Shown in pieces: positions 1 to 48,709 of a stretch of 48,709 nt of DNA (position 1 is its first letter; every line of letters begins with the position of its first letter). Source of the stretch: a virus (lineage: Duplodnaviria; Caudoviricetes); the IMG/VR virus record IMGVR_UViG_3300022697_000048, positions 1-48,709 of that record. One strand, written 5' to 3'. The notes beneath the pieces were generated by a model. The model had not been told where the DNA came from. It saw nothing but the letters and a program-made list of their open reading frames with translations, and did not search any database. The position numbers and the translations under genes were made by a program.

Positions 1-99
1 TCTTTTTTAACATCATCGCTGCTTGTCGCTGCTGCTGCTGGTGTTTCGTCGCTGCTTGTCGCTGCTGCTGCTGGTGTTTCGTCGCTGCTTGTCGCTGCT
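1..99. repeat. Terminal direct repeat, left copy (identical to 48611-48709); most likely a circular-assembly overlap
   Basis: Exact 99-bp identity between window start and end; a minus-strand ORF reads through the join in frame. Confidence 0.95.
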
Positions 100-275
100 G
101 GTGTTGTTCCATCGTTGCTAACCACCGCTATGTGTTCCTCAGATTTGAAACCTTGATAGTCTGAGTCATCTTCGCGGTAAAGGTTGCGCATTAACTCTAA
201 CTCACTTAATGCGTCGGTCATTGCGTGATAATTAGCGGCGAAACTGATAGTAAGTAATGTCGTAGCTTTTGTCAT
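1..275 (-). CDS. 5' part of join-spanning Pro/Ala-rich hypothetical protein (275..1 joined to 48610..48064, 273 aa)
   Basis: ATG at 275 with GAGGA RBS; reads MTKATTLL...TPAAAATSSDE repeats...KKDRKQRPHDLRIHSSGRTLYKSG, in frame with ORF 48064..48561; missed by the ORF track because of the join. Confidence 0.85.
   Translation of the reverse strand, partial: MTKATTLLTISFAANYHAMTDALSELELMRNLYREDDSDYQGFKSEEHIAVVSNDGTTPAATSSDETPAAAATSSDETPAAAATSSDDVKK
16..104. repeat. 33-bp coding tandem repeat, about 2.7 copies (TPAAAATSSDE)
   Basis: TCGCTGCTTGTCGCTGCTGCTGCTGGTGTTTCG at 16-48 and 49-81, partial third copy from 82. Confidence 0.9.
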
Positions 276-294
276 TCTGTTAATCCTCATATGG

Positions 295-335
295 TTGACA
301 CAAGCGATAATATGCTATATTGTCGTGACTGTCAA
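295..335. promoter_or_regulatory. Overlapping divergent sigma70-type promoters for the two replication operons
   Basis: Minus strand TTGACA(335-330)-17-TATTAT; plus strand TTGACA(295-300)-17-TATTGT or extended TGcTATATT; AGGAG RBS before thyX. Confidence 0.75.
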
Positions 336-351
336 CTAGGAGTGAGAAAAA

Positions 352-990
352 ATGAAAGTTACAACATTAGCCGCTACTATCGAAATTACAAACCACTTGA
401 AACCTGAAGAATACCTTATTGAATGCGCTCGTGTTTCATCACCAGAAAACCGCGCAAACCATGAAACAGCACCTAAATTATTAAACTACTTAATTAAGTC
501 TGGACATTGGTCACCGTTTGAAATGGTATCGTGTGCGTTTGAAATTGAAACCAGTCGCGCTATAGGTACACAACTATTACGACACAGATCGTTTTCATTC
601 CAAGAATATTCACAACGGTATGCCTTAGCGGAAAAATTCGAACCCATTGAGTTACGAATGCAGGCAGAAAAAAACCGGCAAAGCAGCACAGATGTATTGT
701 CGCAAAATAGTGAATTGTATGATGAGATTAATAACCATATACGACATAGCAAATGGTTATACGATAAACTTGTCCGTGAAGGTATAGCAAAGGAATGCGC
801 CCGCTTCGTGCTTCCTTTGTGTACACAAACAACTATAGTAATGCACGGCACGTTGCGTAGTTGGATACACTTTCTTGAACAACGATGTAGTGATCACGCG
901 CAAAAGGAGATACGTTTGATAGCCAAAAAAATAAAATACGAATTGTCGATAGAATACCCATGGACGGCCGAAGCACTTGGATGGACTTAA
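352..990 (+). CDS. thyX: FAD-dependent thymidylate synthase
   Basis: ThyX motif RHRSFSFQEYSQR, GHWSPFE, KECARFVLP, HAQKEIR. Confidence 0.95.
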   Translation: MKVTTLAATIEITNHLKPEEYLIECARVSSPENRANHETAPKLLNYLIKSGHWSPFEMVSCAFEIETSRAIGTQLLRHRSFSFQEYSQRYALAEKFEPIELRMQAEKNRQSSTDVLSQNSELYDEINNHIRHSKWLYDKLVREGIAKECARFVLPLCTQTTIVMHGTLRSWIHFLEQRCSDHAQKEIRLIAKKIKYELSIEYPWTAEALGWT

Positions 991-2720
991 GGCCACCTCA
1001 GTTATTAAAAGAAACGGCAATATACACTGCTTGGAATAACGGTTTTCGTAACATTGCGTCAATCGACGCTTGTGGGTCTGGTAAGACTGTACTAACAGCA
1101 AAGATATTCGAAAAACGAGACGCACCAATGTGTGTGATTGCGCACCGTCAAGAGCTTACGTGTCAAATGTCCACGGCTATGGCGGCCAATGGTGTTTATC
1201 ATCGTATTATCGGACCACGTGCGCTCATTAAACTAGTGGTACAAAACCATATGGACACCGTTGGTGCTAATTTTTACGATCCATCATCTAGAATAGCGGT
1301 AGCGGGTGTAGATACCCTTATACGTCGTAGAGCTGAATTAGCAGGGTGGGCCAAAACAGTTAGGTTATGGAGTATTGACGAGTGCCATCATTTACAACGT
1401 GCAAATAAATGGGGTAAGGCCGCGTTAATGTTTCCCGCTGATGCTGATGGGCTAGGTACAACAGCAACCCTTGAACGCGCTGACGGTCGTGGTTTAGGTC
1501 GTGATAATGATGGGTTATATGATATTATTCTCAACGGACCATCCCCACGCGACCAAATAAACGCGGGGTACTTAACAGATTACCGAATCCATTCAATTGA
1601 TGCTGAGAACTTTAATCGAAAAAATATCACTGTTGGTAATAATGGAGAATTTAGTAAAAACGCTGTTGATGAGGAAACACGCAATAGTGCAATAGTTGGT
1701 AATATTGTCGAACATTATTTACGCATAGCAAAAAATAAGCTAGCTGTAGTTTTCTTGCCTAACTGCGATGAGGCAGACAAAACAGCACGTGAATTTGTTG
1801 CCCATGGTGTGGCCGCTGCTGTCATCACGGCAAAAACACCAACCGCTGAACGTATTAGATTATTAGCAAAGTTTAAGAAACGTGAACTTTTAGTACTCGT
1901 TAACGTGGATTTGTTTGGTGAAGGGTTTGACTTACCGGCAATAGAGGTGGTGATTCTCGGTCGTGCTACTAATTCATATGGGTTATACCACCAACAATTT
2001 ATGCGCGCACTGCGATTGATGATAAGTGAATGGTTGTCTAAACGGTGGGGTAGTTTCACCGACAACGAGCGACTAAACTACATAGCTTGTAGCGAAAAGC
2101 CATACGCTATCGTCATTGACCATGTTGGCAACATCAACACTGAGCTGGGTGGACATGGACTACCTGATGAGGAACGAGTTTATACACTAGACCGTAAGCC
2201 TGTAAGTCAGCGTATTACCGACCCGGATGTGATACCAACACGACGGTGTTTAAATCCAGAATGTAATTCTGTGTATCAACGTATTCACAAGAGTTGTCCT
2301 TTTTGTGGCTTTGAACACATACCCATTAGCTATGCTAGTGTCGAACATGTTGACGGTGACTTAACTGAACTAGATGAACTGACACTAGCCCGAATGAGGG
2401 GTGAAGTTGAGAATGTTGATATGACATTAGTGGAATATCGGGCGTATATGGAAGCTAAACGAGCACCCTATATACACTCACATTTGAAACGTCATAAAGA
2501 GCAACAAGAAGCACTAGCAGCGTTACGTGCATCGATAAGCTGGTGGGGTGGTTTTCAACGCCATAAAAAACGTGATGATGCTGAGAGTTACCGCCGATTC
2601 TATTGGAAATTTGGGGTAGATGTATTATCAGCGCAATCACTAAAAACAGTAGAGTTATTTAAATTAACAACACAAATTAATGAGGTGTTATCAAATGAAT
2701 TTGACCGCGTGGGCCATTAA
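981..2720 (+). CDS. SF2 (DExH) DNA helicase with C-terminal Cys4 zinc finger
   Basis: Q-motif LRPPQ, Walker A GSGKT, DECHH, TAT, GEGFDLP, QQFMRALR, CLNPEC...CPFCG; ATG at 981 preferred over 960. Confidence 0.9.
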   Translation: MDLRPPQLLKETAIYTAWNNGFRNIASIDACGSGKTVLTAKIFEKRDAPMCVIAHRQELTCQMSTAMAANGVYHRIIGPRALIKLVVQNHMDTVGANFYDPSSRIAVAGVDTLIRRRAELAGWAKTVRLWSIDECHHLQRANKWGKAALMFPADADGLGTTATLERADGRGLGRDNDGLYDIILNGPSPRDQINAGYLTDYRIHSIDAENFNRKNITVGNNGEFSKNAVDEETRNSAIVGNIVEHYLRIAKNKLAVVFLPNCDEADKTAREFVAHGVAAAVITAKTPTAERIRLLAKFKKRELLVLVNVDLFGEGFDLPAIEVVILGRATNSYGLYHQQFMRALRLMISEWLSKRWGSFTDNERLNYIACSEKPYAIVIDHVGNINTELGGHGLPDEERVYTLDRKPVSQRITDPDVIPTRRCLNPECNSVYQRIHKSCPFCGFEHIPISYASVEHVDGDLTELDELTLARMRGEVENVDMTLVEYRAYMEAKRAPYIHSHLKRHKEQQEALAALRASISWWGGFQRHKKRDDAESYRRFYWKFGVDVLSAQSLKTVELFKLTTQINEVLSNEFDRVGH

Positions 2721-3168
2721 ATGGGGTGTGTCAATCGATGCCATTAATGAAATGCGTAGAGAGCTTGGTATAGTATATCAACCCCCTATTGAAACGGATG
2801 GGATGAGTGAGGCGGCCGTATCATCAAGGGTGATGCTTGAAGCAAGTGAAAAGGGTATATGGCTACTACGCAACAATGTTGGTGGGGGTAAACTTGTCAA
2901 AGGTGGGTTCGTACGTTGGGGTTTAGCGAATGAAAGTAAGGCACAAAATAAAATAATTAAGTCATCTGATTTGATTGGTATTCGTCCACTGTTAATAACA
3001 CGTTCAATGGTGGGTAGCATAATCGGTCAATTTGTAGCACGTGAAACAAAACCAGAAAACTGGCACTATAAGGCTACTGAACATGAAATAGCACAATTAG
3101 CATTTATCAACAAAGCGGTATCACTTGGTGCCGATGCCAAATTCACTAACAAGGTAGGTTCATTATGA
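2695..3168 (+). CDS. VRR-NUC / PD-(D/E)XK nuclease
   Basis: SE...LLRNNVG...SSDLIGI...ARETK...Q.AFI pattern; follows the helicase. Confidence 0.8.
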   Translation: MNLTAWAIKWGVSIDAINEMRRELGIVYQPPIETDGMSEAAVSSRVMLEASEKGIWLLRNNVGGGKLVKGGFVRWGLANESKAQNKIIKSSDLIGIRPLLITRSMVGSIIGQFVARETKPENWHYKATEHEIAQLAFINKAVSLGADAKFTNKVGSL

Positions 3169-3623
3169 TTAATTGTATACTTTATTTTATCAGCGGATTT
3201 TTCCCATGTCGTATCATTATGGTAAACGACAAACCATATCTAGAGCGGTACTTTATTACTGATAAAATATTCATTCATCGTTTCCTGTCATCTGATGGTG
3301 ATAGACATGTACACGACCACCCATGGTATTGGGCATTTAGTATTATTTTAACAGGTAAGTACCATGAAGAACTATTGGATAATGAGCAAGAATCATGTAA
3401 ATGGTTTAACTTTATCTCTAGTACACATATGCACCGAATCACTTGGATTAAACCTAATACATGGACATTATTTGTTACTAGTAAACGCACATTTAATGGG
3501 TGGGGTTTTCTCAATAATGAAACAGGTAAGTATATCAAAGCCGATAGCCCATCTGATTCTGAAACATACACGCGCTATCGTTACCCACTAGGTAAAAACT
3601 GTAAAGATAGAAAACCATTGTGA
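3165..3623 (+). CDS. Cupin-fold (HDHPW) putative metal-binding protein
   Basis: FIHRF.SSDGDRHVHDHPW...SIILTGKYHE...HRI...WTLF...WGF. Confidence 0.7.
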   Translation: MINCILYFISGFFPCRIIMVNDKPYLERYFITDKIFIHRFLSSDGDRHVHDHPWYWAFSIILTGKYHEELLDNEQESCKWFNFISSTHMHRITWIKPNTWTLFVTSKRTFNGWGFLNNETGKYIKADSPSDSETYTRYRYPLGKNCKDRKPL

Positions 3624-3841
3624 TTATTTACGCCACCCTTTATGATCGGATTGCAGGTCGTATTATTGGTGAATCAGTAGATAGTGGGTTTGAGTCTATC
3701 GATCAAGTAATTAAAGAAATTTACGCACGGTTTCATTGTGCAGAAAATAAACGCTACGTATGTTACAACATGGATACTATAGATATATATTTTAGTGATT
3801 TTCCATTTTATTTTGAGCATCCAAATTATGAAAAATGTTAA
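3620..3841 (+). CDS. Hypothetical protein
   Basis: GTGA overlap with the upstream gene; operon-style packing. Confidence 0.6.
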   Translation: MIIYATLYDRIAGRIIGESVDSGFESIDQVIKEIYARFHCAENKRYVCYNMDTIDIYFSDFPFYFEHPNYEKC

Positions 3842-4319
3842 ACAAATTGCAATAGGAATGGTGCGTAAAAATGGGTTGATTAACCTATCGTGTAGTGAGT
3901 TATGTAACGCGGCCGGTATTGCCCAAGGTTCATGGGTGCATGTGATGGGTTGTACATTCTGTGAATTTATTGACGAGCTAAAAAAGGATAATATTGAAAG
4001 CAAGCTGAACCATAAGGTTATTAAGACACGCACAAACCCTGCATTGCGTAGGGAACATATATTGATTGCTGCATTGAAACTAGCTGAGAAAACTGGTGTG
4101 CATAACCTTCAGCGTCAATACATAGCTAATGAGGCTGGAATATCATCATCGCTCGTTAGTTACCATTTCGGTACGATGATACAGTTGAAACGTACCGTAT
4201 TACGTGCAGCAATAAAACGAGAAATAATACCAATTATCTACCACGCTATTAAGCACAACGACAATGGTGTTAAAAAACTATCGTTAAAACTAAGGACAAA
4301 GGTAATGTTATGCAAATGA
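3828..4319 (+). CDS. Transcriptional regulator with two TetR-type HTH domains
   Basis: Clear TetR HTH RREHILIAALKLAEKTG...IANEAGISSSLVSYHFGT, plus a degenerate N-terminal copy LSCSELCNAAGIAQGSWVHVMG. Confidence 0.75.
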   Translation: MKNVKQIAIGMVRKNGLINLSCSELCNAAGIAQGSWVHVMGCTFCEFIDELKKDNIESKLNHKVIKTRTNPALRREHILIAALKLAEKTGVHNLQRQYIANEAGISSSLVSYHFGTMIQLKRTVLRAAIKREIIPIIYHAIKHNDNGVKKLSLKLRTKVMLCK

Positions 4320-4411
4320 GTACGGAAGGTAGCTTAATATTCTGGTTTATTTTCGGAATAGTTAACCTAGCAGGGTTTATACTTAGTTTAATGTTCCCAT
4401 CTTGTGGATGA
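4316..4411 (+). CDS. 31-aa single-TM small protein
   Basis: MSTEGSLIFWFIFGIVNLAGFILSLMFPSCG; ATGA overlap with the TetR stop; fills the gap to the primase. Confidence 0.6.
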   Translation: MSTEGSLIFWFIFGIVNLAGFILSLMFPSCG

Positions 4412-7004
4412 ACTACCAACAGCGTTAGCACCTTTATCAACGTATAAACAGTTTCTAGTTTATAAAATTGTTCCACGCGATGACGGCAAAACGGACAAGC
4501 TACCAATCAACCCCTACACATTACAGATCATGCCAAAGGGGTCAGATTGGCATAATAAACCGGAATACTTAACAACGAGCGCCGACGCGATTATCAAGGC
4601 CGCAATGTGTGGTCCTAGTTACGGTGTGGCCTTTCTGCTTACTGTTAATGATCCGTTTTTCTTATTAGACCTAGATGGGTGCTTGATCAACGGCAAGTGG
4701 TCCCCAACAGCAGTAACATTATGTGACAAGTTAGACGGTGCAGCCGTTGAAGTGTCGTGTTCTGGTGCAGGTTTACATATCATTGGCTCAGGTGTTGTCC
4801 CCGATCATAGTTGCAAACATAATGACCTAGGTATCGAGTTGTACACCGAACGTCGCATGATATCGTTAACCGGTACCCAAGCACATGGATCAGCCGACAT
4901 TGATTGTAGTGTTGTTATGTCAGCAATCGTAGCCGCTTATTTCCCACCGGTTAACGTATTATTTAATGCTACATGGACCACTAAACCACGTGATGAGTGG
5001 ACTAGTCCGGGTGATAACAAAAAACTACTTGAAAAGGCAATAGCATCATCAAGTAACGCTGTTAAATTTGGTACCGCTGCTAGTTTTAACGACTTGTGGA
5101 CATGTAATGTCGAGGTACTTGATACTATGTACCCCCCATTAAGTAAGAGTTGCTCATATGACCGCTCAACAGCAGACGCCGCACTTGCTCAACACTTAGC
5201 GTTCTGGTGTGGTTGTAATTGTGACCACATATGGGAACTGATGTGGATGTCAGCGTTAAAACGTGAAAAATGGAACTGGCACGATACGTATCTACAGGAC
5301 ACTATTACTAGAGCGATATCATTACAATCAGTAGTTTATACTAGTGGCAACAAGGAACGTGTTAAAAGCGCGTTCGATGTTCCTAAACTCAACGGATCAC
5401 CTGAACAAGTGTTATGGGCCGAGAGTATCCGCGAAGAAAAACTACTTTCGTGTGGTGATGATCAAGCAATGATTGACACCCTATGTCTCAACCATGGACC
5501 TGCTACCATGGCGGGATTTTGGATTGATAAAAAAGAGTTACCCGCTACTGAACTAGTTGCACGTGCTGAACCGGCACCTATCATGAAAACTAACAATGTA
5601 TTGAACGATGGTCCAATTTTTACAACAGGGTTCCAATACATGTCGCTTGATAAGCAAGCACAACATTTTAATGGTTGCGTTTACATACAAGACGTTAACC
5701 AAGTGTTTACACCAACGGGCGCGCTGCTTAAAACTGAACAATTCAACGTTACATACGGTGGGTATATGTTCCAGATGAGTGAGGAACGTGAAAGTAAACC
5801 TACGGATAAGGCGTACAAGGCGTTCACTGAATCACCCGGCATACGATATGAAATGGCACAAGCTGTATCATTACGGCCAGACTTACCGGAAGGAAAGTTA
5901 TACAGTGATGAGGGAACGGTGTATATGAATTCCTATATTGCAGTTAACACAGAACAAGTGGAGGGTGATTGTAGCCGGTTTTTTGAACACATGAATAAAC
6001 TGATACCCAACAAGCGTGATCAAGTCATATTGACATCATACATGGCGGCAGTTGTGCAACATAAAGGGCATAAGTTCCAATGGTCACCGGTAATACAAGG
6101 GGTGCAGGGGAACGGTAAAACACTATTTACTCGTTGTGTTGCATTCTGTATCGGTAAAAAGTATTACCATGCGCCGTTTGCAAGTGAAATAACTGAAAAG
6201 TTCAACGACTGGTTGTTTGAAAACATATTCATTGGCATCGAAGACATCGTGATTGCTGACAACAAACAAGATGTAATGAATATACTAAAACCAATGATAT
6301 CCAATGATCAACTAGCAATGCGGGCAATGCAATCAAGCCAAAAGCTACGTAGTTGTTGCGCTAATTTTATGTTGAACATGAACCCTAAAACCGGTTTCCG
6401 TATTGAACCGAATGAACGGCGGTACGCACCGTTTTACACAGCACAACAAAGCGCTGAGGATATCCAGCGTGATGGGTTGGATGGTAATTACTTCCCCGAA
6501 TTATACACATGGTTACGCAATGGTGGTTATGCAAACATAAACTATTATTTAAACCACTACGACATACCCACAGACTTTAACCCTGCTGTAACTGCTGGCG
6601 GTAAGTGCTCAATTGCCCCACATACTAGTAGCACAATTGAGGCACAAGTAAACTCGTTGGGTGCTGTTGAGCAAGAGATAGTGGAAGCGGTAGAACAGGG
6701 TCAAATGGGGTTTAGTGGTGGTTGGATATCATCAACACATTTAGACAAATTGTTAATGAATCTTAACCTTCAGCGTAGAATATCACATAACAGGCGTAGA
6801 GCAATACTCAGTGTGTTAGGGTATGAAATACACCCATCGCTTACAAACGGTCGTGTGAACAACGTTATCCCCTGTGATGCCGCAAAATCTCGGTTATTTG
6901 TACACAACAGTAATGAAAGTAAAAACCTGACCATAGTATCTGAGATAGTCAAAGCGTACGAAATGGCACAACCTATGCCACAAAACCAATTCACCCAAAG
7001 CTGA
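4404..7004 (+). CDS. Primase-polymerase / SF3 helicase fusion (NrS-1-polymerase-like architecture)
   Basis: AEP motifs LDLDGC, EVSCSGAGLHII, IELY; helical bundle DRSTADAALAQHLAFWCG...REKW; Walker A GVQGNGKT, FNDWL, ERRY. Confidence 0.85.
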   Translation: MDELPTALAPLSTYKQFLVYKIVPRDDGKTDKLPINPYTLQIMPKGSDWHNKPEYLTTSADAIIKAAMCGPSYGVAFLLTVNDPFFLLDLDGCLINGKWSPTAVTLCDKLDGAAVEVSCSGAGLHIIGSGVVPDHSCKHNDLGIELYTERRMISLTGTQAHGSADIDCSVVMSAIVAAYFPPVNVLFNATWTTKPRDEWTSPGDNKKLLEKAIASSSNAVKFGTAASFNDLWTCNVEVLDTMYPPLSKSCSYDRSTADAALAQHLAFWCGCNCDHIWELMWMSALKREKWNWHDTYLQDTITRAISLQSVVYTSGNKERVKSAFDVPKLNGSPEQVLWAESIREEKLLSCGDDQAMIDTLCLNHGPATMAGFWIDKKELPATELVARAEPAPIMKTNNVLNDGPIFTTGFQYMSLDKQAQHFNGCVYIQDVNQVFTPTGALLKTEQFNVTYGGYMFQMSEERESKPTDKAYKAFTESPGIRYEMAQAVSLRPDLPEGKLYSDEGTVYMNSYIAVNTEQVEGDCSRFFEHMNKLIPNKRDQVILTSYMAAVVQHKGHKFQWSPVIQGVQGNGKTLFTRCVAFCIGKKYYHAPFASEITEKFNDWLFENIFIGIEDIVIADNKQDVMNILKPMISNDQLAMRAMQSSQKLRSCCANFMLNMNPKTGFRIEPNERRYAPFYTAQQSAEDIQRDGLDGNYFPELYTWLRNGGYANINYYLNHYDIPTDFNPAVTAGGKCSIAPHTSSTIEAQVNSLGAVEQEIVEAVEQGQMGFSGGWISSTHLDKLLMNLNLQRRISHNRRRAILSVLGYEIHPSLTNGRVNNVIPCDAAKSRLFVHNSNESKNLTIVSEIVKAYEMAQPMPQNQFTQS

Positions 7005-7014
7005 TTATTTTATG

Positions 7015-7044
7015 TTGACACAGTGACACGATTCGTGACATATT
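7015..7044 (+). promoter_or_regulatory. Probable sigma70 promoter with operator half-site
   Basis: TTGACA-CAGTGACACGATTCGTGA-CATATT directly after the primase stop. Confidence 0.55.
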
Positions 7045-7068
7045 TAATACAGACATAGGGGTAAAACA

Positions 7069-7161
7069 ATGGTTGTGTTGGTATTCATCGGATGTGTAGT
7101 TACAGCAGGGTTAATATCAATACCTGTTATACGATTTTATAGGTTAATAACATCATGTTAG
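7069..7161 (+). CDS. 30-aa single-TM small protein
   Basis: AGGGGT RBS; MVVLVFIGCVVTAGLISIPVIRFYRLITSC. Confidence 0.55.
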   Translation: MVVLVFIGCVVTAGLISIPVIRFYRLITSC

Positions 7162-7808
7162 CATTTACAGATACACGATACACGAAAGAACATTACGCAA
7201 AAAAACTGATTGCGTTCGTAGATAATAATGTGTTAAGTCGTGAAAACTCTACGGTACGTTATATGTTGGGTGAGTATGATACTGACTTATTCGGTGTGGG
7301 TTTCGGTGTACCGTACTGGTTCGAAGAAGTGATTAACCTGATACATACTAATTGTGTTGATACCTTTTGGAATACGTTTACAACACGGTGGATGTCAGCA
7401 ATCGGTGAAGGTGTTGACATTGAACCACTTCGGTTATTATTATTGATACATATTCAAAAAGAAAATATAAACCGGTTATCATTAGACTCTAATAATGTCT
7501 ACATTATTAAAAAGATGTACAAGGTGGTGGAAGTATTACAAATGGCTGTTGATGCTGAGAATGGTGGTAGAAGGTTAGACGTATTAGTTAATCAGAATAT
7601 GCAGCTAACACGACTGATGGTGTCACCTCTTGTAAACAACTGTACACCATCATCACGGCCTTATGTTCTTTCCGCGTTAGAGGTATTCAAAAATGAAACG
7701 CATTCGGTAGCACGTGCCATACGGTTTGCACATACTCACAGTTCACCCGCTATTAATAATATAATGGGTAATAAGATTATAGAATTACTTGGAGACTTAA
7801 AAAAATGA
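7155..7808 (+). CDS. Hypothetical protein
   Basis: 217-aa ORF, AGGT RBS, operon packing. Confidence 0.75.
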   Translation: MLAFTDTRYTKEHYAKKLIAFVDNNVLSRENSTVRYMLGEYDTDLFGVGFGVPYWFEEVINLIHTNCVDTFWNTFTTRWMSAIGEGVDIEPLRLLLLIHIQKENINRLSLDSNNVYIIKKMYKVVEVLQMAVDAENGGRRLDVLVNQNMQLTRLMVSPLVNNCTPSSRPYVLSALEVFKNETHSVARAIRFAHTHSSPAINNIMGNKIIELLGDLKK

Positions 7809-7987
7809 TAAAACATTGTAGGTATTTTTTTATATGGTTGGTTATAACGTTGGTGGTTGGTATAGGTGCTACAAACGCGACTGAAAAAACAACCATTGTA
7901 GCGAGTGGTATTCTATTAGCTGTTTGTGCTGGTATTACACTAACGTTCGCAATTCTTGTAATAATAGGTGTGAGGAAAGAACAATGA
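7805..7987 (+). CDS. Small two-TM membrane protein
   Basis: GGAG RBS; two hydrophobic segments. Confidence 0.7.
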   Translation: MIKHCRYFFIWLVITLVVGIGATNATEKTTIVASGILLAVCAGITLTFAILVIIGVRKEQ

Positions 7988-8193
7988 AAGTATTTATGTT
8001 AACAATAATACTAACAATGCCCAACGGTGATCAAGTCAAGTGGCCGGGTGTCATGGGTGCAAGTGATAAGCAATCGTGTGTTGCTCTTGTTCGATACATT
8101 TCATCAGGTTTAGGTATTATGGGTATGAGTGGAAAACTACAATACAAGTGTGAACCTGCAAAACTAGTACCCAAGCCAAAACACATCACATGA
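7984..8193 (+). CDS. Hypothetical protein
   Basis: GAGG RBS and ATGA overlap at 7984. Confidence 0.65.
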   Translation: MKVFMLTIILTMPNGDQVKWPGVMGASDKQSCVALVRYISSGLGIMGMSGKLQYKCEPAKLVPKPKHIT

Positions 8194-8471
8194 TAATGCA
8201 TAGTGTAGAGGTTACCCGCACCGGCACCGTTGAAAAACTGTGTAATATGTCTATGGAAATACGCAGAATATACAGGGTTAACAACGATTGTGGGCAACCG
8301 TACAAGTTGGTGTTCGTAAAGCAATTGGGTAATAAGTATTATTTTTTCAACCCACACACATTGCTAGAACAAACATTCCATGGCAGTTGTTCAGCACGTG
8401 AAACTAATCTATATTTAGATAAGGTGGCTATCTGTGAATTTTCGATTAGTAATCCCTCCCAAGTCGTTTGA
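8190..8471 (+). CDS. Hypothetical protein
   Basis: ATGA overlap with the upstream gene. Confidence 0.6.
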   Translation: MIMHSVEVTRTGTVEKLCNMSMEIRRIYRVNNDCGQPYKLVFVKQLGNKYYFFNPHTLLEQTFHGSCSARETNLYLDKVAICEFSISNPSQVV

Positions 8472-8610
8472 GTTTATTAAAGAGAACGGTAATGAAATAC
8501 AGAAAGTTAACATTGATGCGTTGCTTAGACATTTAAAAGCTGCTGAAAAACACGCTGAGTTTCTACAGGCGACATTAAAAGATATTTACATAAAAGGAAT
8601 AAAACGATGA
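8434..8610 (+). CDS. Hypothetical 58-aa protein (not in ORF track)
   Basis: AAGGTGG RBS, GTG start; stop overlaps the ATG of the next gene. Confidence 0.55.
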   Translation: MNFRLVIPPKSFEFIKENGNEIQKVNIDALLRHLKAAEKHAEFLQATLKDIYIKGIKR

Positions 8611-9446
8611 AAGTTTATGTTATACCCTTATCTATTCAAGCTGATGGTGATATGCAATTAGTCCATAGTGTTGGTGGTGCTTATAACCACTTGACTACTA
8701 AATCGTACATATTTACATTTGATGGTAGTGGGTTAGACCTAAAGAAAACGTATTCTGGATGGAACATGGTAAAATCACGGACACATTTCCATAAGATAAT
8801 AGCAGATGCTAAAAATGCTTTTATCAGAAAAGTTCAATTAGCAGTTGAGCAAAAGGCTGCTGTAGCAATGACTGAAAGCATTACACCTAAACCAGAATAT
8901 GAAAACAAGGAAATGGTGTATTTTGCAAATCATTCTCTACATCGTATCCTTGAGAAATACGGTATTAGTTACAAAGAGGAAGGCGTACTTATATACTTTT
9001 CATTTAATTGTGATGTGAATAAATCACAATTAGATAAGAAATGTCGTAAATATATTGGTAAACTCGACATGGTTAAATTGTGTGAATTACATCAACCGTG
9101 TGAACCTAAACCAGAATATGAAAATAAGGAAATGGTGTATTTTACAGATTTTGACGTAATGCCCACACTTGAGAAATACGGTGTTAGTTACCAAAAACAG
9201 TTGTTAACTGTAATATTCTCACTTGATTATGATGTCAATACAACATTATTAGAAGACATTACATGCAAGTATGTTAACAACTCTGAAGTAATCAAACTAT
9301 GTGAGTCATACAAACCTGTTAAACCGGTTAAGTTCTGGCCGTTAAATGATGAGCCTAAGTGTACGATATTACTATCCTTACCAGAACCTAAACCAGAACA
9401 TGCAAACATTTTGAAAGTTACGAGGATCTCTTTAAATGGAAAGTGA
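8607..9446 (+). CDS. Hypothetical protein with internal domain duplication
   Basis: AAGGA RBS; PKPEYENKEMVYF...LEKYG.SY...KLCE occurs twice. Confidence 0.8.
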   Translation: MKVYVIPLSIQADGDMQLVHSVGGAYNHLTTKSYIFTFDGSGLDLKKTYSGWNMVKSRTHFHKIIADAKNAFIRKVQLAVEQKAAVAMTESITPKPEYENKEMVYFANHSLHRILEKYGISYKEEGVLIYFSFNCDVNKSQLDKKCRKYIGKLDMVKLCELHQPCEPKPEYENKEMVYFTDFDVMPTLEKYGVSYQKQLLTVIFSLDYDVNTTLLEDITCKYVNNSEVIKLCESYKPVKPVKFWPLNDEPKCTILLSLPEPKPEHANILKVTRISLNGK

Positions 9447-9933
9447 AAAAGAAACTATGTATTACTGGACAGTGATAGACACCGACACCGACGATATTCT
9501 ATTTCATCTATCAGCGTTTCGTGATGAGTTCCTAGGTGTACTAAGACAACTACCGTATGAGATTCACAAGAATTATCAAGAGTTCCTAGAGATTATTCCT
9601 GAACGCGGCGACGCAAACGCCATAGGGTTTAACAACGAAAACGAGAAGCATACATTCGTTAAAAACTCATCGTTTAGTACACGGCCTGTTCTATACAAAT
9701 TCCGAGTCTTTAATTGTGAAGATAATACCATCTGTTCGGACATTGAAACGTATCACAACGCTATTAAACAAGTTAAACCCTTATTTCATGCGAGTAGCGA
9801 AGAAAAATACAACGAGTTCGTTGAAGCTCTAAAAAAACTACCAGTGGGTAGTTTAATCGAAATGCATAACGTCGATAAAGGTCAATACAGGCGGTTGGAA
9901 GTCGAGCGTTATATTCCAGGGGTTGTACATTGA
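9436..9933 (+). CDS. Hypothetical protein
   Basis: GAGG RBS, 165 aa. Confidence 0.7.
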   Translation: MESEKETMYYWTVIDTDTDDILFHLSAFRDEFLGVLRQLPYEIHKNYQEFLEIIPERGDANAIGFNNENEKHTFVKNSSFSTRPVLYKFRVFNCEDNTICSDIETYHNAIKQVKPLFHASSEEKYNEFVEALKKLPVGSLIEMHNVDKGQYRRLEVERYIPGVVH

Positions 9934-10823
9934 AACGAACTGAATTGTTATCGACAAGTAAACGATATAGCTACATGCAACGCCGAACATGGAACAAGGA
10001 TCTACCCTCATTACTGATAATAGGACCACACGCTGGGTTAAAGATATGCCCGTTTGATACACCTGTTATCAAGCGGGCAATCGTATTGGCTGAGGGTTGG
10101 GGGTTTGGATCAATAACAATGTGCAACCTGTACGCGTGGAAGGTGGGCAAACCGGAATACTTATCGGATGTCCGTGACCCAATAGGCGTGGACAATGATG
10201 ACATTATTATCAAATACGCTAAGAAGGCCGACACTATTTTAATCGCATGGGGTAACGGTGGTAGATTTGATAACCGTGATAGAAACATGTTGCGATTGTT
10301 GAAAGATTTTGATCTATACACCATTGGTTTAACCGTACAAAGCCGTCACCCTAAGTTGATACATAGCCGCACTGTGTACACAACCAAGCTTGCACCATAT
10401 AACCACAAAGGCACTAAACAAGGTACTGAGGTAAATACAGCAAGCACCGACGAACGAATATTAACAGCGCTCAAAGTGCGTGGTGATGCTAGCTCTGCTG
10501 ATTTAGCTGCTATGCTCACCGACATCAATATAACAAGTATTCGCAGTGGTGTAGCTCGGTTAAAGTCAGCGGGTCACATTGCTATCAGTAATACCACCAA
10601 TTCTGTGAATACGTACAAATATGTAACACATGTACGTGTAGTGAAGGGTCCAAACACTGTGCATATGCGACCATTGGACAAACGTGATACTACGCCAAAG
10701 AAGGTAAACTACAAGCGAAATGTTAAGCGTAAGCTTGTAGTACTCAACAACCTACTTGATAGGGTATCAGGTGAGGCTGAGGACATATTAATCGGAATCA
10801 TAGAGGACTACAAAAATGGCTAA
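9930..10823 (+). CDS. DUF1643-like domain fused to a C-terminal winged HTH
   Basis: YSY..R.W...WGFG...NLYA...DPIG.DND...ILIAWG...HP; then DERILTALKVRGDASSADLAAML...IRSGVARLKSAGHI. Confidence 0.7.
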   Translation: MKRTELLSTSKRYSYMQRRTWNKDLPSLLIIGPHAGLKICPFDTPVIKRAIVLAEGWGFGSITMCNLYAWKVGKPEYLSDVRDPIGVDNDDIIIKYAKKADTILIAWGNGGRFDNRDRNMLRLLKDFDLYTIGLTVQSRHPKLIHSRTVYTTKLAPYNHKGTKQGTEVNTASTDERILTALKVRGDASSADLAAMLTDINITSIRSGVARLKSAGHIAISNTTNSVNTYKYVTHVRVVKGPNTVHMRPLDKRDTTPKKVNYKRNVKRKLVVLNNLLDRVSGEAEDILIGIIEDYKNG

Positions 10824-11313
10824 AGATGGTAAATCTACATATTATGACGTGGGTGGTATAGAAGTTATTGACGTTATCAAAGCAAAACTAACACCTGAAC
10901 AATACACAGGGTTTGTATTGGGTAACGCTCTTAAATATCAAATGCGTATGATGCATAAAAATCCTGAACCACTAAGTGATGCTAAAAAAGCGGCGTTTTA
11001 TAGTAAAGAGTTAACTGATTTGTTTGAACAACCAGAACCTATTAGTGACGAGGTTGTGGGTGATTGTAATGAGTACTGCAATGGTGGCAAGCTTATGTAT
11101 GATAGTAATGGTGTGTGGTGGCGGGTTCCAAACCCATACCACCTAGACTCGATTACTGATGGTGATAAGTACGAGAAAATGGATAGAAATGTATTTAATA
11201 ATCTGGTCGAGGTAGGTAGTTTTAAAATGGTCAATATTCAAGATATTGATGGAATTAGTGTAACACTGGTGACTGATAAGGATGAGTTGTATCAGTTGGT
11301 GGGTGAAAAATAA
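10816..11313 (+). CDS. DUF3310 (SaV-like) domain protein
   Basis: YYDVGGIEVIDVI...GFVLGNALKY..R..HK...DAKKAAFY. Confidence 0.8.
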   Translation: MAKDGKSTYYDVGGIEVIDVIKAKLTPEQYTGFVLGNALKYQMRMMHKNPEPLSDAKKAAFYSKELTDLFEQPEPISDEVVGDCNEYCNGGKLMYDSNGVWWRVPNPYHLDSITDGDKYEKMDRNVFNNLVEVGSFKMVNIQDIDGISVTLVTDKDELYQLVGEK

Positions 11314-11528
11314 TGAAATTTGAAATACCAGTACCAGAATGGACCAATTGGGTTGCACAAGATGATAGTGGTAAATGGTGGGCGTATGAATTAAAACCTA
11401 CATACAGCACGCGACGCAACAGTTCTTTGTGGACTCTCAACGACTATAAAACTCGACGCCAGTTTTTAGTTAAAGTTAATCATCCAGAAAACTGGAAAAA
11501 CGAAATATACAAGGTGGTATGGAAATGA
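11313..11528 (+). CDS. Hypothetical phage protein
   Basis: PEWTNWVAQDDSGKWWAY..KP pattern, common in small phage proteins; TAATG coupling. Confidence 0.75.
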   Translation: MKFEIPVPEWTNWVAQDDSGKWWAYELKPTYSTRRNSSLWTLNDYKTRRQFLVKVNHPENWKNEIYKVVWK

Positions 11529-11845
11529 CAATAGATAACACAGGTGTGAAAATTAGTGTCGGTGATAAGTTTGTATGTACCCATTTGTTGCGGGATGGCG
11601 CGCATTCTTTTATAGCAGAAATTAAAGCACCCGGAACAAATGGGTATCCTAAAGTTTTAGCTGGGGAGACTGGTGTAATAACAAGGGTTGACTTACCTAA
11701 ACAAGAATATCACTATCAATTTTCGATGAGTGTTAAAAATGAAAAAGGAGAGGTTCGGGAGGTTCACTTAAATAAGGGAAACATAGAAAATTTCTTTATA
11801 CGTGACACACCTAATGTAACAGTATTACGGGCAAACAAACGATGA
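11519..11845 (+). CDS. Hypothetical protein
   Basis: AAGGTGG RBS. Confidence 0.7.
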   Translation: MEMTIDNTGVKISVGDKFVCTHLLRDGAHSFIAEIKAPGTNGYPKVLAGETGVITRVDLPKQEYHYQFSMSVKNEKGEVREVHLNKGNIENFFIRDTPNVTVLRANKR

Positions 11846-12126
11846 TAGTAGTACACGCTATTCCTAAAAACCTTCCATCAATACGATTAGCTAATTGTAA
11901 ATCACTATCACGTTATAACCTTTTTAGTTATGACACTAAAAAATTATGCTTTCTATCATCAAATGAGCTGGGTTATTGCTTTTTAGATATTGACACATTC
12001 GACGTAGTCGTACTGGATGACGAGAATTGTGTAATTGATTTACATGAACAGGTATACGGAATGGTTGTTGTTAATAAAGGTGAAACGCCAACACTTGAAG
12101 ATTGCAAGCAATTACTTGGTCGTTAA
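11842..12126 (+). CDS. Hypothetical protein, paralog of 12287..12592
   Basis: C-terminus EQVYGMVVVNKGETPTLEDCKQLL. Confidence 0.7.
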   Translation: MIVVHAIPKNLPSIRLANCKSLSRYNLFSYDTKKLCFLSSNELGYCFLDIDTFDVVVLDDENCVIDLHEQVYGMVVVNKGETPTLEDCKQLLGR

Positions 12127-12128
12127 CC

Positions 12129-12156
12129 TTGACAGTGACACGTCACTGACTATACT
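12129..12156 (+). promoter_or_regulatory. Repeated promoter/operator, copy 1
   Basis: TTGACA-16-TATACT containing the palindrome CAGTGAC-AC-GTCACTG. Confidence 0.85.
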
Positions 12157-12191
12157 AAGTAATATGAATAACGAAATTAGAGGAAGTTAAA

Positions 12192-12287
12192 ATGATACAA
12201 TACGCAATAGCAATAACAGTAACGGGATTTTGTGGACTTTCAGTAGTGTCCATGTTTGCTTTTCAAATCGCGATGGGGATTGGGTAA
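12192..12287 (+). CDS. 31-aa single-TM small protein
   Basis: AGAGGA RBS; MIQYAIAITVTGFCGLSVVSMFAFQIAMGIG; TAATG coupling to the next gene. Confidence 0.65.
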   Translation: MIQYAIAITVTGFCGLSVVSMFAFQIAMGIG

Positions 12288-12592
12288 TGAAACCAAAAAT
12301 TAAAACGACACAACCAATTAGTGTTGAGTTTAAGCTAGATAACACACCTTTGGACCCTTATTGTGTCTATAGATGGTTTGGACGTGATAACGAAACATTT
12401 ATGAAATTGATATTCATCGCTCTTGATGAAACCGGTAGGTACATATTCATTGATATGGAAAGTTTAAAGCTTGTAATATTAACCAATTCTGACACTGTCA
12501 AGCCAACATATGAACATGTTTACGGTATGTTAATCGTACCCGATGGCGAATCACCCAGTGAAAAAGACTGCATAACACTGTTGAATAAATGA
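12287..12592 (+). CDS. Hypothetical protein, paralog of 11842..12126
   Basis: C-terminus EHVYGMLIVPDGESPSEKDCITLL. Confidence 0.7.
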   Translation: MKPKIKTTQPISVEFKLDNTPLDPYCVYRWFGRDNETFMKLIFIALDETGRYIFIDMESLKLVILTNSDTVKPTYEHVYGMLIVPDGESPSEKDCITLLNK

Positions 12593-12801
12593 AAATAGTA
12601 TCTAGCAACGAAACGGTTATGAATAAAATGGGTCAAATCCATTTACACGCAAGTTCTCTCTACGAAGTTGTGACCACTAATGGTGATGTGGTTAAGCGTA
12701 TGTATTCGAAGTGTAGACACAATGTCTATTATTTCCATGATGAGCACGGTGTGGGTATCTACAGCTATGATAGATATACATTGTGTAAACGGGTTAAATA
12801 A
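12589..12801 (+). CDS. Hypothetical protein
   Basis: ATGA overlap. Confidence 0.65.
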   Translation: MKIVSSNETVMNKMGQIHLHASSLYEVVTTNGDVVKRMYSKCRHNVYYFHDEHGVGIYSYDRYTLCKRVK

Positions 12802-12805
12802 CACC

Positions 12806-12833
12806 TTGACAGTGACGTGTCACCGGCTATACT
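12806..12833 (+). promoter_or_regulatory. Repeated promoter/operator, copy 2
   Basis: TTGACA-GTGACGTGTCACCGGC-TATACT. Confidence 0.85.
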
Positions 12834-12840
12834 TAATCAC

Positions 12841-13077
12841 ATGAGCAACGAAAACAACAAGGTGAACAACATGAGCGTAATGAGAACCCACTTAGTCAAT
12901 ATCGCTAACACCATTGACGCCAACAACCCCACCATTAAGGCTTTCGTTAAAAAACTTCAAACCCGTGGTGTGTACACTGAGGCAACTGCCGATGAAATCG
13001 ACGAATTCGACGAGATAGAGGAAGCATTGTACAACCCTAACGCCACACCTGGTGTGCCAATTTCATATGAGGTGTAA
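12841..13077 (+). CDS. Hypothetical protein (start 12841 if leaderless, otherwise 12871)
   Basis: In-frame ATG 7 nt after the -10 box; alternative ATG with AAGGTG RBS. Confidence 0.7.
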   Translation: MSNENNKVNNMSVMRTHLVNIANTIDANNPTIKAFVKKLQTRGVYTEATADEIDEFDEIEEALYNPNATPGVPISYEV

Positions 13078-13088
13078 AGGTGAACAAC

Positions 13089-13295
13089 ATGAACAAAACA
13101 ACATATAAAGACTTAGACACCAAATTGCTTGGGTTCATCATAGCTGAAACACTTACACTATTGGCCAAACGGTATAAAATCTCAAAGCGTAGAGTTACCG
13201 CACGTATTGCATTGGGTGATAGTAAAATGAACAAAGCGTATGATGATGTAAGTAGAAAGGCAATTAAGGTGGCGTTGCAGGTGAAACAATTTTGA
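13089..13295 (+). CDS. Hypothetical protein, tandem paralog A
   Basis: MNKTTYKDLD...KAIKVALQVKQF; AAGGTG RBS. Confidence 0.75.
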   Translation: MNKTTYKDLDTKLLGFIIAETLTLLAKRYKISKRRVTARIALGDSKMNKAYDDVSRKAIKVALQVKQF

Positions 13296-13498
13296 ACAAA
13301 ACAACGTATAAAGACTTAGACCCTGAATTGTTAGGGTTCATTATGAGTGAAACACTTGATATGTTAGCTAATCAGTACAAAATGCCCATATTTCAAATCA
13401 TTGAACGTATGACAGGCGGCAACGTTACTTTAAATAATAAATACGACAAGATAAGTGGAAAGGCAATTAAGGTGGCGTTGCAGGTGAAACAATTCTGA
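13292..13498 (+). CDS. Hypothetical protein, tandem paralog B
   Basis: Same N- and C-termini as the upstream gene; TTG start. Confidence 0.75.
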   Translation: MNKTTYKDLDPELLGFIMSETLDMLANQYKMPIFQIIERMTGGNVTLNNKYDKISGKAIKVALQVKQF

Positions 13499-13505
13499 AT
13501 AAGGT

Positions 13506-13533
13506 GGGTAGTGTGACACACATCACACTACCC
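13506..13533. terminator. Hairpin between convergent genes (probable bidirectional terminator)
   Basis: GGGTAGTGTGA-cacaca-TCACACTACCC, perfect 11-bp stem; no strong U-tract. Confidence 0.6.
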
Positions 13534-13541
13534 TATAGTTG

Positions 13542-13940
13542 CTATCTTATATAACGCAATGCAACCCGTTCGACAATATCAAGCACTTGACGCGTAGCAA
13601 CCACATTTGTACTTCCTTCCAGTTTATCGAATTTCTCACGTAACAACTCAAGCAATGCAGCGGCTAAAACCGTTTCATCCGCATCTAAGTCAGACCACGG
13701 CACATTGCTATTGATAACCCCCATGATAGCGGCTGAAGTCTCAATATTATCAGTTGTACCAAGATTAGACCTTATGGTCGATACGTAATCCATTACGCGT
13801 TGAGCCTTAGCAGCATCGGCGGCTATTAGCTTACTAACCCCGATACTCAAGGCTGCACCTTGCATGGCACTTGGTGCTGTAGCACAGGCAGTGAAGGAGA
13901 ACAAAAGTAAGATTGGTAACAAACACGCTAGATATTTCAT
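13542..13940 (-). CDS. Lipoprotein of unknown function
   Basis: GAGGTG RBS; signal MKYLACLLPILLLFSFTA-C with lipobox. Confidence 0.8.
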   Translation of the reverse strand: MKYLACLLPILLLFSFTACATAPSAMQGAALSIGVSKLIAADAAKAQRVMDYVSTIRSNLGTTDNIETSAAIMGVINSNVPWSDLDADETVLAAALLELLREKFDKLEGSTNVVATRQVLDIVERVALRYIR

Positions 13941-13972
13941 CAGTAACACCTCTATTGTGGTTAAAAGAAACA

Positions 13973-14001
13973 ATAGTATATTTATTTGTATCAATTAGCA
14001 A
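13973..14001 (-). promoter_or_regulatory. Probable promoter of the lipoprotein gene
   Basis: Minus strand TTGCTA-17-TACTAT. Confidence 0.5.
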
Positions 14002-14009
14002 TATTGACC

Positions 14010-14037
14010 TTGACGGTGACGTGTCACCGGCTATACT
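14010..14037 (+). promoter_or_regulatory. Repeated promoter/operator, copy 3
   Basis: TTGACG-GTGACGTGTCACCGGC-TATACT; palindrome CGGTGAC-GT-GTCACCG. Confidence 0.85.
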
Positions 14038-14044
14038 TAATCAC

Positions 14045-14230
14045 ATGAGCAGAGAAAACAAAATGAAAAAACGAGCAAAACGGTTCGACACGAAACAGGA
14101 ATGTTTGGATTACATTGAAAAACATCACCCATGTTGCTCGCCAATGTACGAAAGCGGCGTATATGGTCTACCAGAGGGTTGGTACATTTACGTAATGCCT
14201 AACTTAGTCATAGAGGAATTAATCAAATGA
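14045..14230 (+). CDS. Hypothetical protein (start 14045 if leaderless, otherwise 14063)
   Basis: In-frame ATG 7 nt after TATACT. Confidence 0.65.
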   Translation: MSRENKMKKRAKRFDTKQECLDYIEKHHPCCSPMYESGVYGLPEGWYIYVMPNLVIEELIK

Positions 14231-14307
14231 ACATACTCGGTCTAGCACTCACATCAACACTTATCGTGACCATAACTGTTTTTATCATGGGGGTTATTTA
14301 CTCATGA
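14227..14307 (+). CDS. 26-aa single-TM small protein
   Basis: GAGGA RBS; MNILGLALTSTLIVTITVFIMGVIYS. Confidence 0.6.
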   Translation: MNILGLALTSTLIVTITVFIMGVIYS

Positions 14308-14408
14308 ACCAACAACAGACAGGAACAGTTATTAAAATACTGGAATGGGGTTTAGTGCTGTCTATAGTGGTGTGGTTTGTTGCGGCTATTTATTTACTAA
14401 TTACGTGA
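14304..14408 (+). CDS. 34-aa single-TM small protein
   Basis: GGGGGT RBS, ATGA overlap; MNQQQTGTVIKILEWGLVLSIVVWFVAAIYLLIT. Confidence 0.6.
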   Translation: MNQQQTGTVIKILEWGLVLSIVVWFVAAIYLLIT

Positions 14409-14417
14409 ACATTGACC

Positions 14418-14445
14418 TTGACGGTGACGTGTCACCGGCTATACT
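14418..14445 (+). promoter_or_regulatory. Repeated promoter/operator, copy 4
   Basis: Identical to copy 3 across ATTGACCTTGACGGTGACGTGTCACCGGCTATACTTA. Confidence 0.85.
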
Positions 14446-14452
14446 TAGTAAC

Positions 14453-14686
14453 ATGAGCAGCAAAAACAACATGATCACAACTACTATCAACAGCGGCGAA
14501 ACATGGTACACCTTCACAGCAAACAGCACTAAGTACGAAGTACAGGCACACGTTGAAGGTTACTACACTGTTTACAGTAACCAAGTTAATCGTCGTAGTG
14601 ACACAGTGATCAAGCAGTATGACGACTTAGCAGCACTTGCACAACGTAGCAAAGCATTCGCACAACTTGCAACATTAATAGGATAA
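14453..14686 (+). CDS. Hypothetical protein (possibly leaderless)
   Basis: In-frame ATG 7 nt after TATACT; no SD before the next ATG at 14471. Confidence 0.7.
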   Translation: MSSKNNMITTTINSGETWYTFTANSTKYEVQAHVEGYYTVYSNQVNRRSDTVIKQYDDLAALAQRSKAFAQLATLIG

Positions 14687-14691
14687 ACGAA

Positions 14692-14946
14692 ATGACAATG
14701 TACAATGATTATCAAACAGAAATAGACAACCTAGACGAAGGCGCTAGCTTAGCCGAAAGCGCTGTATTAATCGGTCTACGTGATCAACTACTAACCGCCG
14801 CGCTTGGTAAGATAGACAAAATAGACCTAACACAAAAATTCATCGATGAGGGCATCATCGATGCGACTGGTTCAGAAATAGAAAACGATTTTCGTGAGTG
14901 TGTCGAAAATCTACAAACACGTATCATCGAGGAGTTCGGACAATGA
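14692..14946 (+). CDS. Acidic hypothetical protein
   Basis: AGGA RBS; D/E-rich, 84 aa. Confidence 0.75.
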   Translation: MTMYNDYQTEIDNLDEGASLAESAVLIGLRDQLLTAALGKIDKIDLTQKFIDEGIIDATGSEIENDFRECVENLQTRIIEEFGQ

Positions 14947-15209
14947 AAGCATATCTACCAATCAATTGCACAATACTACAAACGCTTGAAGACTACATTC
15001 ATCATGTCTCGTTCGAGGTTGACGGTAAACAATACACAACCCTCATGTTAGTAACTGAGATGGAAGACACTACCACTCTCTATCTTCGTATCATAAGGGT
15101 AGACAGTGGACTAACAACACTCTTGGTTCCAGGTATCGTGGTGGACGTTTACAAACGGTTAGTGGTTACTGAGAGCAAGGTAACCAGTGTAGTGAGGTTA
15201 GCAGCATGA
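14943..15209 (+). CDS. Hypothetical protein
   Basis: GAGGAG RBS, ATGA overlap. Confidence 0.75.
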   Translation: MKAYLPINCTILQTLEDYIHHVSFEVDGKQYTTLMLVTEMEDTTTLYLRIIRVDSGLTTLLVPGIVVDVYKRLVVTESKVTSVVRLAA

Positions 15210-15394
15210 GAACAGCTACCATAATGGACTTCAAGAAAGGGGCCACATTGTATCGCCATGGGTTTGAGTATCGATTGATTCACCGTATTCCAGGTGACAA
15301 CACAGTATGGTTAGCAAGTAGTGTAGTTGATAGTGTTACATCGACGGTAGGTATTGCGGCCGTTGACGCGTCGATGTATGAGGTGGACAAATGA
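15206..15394 (+). CDS. Hypothetical protein, single copy of a triplicated domain
   Basis: MRTATIMDFKKGATLYRHG.EYRLI.R.PGD; GAGGT RBS. Confidence 0.75.
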   Translation: MRTATIMDFKKGATLYRHGFEYRLIHRIPGDNTVWLASSVVDSVTSTVGIAAVDASMYEVDK

Positions 15395-15777
15395 AAACTA
15401 CCACCACAGCTGACTTCAAGGAAGATGTTGTGTTGTACCGTGATGGTACCAAGTACCGGTTAATAGCTCGGGTACCTGGTGATCACAATGTGTGGATAGC
15501 GATGATTACTAATGGTGATAAGGTTTTCAAGTGGGTTGTTTTCCAAGACGACGCCGCGTTGTACGAAGTTAGCAGCATGAGAACCGCTACCGTAGACGAC
15601 TTCAAGTGTGGGGTTGTGTTGCACCGTGATGGCCGTGAATATCAGTTGGTTCATCATGTCCCATGTAAGGTACCAATGTGGTTAGCGCGTGTGGATAATG
15701 ACTACGATACGATCCATTTATATGATGCAAAATTGTATCAAATAGCTAAAGATAGTGACACGTTGGACGATATATAA
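15391..15777 (+). CDS. Hypothetical protein, two fused copies of the same domain
   Basis: MKTTTTADFKEDVVLYRDG and internal MRTATVDDFKCGVVLHRDG. Confidence 0.75.
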   Translation: MKTTTTADFKEDVVLYRDGTKYRLIARVPGDHNVWIAMITNGDKVFKWVVFQDDAALYEVSSMRTATVDDFKCGVVLHRDGREYQLVHHVPCKVPMWLARVDNDYDTIHLYDAKLYQIAKDSDTLDDI

Positions 15778-15780
15778 AGT

Positions 15781-15966
15781 ATGAATGAGAAAACAGCCAG
15801 AAAGTTAAAAATGCAGTACGAGTCTGATTTGAGCATGTGCAATGACGACCGTGAAAAAGTAACCCTAAATAATCAGTTAGCGACTATTATCAAGTGGTTG
15901 ATCCATGATGCTGAGCACCAGATAGAGAATGACCCAATTTACGACAATTATAGACATGCAGCATAG
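15781..15966 (+). CDS. Hypothetical protein
   Basis: 61-aa ORF ending the accessory cluster. Confidence 0.6.
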   Translation: MNEKTARKLKMQYESDLSMCNDDREKVTLNNQLATIIKWLIHDAEHQIENDPIYDNYRHAA

Positions 15967-15996
15967 ATAGCCGCTATCTCTGGTGGTGGTGGCTAT

Positions 15997-16595
15997 CTCA
16001 CACTTAAGAAACTACATTACAGGGGTACGCCAAGCTACTGATTAATAACGATGGCATAATATGTCAATGTCAGTAACTACTTGATATATAAGATTTACCC
16101 CGACTTTCGTTCACAAACTACATTACAGGGGTATCCTAGTCCCCTGATTACATTACTTATTTCTTTTATTTACCCCAATACCCCGACTTTTCCCGAAACT
16201 CCCCCGCGCCCGCCGTGTGCCTGTGCTGCTGGCTATCTCTAGCTGGCTATCTCTAGCTGGCTATCTCTAGCTGGCTATCTCTAGCTGGCTATCTCTGTTT
16301 TCATTTCCTATAGCAATATTTAATAATTTAGGGTTAAATAAGGGTATATAAAAAGAATAGTACATAGAATCAATACGTTGGGATACCCCGTTAATGTGTT
16401 TTCACGGGGTATTTTTGGGTTAAAAAAAAGACGAATGTCCATTAAATCAATACGTTGGGATACCCCTGTCGAGTAGAGTCTTAAGTTGTTGCTATTATCT
16501 TACTGTAATCAATATGTTACCGATTATGGATAATTTGCCGTTGTTATAGATCAATGGGTTAGGATACCCCTGTAATGTAGTTTCTTAAGTGTGAG
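15997..16595. repeat. Non-coding locus bounded by a perfect 31-bp inverted repeat, with internal iterons (candidate origin or packaging control site)
   Basis: CTCACACTTAAGAAACTACATTACAGGGGTA at 15997-16027 and its reverse complement at 16565-16595; partial third copy at 16115-16138. Confidence 0.9.
16228..16296. repeat. 14-bp tandem repeat x5 (GCTGGCTATCTCTA)
   Basis: Units start at 16228, 16242, 16256, 16270 and 16284; followed by an AT-rich tract. Confidence 0.95.
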
Positions 16596-16623
16596 TTGTG
16601 CCGGTAGCCGTATGTGGTATTAT
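16596..16623 (+). promoter_or_regulatory. Probable extended -10 promoter
   Basis: TTGTGC-16-TATTAT with TGn extension; ATG 6 nt downstream. Confidence 0.5.
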
Positions 16624-16629
16624 GTGGCT

Positions 16630-17361
16630 ATGTTTAAATTCGATGACAAAGAGATACAGCGTTACGAAAGGGAGATTAAAGCATACGCACATAAAGCGTT
16701 TCCCTTTGTGACAAAAAATACATTAAATAAAGCAGCCTTTAGAACTCAAAAGATTGCCCGTAAAGATGTGCGCGTTAAGATGGTATTGCGTAACAATTTT
16801 ACTGAGCGAAGTATTCAGGTGAACAAGGTAGAAGGTTTAAACGTTAGAACACAGAAATCATCTGTAGGCTCAACACTTGATTATATGTTAGATCAAGAAT
16901 TTGGAACTGTGATTACAAAAACAGGTAGCAGAGGTGTAAGCATACCCACTGGTTTTAGTGCTGGCCAACAAGGGTCACAACCACGCACACGGCTACCACG
17001 GCTACGTAACACAATGCGTCGTATTCGTTTGAAGGGGAAAAACAAACGTATGGGTAAGACACGTAAACAACGTTTGTTAAGAAGTGTTCAAGAGGCTGTA
17101 AATACTGGGAACCGTTTCGTGTTCCTAGATCTCGGTAGACGCCAAGGCATATTTAAGGTGGTTGGTGGTCGTAAAGGTGTTAAGCGAGGGTGGCCGAAAA
17201 ATGCACAGTTAAAAATGGTGCATGATATGACCTCTCAAAGTGTGACGATTCCCAAAAACCCATGGCTCGAACCAGCATGGCGACATGGGATAATTGGAAT
17301 ACCGGATGATTACAAGGACGCTTTGTTATTCCAAATTAACCGGTTTGGATTGTTCAAATAG
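16630..17361 (+). CDS. Basic protein, probable neck/tail-completion-type morphogenesis protein
   Basis: K/R-rich; TLNKAAF..., VGS..DYM..QEFG and terminal P.NPWLEPA recall the HK97-gp10/gpZ-like pattern. Confidence 0.5.
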   Translation: MFKFDDKEIQRYEREIKAYAHKAFPFVTKNTLNKAAFRTQKIARKDVRVKMVLRNNFTERSIQVNKVEGLNVRTQKSSVGSTLDYMLDQEFGTVITKTGSRGVSIPTGFSAGQQGSQPRTRLPRLRNTMRRIRLKGKNKRMGKTRKQRLLRSVQEAVNTGNRFVFLDLGRRQGIFKVVGGRKGVKRGWPKNAQLKMVHDMTSQSVTIPKNPWLEPAWRHGIIGIPDDYKDALLFQINRFGLFK

Positions 17362-17548
17362 TTACAGCTTTTTTGAATGCCTGTATAGCTCGTGTTTTAG
17401 CTGCTGTAGATAGCAGCAAATAACAATCAATAATTATCGCTAGTCTCTCCTTGTCCTTGATGGGCATAAACTTACGTAATTCTTTGTTGTTGTCACCGGC
17501 ACGTGCAGCACGTGACCGTCTTTGTTTCTCTTTGTCTGTTAGTTTCAT
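17354..17548 (-). CDS. Small basic hypothetical protein, possibly DNA-binding
   Basis: MKLTDKEKQRRSRAARAG...; ATGA coupling to the upstream ORF. Confidence 0.6.
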   Translation of the reverse strand: MKLTDKEKQRRSRAARAGDNNKELRKFMPIKDKERLAIIIDCYLLLSTAAKTRAIQAFKKAVTI

Positions 17549-17730
17549 CTTGATATCCATGTAATGGGTGAGCATTTGATTGAGTCACGTGCTGATGTGT
17601 TGGACTTCCAGCATACGTGGTCCTCTTTGCTGGCCTGTTCAGCTTGTTCTCTAGTGTCGTACGACTGTTGTGATATAGATAACACACTTACAACCCTATA
17701 TCGACGATTGATTTCAACGATCTCATTCAT
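17545..17730 (-). CDS. Hypothetical protein (possibly leaderless)
   Basis: ATG 6 nt after the -10 box of the minus-strand promoter. Confidence 0.6.
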   Translation of the reverse strand: MNEIVEINRRYRVVSVLSISQQSYDTREQAEQASKEDHVCWKSNTSARDSIKCSPITWISR

Positions 17731-17736
17731 ATGTAA

Positions 17737-17765
17737 ACAATAGTCTAACGACGTGTCACTGTCAA
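17737..17765 (-). promoter_or_regulatory. Repeated promoter, variant copy with partial operator
   Basis: Minus strand CCTTGACA-GTGACACGTCGTTAGAC-TATTGT (17-bp spacer). Confidence 0.75.
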
Positions 17766-17804
17766 GGTGTAGTGATCCCCTAAGTGGTGGTTAGCCTGGT
17801 GTCA

Positions 17805-17846
17805 CCAGCTCCAAATAGATAGCCAGCTCCAAATAGATAGCCAGCT
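17805..17846. repeat. 18-bp tandem repeat x2.3 carrying the reverse complement of the 14-bp array core
   Basis: CCAGCTCCAAATAGATAG repeated; contains AGATAGCCAGCT twice. Confidence 0.9.
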
Positions 17847-17900
17847 AAAACACCCTTATTAATGCCCCCGTACAGCCATATCATAGATGTAGTCAGTAGC

Positions 17901-18019
17901 TAAGTCATTGATAGATAAAGAGTTATGATTAAATAATATGTTGAGGTTGTTTATAAGTTACTGATAGTCAAGGAGTTTATATCTAGAGCTGGCTATCTCT
18001 GTTCTGTAAGTCATTGATC
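17901..18019. promoter_or_regulatory. Cluster of IHF-consensus-like sites upstream of terS
   Basis: TAAGTCATTGATA (17901), TAAGTTACTGATA (17954) and TAAGTCATTGATC (18007) match the reverse complement of WATCAANNNNTTR with 0-1 mismatch. Confidence 0.6.
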
Positions 18020-18178
18020 TATAAGGGAAAAATAAAAAAGGTACTGTAGAAAAAGGTGCCTATATGCCGTTTTGATGCTGACCGCGTAATTCGAACATTT
18101 TTTGATTTTTGGCCAATCGTTTACCTGTGAGGAGATGGTGTGTTACAGTGGTGCCGTTGACTATCAAGGTGATCCCCA

Positions 18179-19060
18179 ATGGCTGTAAAATTAATTACAA
18201 AAGCAGAATTATCACGGATGCTACAGGTAACACCGGCCGCTGTTACTAAAATGACGCGTGGCCCGTTACAAGATACGATGGTCAACACCCGTATAGATAT
18301 GGGCCATCCTGTAGCTGTAGCGTTTTTAAAAAAATGGAACGCAGGCTCACCCACAAAAATTGTTGTTGATGAACTATATGAAACCGCTGTTGCGATATGC
18401 CACAACAGCGGCCGGTGTTCCGCTCGTATGTTAAAAAAGGAGCTACATATCGGAGTAGGGCGCGCTACTAAAATTGTGGCTATGATCAAAGCAGGTGGAG
18501 CGGATAAATTAGTAAAATCACCACCACCGCCACCACCTAAAATTAAACCCATGGTGGTACCCCCACCGCCACCACCTAAAAAACCCAAAGCTACTGGGGT
18601 TACGACACAGGTTGTCCGTAAGAAAAAAGCACAACAAAAATTAAAAACGATTGACCCGGAAGACTTAGACGAATCAAATTCAGTACCGGAAGACTTACGG
18701 GCGTTCGCGCATTACACACTGCAACAATTATGTGATCGATTTGGTAATGAACTGGGTTTGTTAGATTGGCTAAAATCACTGAAGTTGCTAGAGGATGTAG
18801 TAACCGCACAGTTGAAAAACGCCGCTACTGCTGGTGATTTAGTAAGCGTTGAGTTAATTCAACTAGGCGTCATCGACCCTATCAATAAAACATACAGATC
18901 GCTACTGACTGATGGGGCAAAAACTATTGCTCAATCTGTGAATTCAATGACTAAATCAAAGGCTACATTGGTTGAATGTGAGTTAGAGGTTGTCCAGCAA
19001 ATGACATCCTTAATCCAGTCTGCTAAAAATAAAATGACCAAGGCTATCAAAAAAATATGA
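18179..19060 (+). CDS. terS: Terminase small subunit (Nu1-like position) with an inserted FtsK-gamma-like domain
   Basis: Directly upstream of terL; N-terminal HTH ITKAELSRMLQVTPAAVTK; DELYETAV...LHIGVGRATKIV; Pro-rich linker; helical C-terminus. Confidence 0.75.
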   Translation: MAVKLITKAELSRMLQVTPAAVTKMTRGPLQDTMVNTRIDMGHPVAVAFLKKWNAGSPTKIVVDELYETAVAICHNSGRCSARMLKKELHIGVGRATKIVAMIKAGGADKLVKSPPPPPPKIKPMVVPPPPPPKKPKATGVTTQVVRKKKAQQKLKTIDPEDLDESNSVPEDLRAFAHYTLQQLCDRFGNELGLLDWLKSLKLLEDVVTAQLKNAATAGDLVSVELIQLGVIDPINKTYRSLLTDGAKTIAQSVNSMTKSKATLVECELEVVQQMTSLIQSAKNKMTKAIKKI

Positions 19061-21021
19061 TTGAAATTGGTCGTGAGTGGTTGCTAAAACAAATTGATGA
19101 GATTGTTGAATCAATCGAACGGTTAACCCCTACCAAATTTAATGAGGGGAACCGCTACCTACCAAGTTCAGTAACTTCTATACCTGGCTTCCTTAGTTAT
19201 AAAGTAAACCCCTTCATGATCGAAATCATTGACTGCTTTGATGTTGATAGTCAGGTACGTGAGATGAATCTAATGAAGGGTGTGCAGATAACATACACCA
19301 CACTACTCGAATCTATTATGTTGTACTACATGGCACACGTTAAGTCGCTACCTATGATGTACATGACTGCTGATAAGGAACTTGCATCTGCACGTATAGA
19401 GAACAACATAATACCAATGTTGAACCATTCCGGCTTTGCCGACATCATTCGATCAAGTGACGACGGCAACAAACACAAGACAGGTAAGACAGCGCATCAC
19501 CTGCAATGGATGGGCGGTGGGTACATGGTTCCCTTCGGCGCAAAGAATGCAGATAAAATGCGTACGTTTTCTATCTGCATTATGCTTAAAGATGAAATCG
19601 ACGCATGGCTAGACCGTGTCGGTAAAGACGGTGATCCGGACTTACTCAGTGACCACCGCTGTCGTGGGTACTGGGAGCGCCGCAAGATAGCGCGAGGCTC
19701 AACGCCGCTACTCGAGGAAACATCAAAAATATTCCGTCAATACAAACGCGGTGACCAACGCAAGTACAATGTGTTGTGCAAGTCGTGTGGCTTTGCGCAG
19801 GATCTACGGTGGGAGGCTATCAACAAGGATAGTGGTGTAATTGGTGGTATGCAATGGGAAACTGAAGGAGGGATGCTACAACTAGATTCAGTGTGTTATT
19901 GCTGTTCTAATTGTGGCCATGCACACTATGAATATGATAAACGTAATTTGTTTTCACCTGATCACGGCGCACACTGGAAACCCACTAGTGTAGCAGTTGA
20001 ACCCAACATACGTTCATACCACCTACCTGCTTTATACTCACCCATTGGAATGGCCCCATGGTATACGTGCGTAAGCGCCTACCTTGACGGTTGGGATGTA
20101 AAGAAAAAACGAGTTAAGAATTTAGAAAAGTATCAAGGTTTCTATAATAATATTTTAGCGCGTCCATTTAGAATGCCGGGTGATAATGTTGAATTCGAAT
20201 CAGTATCACGCCATCGTCGTCGTGATTATATGTTTGGACAGATACCCAACAAGTATGCCGCTGAGTATTCCGGGTCACCTATTCTACTACTTACCTGTAC
20301 CGTTGATGTTCATAAGAGTAACTTAGCCGTTGCTGTCATGGGTTGGACAAGTGGAATGTGTTGTTACCTAATAGACTACTGGCGGTTCGAGGATGATGAT
20401 TGTTCACAACCCTCATCACCTGTGTGGCAACGATTGCGTAAACTAATTGAGGAAACTACGTACACCGCTGATGATAGTAAACGTTACAGTATAGCGATGA
20501 CGTTTATTGATGCCGGGTGGAAACAGTCTACAGTAACCGCGTTTTGTGGCCAATATCGAAATTCTGTTTTTCCTTCCATTGGGTCACCTGATACAGGTAA
20601 GGTTAAGTCTATACAACAGTTCTCAGAGTTCACCGCTAAGGATGGCATGAAAGGCTACACGATTAAGGTTGATCATTATAAGGATAGGCTTGCACCTGTG
20701 TTGCGTCGCCAGTGGATAGAGGATAGCGGCGACCAAGACGATTGGCATTTTAACGCGCCACTGGACGTCACTGATGATCAACTCAAAGAATTAACCGTAG
20801 AGGTACAACGTAAGGAAACTAATCAATGGGGTGTAGTTAGCTACCGCTGGCACCGGCCGGGTGGCGCTGACAATGAATTGTGGGATTTGTTTGTATACGG
20901 TTCTGCTGCTGTTGAGGTGTTGGCGTGGGCGTTATGTATTGAGCATCTAGAAATGGAGTCGATTGATTGGCGTACATTTTGGAAATTTTTGGAAGAACGC
21001 AAGGTTTACTTTTCTGATTAA
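19057..21021 (+). CDS. terL: Terminase large subunit, lambda GpA family
   Basis: MKGVQITYT, DEIDAW, GSTP, GDQR, CxxC pairs, TVDVH, FIDAG, NELWDLFVY. Confidence 0.95.
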   Translation: MIEIGREWLLKQIDEIVESIERLTPTKFNEGNRYLPSSVTSIPGFLSYKVNPFMIEIIDCFDVDSQVREMNLMKGVQITYTTLLESIMLYYMAHVKSLPMMYMTADKELASARIENNIIPMLNHSGFADIIRSSDDGNKHKTGKTAHHLQWMGGGYMVPFGAKNADKMRTFSICIMLKDEIDAWLDRVGKDGDPDLLSDHRCRGYWERRKIARGSTPLLEETSKIFRQYKRGDQRKYNVLCKSCGFAQDLRWEAINKDSGVIGGMQWETEGGMLQLDSVCYCCSNCGHAHYEYDKRNLFSPDHGAHWKPTSVAVEPNIRSYHLPALYSPIGMAPWYTCVSAYLDGWDVKKKRVKNLEKYQGFYNNILARPFRMPGDNVEFESVSRHRRRDYMFGQIPNKYAAEYSGSPILLLTCTVDVHKSNLAVAVMGWTSGMCCYLIDYWRFEDDDCSQPSSPVWQRLRKLIEETTYTADDSKRYSIAMTFIDAGWKQSTVTAFCGQYRNSVFPSIGSPDTGKVKSIQQFSEFTAKDGMKGYTIKVDHYKDRLAPVLRRQWIEDSGDQDDWHFNAPLDVTDDQLKELTVEVQRKETNQWGVVSYRWHRPGGADNELWDLFVYGSAAVEVLAWALCIEHLEMESIDWRTFWKFLEERKVYFSD

Positions 21022-21039
21022 TACTGGTACGCTTCGGCC

Positions 21040-22875
21040 ATGCCAGTCATTAGTTATACTTTTGCTACACCTGCTAACTATAATTTTGACCCTACAGCGG
21101 TTGAGGTTGTCAACGGCTCCGCGTCTTTAGTTCTTCAGTCTGCCGGTAGCCAGTTTCTAAACGAACCCATTAATGATGATACCGGTTTTACTTACGACAA
21201 TACTCAAGTAGAATTCGTAGGTGGTGAGGTTCGCCAGTTGGACGTGACACCGTTGGCGTCGGTGTTCGGTGTAAGCTATCAAGGCAATGTTCCCGCTATC
21301 ACCAATGAGGCTGATCTAGCATGGCATAAGAATACTGGTATGTTAGCTGCTGTCGTAGTGGGTTCACCTATTATTGTGAACGGTGCGTTGGACTGTACTG
21401 GTGTTGGTGCATCTGTTTTTTACCAGCATCAATCAACTGTCACCGAAACAATCAAAGTTAAATACACACCTAACAATAGCCTACCCGCCACAAACGTTGA
21501 TATTATCACTTTAGTTAATGGGTTTAATACTGCTGATAGAATATTTCTAAGCCATTCACCAAGTGGCAACACGTTACGAACTGGTATCTATGACACGAAT
21601 AATATTGCTATTATCGCAGGCGCTTTTAATATCGGGTCACCTAATTTTATCTCAGGCCAAGAGTATGAGATAGAAATAGTAATAGATTCTATAGGTGGGT
21701 TTTTATACGTCTTTATTGACGGGTTGTTATTCACTACTCAGAACCCTGGACCATGGACACGCGGCACCGGGTTAATGCGTTACTACCTTGGCGGTGGTGT
21801 ATACAATATATGTGATGGTACTTTCGATGATTTTATAGTATTCAATGATGTGCAACACACAGCATCATACCAATTAGGCTACACGATTGACCCCTACATA
21901 TATGTTAACTCTAGTGTTGATTTACCACTAATAACTAAACCTGGCTTAGGTACATTCTTGTCACTGACAGGCATAGTGGATATTGCCAATGGTCCGATAC
22001 TGTATTCCTTGAATGTTGATGGTAATGGGTTTATGTATTGGGATGGTGCAGCGTGGGTGGCGAGCGATGGAAGTTCAGCAGAGTCGAATACACTATCAGT
22101 TATTAACGCGAACATTGCTACTTTTCCAGATACAAACGGTAGCACTACTATCAGTATTCGCTTACATTTTTCACAGAGTAATACTACCCAATCTAGTGTT
22201 GATGATATTACAATTATCTATAATGGTCATACACTATACCCGACGACTAACCCTAAAATTAACCCGCTAGTCGGTGTTAGCCAACATCAACTAATGTCGT
22301 TCCTTGCTGTGCTCACTGCTGATGGTTTAGATGCTGTACGCTTCGAGTTACGCGTGGGTGGGCAAGATATGTACTTTGATGGTAGTAACTGGGTTGCTTC
22401 TGATGGTAGCTATTTGGAGACTAACGACCTTGTAACGTTACAAGCAAACTTATCAAGCTTCGCCGCTAAGGGTACCATTGTCCCTGTTATCCATTTACAT
22501 TCTGACGACGGCACAACCACGCCATCGATCGATAATATTTCACTGCAATATGATTTTTATGCAGGTGCTACGACACCGGAAAATGTTTGTACTGTGTGGG
22601 GGTATTTGTATGATGCCGTTAATAAACCCCTAATAGGTACATCGGTTGTGGTAACACCAACTATATACGGTGTTATCAATGATAAATTGATTAGCCGTAC
22701 CCCACAAACAGTTGTCACTGATGCTGATGGTTATTGGGAAATAAAATTAATAGAAACAGAATCGACTAGTAATAATTGGGCTTATAAATTTGAGCTACCC
22801 GGATATACAACCACGCGTATCGTACCCAACAAAGATAGCGCGCAACTGAATGAACTTGGGTTGTCGGTGCTATGA
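21040..22875 (+). CDS. Large beta-rich putative virion fibre/adhesin (LamG-like core, duplicated WVASDGS module, C-terminal beta-sandwich)
   Basis: LYVFIDG...DGTFDDFIVFN; YWDGAAWVASDGS and YFDGSNWVASDGS; CTVWGYLYD...TDADGYWEIKL. Confidence 0.6.
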   Translation: MPVISYTFATPANYNFDPTAVEVVNGSASLVLQSAGSQFLNEPINDDTGFTYDNTQVEFVGGEVRQLDVTPLASVFGVSYQGNVPAITNEADLAWHKNTGMLAAVVVGSPIIVNGALDCTGVGASVFYQHQSTVTETIKVKYTPNNSLPATNVDIITLVNGFNTADRIFLSHSPSGNTLRTGIYDTNNIAIIAGAFNIGSPNFISGQEYEIEIVIDSIGGFLYVFIDGLLFTTQNPGPWTRGTGLMRYYLGGGVYNICDGTFDDFIVFNDVQHTASYQLGYTIDPYIYVNSSVDLPLITKPGLGTFLSLTGIVDIANGPILYSLNVDGNGFMYWDGAAWVASDGSSAESNTLSVINANIATFPDTNGSTTISIRLHFSQSNTTQSSVDDITIIYNGHTLYPTTNPKINPLVGVSQHQLMSFLAVLTADGLDAVRFELRVGGQDMYFDGSNWVASDGSYLETNDLVTLQANLSSFAAKGTIVPVIHLHSDDGTTTPSIDNISLQYDFYAGATTPENVCTVWGYLYDAVNKPLIGTSVVVTPTIYGVINDKLISRTPQTVVTDADGYWEIKLIETESTSNNWAYKFELPGYTTTRIVPNKDSAQLNELGLSVL

Positions 22876-23120
22876 CGTTTCTCACTGACAGACGCGACGC
22901 AATCATGAAACAAATCATAGCGTATGAAGATGCTATGTTTCAGCTAGCTAATAACAATATTCAATCATACCAATTGGACACCGGACAGACTGTGGAAAAA
23001 GTTACTAAATTAGATATCGAATTTATGAAAGGTATTATTGACGGCTTGTATAATCAGTACACCGTTTTAGATAATCGTATTAAAGGTCGAGGTAGTGTAG
23101 TGGGGCAACCCGGATGGTAA
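22872..23120 (+). CDS. Head-tail joining protein (gpW-like)
   Basis: 82 aa before the portal; IQSYQLDTGQT... Confidence 0.7.
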   Translation: MTFLTDRRDAIMKQIIAYEDAMFQLANNNIQSYQLDTGQTVEKVTKLDIEFMKGIIDGLYNQYTVLDNRIKGRGSVVGQPGW

Positions 23121-24751
23121 ACGATGGGTTTCTCTCACTAGGTGTTCAGTTTGCACAAGCATTAGCTGGTAGGGTTTTCTCTAAGCAACCTACGACGCCT
23201 ACCTACGATATTGATTTGATCAATAATGCAATAGGTGATAGTCACCAACACAGTACATGGACAGGCGATAAGTTCTATGGTGGGTTTGGTATTACTAAAG
23301 ATTACAGCGTTGTTGATTACTGGCTGTTACGTCGTCGCTCCAAGCAGTTGTTTACCGAGAACCCATACGCGTGTGGTTTAATACGCAGGCTTTTAACGAA
23401 TGTTATCAACAAGGGTTTAAACCTTGAGGCTACACCCGATGCAAGTATTTTAGGTTTAGATGATGACCAATTGAGTGAATGGTCTGAAAACGTAGAACGT
23501 CGTTTCGTGATGTGGGGCAAAAACCCCAACCTTTGTGATTATAAACGTGAGCGTACGATAGGTGCTATTGAACGACAAGCTGAAATGATGGCTATGATTT
23601 CAGGCGATGTGTTGGTGATACTACGACAAGGTTCATCTGGTTTACCGAATATTGAATTAGTTGACGCTGAACACGTTGTGTATCCTGACAAAGGCAACCA
23701 CTTACGTGCAGTACATAACCGTGGTAACACCGTTGAACATGGTGTCGAGATTGACAAGGCACGTCGACACGTAGCGTTTTTTGTAAAGGATAAAGACGGA
23801 CATATCAAGCGTGTTCCTGCTAGAGGGTCACGTACTAAGCGCCGTCAAGCATGGTTACATTACTCAACTGAACGCATGATTGATGATGTACGTGGTATGT
23901 CGCTACTTGCGTTGATGATGCAATCGTTGAAAGAAGTTGATCGTTATCGTGATGCTGAACAACGTAGTGCGGTTGTTAATAGCACTATAGCTATGTGGAT
24001 TGAGAAAGGTGAAGATAAAATGTCTTCGCTGGCGTTTGGTGCAGGTGCTACCCGTCATGATAGTGTAACCACACAGAATGATGAACATGGTCGTAAAGAT
24101 GTAGAGTTTTCCAGAACACTACCGGGTGTTGTAATGCAAGAGTTACAACATGGTGAAAAACCTACTAGCTACGACACGAAGCGTCCTAATGTTAATTTTG
24201 CTATTTTTGAAACGGCTATTATCAGCACGGTTGCGTGGTCCAATGAGATACCACCTGAAATTTTAATGCTGGCGTTTCACCAGAATTACGCGGCGTCACG
24301 TGGCGCGGTTGTTGAATTCAAAATGTATTTGGACCGTAAACGTACTTCGATTGGTGAAGAATTGTTAGACCCTATCTATCAAGATTTTTTAGTAGCAGAA
24401 GTGCTCAACGGTGATATTCTTGCACCCGGATTTTTAGAGTCCACACGTGATGCAACGATGTGGGCAACATTTGGTGCATGGACTTCGTCGGATTGGTCCG
24501 GCGCTGTTAAACCTAATACTGACCTATTGAAAGACGTTAAAGCGTATGGGTTAATGATAGACAAAGGTTTGATAACTAAGGACCGCGCTACACGTGAGTT
24601 GAATGGTATGAAATACTCCAAAGCTATTCGAACATTGAAAAAAGAAAATGAACAATTTGTTGAAACACAACAACCGTTAATTGATGCTGGATTATTAGCT
24701 GATCAAAATGCACCCGAAGTATCTGATAGTCCAGAGGTGAATTCACAATGA
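23114..24751 (+). CDS. Portal protein, lambda family
   Basis: LRRRS..L..ENPYA, GVEID, RGMSLLA, NYAASRG; position in the head module. Confidence 0.92.
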   Translation: MVNDGFLSLGVQFAQALAGRVFSKQPTTPTYDIDLINNAIGDSHQHSTWTGDKFYGGFGITKDYSVVDYWLLRRRSKQLFTENPYACGLIRRLLTNVINKGLNLEATPDASILGLDDDQLSEWSENVERRFVMWGKNPNLCDYKRERTIGAIERQAEMMAMISGDVLVILRQGSSGLPNIELVDAEHVVYPDKGNHLRAVHNRGNTVEHGVEIDKARRHVAFFVKDKDGHIKRVPARGSRTKRRQAWLHYSTERMIDDVRGMSLLALMMQSLKEVDRYRDAEQRSAVVNSTIAMWIEKGEDKMSSLAFGAGATRHDSVTTQNDEHGRKDVEFSRTLPGVVMQELQHGEKPTSYDTKRPNVNFAIFETAIISTVAWSNEIPPEILMLAFHQNYAASRGAVVEFKMYLDRKRTSIGEELLDPIYQDFLVAEVLNGDILAPGFLESTRDATMWATFGAWTSSDWSGAVKPNTDLLKDVKAYGLMIDKGLITKDRATRELNGMKYSKAIRTLKKENEQFVETQQPLIDAGLLADQNAPEVSDSPEVNSQ

Positions 24752-25986
24752 TTATTTACGCAATGCGTGAAACATTTTTAGCACCATTCCTGCAACGTAC
24801 AATGCTTGCATCACCAAATGATATCAAGCTTGCTCGTGATACGTTTCATGACCAACCGTTGTCGGATGTGGTGTCGTTTAATGCATCAGGCAATGAGGCT
24901 ACCATTGCTATTATTGGCCCGTTGTCTCTAGAGGGTCCAAGTTTTATAGATCGTCTTTTCGGGTACACTGGAACATCATATAAGGATATTATAGCGGCGG
25001 CTGATTTGTTACGTACTAATGTTGCAATTACTGATGTCAATCTAATGATATCATCGCCGGGTGGTACACATGATGGACTAGGTGAAGCCTATGCAGCGTT
25101 ATTGCGGTTGGCGGCTGAGAAAAATCTAGTTGCACAAAACCATGGTGAGATTTCTAGCGCTGCTTATTACTTGGCGGTTGCAGCTTCACGGATTGAGGCA
25201 TCTTCACCATTAGCTATAACGGGTTCAATTGGTGCCATGGTAGCAGGTATCGACACAAGTGAAGCGTTGAAACGGGATGGTGTAAAGCGTATACAAATTG
25301 TTTCTAGTAACGCGCCGAAAAAAAATGTAGACTTGACAACCACTAAAGGCGTGTCAATTATGCTTGACCACTTGGACGCTGTTGAACGAATCTTTTTCGA
25401 TGTTGTGGCTACAGGACGAAACACAACACTTGAAGACATAAAAGAAAATTTCGGGCAAGGTGGCGTATTAGTTGCGCTTGATCCTGATGAAAATAAACCC
25501 GACGCATTAAGCGTTGGTATGATTGACAGTGTTACCAATAGCGCTGGCGATGTTGTTACTATGAGTAGCAATAAACGTAGTAAAGGGACTATGTCCCTTA
25601 TCAATAACCCCGCGAGCAATGGCGGAACAAAAGAGGGTCAAGTTATGAACTTAAGTGAGTTGAAAAGTGATCACCCCGCCGTTTACGCGTCGGCGGTAGG
25701 TGAGGGTGAAAGTAAAGGTATCGAGTTGGAGCGCAACCGTGTTGCCACACACCTCGTGTTAGGTGAGGCGTCTGGTGATATGAAACTTGCGCTAAAAAAT
25801 ATTGCTGATGGTGTCGTGCATTCAGGTGATTCGAATGCATTGTATACAGCGGCGCAACTTAACCGCAAGCAAACAGATGATCGTCAAGGTGAAAATGTTG
25901 ATGATCTTAAGCTTAAAAACGACAACGACGGCGGTGATAGTGAGCTTACTATTGCTTTAGCTGCCAAATTAGGAGTGCAAATCTAA
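24748..25986 (+). CDS. S49 head maturation protease (probable C-terminal scaffold)
   Basis: ISSPGG, SAAYYLA, GSIG. Confidence 0.9.
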   Translation: MIIYAMRETFLAPFLQRTMLASPNDIKLARDTFHDQPLSDVVSFNASGNEATIAIIGPLSLEGPSFIDRLFGYTGTSYKDIIAAADLLRTNVAITDVNLMISSPGGTHDGLGEAYAALLRLAAEKNLVAQNHGEISSAAYYLAVAASRIEASSPLAITGSIGAMVAGIDTSEALKRDGVKRIQIVSSNAPKKNVDLTTTKGVSIMLDHLDAVERIFFDVVATGRNTTLEDIKENFGQGGVLVALDPDENKPDALSVGMIDSVTNSAGDVVTMSSNKRSKGTMSLINNPASNGGTKEGQVMNLSELKSDHPAVYASAVGEGESKGIELERNRVATHLVLGEASGDMKLALKNIADGVVHSGDSNALYTAAQLNRKQTDDRQGENVDDLKLKNDNDGGDSELTIALAAKLGVQI

Positions 25987-26387
25987 TGCCTGATCCTATC
26001 ATAACGCCTAATAACCTAGGCGACAGTATTTTACAAAACGCAGAGTTTCGCGATGAGCAATTGACTTTTGTGGGCGCTGGTACGGTACTCGCTGGTACTA
26101 TCCTTGCTCGTGACTCTGTCAGTGGTAATATGGTGCCGTATGTAATAGGTGGTGTAGCGAATGGTAACGGAATACCTAAAGGGTTGCTAACCTATGATGT
26201 GGTATCGGCTGGTGCTGGTAATGTTCCTATTCGTAGCGCGGTTACAGGTCGTTTTCGTAGAGAGGCGCTCATCGTTGATGCTGATGGTGATGGTAGTAAT
26301 ATCACCAACGCCATTATAGATGAACTACGTGTCTATGATATTTTACCAATCGATGTAGCTGAAGGCTACATTCTCGACAACTCATAA
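25986..26387 (+). CDS. Head decoration protein
   Basis: AGTILAR...GLL.YD; lies between protease and capsid. Confidence 0.8.
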   Translation: MPDPIITPNNLGDSILQNAEFRDEQLTFVGAGTVLAGTILARDSVSGNMVPYVIGGVANGNGIPKGLLTYDVVSAGAGNVPIRSAVTGRFRREALIVDADGDGSNITNAIIDELRVYDILPIDVAEGYILDNS

Positions 26388-26399
26388 GGAGCCTATACG

Positions 26400-27485
26400 A
26401 TGAGTAATACAGACACAACGGTAATGCTTGCGGCGTATAAGCAGGAAGCACAGCCAACCATGTTTTTTTCTGGAATGTTTCGGTCGCCACCTCGAAATTT
26501 CCATAATTCAAAATCGGTTCAATACGATATCACTCGTAGTGAAGAAGATATTTCTATTGCGGTGCAGGATCTATCGGTAGGTGCTCGAAGCAACTCTGTG
26601 GATGTTTACACCAACAAAGAAATTATCCCACCAATTCACAAAGAGAAAGGACCAATCGAGGCACATACATTGCTTGACCGTATGCCTGGTGTAGATCCTT
26701 TTATGCAAGTAGATTTCCAATCGTCTGCGATTGAACAAGGGTTGAACCTTGCGCGCCAGCTCCAGCGAAAAATCCTACGAGCAATCGAACTACAAGCAGT
26801 GCAAGTGTTGACACTCGGTGTGGTTACTCTCACAGATGGAACCGGCGCACCTATCTACTCAGTAGACTGGAAACCAAAGACCACACACTTTCCAACTTCT
26901 ACAATAGGTTGGGATCAACCATTATCCACCAAACTAAACGACCTTCGTGTGTTGGCCAATACCATTCGTGCTGACGGCCTTAGTAACCCGAATATGTTAA
27001 TATTTGGTGAATCCGCGTTGGAGCTTTTCATCAGTGATGATGCTGTGCAAAAACGTTGGGATGTTGAGCGCATGGCGCGTGATGCATTGGTAACACCTGA
27101 ACGTCGTGGTAGTGGTGGTATTTACCATGGCACTGTGACTATTGGTCACCAGCGTTACGACATGTGGTCATATGCCAGTCGTTACAAAGATCCTGTAACA
27201 GGTGCGAGTGTGCCATATATGCCTGATGACAAAGTGATCATGGCATCATCCGAAGCCACGCTTAACGCTACCTTTGGTGGAATCCCTCGCATTGGTCCAC
27301 CTGATCCACGTGTTCCTGGTGCATTAACATCACGTATCACCATACCTGAACAAATGGTTGATATTCAGATGAACGCTTGGTTTAGTGAAGATGGTGAAAC
27401 CATGAATGTACAAGCGGGTACCCGTCCACTCATGGTGCCAACAGCTATCGATACTTATGGCTGTCTAGACATCAACTTACCATAA
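26400..27485 (+). CDS. Major capsid protein, lambda E family
   Basis: 361 aa, AAGGAG RBS, RAIELQA.QVL..G, RPLMVP near the C-terminus. Confidence 0.9.
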   Translation: MSNTDTTVMLAAYKQEAQPTMFFSGMFRSPPRNFHNSKSVQYDITRSEEDISIAVQDLSVGARSNSVDVYTNKEIIPPIHKEKGPIEAHTLLDRMPGVDPFMQVDFQSSAIEQGLNLARQLQRKILRAIELQAVQVLTLGVVTLTDGTGAPIYSVDWKPKTTHFPTSTIGWDQPLSTKLNDLRVLANTIRADGLSNPNMLIFGESALELFISDDAVQKRWDVERMARDALVTPERRGSGGIYHGTVTIGHQRYDMWSYASRYKDPVTGASVPYMPDDKVIMASSEATLNATFGGIPRIGPPDPRVPGALTSRITIPEQMVDIQMNAWFSEDGETMNVQAGTRPLMVPTAIDTYGCLDINLP

Positions 27486-27505
27486 TTTACTAAGAGGTTT
27501 ATACA

Positions 27506-27781
27506 ATGGCTAAAGGTAAAAAACCACCACCACCACCACCTGTTGATGACGTTGATGCACCACCTGTTGATGACGTTGATGCACCACCTGTTGATGACGT
27601 TGATGCACCACCTGTTGACGTACCAGCCATGGTGCATCCATATGTGGTTGCTTCAGGTAAGTCGTTAACATGCAGACGTGCAATCATTGGTGAAGGAGAA
27701 CCAGTGTGTGCGGAACATGTAACAGGTGGTCAAGTTACCCTTGATGCGCTTGTTAAAGCAAAGTACGTAATTAAGAACTAG
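27506..27781 (+). CDS. Small head-associated protein with PPVDDVDA repeats
   Basis: GAGGT RBS; follows the capsid gene (FI-like position). Confidence 0.7.
   Translation: MAKGKKPPPPPPVDDVDAPPVDDVDAPPVDDVDAPPVDVPAMVHPYVVASGKSLTCRRAIIGEGEPVCAEHVTGGQVTLDALVKAKYVIKN
27536..27618. repeat. 24-bp coding tandem repeat x3.5
   Basis: CCACCTGTTGATGACGTTGATGCA repeated. Confidence 0.9.
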
Positions 27782-27785
27782 CACT

Positions 27786-28175
27786 ATGTCAAAAGGGTTA
27801 CGACATTTGGCCGAACAAGATCTAGGTAAGATTCTTGAAGATGATATGTATGGCTTCGGTTGGCCAATTGTCGTAACTGATCCTGAAGGTAGAACAGCCA
27901 ACTTGATTGGTAGGTCTAATGATGTTAGTCAAATTATTGATACTGAAACAGGTTTAGTTATTAGTGGGCGTTCTGCGACGGTTGCCATCAGAATCAAGTT
28001 GCTAACTGAGAATAACTTAGGTGTTCCGGTTGGTGTTGCTGAGTTAGAGGGTAAGCCATGGCTAGTTAAGTTTGATGATGTCAATGGCACCAGTTATGTG
28101 TTTAAGGTTTCTAAAACTAATCCAGATCGAAGCATAGGAATGGTTACCTGTGTATTAGAAAATTATAGATTATGA
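27786..28175 (+). CDS. Probable head-closure / head-tail adaptor
   Basis: Size and synteny. Confidence 0.6.
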   Translation: MSKGLRHLAEQDLGKILEDDMYGFGWPIVVTDPEGRTANLIGRSNDVSQIIDTETGLVISGRSATVAIRIKLLTENNLGVPVGVAELEGKPWLVKFDDVNGTSYVFKVSKTNPDRSIGMVTCVLENYRL

Positions 28176-28843
28176 GCTTACAAGCATTAATCAATAAGGT
28201 TGATAATTTTGAAATTATTCGTGATCAAATTGCTAGTATTTTAGTAGGCGAAATATCTAACCAGAAAGCGCTTGCGATAGCTGCTACTCTAGACCCTAAA
28301 GATTGGGACTTACGAATATATAAAGAACGTTCAAACGCATGGGAGCAATGGTTGACAGTTACGGATGACACTATAACAACACCGATTGTTAATGTTGCGT
28401 TTGATATTTCAAATGTGGATGCGGCTGCAACTACGCAACATCATAAACAAAAATTTGAAGGTATATTTAATATTGATTGTTTTGGTTTAGGTATCTCAAG
28501 TGATGACCCATTGGGTGGACACATGACGGGCGACCAAAGTGCAGTGCTTGAGGTGCATAGAGCAGCAAGGTTAGTACGTAATATTATACGAGCAGGTGAG
28601 AACACATATCTGCAAATGCGTGGTATAGTTGGCGGGCGCGAGATCCAAAGCATAACGTCGTTTCGGCCTGAAACTATTGATGGGCCGGTTGAAAAAATTG
28701 CAGCGGCTAGGCTACAACTTAAAGTTGCATTCAATGAATTCACCGATCAATATGTAGGTGAACTACTAGAAATGATTTCTATTGATGTTTTTGCAAAAGA
28801 AGACGGTGAGCTACTATTAGAATTAGAGTATCAGTATCCCTAA
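28172..28843 (+). CDS. Probable tail terminator/completion protein
   Basis: Directly precedes the sheath gene. Confidence 0.6.
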   Translation: MSLQALINKVDNFEIIRDQIASILVGEISNQKALAIAATLDPKDWDLRIYKERSNAWEQWLTVTDDTITTPIVNVAFDISNVDAAATTQHHKQKFEGIFNIDCFGLGISSDDPLGGHMTGDQSAVLEVHRAARLVRNIIRAGENTYLQMRGIVGGREIQSITSFRPETIDGPVEKIAAARLQLKVAFNEFTDQYVGELLEMISIDVFAKEDGELLLELEYQYP

Positions 28844-28861
28844 CATAAAGGAGAATTCAAA

Positions 28862-30355
28862 ATGTTATCAAATGCGATCCAAGCTGGTGCCGTTTCTAGA
28901 ATCACCGGCGTACAAACATTGTTTAAAGATTTACGCGGTGGTATTACGTTACTACCACAACGTATCGCCATGGTGGGACAGGGTAATACTACGTCTGTCT
29001 ACCCATTAACCAAATTACAGGTAACGAGCGCGTTAGAGGTTGCCAACGTGTATGGTTTTGGTTGCCCGTTACACCTCGCCGCACGTCAGTTTTTTCCTGT
29101 TAATGGTGATGGTATTGGTATTATTCCGTTAACCATTTACCCAATGGTAGACGATGGCTCAGGTGTTGCCGCTACTGGTGACATTACCCCCGTTGTCGGT
29201 GCTACCGAAGCGGCGGCGTTCTTAGTTAGAGTTAACAATATTGAATCAGCACAGTTTGTCATTAACATTGGTGATACAGTTGCCAACGTTGTGGCATCAA
29301 TCACTACAGCAATTAATGGTCAACTGGCTATGCCTATTATCGCGACCGACGCTACAACCGTTGTTAACTTCGCGGCTAAGTGGGCCGGGTCAAGCTCTAA
29401 CGACATTGTTGTAGAGATAGTCGGCGCAACTAACGTAGGCAACACATTTGCGGTTACACAGGCAAACGGTGGGCTTGTTAATCCCGATGTTGACCCAGCA
29501 CTAACACTAGTGGGTAATACATGGGAGACATTATTTTTGAACTGTTTAGAAGTTGGTGACACTACCAACCTTGACAGGTTCAACGCATTTGGTGAAGGTC
29601 GTTGGGGTGCTATTGTACGTAAACCACCTGTTGTGTTTAGTGGTAGTGTTGAGGCTGTTGTTGCCACCACCATTATCATACCTAACGCACGTAACACACA
29701 ACGTGTGAACTGCCAACTAGTATCACCCGCGTCTAATGACCTACCGTTAGTTGTAGCCGCACGTCAGTTGACACGTATCGCCCGTTTAGCAAATGATAAC
29801 CCTGCCCATGACTACGGTAGCCAACAGGCAAACGGTTTGATACCTGGTGCCGATGAACTTCAATGGACATACCCACAACGTGAACAGGCGGTGTTAGGTG
29901 GTAGTTCAACAATCGAAGTTGTTGACGGAATTGTGAACATAGGTGATGTGATTACCTTCTACCATCCAACAGGCGACACAGCGCCCGCGTATCGGTTTGT
30001 GGTTGATATCATTAAACTACAAAATGCAATTTTTAATGTCGACATGCGATTTGCTGTACCTGAATGGGATGGTGCGCCGTTGATTCCTGATGATCAAGTT
30101 GCTAACTTAAACCCAAGTGCTAAACGTCCAAGTATGGCAGTTGCAGAAGTCGCCGCTGTTATAGACGGGTTAGCTGCCAACGCTATTATTAGTGATCCAG
30201 TTTCAGCGAAGAAAACTATCCTAGCCGAAATCGATGCTACCAACCCTAAGCGTTTAAATCTAACGTTTACTATACAGCTAAGTGGTAACACCAATATTAA
30301 AAGCATAGATTTAAACTTTGGCTTTTTCTATGGTGGCAACACTATAGCCGCATAA
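28862..30355 (+). CDS. Tail sheath protein (Mu L-like)
   Basis: 497 aa; YGFG.PLH, AKWAG...N, ITFYH, NPKRLN. Confidence 0.88.
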   Translation: MLSNAIQAGAVSRITGVQTLFKDLRGGITLLPQRIAMVGQGNTTSVYPLTKLQVTSALEVANVYGFGCPLHLAARQFFPVNGDGIGIIPLTIYPMVDDGSGVAATGDITPVVGATEAAAFLVRVNNIESAQFVINIGDTVANVVASITTAINGQLAMPIIATDATTVVNFAAKWAGSSSNDIVVEIVGATNVGNTFAVTQANGGLVNPDVDPALTLVGNTWETLFLNCLEVGDTTNLDRFNAFGEGRWGAIVRKPPVVFSGSVEAVVATTIIIPNARNTQRVNCQLVSPASNDLPLVVAARQLTRIARLANDNPAHDYGSQQANGLIPGADELQWTYPQREQAVLGGSSTIEVVDGIVNIGDVITFYHPTGDTAPAYRFVVDIIKLQNAIFNVDMRFAVPEWDGAPLIPDDQVANLNPSAKRPSMAVAEVAAVIDGLAANAIISDPVSAKKTILAEIDATNPKRLNLTFTIQLSGNTNIKSIDLNFGFFYGGNTIAA

Positions 30356-30377
30356 CATAACATAGGAGATATTTAAA

Positions 30378-30758
30378 ATGAGTGTAGGCGGATCAATTAT
30401 AGAGGTGGCGTTATCTGGTCGTGGGTTCGCGGTGGCCAGTGATGCCGATTCAAACAGGTCATTAGGTGGATCAATGAACGAACTTGACCCTAACGGCAAT
30501 CGTACAGCGCGGCTTATAAAAAATTATAAGCCGTGGAAGACTGATAATCTTGTTCTCGATATTGATGATCAACTCGACGCACAAGAATATATTCAGGCCG
30601 AAGCTAATAAAACTGATTACATTACTGTGATCATCACGTATGCTAGCGGTATTCGGTATTCAGGCCGTGCGCAAATCACAGGTGAAATACAAGTAAGCAG
30701 CCAGAAAACCACGGCAACAATTACACTTGAGGGACCAGAAACGTTAGAACAACAGTAG
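30378..30758 (+). CDS. Tail tube protein
   Basis: 126 aa after the sheath; AGGAG RBS. Confidence 0.8.
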   Translation: MSVGGSIIEVALSGRGFAVASDADSNRSLGGSMNELDPNGNRTARLIKNYKPWKTDNLVLDIDDQLDAQEYIQAEANKTDYITVIITYASGIRYSGRAQITGEIQVSSQKTTATITLEGPETLEQQ

Positions 30759-30845
30759 GGTACTCCGGGGACTTTTCACGCGTTGTGCGGGCCGTCCACC
30801 CTTTACCCACTTGTGGGGTGCAGCGCTCTAATTAAAGAGGACACA

Positions 30846-31292
30846 ATGATGGACACACCAAATGACGATATTGTCGAATTAGCTGATAATGAGATAATGA
30901 CACTTGAAATGGCCCAACAAGAATTTGATAGATGGGCTGATGAAATGGACTTAGAATTTGAAACTGACATAATGGGTGAAGAAACATTAGACGATTTCAA
31001 TTTTAATCGTCGTAAGATTTGCCGCTCATTGCAACGAGGCGACTTGATTATCAACGCTGAAGGTTACGCAGAGTACACACCGCGAATCGTCACGATTGAC
31101 AAGCCACTAGTGTGGAAACAACTTAGTGGTAAAACCATTGCGGTTGTGGATGGTAAGAAAAAGAATGAATCAGTTAAAAAAACATTCCATGCAATGGCTA
31201 AGTTAACAGGTGTTCATCACAGTGTTTTTGAAAACATGACTGGTATCGACAGAAAGGTGTGTGATGTTTTATTCATACTTTTAGCGGTTTAG
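30846..31292 (+). CDS. Tail assembly chaperone (G-like)
   Basis: GAGG RBS before ATG 30846; lies between tube and tape measure. Confidence 0.75.
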   Translation: MMDTPNDDIVELADNEIMTLEMAQQEFDRWADEMDLEFETDIMGEETLDDFNFNRRKICRSLQRGDLIINAEGYAEYTPRIVTIDKPLVWKQLSGKTIAVVDGKKKNESVKKTFHAMAKLTGVHHSVFENMTGIDRKVCDVLFILLAV

Positions 31293-31498
31293 TTCGGACA
31301 ACCTTAGTACGACATGGTTGTGAAGAAAAATTACCAGACGGGCAAAATACATTTAATAATGTCTACGCTGAAATGTTGTTGCAAATTTGCAGAGAGTATC
31401 CAGGTCTACCGAACGCCTTGGAACTTGAAGCTACACATATTAGGTTTTTTTATAACGGCTTAAGAAAGGAATTAATAAAAAATAGTAAACCGTCATAG
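31265..31498 (+). CDS. -1-frame extension of the tail chaperone (GT-like), or a separate small gene from ATG 31373
   Basis: Open -1 frame VRTTLVRHG...EMLLQICREYPGLP...IRFFYNGLRKEL fills the gap to the tape measure. Confidence 0.6.
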   Translation, partial: CFIHTFSGLVRTTLVRHGCEEKLPDGQNTFNNVYAEMLLQICREYPGLPNALELEATHIRFFYNGLRKELIKNSKPS

Positions 31499-31507
31499 AG
31501 GTAAATA

Positions 31508-33463
31508 ATGGCTATAAAAAGATTTACACTTGAGGCGGTTTTTTCAATGGTTGATAAGGTCACCGCGCCTATATCACGTCTCCAAAACCGTATACAAAAA
31601 TTCACACGCTCGGTACATCGCGGGCTTACTCGTGTCAATCGATCTATTAATAAAATGGGCGCTGGTATCAAGCGTATGTCCGTAGCGGGTGTAGCGGGCC
31701 TGACAGCACTTGGATTTGCGTTAGGTAATGTTATTGGTGTTGGTGCTGACTTCGGGCGCGCCATTGGTTCAGCCGCCGCTAAATTTCCCGCCGTAATGAA
31801 AAATGGTATTCTGACCCCTATTAAACGTGGATCGGATGAGTTTAAAGCGTTAGCCGCCGAAGCTCGCAAGGTTGGGGCAAGTACTGAGTTCAGCGCCATT
31901 GAAGCAGCACAAGGTTTAAACTTTTTAGCTAAGGCCGGTTTCAGTGCGACCGATGCTATTAAATCACTAGCACCTATTGTTGATTTTGCTACAGCTTCAG
32001 AAATTGGATTGGCCGAAGCTGCTGATATTGCCAGTGATGCTATAGGTGCATTCGGTTTGGATGATCCTGACCCAGATAAAAAATTGGCAGGGTTACAACG
32101 GATCATGGACGTGATGAGTAAAACAGCCAACTCAACTAACACAAGTGTTGCTGAATTATTTGAGTCTATGAAAAAGGGTGGGCCGGTTGCTGATACTGCT
32201 GGCGCTTCTGTAGAAACATTTTCTGCAATGATGGGATTCTTAGCATCTAATGGTATTAAAGCAGCACAAGCAGGAACAGCATCGAAGAACGTTACACTTG
32301 CCCTTGCTGGTGTTGGTAATAAAGCAGCAAAAACATTCGATAAGTTACGTATTAAACTTGCTGATTCAACTGGTGGTATGCGGGATCAACTAGATGTACT
32401 TGATGATCTACGTAAAGCATTATCAAAAAAAGGTGAACAAGAACAGATAGAAATTATCGCTGCTATTTTTGGTAAAATTCCTATTGCCGCCGCCGCTAAA
32501 TTGGTTGGTAACACCGGTAAAAAAATACGTGAATTGCGAATTGAATTGGAGAAAGCGGGTGGATCAAGTAAACGAACCGCTGCTTTTATTCGCAATGATG
32601 TTAAAGGTAGTTTAGATAGCCTAGGTTCAGCGATTCAAGATGTGAAGATAGGTATATTCGAACTAAATGAAGGACCATTAAAAGACGGTATTGATAAAAT
32701 GACAGAGTGGACAAGAACACACGGCGCTGCTATTGGTAGTGGTATTGGTGAATTCTTGTTAATGATGATTGATAATTTTCAAACCATCGCGCTATGGACT
32801 AAACGTGTGGCCATAGTAGTTGCGGTATTCTTTGCAATTTCCATGGCTATCAAAGCGGCACTTGTTACACTAACCTTATTTAATTTTGCCGTAACTGTTT
32901 TTGGTTTACTTGCAAAAACCATTGCGGTGGTGAGTAAGGCTATTGCATTTATGAACGTTGTTATGTTTGCTAACCCGATTGGGCTAATTGTGTTAGCTGT
33001 AGTCGCGTTAATAGCAGGATTCACCGCGTTGGTTGTGTGGATTGATGAGATATCAGCAGGTTTCGATAAACTTCCTGTAGCTATTCAGGTTATATTAGGT
33101 CCGATTGGATTGTTAATTAAAGCTATTAAATTTATTAAGGATAATTCTGATTTTATTTTTGAAATTGCTGGTGATGGTATTGATAAAATAACGGACGCTG
33201 CAAATTTTGTCGGTGATAAAATCGGTGGAGCTTTCGATAATGTGTTTGGTGATGAAACTGGTGTAGATGTAAATGGTGATAGTGTTGAACCTTCATTGTT
33301 AGCAAGTGTGGCAAGTCCTCAAGAACGTGTAGCGCGAAGTATTGAGGAAACAACTAATACAAATAAATCTGAAATATTAGTACGTACTGAAGGCGGCACC
33401 GCTGAAATTGTTAAGAATGGAATGGGTGGAAGCCTTACCATACAACCATCAGGTGGTATCTGA
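31508..33463 (+). CDS. Tape measure protein
   Basis: Ala/Gly-rich helical; TEFSAIEAAQGL.FLAKAGF core; hydrophobic ANPIG segment. Confidence 0.92.
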   Translation: MAIKRFTLEAVFSMVDKVTAPISRLQNRIQKFTRSVHRGLTRVNRSINKMGAGIKRMSVAGVAGLTALGFALGNVIGVGADFGRAIGSAAAKFPAVMKNGILTPIKRGSDEFKALAAEARKVGASTEFSAIEAAQGLNFLAKAGFSATDAIKSLAPIVDFATASEIGLAEAADIASDAIGAFGLDDPDPDKKLAGLQRIMDVMSKTANSTNTSVAELFESMKKGGPVADTAGASVETFSAMMGFLASNGIKAAQAGTASKNVTLALAGVGNKAAKTFDKLRIKLADSTGGMRDQLDVLDDLRKALSKKGEQEQIEIIAAIFGKIPIAAAAKLVGNTGKKIRELRIELEKAGGSSKRTAAFIRNDVKGSLDSLGSAIQDVKIGIFELNEGPLKDGIDKMTEWTRTHGAAIGSGIGEFLLMMIDNFQTIALWTKRVAIVVAVFFAISMAIKAALVTLTLFNFAVTVFGLLAKTIAVVSKAIAFMNVVMFANPIGLIVLAVVALIAGFTALVVWIDEISAGFDKLPVAIQVILGPIGLLIKAIKFIKDNSDFIFEIAGDGIDKITDAANFVGDKIGGAFDNVFGDETGVDVNGDSVEPSLLASVASPQERVARSIEETTNTNKSEILVRTEGGTAEIVKNGMGGSLTIQPSGGI

Positions 33464-34695
33464 TGGATTGGCGCGATAGACTTTATGTTGCTAGTTACGA
33501 ATCACCATCCGGTGTTGTTACTGCATTTGACTATGAAAATGTTAGTAAGAATGTAACTAAAAAAACCACCGCTTTCCAATTTCCAGATTTTGACGGAACA
33601 TACGTACAGGATTTAGGCCACACTGGGAGACGGTACCCATTACGCATGTTTTTTTGGGGTGCTGATCACGATATTATTAGTGAAAACTTTGAAGCCTCAT
33701 TACTTGAGGTTGGTATCGGTATTATAACTCACCCTGTTTGGGGTAGTGTCAACGTTGTTCCGTTTGGTGAAATACGTTATAGGAATGATTTAAAAACAGC
33801 GTCTAATCAAACTGTTGTTGAAGTCACATTTTGGGAAACCATAACTGACTTATACCCAATATCACAAAACGATCCTGCTAGTGGTGTGAGGTTAGCTGTT
33901 AGTGAACACAACACTGCCGCCGCTGAAACGTTTGAAGAAACTTTAGACATTGATACTGAGGTTGAAAAAGTCACAACCGTTAGCACATACACAACACTAT
34001 TAGATAGTGTATCAAGTGGTTTAGGTTCAGTAGCAGCGGTGCAAGATGATGTCCTAACACAGTTTAATAATATCAATGATTCAATTAATAATTCAATTGA
34101 TGTGCTGATTGATCAACCATTAGCGTTAGCGTTCCAAACAATGGAACTTTTACAAACCCCATCACGTGCGCTATCGCGTATAAATGATCGCCTTGACGCA
34201 TATAAAAACTTAGCTGATTCTATTTTTTCAAACAGTACCCCACCTAAAAACGAAAATAGTTTTCGTGTGAATGATTTATATGCATCTACGTATGTTACAG
34301 GTTCCATATTATCTGTTGTTAATAATCAGTTTGACACTAAGACACAAGCATTGTCGGCTGCTGAGGTTGTCATTCAACAAATGGATGATTTTATAGAATG
34401 GCGCGATAACAACCTAACTGACTTATCTATTGTTGATACTGGTGAGACATATCAACAATTACAAGAAGCGGTGGCTATTACCATTGGGTTCCTTGTAGAA
34501 ATTTCGTTTAATTTAAAACAAGAGCGCCGTATTATTTTAGAATCAAATCATACAATGATTGATTTGATGGGTGAACTATATCCATTAGATGTTGATATTG
34601 ATGATGAGATTGATTTTTTTATACAGTCTAACGACCTTACAGGGAGTGAAATTCTAGAGATACCACGTGGTAGGGAAATTGTGTATTATGTATAA
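33463..34695 (+). CDS. Mu N-like DNA circularisation / tail protein
   Basis: WRDRL..ASY...FP..DG.YVQDLG...HPVWG. Confidence 0.8.
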   Translation: MDWRDRLYVASYESPSGVVTAFDYENVSKNVTKKTTAFQFPDFDGTYVQDLGHTGRRYPLRMFFWGADHDIISENFEASLLEVGIGIITHPVWGSVNVVPFGEIRYRNDLKTASNQTVVEVTFWETITDLYPISQNDPASGVRLAVSEHNTAAAETFEETLDIDTEVEKVTTVSTYTTLLDSVSSGLGSVAAVQDDVLTQFNNINDSINNSIDVLIDQPLALAFQTMELLQTPSRALSRINDRLDAYKNLADSIFSNSTPPKNENSFRVNDLYASTYVTGSILSVVNNQFDTKTQALSAAEVVIQQMDDFIEWRDNNLTDLSIVDTGETYQQLQEAVAITIGFLVEISFNLKQERRIILESNHTMIDLMGELYPLDVDIDDEIDFFIQSNDLTGSEILEIPRGREIVYYV

Positions 34696-35914
34696 CACAA
34701 TTGTAGGCGACACATACGAACTTATAGCCCGGAAAGTATACGGATTTGAGCGTGATGCTAATTTAATTCGTAGCGCTAATCCTGGTGTTATTGAGCCTCT
34801 TGTTGCTGGTGTTCAGCTTATAATTCCAGAACAACAAGACACACCTAGTAATGTCCAACAGAGTACCCGCGCTGCTAACAATAGTGAAGTTGCTATATTA
34901 ATAGATGGTACACGTGTTAGATTTTGGAAGGATCTACGCATAACACGTGCATTGGATGCAATGGATATTGTAGAATTTTCAGCACCGTTTGATTCTAAAA
35001 ATTCAAACTTTCGATCCACATTTAGACCGATGAGCTATCGTGTGGTTACAATCACGATAGGCGGCGTGGTTTTATTTACCGGTAGAATGGTGAGTGTGGT
35101 ACCTGTAGTTGATGATAAAAATAAAAATGTTTCAGTTAGTTGTTACTCACTACCTGGTATATTAAATGATACAGCAATGCCAGCGTCGTCATATCCTGTG
35201 TCATATGATGATTTAAACCTAAAAGAAATAGCAATTAATTTATGTAAACCGTTTGGTATTAGTGTTGAATTTACTGGCCCAATCGGTGCCAAGTTTGAAC
35301 GTGTTGCAATTAAATCTAATGAGACTGTGTTATCGTTTTTAATAGAACTATCAAAGCAACGTAATTTAATCATATCGAGTACACCATCAGGTAAATTATT
35401 ATTTCATCAATCAATAAACGCTGGTGCTAGCATTGAGATATTAAGACAGGGTCAACCACCATTCCAATCAGTTACACCCTTGTTCAGTCCTCAATCATAT
35501 TACTCACATATCACAGGTATAAAACCAACAGCTACAGGCCAAGAGGGTAGCCAGATTACAGTTAAAAACCCATTGCTAGGCGATGTGTTGCGGGTTATGA
35601 CGTTTGATGTTAATGACACACCTGATGGTGCAGTTAAATCAGCGGTCGAGGCAAAAATGGGGCGCATGTTTGGCAATGTTGTGTCGTATAATGTCAGCGT
35701 TCCTACATGGCATACTAAGTCTGGCAACTTATGGGAGCCGAACAAAACAATCATACTCAATGCACCAGATGCAATGATCTACAATGATTATGAATTTGTT
35801 ATTAGGAATGTTAGTTTTACAAATAACGATACATCACTAAGCGCTATTATGAACGTGGTTATCCCTGGTGCATTCGCTGGAAAAATACCGGACTCACTAC
35901 CATGGGACGAATAG
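34688..35914 (+). CDS. Baseplate hub (Mu gp44-like) with N-terminal LysM/gpX-like domain
   Basis: GDTYELIARKVYG...ANPG; W..LRITRALD; LWEPN. Confidence 0.8.
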   Translation: MYNTIVGDTYELIARKVYGFERDANLIRSANPGVIEPLVAGVQLIIPEQQDTPSNVQQSTRAANNSEVAILIDGTRVRFWKDLRITRALDAMDIVEFSAPFDSKNSNFRSTFRPMSYRVVTITIGGVVLFTGRMVSVVPVVDDKNKNVSVSCYSLPGILNDTAMPASSYPVSYDDLNLKEIAINLCKPFGISVEFTGPIGAKFERVAIKSNETVLSFLIELSKQRNLIISSTPSGKLLFHQSINAGASIEILRQGQPPFQSVTPLFSPQSYYSHITGIKPTATGQEGSQITVKNPLLGDVLRVMTFDVNDTPDGAVKSAVEAKMGRMFGNVVSYNVSVPTWHTKSGNLWEPNKTIILNAPDAMIYNDYEFVIRNVSFTNNDTSLSAIMNVVIPGAFAGKIPDSLPWDE

Positions 35915-36498
35915 TTATAGTTAGAGATTTCGCTAGGGCGATACATGAACAAGGGTCTAATGTATCTGATGTTATCGTTGATGGTGGTGGTGGTGAAAAC
36001 ATAACAGCAGAACATTACGCCGATGCTGGCGATGATTCATACCCATTAAAAACTGATTACGCCATTACTGTGAATACAAAACGTAAAGGTGGCGAATCTA
36101 TTGTAGGGTATGCTGATGTTATTAATATACCTAAAGCACAAAGCGGTGATAAACGTATTTACGCACGTGACAGCAACGGTGATGCAATAGTTGATGTATG
36201 GCTTAAGGCTGATGGTAGTGCTAATATTGCAAACGATAATGGGTCAATAACCCTACAACCTGATGGTAGCATTAGTGTTATAAATTCTAGTGGGTCAATA
36301 ACCCTACAGGCTGGTGGTGATGTTAATATCAATGGTGTTGTGATTGACACCGCTGGTAATATTACGTCACCTTCCACCATAACTGGTGATACTGTAGTTG
36401 CCAGCTCATCATTAACGGCGGATGGTAAGGAAATGGTTGATCATATTCACACAGGTGGGATAATTATGCCGGGTAATGTAACAGGACCAAACCAATGA
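35902..36498 (+). CDS. Baseplate spike (Mu gp45-like)
   Basis: GD..IYAR, beta-helix repeats, C-terminal HIH iron-binding motif. Confidence 0.85.
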   Translation: MGRIVIVRDFARAIHEQGSNVSDVIVDGGGGENITAEHYADAGDDSYPLKTDYAITVNTKRKGGESIVGYADVINIPKAQSGDKRIYARDSNGDAIVDVWLKADGSANIANDNGSITLQPDGSISVINSSGSITLQAGGDVNINGVVIDTAGNITSPSTITGDTVVASSSLTADGKEMVDHIHTGGIIMPGNVTGPNQ

Positions 36499-37670
36499 AT
36501 GATAGCGGTGACGTAATAATAGCCCAAACACCTGATGGTGGTGACATTACTATTGCTGATGGTATTATTGCCATGTCAGGCGGCTTAGAAAGCACCGCGT
36601 ATTTGGCGCTATTTGGTGGTAACTTTGAGGATAATGGCAGGAACAACAACCCATCGTCATGGTGGGGCAACCGTGGTGAAATAGCTGATCGACAGATACG
36701 CAGTAGAACACAAAATTTGCTACGTTCAATACCTGCAACGTCTGGTAACTTGTTATTAATTAAACAAGCGGTGTTATTAGATTTAGCTTTTTTTATAAGT
36801 TTAAAAATTGCGTCATCACTTACTGTAGCAGTAACAATACCAGCATTAAACAATATCAATATCAAAGTAGATATTATTGCTGAAGGTGTTGAGTCGTCGT
36901 TCAACTTTACAGAAAATTGGAAGTCTACTACATCACAACAGTTCATTGTCAATAATCAAAGTGGTATTGTTTCTGAACCACTTGTGTTGAGTTATAGTGA
37001 GCAAACATTAGCCGACCCATCATTAGTTGCATATTGGCGGTTTGGCGAGGCGTCTGGTACTGTAGCAGTTGACGAGTTGGGGAACACTGATGGTGTTTAT
37101 GTTGGTGGTCCCACATTAGGTGTTCCAGGTTTAATAACAGGCGATACTGATACCGCTGTTAACTTTCTCAATAACACACAATGGATGGTAGCTAGTGGTC
37201 CGGCGCTAGCAATAGCTACCGAATACACACTTGAGGCATGGGTGACCTTCACCACAATTAACCCATTTGGCCCAACAGATAACCAACAAACGATATTCGT
37301 TAAACGTTCGAATGGTATTGCTAGCACTACCGAGTTTGTGCTAGATGTTGCATTCGGTGGAGTGTTTAGGTTATTAGGTGCAAATGGTGCGGTTAACTCC
37401 ACAACTCAATTAGTAGCAGGCGTTAAGTATTATGTTGTAGGTACACGTATCAATGATATTGGTAGTATTTATATCAATGGTGTGCTTGATATCAGCGGAC
37501 CATTACCCGCACCATTCGCGAGTACTCAACCTGTAGGGGTTGGGGTTGCTTCTGATTTTGGAACACCGCTAGCATCGGTATTGGGTGTGCTTGATGACCC
37601 CGCGTTATACAACGCGGCATTTAGTGCGCAAAAGGTTTCTAATAGATACGCTAAAGGAATGAATTTATGA
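36495..37670 (+). CDS. Baseplate protein (Mu gp46-like) fused to a LamG/ConA-like domain
   Basis: LES..YLALFGG...WWGN...SRT; then LVAYWRFGE...TLEAWV...IYINGVL...LDDPALYN. Confidence 0.8.
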   Translation: MNDSGDVIIAQTPDGGDITIADGIIAMSGGLESTAYLALFGGNFEDNGRNNNPSSWWGNRGEIADRQIRSRTQNLLRSIPATSGNLLLIKQAVLLDLAFFISLKIASSLTVAVTIPALNNINIKVDIIAEGVESSFNFTENWKSTTSQQFIVNNQSGIVSEPLVLSYSEQTLADPSLVAYWRFGEASGTVAVDELGNTDGVYVGGPTLGVPGLITGDTDTAVNFLNNTQWMVASGPALAIATEYTLEAWVTFTTINPFGPTDNQQTIFVKRSNGIASTTEFVLDVAFGGVFRLLGANGAVNSTTQLVAGVKYYVVGTRINDIGSIYINGVLDISGPLPAPFASTQPVGVGVASDFGTPLASVLGVLDDPALYNAAFSAQKVSNRYAKGMNL

Positions 37671-39889
37671 TACCAACAAGTAGAGCAATAGCTATTGCAT
37701 TACGTCAAGCGGGCGCAAGTTCCAATCCCAACAGTAATGGTGTTGTATCTAATGATGTTGTTAGTACACCTACATCACCTGATTATGCAACAACTGTATT
37801 AGCGGAACCCGGCTTAGTTGCATATTGGCGGTTAGGTGACAACCCTGGTCCTATCTTTACCGATTCTATAGGGTCACTTGACCTAACAGCACAGGGATTG
37901 TTTACGCCCAATTCACCTGATTTAATCTTATCAGGTGGTGATGGTGCGCTAGCGCTCGCGGGCGCTAATGATATTGATGCGTTGGCAGGTGCCAATAACC
38001 CATCTGTTTTAAATATTCAATTTACATTAACAGTTGAGGCATGGTTCACATACAATGGTGGGCCTGGTGTAATTTTAGGTTATGTTTCCAGCGCTGGCTC
38101 AGAGGGTGCAGGGTACATGCTTGCTATTAGTGCGGCGGGAAATTTCCGGTTTTACACTGGGTTTGCTGGATCTAACTTTACACTATTAAACAATGGGTTT
38201 TTAGAAACACCATCACCATTGGTACCGGGTACAACATATCATGCTGTATGTACCTATGAGAACCCTGGCAATAGAGTTATGGTTTTGAACGATGTAGTTA
38301 TAGCCATGGATGCTACAACACAACCTCTTGATTACAGCATCCATGGCGGCCAACAGCGCATTATACAAATAGGTCAAACAAGTGTAAATTTTTCACCGTT
38401 CGGCGCATTCAACGGAACTGTTGATGAAGCTGCTATTTATAACGAAATATTACCAAACACACAACGCTCGTTACATTATCAAATAGGTAGTAATAACCCT
38501 AATATTAATAATGTGTATGATGATTTAATAATGGGACGGCCTGACTTAGCTGGGTATTGGAAACTATCAGAAACTAGCGGTACCGTTGCAGTTGATGAGA
38601 CTGGAAATAATGATGGTGTATATGTCGGTAGCTACACCCAAGGCGTACCCGGCTTAGTTGTGAATTCAAGTGAAAGCGCGGTAGACTTTACAGGGGGTTA
38701 TATAAATGTTTCCGCTACACCGTTAGGTAGTGATGATCCTGATTATTTTGGTATAAGTATGGTGGTTACGATCCATCCAGGTGGCATAACTAACGGTGTT
38801 AGTTTGGTTACTCAAGCGAATGGATCGACACAAACGAATGCTTCATTGACTGTAGCTGCTGGTGGTATATTGTCATTTAATAAGTTTCCACCAAGCAATG
38901 CACAATTGAGCGGACCAACACTAGCCGCTGATACTAAATATCACATTGGCTATATTGAAACGGCAACACTACGCACATTGTTTTTGAATGGTGAAATTAT
39001 TGCACAAGACAATCTAAGTGAGGTTTATACAGGTGGTACTAACACCAGTTTTCGAATTGGCTCGTCGGCTGTGAGTCCTACGCGATTATCCAATTGTGTA
39101 ATACACAAGGTTGCTGTATTTTTTGGATCAACTAATCAAACCGCGCATTTAGATATGGCACAACAATATAAAGCATCATTATCAACATCAGGTGCTAATG
39201 ATGCTTATCAAAATACTGTATTAAGCACAGCTTTTGCTAATAACTATTGGCGGGCAAATGAAACGAGTGGTAACGTTTTAGTTGATGTGATTGACTTAGG
39301 TGGATTGGGTACTGATATCACACTCAGTGGAGGGTTCACAATAGATCAACCCGGTTTAATTAGTGACCCTAATTCGCGCTCGGTTGAATTAATAAATGGT
39401 GTTACTGAAATACCTGTTGCGCCGATGGGAGCGGGCGACATTCAAAACTTCGCGCTTGAGGCATGGATACGCATTAACCCTGCTGGTATCGGAATCATTA
39501 ATAATATTTTCCATCAGGCGACTGCTAGTGGTGTTGAGTTCAATACATTATTACGCGTTAATGATGATGATACTGTACAATTTGATAAGTTCCCCCCAAG
39601 TGGTAACGCGTTACAAAGTGCTGCTACTGTGTTACCTGATACGAACTATCATGTATTTTATAGAGAACAAGCGAGTACCCGTTTTCTATATCTAAATGGG
39701 GTGATAATAGCACAGGATTCGAGTTCTGAAACATATGGAGGTTCAGCCAATACTCGTATGTCGTTTGGTGGTATTGCTGGAAGTGCCGCGCCACTGTCAT
39801 CTAATATGCGAATAGCAGAGATAGCACATCATGGTGGGCCGGTATCACCATTCGCTGCCATTAACCATTACATAATGGGGATCGCTTAA
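37667..39889 (+). CDS. Three-LamG-domain putative receptor-binding/adhesion protein
   Basis: Three repeats starting VAYWRLGD, AGYWKLSE and NNYWRANE; TVEAW/LEAW, LNG and DEAAIY motifs. Confidence 0.8.
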   Translation: MIPTSRAIAIALRQAGASSNPNSNGVVSNDVVSTPTSPDYATTVLAEPGLVAYWRLGDNPGPIFTDSIGSLDLTAQGLFTPNSPDLILSGGDGALALAGANDIDALAGANNPSVLNIQFTLTVEAWFTYNGGPGVILGYVSSAGSEGAGYMLAISAAGNFRFYTGFAGSNFTLLNNGFLETPSPLVPGTTYHAVCTYENPGNRVMVLNDVVIAMDATTQPLDYSIHGGQQRIIQIGQTSVNFSPFGAFNGTVDEAAIYNEILPNTQRSLHYQIGSNNPNINNVYDDLIMGRPDLAGYWKLSETSGTVAVDETGNNDGVYVGSYTQGVPGLVVNSSESAVDFTGGYINVSATPLGSDDPDYFGISMVVTIHPGGITNGVSLVTQANGSTQTNASLTVAAGGILSFNKFPPSNAQLSGPTLAADTKYHIGYIETATLRTLFLNGEIIAQDNLSEVYTGGTNTSFRIGSSAVSPTRLSNCVIHKVAVFFGSTNQTAHLDMAQQYKASLSTSGANDAYQNTVLSTAFANNYWRANETSGNVLVDVIDLGGLGTDITLSGGFTIDQPGLISDPNSRSVELINGVTEIPVAPMGAGDIQNFALEAWIRINPAGIGIINNIFHQATASGVEFNTLLRVNDDDTVQFDKFPPSGNALQSAATVLPDTNYHVFYREQASTRFLYLNGVIIAQDSSSETYGGSANTRMSFGGIAGSAAPLSSNMRIAEIAHHGGPVSPFAAINHYIMGIA

Positions 39890-39890
39890 C

Positions 39891-41084
39891 ATGAGCTTAC
39901 AAACACCGAAAACGATAGAGACTAGCAACAACATTGTTGCACAACTCGAAGCGTCACTTAATCAAAATATACCTTTGTTACCAATATCATTTTCGCGTGT
40001 GTTGGCAAAAGTATTGGCCGGTTTATTTATTTTATTGTACAAATATGGTGGGTTTATTTTCCTACAATTATTTGTGGAGTCGGCAACCATTAAAGAGACA
40101 ATTATTAACGGTAGATCAATTAGTCCACTAAAGGCAATAGGTAGGTTAATTGGTGCGCCAGATCCAGGGTTGGCGGGCTTTGCTGAGTACATAATTGATA
40201 TTACAGTTACTAACCAAACAGGTTCACTTCCATCCGGTACACAGCTTGTGAATAGCAACAATGGTGTTACATACCTGACTATAGGTGCCATTCTATTAAA
40301 CGCACCTATAGTACAAGCAACCATTCGTGCAGCAAGTGATCAAACAGGGGGTAATGGTTCGGGTACTGTTGGTAACCTTAATGCTGCAGATGTTGTGTCG
40401 TTTGCTGAAAGTCTTGGTAACGTGTCGCGTGATGCTGTAGTTGCCACAGAGTTAGTTACAGGGACCAACGCCGAAGAAACAGAAGTCTACCGCACACGTG
40501 TTAGTAATTTACTAAAAAAACGCCCACAAGGTGGGGCATATGCAGACTACGAAACATGGAGCCTTGAGGTAAATGGGATTATCAACGCATTCCCATATAC
40601 AGGTAATAACCCTGGCCAAGTTGATGTCTATATTGAAAGCTTTGATAATGTGGATGGTATACCGACGCCCGCACAACTTCAGGCAGTGTTAGACAATATT
40701 AACACCTCTATAACAGGTATCGCCCGTAATCGTCCCGCTCTTGCGCTTGTGAACACAATAGCTATTACGCGGCAAGCTTTTGATGTGACTGTCAGTGGGT
40801 TAAATGTTGATAATCTTGCTGATGTACAAGCACAGATTCAAACCGCCGTTACTGAATATTTTCTAGCTGCTTACCCATTTGTGGACGGGCTAACAGTCCC
40901 CCCGCGTTCGGATAATATAACCCGTTCGGCAATTATCGGCATTGTTAATGATATTGTAACTGCCTCCAATGGTACTTTTTTAACCGCTACATTCGTGTTA
41001 ACATCAGGCGGATTAGACCTTGAATCATATATTTTACAGCAAGGGGAAGAATCAAAACTAGGTAACCCAGTGGTGTTTGTATAA
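39891..41084 (+). CDS. Baseplate J-like wedge protein (Mu gp47-like)
   Basis: G..GNL, E..E.YR.RV...PQGGAYADY..W, PGQVDVY. Confidence 0.9.
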   Translation: MSLQTPKTIETSNNIVAQLEASLNQNIPLLPISFSRVLAKVLAGLFILLYKYGGFIFLQLFVESATIKETIINGRSISPLKAIGRLIGAPDPGLAGFAEYIIDITVTNQTGSLPSGTQLVNSNNGVTYLTIGAILLNAPIVQATIRAASDQTGGNGSGTVGNLNAADVVSFAESLGNVSRDAVVATELVTGTNAEETEVYRTRVSNLLKKRPQGGAYADYETWSLEVNGIINAFPYTGNNPGQVDVYIESFDNVDGIPTPAQLQAVLDNINTSITGIARNRPALALVNTIAITRQAFDVTVSGLNVDNLADVQAQIQTAVTEYFLAAYPFVDGLTVPPRSDNITRSAIIGIVNDIVTASNGTFLTATFVLTSGGLDLESYILQQGEESKLGNPVVFV

Positions 41085-41905
41085 TGTTTTTTCGAATATT
41101 TCAACATCTATTGCCGCGCTCAACTGCATGGGCATTGACTACTGTTAAGCCATTACGTGATTTTTTCATGGGGTTGGCTGCTAGTCTCGGTGATGTGTTT
41201 AAGTTATTTTTTGATCAAGTCTATGAGGATTTATTCCCACAAACCACACGCCAACTGGCCGCATACGAAAAACAATTCGGGTTACGCACTGCGGTATTAA
41301 CTGAACAAGAACGTAGAGATAGGTTGGCGGCGGCGTGGCGCGCCCAAGGTGGACAAAGTCCAGGTTATATACAAGACACGCTACAAGCGGCCGGGTTTGA
41401 TGTGTATCTGCATGAGTGGTGGGTGCCTGGTAGTGAACCGCCATTAGGGGTGGTAGCGGCTGCTACAGCACGTAACCCGTTCGCATATTTAACGGATGGC
41501 GCACAAGAGTTAACATATTTAAGTGCTGATGGTGTGCCTACCATGCAGGATGGTAACCCAGACGCACAAGATGGGCGAACCATCGAGCCTACAGGTTACC
41601 CATTAGTTAATAATTTATTAGTGTTTTCCCCGTTATTCATTGGTGATGGCTCACCAGACATGCAAGATGGTAACCCCGCGTCACAGGATGGTGGTGATGG
41701 TAGCGGTGGTGGTGGTAATTACAACCTTAAAAAATATATAATGCCAGCCGATACCAACACATACCCGTTTTATTTATACATCGGTGGGGCAACCTTTCCG
41801 TCACACGTGAATATACCATCATCACGGCGTAGTGAATTCGAAACATTATGCTTGAAAATATGCCCAACCCATGTGTGGTTAGGTATGCTCATCGACTACT
41901 CATAA
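41084..41905 (+). CDS. Baseplate protein (Mu gp48 / DUF2313-like)
   Basis: LLPR..AW, YEKQFGL, GGQSPGYI, KICPTH. Confidence 0.8.
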   Translation: MFFRIFQHLLPRSTAWALTTVKPLRDFFMGLAASLGDVFKLFFDQVYEDLFPQTTRQLAAYEKQFGLRTAVLTEQERRDRLAAAWRAQGGQSPGYIQDTLQAAGFDVYLHEWWVPGSEPPLGVVAAATARNPFAYLTDGAQELTYLSADGVPTMQDGNPDAQDGRTIEPTGYPLVNNLLVFSPLFIGDGSPDMQDGNPASQDGGDGSGGGGNYNLKKYIMPADTNTYPFYLYIGGATFPSHVNIPSSRRSEFETLCLKICPTHVWLGMLIDYS

Positions 41906-41918
41906 AGGAGTTTACAAA

Positions 41919-42908
41919 ATGGCTATTAATCCTGCTACACAATACCCCGGCCGTACGTCGGTTCCTGATGCTAATTATCCTTATGGTGGATCACAGAATG
42001 AAACGGTACCAGGCACCTCTGATGATGGTACACCGGGTGAAATAGCACGCTCTAACGACGTGTTCGGAATGCAACAAGGTTTATTAGCACTTGCTGGCAT
42101 TGTGCCAAGTGGTAACGCTGAAACTGCTGTGCTATCTGAGTACATCCAAGCGATGGTAGAACTAGCCATGGGGCGCGCTACCAACTATGACGACACCGGT
42201 GTAGCTGATGCTTATGTATTAGAGGCGCAAGCAAACCAGCAAATTCCACGTAGTTTATTTGATGGGCAAGAGTTTAATTTTTATCCAGCGAATGACAACA
42301 CAGGTCCGGCCACTATTGACCCTGTTGGACTTGGTCCTGTAACAGTAGCATTACCCAATGGATCACCATTGTTATATGGTGGGGAGCTAGAAACAACTCG
42401 TAAGGCAAATGTGGTATACAATGCCCTTACAGGTAGATTTGTTCTAGCACTACAGCAAAACATTCACAGGGGTGCGCTAGCGTATCTAACAGCTAACCAA
42501 TCTATACCAACTAATTCAAGTCAACCAATTAATTTTGCGGCCAACACATACAACACTGATGATATCCATGATGACGCTGTTAATAACTCCCGGTTAGTCG
42601 TACCTGATGGTGTATCCCGTATCAAGTTAACTGGTCAAGTATTGTTTAACGCAAGTAGTGTGGGTGCTCGCCGTATTGATATGCCGAAAAATGGATTTTT
42701 TGCTAACTCGTATTTCGGTGAACCTGCTAGTGTAGATGGTGCCGCTAGCAGCGGGCAAATGAGTATGAATATCAGTTCACCTATTTTACAGGTGGTTGGT
42801 GGTGATTACTTTCAATTAGTAGCGTTCCAAAGTTCAGGCGGTGCATTGGATGTGGTAACTAATGCTAGTAGTTCGTCAACATGGTTCTCAATGGAAATTA
42901 TAATATGA
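41919..42908 (+). CDS. Tail fibre protein with probable C1q-like C-terminal head
   Basis: N-terminal YPYG...DGTP...AGIVPSG anchor; ANDNTGPATI module; A.LTANQSIP...SRL.VP C-terminus. Confidence 0.75.
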   Translation: MAINPATQYPGRTSVPDANYPYGGSQNETVPGTSDDGTPGEIARSNDVFGMQQGLLALAGIVPSGNAETAVLSEYIQAMVELAMGRATNYDDTGVADAYVLEAQANQQIPRSLFDGQEFNFYPANDNTGPATIDPVGLGPVTVALPNGSPLLYGGELETTRKANVVYNALTGRFVLALQQNIHRGALAYLTANQSIPTNSSQPINFAANTYNTDDIHDDAVNNSRLVVPDGVSRIKLTGQVLFNASSVGARRIDMPKNGFFANSYFGEPASVDGAASSGQMSMNISSPILQVVGGDYFQLVAFQSSGGALDVVTNASSSSTWFSMEIII

Positions 42909-43441
42909 ATGTTCGCAATGATGTTGTCAATGAGATCATAGCTGTTGAGGCTGGATACGTTAATGACCCTCTTGATTCAGGTGGCGAAACTAACTACGGT
43001 ATTACTGTTGCCGTAGCTCGTAACTTTGGATATGACGGTGACATGCGGGCAATGCCTGTTAGTATTGCCAAAGATATTTATATTCACAAGTATTGGGATG
43101 CCGTCAATGGCGATGAGTTGGCACGTGTGTGTGAAGCGGTAGCACGTGAGATTGTGGATACAGGTGTGAATATCGGACCACGCAAGGCGGGTGTGATATT
43201 ACAACGGTCACTTAATAATATGAATGATCGTCAGAATCATTATGCTGATATTCATGTTGACGGAAACATAGGACCGTTGACCATCAGTGCATTAACATCA
43301 CTTATTGACTTACGCGGTAGTGTTATTTTCGTTAGGGTGTTAAATTGTCTACAAGGTTATTACTATTTCGAACTTGCTGAGAGACGTGAAAAAGATGAAC
43401 GTTTTTTATACGGATGGTTTAACAAGAGGGTTAAATTTTGA
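42905..43441 (+). CDS. Endolysin, glycoside hydrolase family 108 with C-terminal peptidoglycan-binding domain
   Basis: E.GYVNDP.DSGGETNYGIT, YW, D.GVN.G, DG.IGP.T, FLYGWF..R. Confidence 0.92.
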   Translation: MNVRNDVVNEIIAVEAGYVNDPLDSGGETNYGITVAVARNFGYDGDMRAMPVSIAKDIYIHKYWDAVNGDELARVCEAVAREIVDTGVNIGPRKAGVILQRSLNNMNDRQNHYADIHVDGNIGPLTISALTSLIDLRGSVIFVRVLNCLQGYYYFELAERREKDERFLYGWFNKRVKF

Positions 43442-43602
43442 ATATCGCATGTAATGGTTTAGTAGCTGGTTGCACATTTTTTGCATGGTTCATTGATTCA
43501 TTACCATTAATTGCCGCTGGATTATCAGCGGCATGGTTTTTGATTCAGATAACTCATTTTTTTTATAAAATCCTACGCCGCCGTAAGAATCGGAAACTCT
43601 AA
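43438..43602 (+). CDS. Probable holin (54 aa; not in ORF track)
   Basis: AAGAGGG RBS; TTG overlaps the endolysin stop; hydrophobic segments then basic tail ILRRRKNRKL. Confidence 0.7.
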   Translation: MNIACNGLVAGCTFFAWFIDSLPLIAAGLSAAWFLIQITHFFYKILRRRKNRKL

Positions 43603-43848
43603 GTTATGGATGTATGACCACACGGAGGGTGGAAATATTTTTGCAGATTGATATTCATCATCTGATTTAAAATATTGTCTTTGATGCCGTTGTGATGCCC
43701 ATGTTCTATTGTTAATTTCGATACCTACACTACCGTCTAAAAAATTGATTATCCGTGCGCCAGGGTAGCTTGTAATAAGCTGTTGTATAACTTGCGGTGC
43801 TGCTTTGGTTGGGTCAATTAAATTAACTACATTGTTCATACTTTTCAC
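43573..43848 (-). CDS. Hypothetical protein
   Basis: GTGA coupling to the polymerase stop. Confidence 0.6.
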   Translation of the reverse strand: MKSMNNVVNLIDPTKAAPQVIQQLITSYPGARIINFLDGSVGIEINNRTWASQRHQRQYFKSDDEYQSAKIFPPSVWSYIHNLEFPILTAA

Positions 43849-45959
43849 CGTAATGGTTCTACTATCTTTTTCGTTTCTGCAATGTAATAACTGTAGTCAA
43901 TGTCATTAAAATTGGCAAGTTCAATATTGTTACAAATTGTGACACGGTAGCCAACTTCAAAATTAGTTACACGAGTTTTATACTTTGATCGGTTTTTAGT
44001 ATTTATACGTTCATCCCATGGCATATCAGTTGTGTCTAACTCAACCTCTTCATGGTGTTTATTTATCAACTCATTTAGTACAGTGTTGTAATACTCTGTT
44101 GTTATTTTACTTCTACGGCACCATTGACCAATCTGACAGCCTTTGGTAGGGGGTGATTCTTTTGTTAATACACCAGCATTGATATTGTTGCTGATATAAT
44201 AACGACTAACCCGCTGTAGTCTGGTTGTATCATTGAACAATAATTTATCTGTTCTATTAACTTTAGTACGCAACATAAAATCATAGATATTTTTATGGTT
44301 AATAATAAAATCTTCGATACATTGACCGTTAACTAATGCAGCTTCGGCCGCCATCGGTACAATAAGCGCTGAGTGGTTTTTGTGCCATGTGCGCTCACCT
44401 GTATTGATATTATCTAGTGGTGTTTCATAGCCGTATGCACCTTTGCGTTTAAGGTTGCCACTTTCGTATTCACCAATATAATTATTAACATCACGGATGA
44501 ACATTCGTTTATACACTACACTTTCTAACTCTAGCTTCGTGCAATCCTCCCACCATTTACATATATCATTCATCCAAGTTCTATGCTTGCGTGGGCATCG
44601 CACGGTGACACCATCAGTATTAATTTGTACTAGTGTTAATTTTGGAATTTTTAAAAGTTGTTCGGCAAGTACACACAATAACAATTGCCCGTTAACTGTG
44701 ATTGATAATAGGTATTGTGGGTCATAGATAGGACAGTACTCATCACCAGCGCCACCAAACCCACCACCATTAAGGGCGAGCTTTAGCGCGGCGTTTTCTG
44801 GTGTACCTTTCTTATGTTTTTTACGCTCTTGATATGTTTCATTGTAGATTTTACAAAATAATTTACTCAAATGTTCCGGGTATAATTGATTTTTAATAGC
44901 TACGTTAGGGTAGTAACTTGCAACATCCCAATCAACTAAAATAAAATCATCATTTGATTCAATTGTGGTAGGCTCAATCGATCCGTGAATACCACCTAGC
45001 CCAAAACTAAATTTAAACCCATCAATAACTGTGAATATTGATTTAGGTAATTTTTTAGGTAACCCAATTACGCCATGTTGGTCAAGTTGATCATAAATGT
45101 GTTTAATCTCAACAGTATTATCAAATACACCCTTGGTTTGGGTGACTGTTTTTTGTTGTAGCCATTCGTGTATTAACGCGAATTCAAACCGTTCAAATTT
45201 AATATATGGAAATATTACATTATTTAAATTAATCGATGCTCTCCAAGTTTGTCGTGGTTTACGATACCCATCATCATACGAATAACATATACCTGGTGCT
45301 GATTTTTCTAATTCATCAATAATGTATTCTTTACCTATTTTAACATCGCTATAGTTTAAATATCGTTCGCCTAAATTATCCCTAAACTCAATTGCATCTA
45401 AGCTATGTAAATAAAATTTATGTGTTTCGTCAACATCATTATCGTTATATTCACAAACTTGTCGAGACTCGCTATATGTAAGTACAGTACCGGGTTCATA
45501 CGGCAAATCTTGAATGGTGGCGGATCGCATGTTGAATTCCAGCATCTTGAGTGATGTACTACGGGCTACATTATCAAAGTGATGAATTTTTAATAAGTCA
45601 AGCTGTGCTACCGCTCGTTTTTTTTCTGCTATGTTATTTGAAAAACGATCAACCCATGGTGTTTTAATAATGCGGTTTGATTCTTTAAAAATTTCCTCAT
45701 GGTGGGAAAAGCTTGGATTATATCTATAAATAATATAATGTATTAATGGGTAATCGTAACCAACATTATTATAACCCACCATCCTACACCGGTTAGCACG
45801 TAACGCGTGAAGGAAAAATAGTAACTCGTTATAGTCACAATTCCATTCACTGATTTCAAAAAATCGTCGCTCTTGTGTTAGAGCATGTTTGAGTGACGCA
45901 GTGAATAAGTTAGGATATGATTCTAGATCATATATCCAATCACGGGGGTTAACCCCCAT
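43845..45959 (-). CDS. DNA polymerase, family B, with 3'-5' exonuclease
   Basis: Exo YDLE, GYNN..YD, YND.DV; polymerase DVASYYP, KLALNG, NTDG, NNY...KRKG. Confidence 0.9.
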   Translation of the reverse strand: MGVNPRDWIYDLESYPNLFTASLKHALTQERRFFEISEWNCDYNELLFFLHALRANRCRMVGYNNVGYDYPLIHYIIYRYNPSFSHHEEIFKESNRIIKTPWVDRFSNNIAEKKRAVAQLDLLKIHHFDNVARSTSLKMLEFNMRSATIQDLPYEPGTVLTYSESRQVCEYNDNDVDETHKFYLHSLDAIEFRDNLGERYLNYSDVKIGKEYIIDELEKSAPGICYSYDDGYRKPRQTWRASINLNNVIFPYIKFERFEFALIHEWLQQKTVTQTKGVFDNTVEIKHIYDQLDQHGVIGLPKKLPKSIFTVIDGFKFSFGLGGIHGSIEPTTIESNDDFILVDWDVASYYPNVAIKNQLYPEHLSKLFCKIYNETYQERKKHKKGTPENAALKLALNGGGFGGAGDEYCPIYDPQYLLSITVNGQLLLCVLAEQLLKIPKLTLVQINTDGVTVRCPRKHRTWMNDICKWWEDCTKLELESVVYKRMFIRDVNNYIGEYESGNLKRKGAYGYETPLDNINTGERTWHKNHSALIVPMAAEAALVNGQCIEDFIINHKNIYDFMLRTKVNRTDKLLFNDTTRLQRVSRYYISNNINAGVLTKESPPTKGCQIGQWCRRSKITTEYYNTVLNELINKHHEEVELDTTDMPWDERINTKNRSKYKTRVTNFEVGYRVTICNNIELANFNDIDYSYYIAETKKIVEPLR

Positions 45960-45978
45960 GGGTATTTGATTCCGACAT
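45949..45978 (-). CDS. 9-aa leader ORF (MSESNTHGG) overlapping the polymerase start
   Basis: AGGTGG SD 5 nt before ATG 45978; its stop lies inside the hairpin that covers the polymerase AUG. Confidence 0.5.
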   Translation of the reverse strand: MSESNTHGG

Positions 45979-45998
45979 ACCTACCACCTATTTAAATT

Positions 45999-46031
45999 AA
46001 AAAAAAGGCTACACCATCAATGTGTAGCCTT
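45999..46031 (-). terminator. Rho-independent terminator between ssb and the polymerase
   Basis: AAGGCTACAC-7nt-GTGTAGCCTT stem followed on the minus strand by a U-tract. Confidence 0.8.
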
Positions 46032-46085
46032 GCTCGCAGTTTGCGAAAATCACCTATACCCTACGGGGGGATGGGTATAGGTAAA

Positions 46086-46916
46086 TTACAATTGTTCTAG
46101 TGCGTCGATGTCTGGTTGTTCCCATCCACTATCAAGTAAACTCTTGTGGCTGTGTTGGCTACCGTCAGGTAGTTTAGCAACCTTTTGCTTGGGTGGCGGT
46201 GGCGGCTGTGTAAATTCTGTAGCAGGTTTAACATCATCAGTTTTGCGTGGCGGTGGTGGTACGGCACTACTTGCGGACATACCCTCGTCTAACTGCATGT
46301 TCGCGGGCATATCACCCATTTGACCATCGAATTCAGCAGCGGCGTCTACATCATCATCACCTAATATGAGTTTGCCCGGTTGACGTAAACTAAACGCTTT
46401 ACCTGTTATAAATATACCAGCGGTATCACCTTTGCTAACATCGGCGGTGTTCTTCTTTACTTCCACGACGATTTGACCGTAGTCACCTGTTTTTATTTCA
46501 GCCTCATCAGTAATAGTTCCACTTATTGAAAAGTCATCACCTCTATAACACTGTAGGGGTTTGAAACCATTGCAATGCACAACCCAATGTCCTGCAAATC
46601 CTTCACGCTCACAGGGTATTTTCATTTTCTTATTTGGTTCAGTTGAGTCACCATCTTCAATTTTCCACGCGAACGCACGTTGTGCGTGTTCACCGGTAGG
46701 CCATGACTTAACAGCAAATTCGTAAATCTGGCGACCCCATTTTGTATCTTTCCAATGTGTTTCATTACCTTTCGCAATGGCACAAGCAACATGTGTACCA
46801 TGTTGTATTTCTTTATTCTTCATTACCTTTTGGTTGCCGTTGCTATCCATTACTGGTTTGTTTTTGAGCGGGTGGCCTTGGACATTACGACCGGGTGGTA
46901 GTGTTACTTTTATCAT
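46086..46916 (-). CDS. Single-stranded DNA-binding protein (probable)
   Basis: FAWKIEDGD...EGFAGHWV...GDY...GIFI, acidic/Pro-rich tail; lies between exonuclease and polymerase. Confidence 0.7.
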   Translation of the reverse strand: MIKVTLPPGRNVQGHPLKNKPVMDSNGNQKVMKNKEIQHGTHVACAIAKGNETHWKDTKWGRQIYEFAVKSWPTGEHAQRAFAWKIEDGDSTEPNKKMKIPCEREGFAGHWVVHCNGFKPLQCYRGDDFSISGTITDEAEIKTGDYGQIVVEVKKNTADVSKGDTAGIFITGKAFSLRQPGKLILGDDDVDAAAEFDGQMGDMPANMQLDEGMSASSAVPPPPRKTDDVKPATEFTQPPPPPKQKVAKLPDGSQHSHKSLLDSGWEQPDIDALEQL

Positions 46917-48064
46917 GTAAATAGTCTCCTTAATTGGGTTGGGTTTGTTGCTGTTAATTTTGCACTACCGGATTTACGCTTAACAAATGCTTTCAACTGG
47001 TCATCACTTACACCACGGTCACGCGCTTGTTTAACTGTTATCACATCGACAGGTTTTCGTAAATCATGTTTTATTGTGTCACCAAATGTGGCTATATGCA
47101 ATGGGTTCATGTTCCACATATCACGACCACGACCCGATTCAATAGTATAGCCGGGTACGATTACACCATTCTCAATAGTGCTCATAAGCTGTGTACCTAT
47201 ACTATCCTCTAATTGTTCAAGGTGCCTACGCGCCCGCTGTATATGGGTAAATTGGATAGCCATTTGATCGGGTGGTAAGTTCACAGGGTTAACTTGAGTG
47301 GCCGTTTCATAGAGACTCATACCACCACGTATTGCAGCGGGGCAAGCGTGTAGAGCACAGCAATCACGACAATGTGGACCACTTCTTAGTATTGCTTTAT
47401 CGCTTAACGCCTCATGTGCTTTAGTTTCTAAACGATTAAAAATAGCACGTACATCAGCGAGGTTAAATATCCATTCTTGTATTGGTCCATCAGAGTGATA
47501 ACACCTTGGTTGTACTATACGCAGGTGTACAGTGATTAACTGATCATTAAGATTGTATTTGTGTGCAACACCACAAAGGTATAGTAACAACTGGATACAC
47601 TCGAAAACATCAACCCAGCGCATACCATATTTATAGTCCCATACATACAAATGATTACTATCATCAGCATATATCCATGAGTCAGCGAAACCATAACATT
47701 GATCATGTATAGGCGTGATATCAATACGACTCTCTAAACCGAAATTAGGGCCACCAAATATATTGTTTTTACGTGCGACACTGATTACATCATTTGCATA
47801 CATCATTGCAGCATCGTACATGTCACGTGTAAATAACACACCGTTGGTAGCTGTACGACCATCATAATCTTTAAACGACGGAACACCACCACGACGCATT
47901 TTATCTATACAATCACACCCTATTTCATGAGATGCGGTGCCTTCCATGGCTTCGGTTGTATCAGGTTGGGTATGACCATACAACATGAACATACTAGGAT
48001 ACCCAGTACACCCATGTTCAGCACCCCATTTATTACCTGATGATGGTGATAAAATTGAATGCAT
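46913..48064 (-). CDS. PD-(D/E)XK exonuclease, DUF2800 / Cas4-like
   Basis: HS.LSPSS..W..C, EGTASH, GFAD, DYKYG, QL.LY, IVQPR, HCRDC....CP. Confidence 0.85.
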   Translation of the reverse strand: MHSILSPSSGNKWGAEHGCTGYPSMFMLYGHTQPDTTEAMEGTASHEIGCDCIDKMRRGGVPSFKDYDGRTATNGVLFTRDMYDAAMMYANDVISVARKNNIFGGPNFGLESRIDITPIHDQCYGFADSWIYADDSNHLYVWDYKYGMRWVDVFECIQLLLYLCGVAHKYNLNDQLITVHLRIVQPRCYHSDGPIQEWIFNLADVRAIFNRLETKAHEALSDKAILRSGPHCRDCCALHACPAAIRGGMSLYETATQVNPVNLPPDQMAIQFTHIQRARRHLEQLEDSIGTQLMSTIENGVIVPGYTIESGRGRDMWNMNPLHIATFGDTIKHDLRKPVDVITVKQARDRGVSDDQLKAFVKRKSGSAKLTATNPTQLRRLFT

Positions 48065-48709
48065 TATGAAAACAATGCATTATAAACGGTTGGTATTAAG
48101 TCAGGACGGCCGCCGATTGCGGCATAGTTCGGCACACCAACATTAGTACATGCTGTGTTCACATCATCCATTGTTATTTCCCCACACTGTACGGCGCTGG
48201 TAACTGCTGACAATAATTGTGGTAGTTTAACACTAGTGTTGTTAACTTCTTCACCTTCAGCTATGGGGAGGTTTATAATATCTTCTTTTTCCCAACCACT
48301 CGATTCTAACGCTGTGTACGTGTATGTTTCGTCACCTAATACATACAATACTTCTTTCTTAGGTGGTGGTGGCGCTGGTGCTGCTGTTTCTTTCTTAGGT
48401 GGTGGCGCTGGTGCTGCTGTTTCTTTCTTAGGTGGTGGTGGTGTTTCACCGCTTGGCGCTGACATTAATTGGTCTAATTCGGCTTCGACTTTAATGATTA
48501 AATCTGGTGACACACCTTTTTTGTATTTCCAGCAATCTTTAGTTTCACCGGATTTGTACAATGTTCTACCACTGGAATGAATACGTAAATCATGGGGGCG
48601 TTGTTTACGATCTTTTTTAACATCATCGCTGCTTGTCGCTGCTGCTGCTGGTGTTTCGTCGCTGCTTGTCGCTGCTGCTGCTGGTGTTTCGTCGCTGCTT
48701 GTCGCTGCT
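48064..48709 (-). CDS. 3' part of the join-spanning Pro/Ala-rich protein
   Basis: Frame stays open through the window end and continues into 275..1; PPPPKKETAAPA repeats. Confidence 0.85.
   Translation of the reverse strand, partial: AATSSDETPAAAATSSDETPAAAATSSDDVKKDRKQRPHDLRIHSSGRTLYKSGETKDCWKYKKGVSPDLIIKVEAELDQLMSAPSGETPPPPKKETAAPAPPPKKETAAPAPPPPKKEVLYVLGDETYTYTALESSGWEKEDIINLPIAEGEEVNNTSVKLPQLLSAVTSAVQCGEITMDDVNTACTNVGVPNYAAIGGRPDLIPTVYNALFS
48611..48709. repeat. Terminal direct repeat, right copy
   Basis: Identical to 1-99. Confidence 0.95.

Follow-up and report, generated by a model that had tools for sequence, protein, structure and literature searches.

An FtsK gamma domain fused into a small terminase was described in 2021 by Kazantseva et al. 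for gp1 of vB_BcM_Sam46 and Sam112, phages of Bacillus (MN604698.1); the paper places FtsK_gamma at the N-terminus and proposes KOPS/SRS-like loading or mispackaging of host DNA (PMC8190038). In Sam46 gp1, the N-terminal gamma domain is complete (profile positions 3–62 of 63) and is combined with Terminase_2, a Terminase_3 large terminase (TerL) and headful packaging. The original prediction for the present locus knew of no described small terminase (TerS) with this domain and put it forward as a candidate for an undescribed system; both points are superseded by that paper, which already contains the fusion together with the same KOPS/SRS-loading idea. The kind of fusion is already known, and the family examined here is a new, independent variant. 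Its gamma domain is wingless, internal and optional, Terminase_2 is missing and TerL is of the gpA type. The similarity to Sam46 is confined to 48 gamma columns, so that the two fusions are independent events.

The gamma domains of FtsK and SpoIIIE (PF09397; structures 2ve8, 2ve9 and 2j5p) share with this TerS a three-helix core and the D-Y and G-x-x-R-A signatures, at an rmsd of 0.5–0.7 Å. However, here there is no wing, helix 3 starts variably, no FtsK motor is attached and no genome-wide skewed motif is present. Single gamma domains bind KOPS poorly and need multimers (PMC3384302), while the loop between helices 2 and 3 binds both KOPS and XerD, with FtsK R1289 as a key XerD contact (PMC5052618). 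Gamma is a mobile module that also occurs in RdgC fusions and in the FtsK of cluster J mycobacteriophages, unlike here outside a terminase. In the cluster J FtsK, gamma is likewise the most variable part (PMC3706429).

On the packaging side, the comparison is with the cos regions (cosQ–cosN–cosB) of lambda, 21 and N15, with which the locus shares a gpA-type TerL and a TerS gene that closely follows the end site. In lambda and 21, specificity is set by TerS residues 20 and 24 and by base pairs 56 and 59 of R3, and the position of the 7-bp lambda cosQ is matched here by a conserved 7-mer about 29 nt before the cut (PMC4669245). Bases in the R-like repeats after the cut covary here with residues of TerS around 20 and 24, a relation established by genetics in lambda and 21 (PMC4669245). 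In contrast with lambda, 21 and N15, there is no sequence or structure match to Nu1, the end has 15–16 nt, an extra gamma domain is present, and two direct repeats 11 nt apart stand where lambda-type cos has three R sites and an IHF site.

A single cultured gamma-bearing member of the family was found, Shewanella phage SppYZU01. Its gp04 (KY622015.1; PHROG 13700), a 'hypothetical protein' in the record and an 'FtsK/SpoIIIE-like protein' in PHROGs, has the same layout at 34% identity, a gamma match of E 1.1e-12 and the same end site. A literature search limited largely to papers available without subscription turned up neither an account of gamma in gpA-type terminases from this family nor one of a located target site; PMC11526630 and PMC7617512 have no content on gamma in terminases.

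The window, meaning the whole stretch of DNA analysed, is 48,709 bases long and corresponds to a whole phage record; the assembly is circular, and its first and last 99 bases repeat each other. The terminase genes and the parts of TerS are the following.

18179–19060, plus strand: TerS gene, 293 residues, in the order HTH, gamma core, Pro/Lys linker, helical C-terminal domain (context, PHROG 13700, synteny)
18179–18340, plus strand: N-terminal HTH, residues 1–54 (weak Pfam HTH matches; Foldseek BldC 6ama, probability 0.77, E 1.5)
18230–18250, plus strand: putative cos-reading helix, residues 18–24 (covariation of columns 18, 20, 21 and 24 with the +52 repeat)
18368–18499, plus strand: FtsK-gamma three-helix core without wing, residues 64–107 (Pfam, AlphaFold model, Foldseek)
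18500–18655, plus strand: Pro/Lys-rich flexible linker, residues 108–159 (sequence; mostly coil, pLDDT 57–88)
18656–19057, plus strand: conserved helical C-terminal domain, residues 160–293 (omega 0.08, best-conserved part of TerS)
19057–21021, plus strand: large terminase of the lambda gpA type, 654 residues (Pfam GpA_ATPase E 1.5e-39, GpA_nuclease E 9e-38)

The gene at 18179–19060 is a small terminase gene, as had been proposed, and belongs to a lambda-type (gpA) phage. It sits between a conserved end site, 110 nt before its start, and the gpA-type TerL, to which it is coupled through an overlap of the two reading frames (18179–19060 and 19057–21021). PHROG 13700 matches it over its full length (E 3.8e-46), the gene order around it is identical in SppYZU01 and Scuro, and in AeroV_348 a distant relative carries the annotation terminase small subunit. 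Downstream of TerL lie a lambda-type portal, an S49 protease, a decoration protein and the capsid, and also a Mu-like baseplate. Matches to gpNu1 families and to Terminase_2 are missing: Phage_Nu1 and DUF1441 give no Pfam match for TerS (DUF1441 appears only in sub-threshold Atlas rows), Nu1 is absent among the structure matches, and Terminase_2 (PF03592) is absent from TerS at E ≤ 1 and from 150 family members at E ≤ 0.01. The C-terminal domain, which is present in all gamma-less relatives and in 8/8 cultured outgroups, may by analogy serve oligomerisation and TerL binding; a complex prediction of TerS 160–293 with TerL 1–310 scored 0.00, with controls not folded.

TerS residues 64–107 are an FtsK-gamma homologue. 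This 44-residue segment lies between the N-terminal HTH and the Pro/Lys-rich linker, as the original prediction had placed it, and the homology it had read by eye is borne out by both profile and structure. Pfam FtsK_gamma (PF09397) matches the segment with E 2.7e-7 over profile positions 4–46 of 63, scoring 30.6 bits for the whole TerS, exactly the curated cut-off of 30.6, and 34.4 for the isolated piece. Furthermore, a family profile built from 150 members matches solved FtsK gamma domains with E 3e-11 to 9e-10, including E. coli FtsK gamma (2j5p) at 3.3e-11. In the AlphaFold model of TerS (mean pLDDT 87.8, pTM 0.47), the predicted gamma segment superposes on 2ve8 and 2ve9 at 0.5–0.6 Å over 44–45 residues, with Foldseek E-values of merely 0.16–0.23 because the match is short.

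The prediction had spoken of a winged helix, of which the three-helix core stands and the wing does not. The Pfam match ends after helix 3, the TerS model shows no strands beyond it, and a crude wing-motif pattern finds a wing in 0/134 family members; the domain is therefore a gamma core and not a full winged helix. The core itself is well conserved among 141 gamma domains (D 97%, Y 81%, C 83%, G 84%, R 96%, A 88%), while the start of helix 3 is variable: at the N position of GYNRA, asparagine occurs in 16% of the 141, with an entropy of 3.55 bits. The helix 3 start is canonical in 11/50 gamma-positive proteins and altered in this genome, with the change from GYNRAAR to GVGRATK as originally described. 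Helices 2–3 are net basic in 50/50 proteins (mean +4.6), and the domain is predicted to be, and probably is, a second DNA-binding module of TerS.

The end site and the short elements between it and the TerS gene are the following.

18040–18046, plus strand: conserved 7-mer GGTACTG in a cosQ-like position, role putative (about 29 nt before the cut; conserved with and without gamma)
18069–18084, plus strand: predicted cohesive end of 15 or 16 nt, starting GTTTTGAT (from relatives' contig ends)
18090–18097, plus strand: conserved element CTCGCACA in diverged form, to the right of the cut
18109–18125, plus strand: direct repeats TTGGCC (18109) and TTTACC (18120), 11 nt apart, R-like, predicted HTH sites (covariation in relatives)
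18128–18138, plus strand: G-rich top-strand box and candidate gamma site, adjoining the second repeat on its right (10 nt with 5 G)
18144–18172, plus strand: -10-like hexamer TACAGT (18144) and SD-like AAGGTGA (18166), by consensus match only

The position of the genome end follows from where related sequences begin and stop. Among 57 related IMG/VR contigs, near-copies included, 31 start exactly at a GTTTTGAT-type motif, 84–186 nt before the gene, and these 31 comprise 23 gamma-positive and 8 gamma-less contigs. From a DNA pattern scan, 30 loci were obtained, 15 of which end 15 nt after the start point and one at 16 nt, while 14 run through. Moreover, the same 15- or 16-mer is found at both ends of 10/23 long related records, three of them gamma-less. 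A filled-in 5' cohesive end appears to be the best account of these shared ends; alternatively, the 15-nt end repeat of the relatives would be a true terminal repeat. The end site is common to gamma-positive and gamma-less relatives. The cohesive-end account is opposed by PD0307, a distant relative that PhageTerm called a P1-type headful packager (PMC10132091), although its record begins at the same end motif.

Two direct repeats follow the cut at about +41 and +52, and the N-terminal HTH is the domain that appears to read them. In the 38/53 loci with a clear repeat (15/53 were dropped), the middle bases of the repeat covary with HTH columns 20, 18, 24 and 21 at mutual-information z-scores of 9.0, 7.9, 7.3 and 5.2, and in the same test gamma columns reach at most 3.1 and C-terminal controls 2.1–3.7. 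The resulting code assigns TTTGC to NPS-type helices, TTGAC to a glycine at position 20, and TTAAC or TTTAC to an alanine there. A two-state form of this rule fits 37/38 loci and 17/19 held-out loci (Fisher p 0.0017; 10/29 held-out loci without a clear second repeat were dropped). When kinship is considered, 4/5 well-supported independent pairs agree and none oppose, an underpowered comparison (p 0.125). This genome conforms, with A20 in TerS and TTTACC at 18120. In the pooled gamma-positive set, some gamma columns reach z 5–6 against repeat bases, with 9.8 for the HTH, as linkage would give. The idea that gamma itself reads the R repeats was considered and rejected, the HTH columns covarying and gamma far less so.

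Gamma is an optional part of the TerS family, being dispensable to it. A full HMMER scan gave 889 homologue clusters at E ≤ 0.001; FtsK_gamma is detected at E ≤ 0.01 in 90/150 aligned members, and a family-specific gamma profile scores the domain as present in 134, absent in 52 and degenerate in 5 of 191 proteins (11/202 with a missing domain were left out). Near-copies above 90% identity were dropped from the family samples, which are biased towards gamma-bearing proteins because matches were ranked against the TerS of this genome. The linker between the HTH and the C-terminal domain measures about 102 residues with gamma and about 45 without. In 8/8 cultured distant relatives (PY6, AeroV_348, VP16C, PD0307, 367.14 and three Nahant vibriophages), gamma is absent and both the HTH and the C-terminal domain are kept. 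A tree computed from the protein minus the insert shows gamma scattered, with 33 changes, at least 4–5 of them forced by strong branches; a single gain with later losses and swaps would be the simplest reading of this unrooted and weak tree.

The domain is functional and under purifying selection, yet fast-evolving and swappable. In 12/12 independent close pairs, pN is lower than pS for gamma; pooled over the pairs, omega comes to 0.24 in gamma, 0.19 in the HTH and 0.08 in the C-terminal domain. The residues differing in close pairs amount to 28%, 13.5% and 7.4%, respectively. In one pair (L020/L080), 22/44 gamma residues differ while the HTH is identical, and here gamma looks to have been exchanged as a cassette.

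It had been proposed that gamma reads oriented GGGGTA or GGCTATCT repeats 0.2–2.2 kb upstream of the gene and so gives the packaging motor its direction. The repeats concerned are the following.

15965–16600, no strand assigned: repeat locus with convergent GGGGTA/TACCCC and a 5 × 14-nt array around an AT-rich stretch, likely origin
17817–18001, no strand assigned: three more GGCTATCT copies, two on the minus strand (17817, 17835) and one on the plus strand (17991)

These repeats are real, with 8 copies of GGCTATCT observed against 0.5 expected, but they are not oriented. GGGGTA occurs 13 times on the plus and 12 times on the minus strand of the genome (3 and 6 within 16000–16600), GGCTATCT 8 and 4 times, and the 14-nt array (16228–16297), flanked by long inverted arms at 15997–16062 and 16530–16595, has a palindromic TAGC-NN-GCTA core. 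Five gamma-less relatives (L102, L278, L289, L294, L299) have a similar AT-rich locus with convergent short motifs and TAGCSGCT-type arrays, and three complete gamma-positive genomes (G004, G033, G066), which lack the TetR/NrS-1-primase module, have the palindromic motif 0, 0 and 1 times outside coding sequence. The upstream repeats, being non-polar and present in gamma-less phages, are unsupported as the gamma target; they were rejected in view of copies on both strands, gamma-less carriers and gamma-positive genomes without arrays. The locus at 15965–16600 is likely a replication origin, putative and not gamma-specific. The P4 origin is a possible parallel.

The strand-biased 8-mer analysis suggested with the original prediction offers no substitute. 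This genome holds one KOPS and no SRS; 45 records have 88 KOPS matches against 102 for a reversed control, which is background level. Over-represented 8-mers shared among gamma-positive genomes were not found, nor was a skewed KOPS/SRS-type motif along this genome or the 45 records, and no such target for gamma came to light genome-wide. The skew of certain words between the strands of this genome resembles coding-strand bias together with a local repeat. It can be said in favour of a directional role that the 180 nt preceding the cut contain at least two AGCSGC-type copies in 12/17 gamma-positive and 2/16 gamma-less loci, a count that ignores kinship, is confounded with the TetR/primase module and takes the gamma-positive label of L308 from a close relative; this genome has one such copy. 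Against it, the upstream repeats would also lie at the end packaged last. A gamma domain that sets the direction of packaging from these repeats or from a genome-wide polar motif is accordingly very unlikely, and since no genome-wide polar motif was found, gamma would not orient translocation along the genome. A weaker version of the orientation idea survives: a strand-polar G-rich box at about 18128–18138 that co-occurs with gamma.

This box was first noticed by eye, post hoc, as one of 19 windows tried by 3 measures, and in the discovery set the window from +60 to +69 holds 4.4 G per 10 nt in gamma-positive loci (n = 32) and 2.1 in gamma-less ones (n = 21). With the window fixed, held-out loci gave 3.67 against 2.18 G (18 vs 11, one-sided p 0.007; 12 candidates in which the cut or the C-terminal domain could not be located were dropped), with neighbouring windows flat. 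In the same held-out loci, the difference in purine content failed to replicate (p 0.14); a cut at G ≥ 4 separates 8/18 from 1/11 (p 0.096). The pooled values are 4.2 and 2.2 G per 10 nt (p 8e-7); the excess exceeds the coding background of each phage and is confined to the top strand and to G rather than C. On the best tree, the box contrast is positive in 10/11 cases and negative in none (sign p 0.002), with only two contrasts on strong branches. Exact GGGNAGGG occurs on the top strand of 4/50 gamma-positive and 0/32 gamma-less loci, and never on the bottom strand. In SppYZU01, the box contains an exact GGGAAGGG (record positions 2336–2343), which is absent from the box of this genome, whose best 8-mer is 2 mismatches from the KOPS consensus.

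The box also lies within a promoter-like architecture that could account for part of the signal. At the usual spacing it lies 18–27 nt before the ATG, so a Shine–Dalgarno sequence is an unlikely cause. Together with a second arm across the -10 hexamer, it makes up an inverted repeat in 12/46 gamma-positive and 4/26 gamma-less loci, a non-significant difference that leaves the inverted repeat insufficient as the whole cause; TACAGT at 18144 has the same offset as in relatives. The spacing from cut to ATG is fixed in 36/46 gamma-positive and 5/26 gamma-less loci (10/82 loci without a usable ATG were left out of these analyses). An inherited inverted repeat together with fixed spacing means that promoter architecture passed on with the gene could yield the G signal. 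The G excess persists in loci without the inverted repeat (3.7 vs 2.0; 32 gamma-positive loci, p 6e-5), and at equal spacing a similar trend is seen (4.0 vs 2.4; 36 vs 5, p 0.06). The box may be regarded as a candidate gamma site on the strength of co-occurrence only.

Taken with the HTH code, these observations suggest a scheme to which we give an even chance: the wingless gamma would give TerS a second, optional hold on DNA, at the G-rich strand beside the packaging signal, with the HTH picking the site. TerL would nick at about 18069 to give the 15–16-nt cohesive end deduced from contig ends; HTH residues 18–24 would bind the direct repeats at +41 and +52, positioning TerL at the cut; and gamma, tethered 10 residues after the HTH, would contact the G-rich box at +60 to +69, on the next DNA turn. 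Gamma would contribute affinity where some gamma-less phages have extra HTH repeats instead, and it may also cover the promoter of the TerS gene itself. An oligomeric terminase could provide gamma multimers. Additional R repeats are found in 16/32 gamma-less and 14/50 gamma-positive loci (p 0.06), with equal counts in the set of 53 loci, so that more R repeats in gamma-less phages are only a trend. The missing wing speaks against a second grip, as does the poor KOPS binding of single gamma domains (PMC3384302). A more specific form, in which the HTH would read the R repeats through its residue-to-base code, a captured segregation reader would read the polar KOPS-like box, and gamma and a third R repeat would be interchangeable, is a tentative possibility.

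The same data can be read with gamma as a non-specific basic aid to DNA wrapping or sliding, the box then belonging to a promoter or hairpin that came along with the gene's 5' half, unread by gamma. This is possible, though we doubt it. It would explain why the base-facing gamma positions are hypervariable while the core and the basic charge are kept, and it agrees with the fixed spacing, -10-like box (42/46) and C-rich bases before the ATG of gamma-positive loci. No covariation between gamma residues and box bases was detected (top z 4.7, at edge columns, against 4.3 for an HTH control), and canonical gamma helices do not differ significantly from others in box G (4.9 vs 3.9, p 0.11). However, the G excess remains without the inverted repeat and tends to do so at equal spacing, as given above, and the box is polar and rich in G triplets, like the motifs read by known gamma domains.

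That gamma is directed at the host, binding host KOPS (in competition with FtsK or to load the terminase for transduction) or touching XerD, is unlikely. The cultured gamma-positive phage does infect a gammaproteobacterium, gamma is the fastest-changing folded part of TerS with a cassette-like swap in L020/L080, the loop between helices 2 and 3 of FtsK gamma binds both KOPS and XerD (PMC5052618), and mispackaging of host DNA was proposed by the Sam46 authors (PMC8190038). Yet a fixed host motif should conserve the reading helix, and a canonical helix 3 start is seen in only 11/50 proteins and not here; the column that appears to map to FtsK R1289 is Arg in 35% and Lys in this TerS; and the predicted fixed ends on both sides would leave scant room for headful host DNA. 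Least credible is a decaying relic without present function, for which the repeated absence of gamma, the 5 degenerate copies and the missing wing can be cited; the omega of 0.24, the D/Y/C/G/R/A core at 81–97% and the retention of gamma in most of the closest relatives count against it.

The choice of viral DNA by the small terminase is settled for few phages only, and this family provides a natural experiment, with hundreds of relatives with and without gamma around one common end site, a residue-to-base code for the HTH and a 10-nt candidate gamma target that can be named. If gamma binds the box, host chromosome-segregation readers would have been recruited more than once into two-part packaging signals, and a two-domain reading would give the first located target of a terminase gamma domain. 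Even if gamma does not bind the box, PHROG 13700, so far labelled FtsK-like, gains a small terminase function, and a 15-nt end site is defined for a large environmental phage group.

Other searches returned fewer members of the family. A single-protein viral scan with TerS returned no relatives, a word-indexed protein search only 3, and a loose DNA pattern for family loci gave mostly chance matches and was set aside. Two scans of 185,579 prokaryote genomes returned 2 and 3 contigs, all from MAGs and with the gene near the contig start, and one further gamma-less copy lies inside a 183-kb MAG contig (L526). Finally, 216 phage records match a family gamma.

A readable residue-to-base code appears to link the helix-turn-helix (HTH) helix of the small terminase (TerS) to the cos repeats, the two direct repeats that follow the cut, across 82 related loci. 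With this code, packaging specificity could become predictable from sequence. Its two sides in the window, together with the predicted end sequence and the neighbouring features, are located as follows.

15965-16600: origin-like locus
17354-17575 (reverse strand): small ORF in the gap that separates the end site from the minor-tail gene
17545-17730 (reverse strand): small ORF in the same gap
18069-18084: predicted counterpart of the conserved 15-nt end sequence, based on the ends of relatives
18109-18125: cos repeats
18230-18250: TerS HTH helix
21040-22875: 611-residue ORF between the large terminase (TerL) and the portal

In ten related phage records (G001, G002, G004, G005, G009, G042, G044, G052, G062 and G066), both contig ends carry the same 15-nt, sometimes 16-nt, sequence, which is conserved although the phage family is divergent. 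It is likely to be a 5´ cohesive end. A listing of the literature on VP16C ends did not address it. The record of PD0307 (region 1-779), a distant relative whose TerS lacks the FtsK-gamma domain, starts at the same end motif; in contrast, a published account describes PD0307 packaging as headful (PMC10132091). PD0307 also has an HNH gene between TerS and TerL.

Upstream of the TerS ATG, by around 10 nt, a -10-like hexamer is present in 42 of the 46 loci with the gamma domain and in 16 of the 26 without it (for example, L001 2340-2366), a position that suggests a nearly leaderless TerS transcript. The window retains the hexamer at 18144 and has an additional leader with an SD-like motif. Inverted repeats flank the hexamer on both sides in five loci (L022, L018, L026, L004 and L599), their arms showing compensating changes (10/10 pairs in L022); a hairpin and a two-armed operator are candidate readings.

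The gamma domain itself appears as if exchanged as a cassette: between L020 and L080, and between L021 and L070, half of the gamma residues differ, while the flanking domains are nearly identical or much closer. PHROG 13700, the family containing this protein, bears the label "FtsK/SpoIIIE-like protein" in the host-takeover category, but gene position and end-site evidence point to a small terminase. The sole copy found deep within a long bacterial contig, a 183-kb Thiotrichaceae MAG contig (NVWZ01000005.1, L526), is gamma-less and possibly a prophage.

Around 670 nt (17362-18030) separate the minor-tail gene from the end site in the window, compared with less than 100 nt in many relatives. 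A Pfam scan of the ORF at 17354-17575 gave no match, and all Pfam matches of the 611-residue ORF were sub-threshold; the cultured Shewanella phage SppYZU01 instead has a 228-residue ORF in that place. Extra DNA lies between the end site and TerS in G009 (1-558) or after TerS, before TerL, in L005, L025 and L038. In every related phage, the AT-rich core of the origin-like locus is flanked by a short convergent motif peculiar to that phage; arrays of the TAGCSGCT type, with a period of 10 nt, accompany the TetR/primase module.
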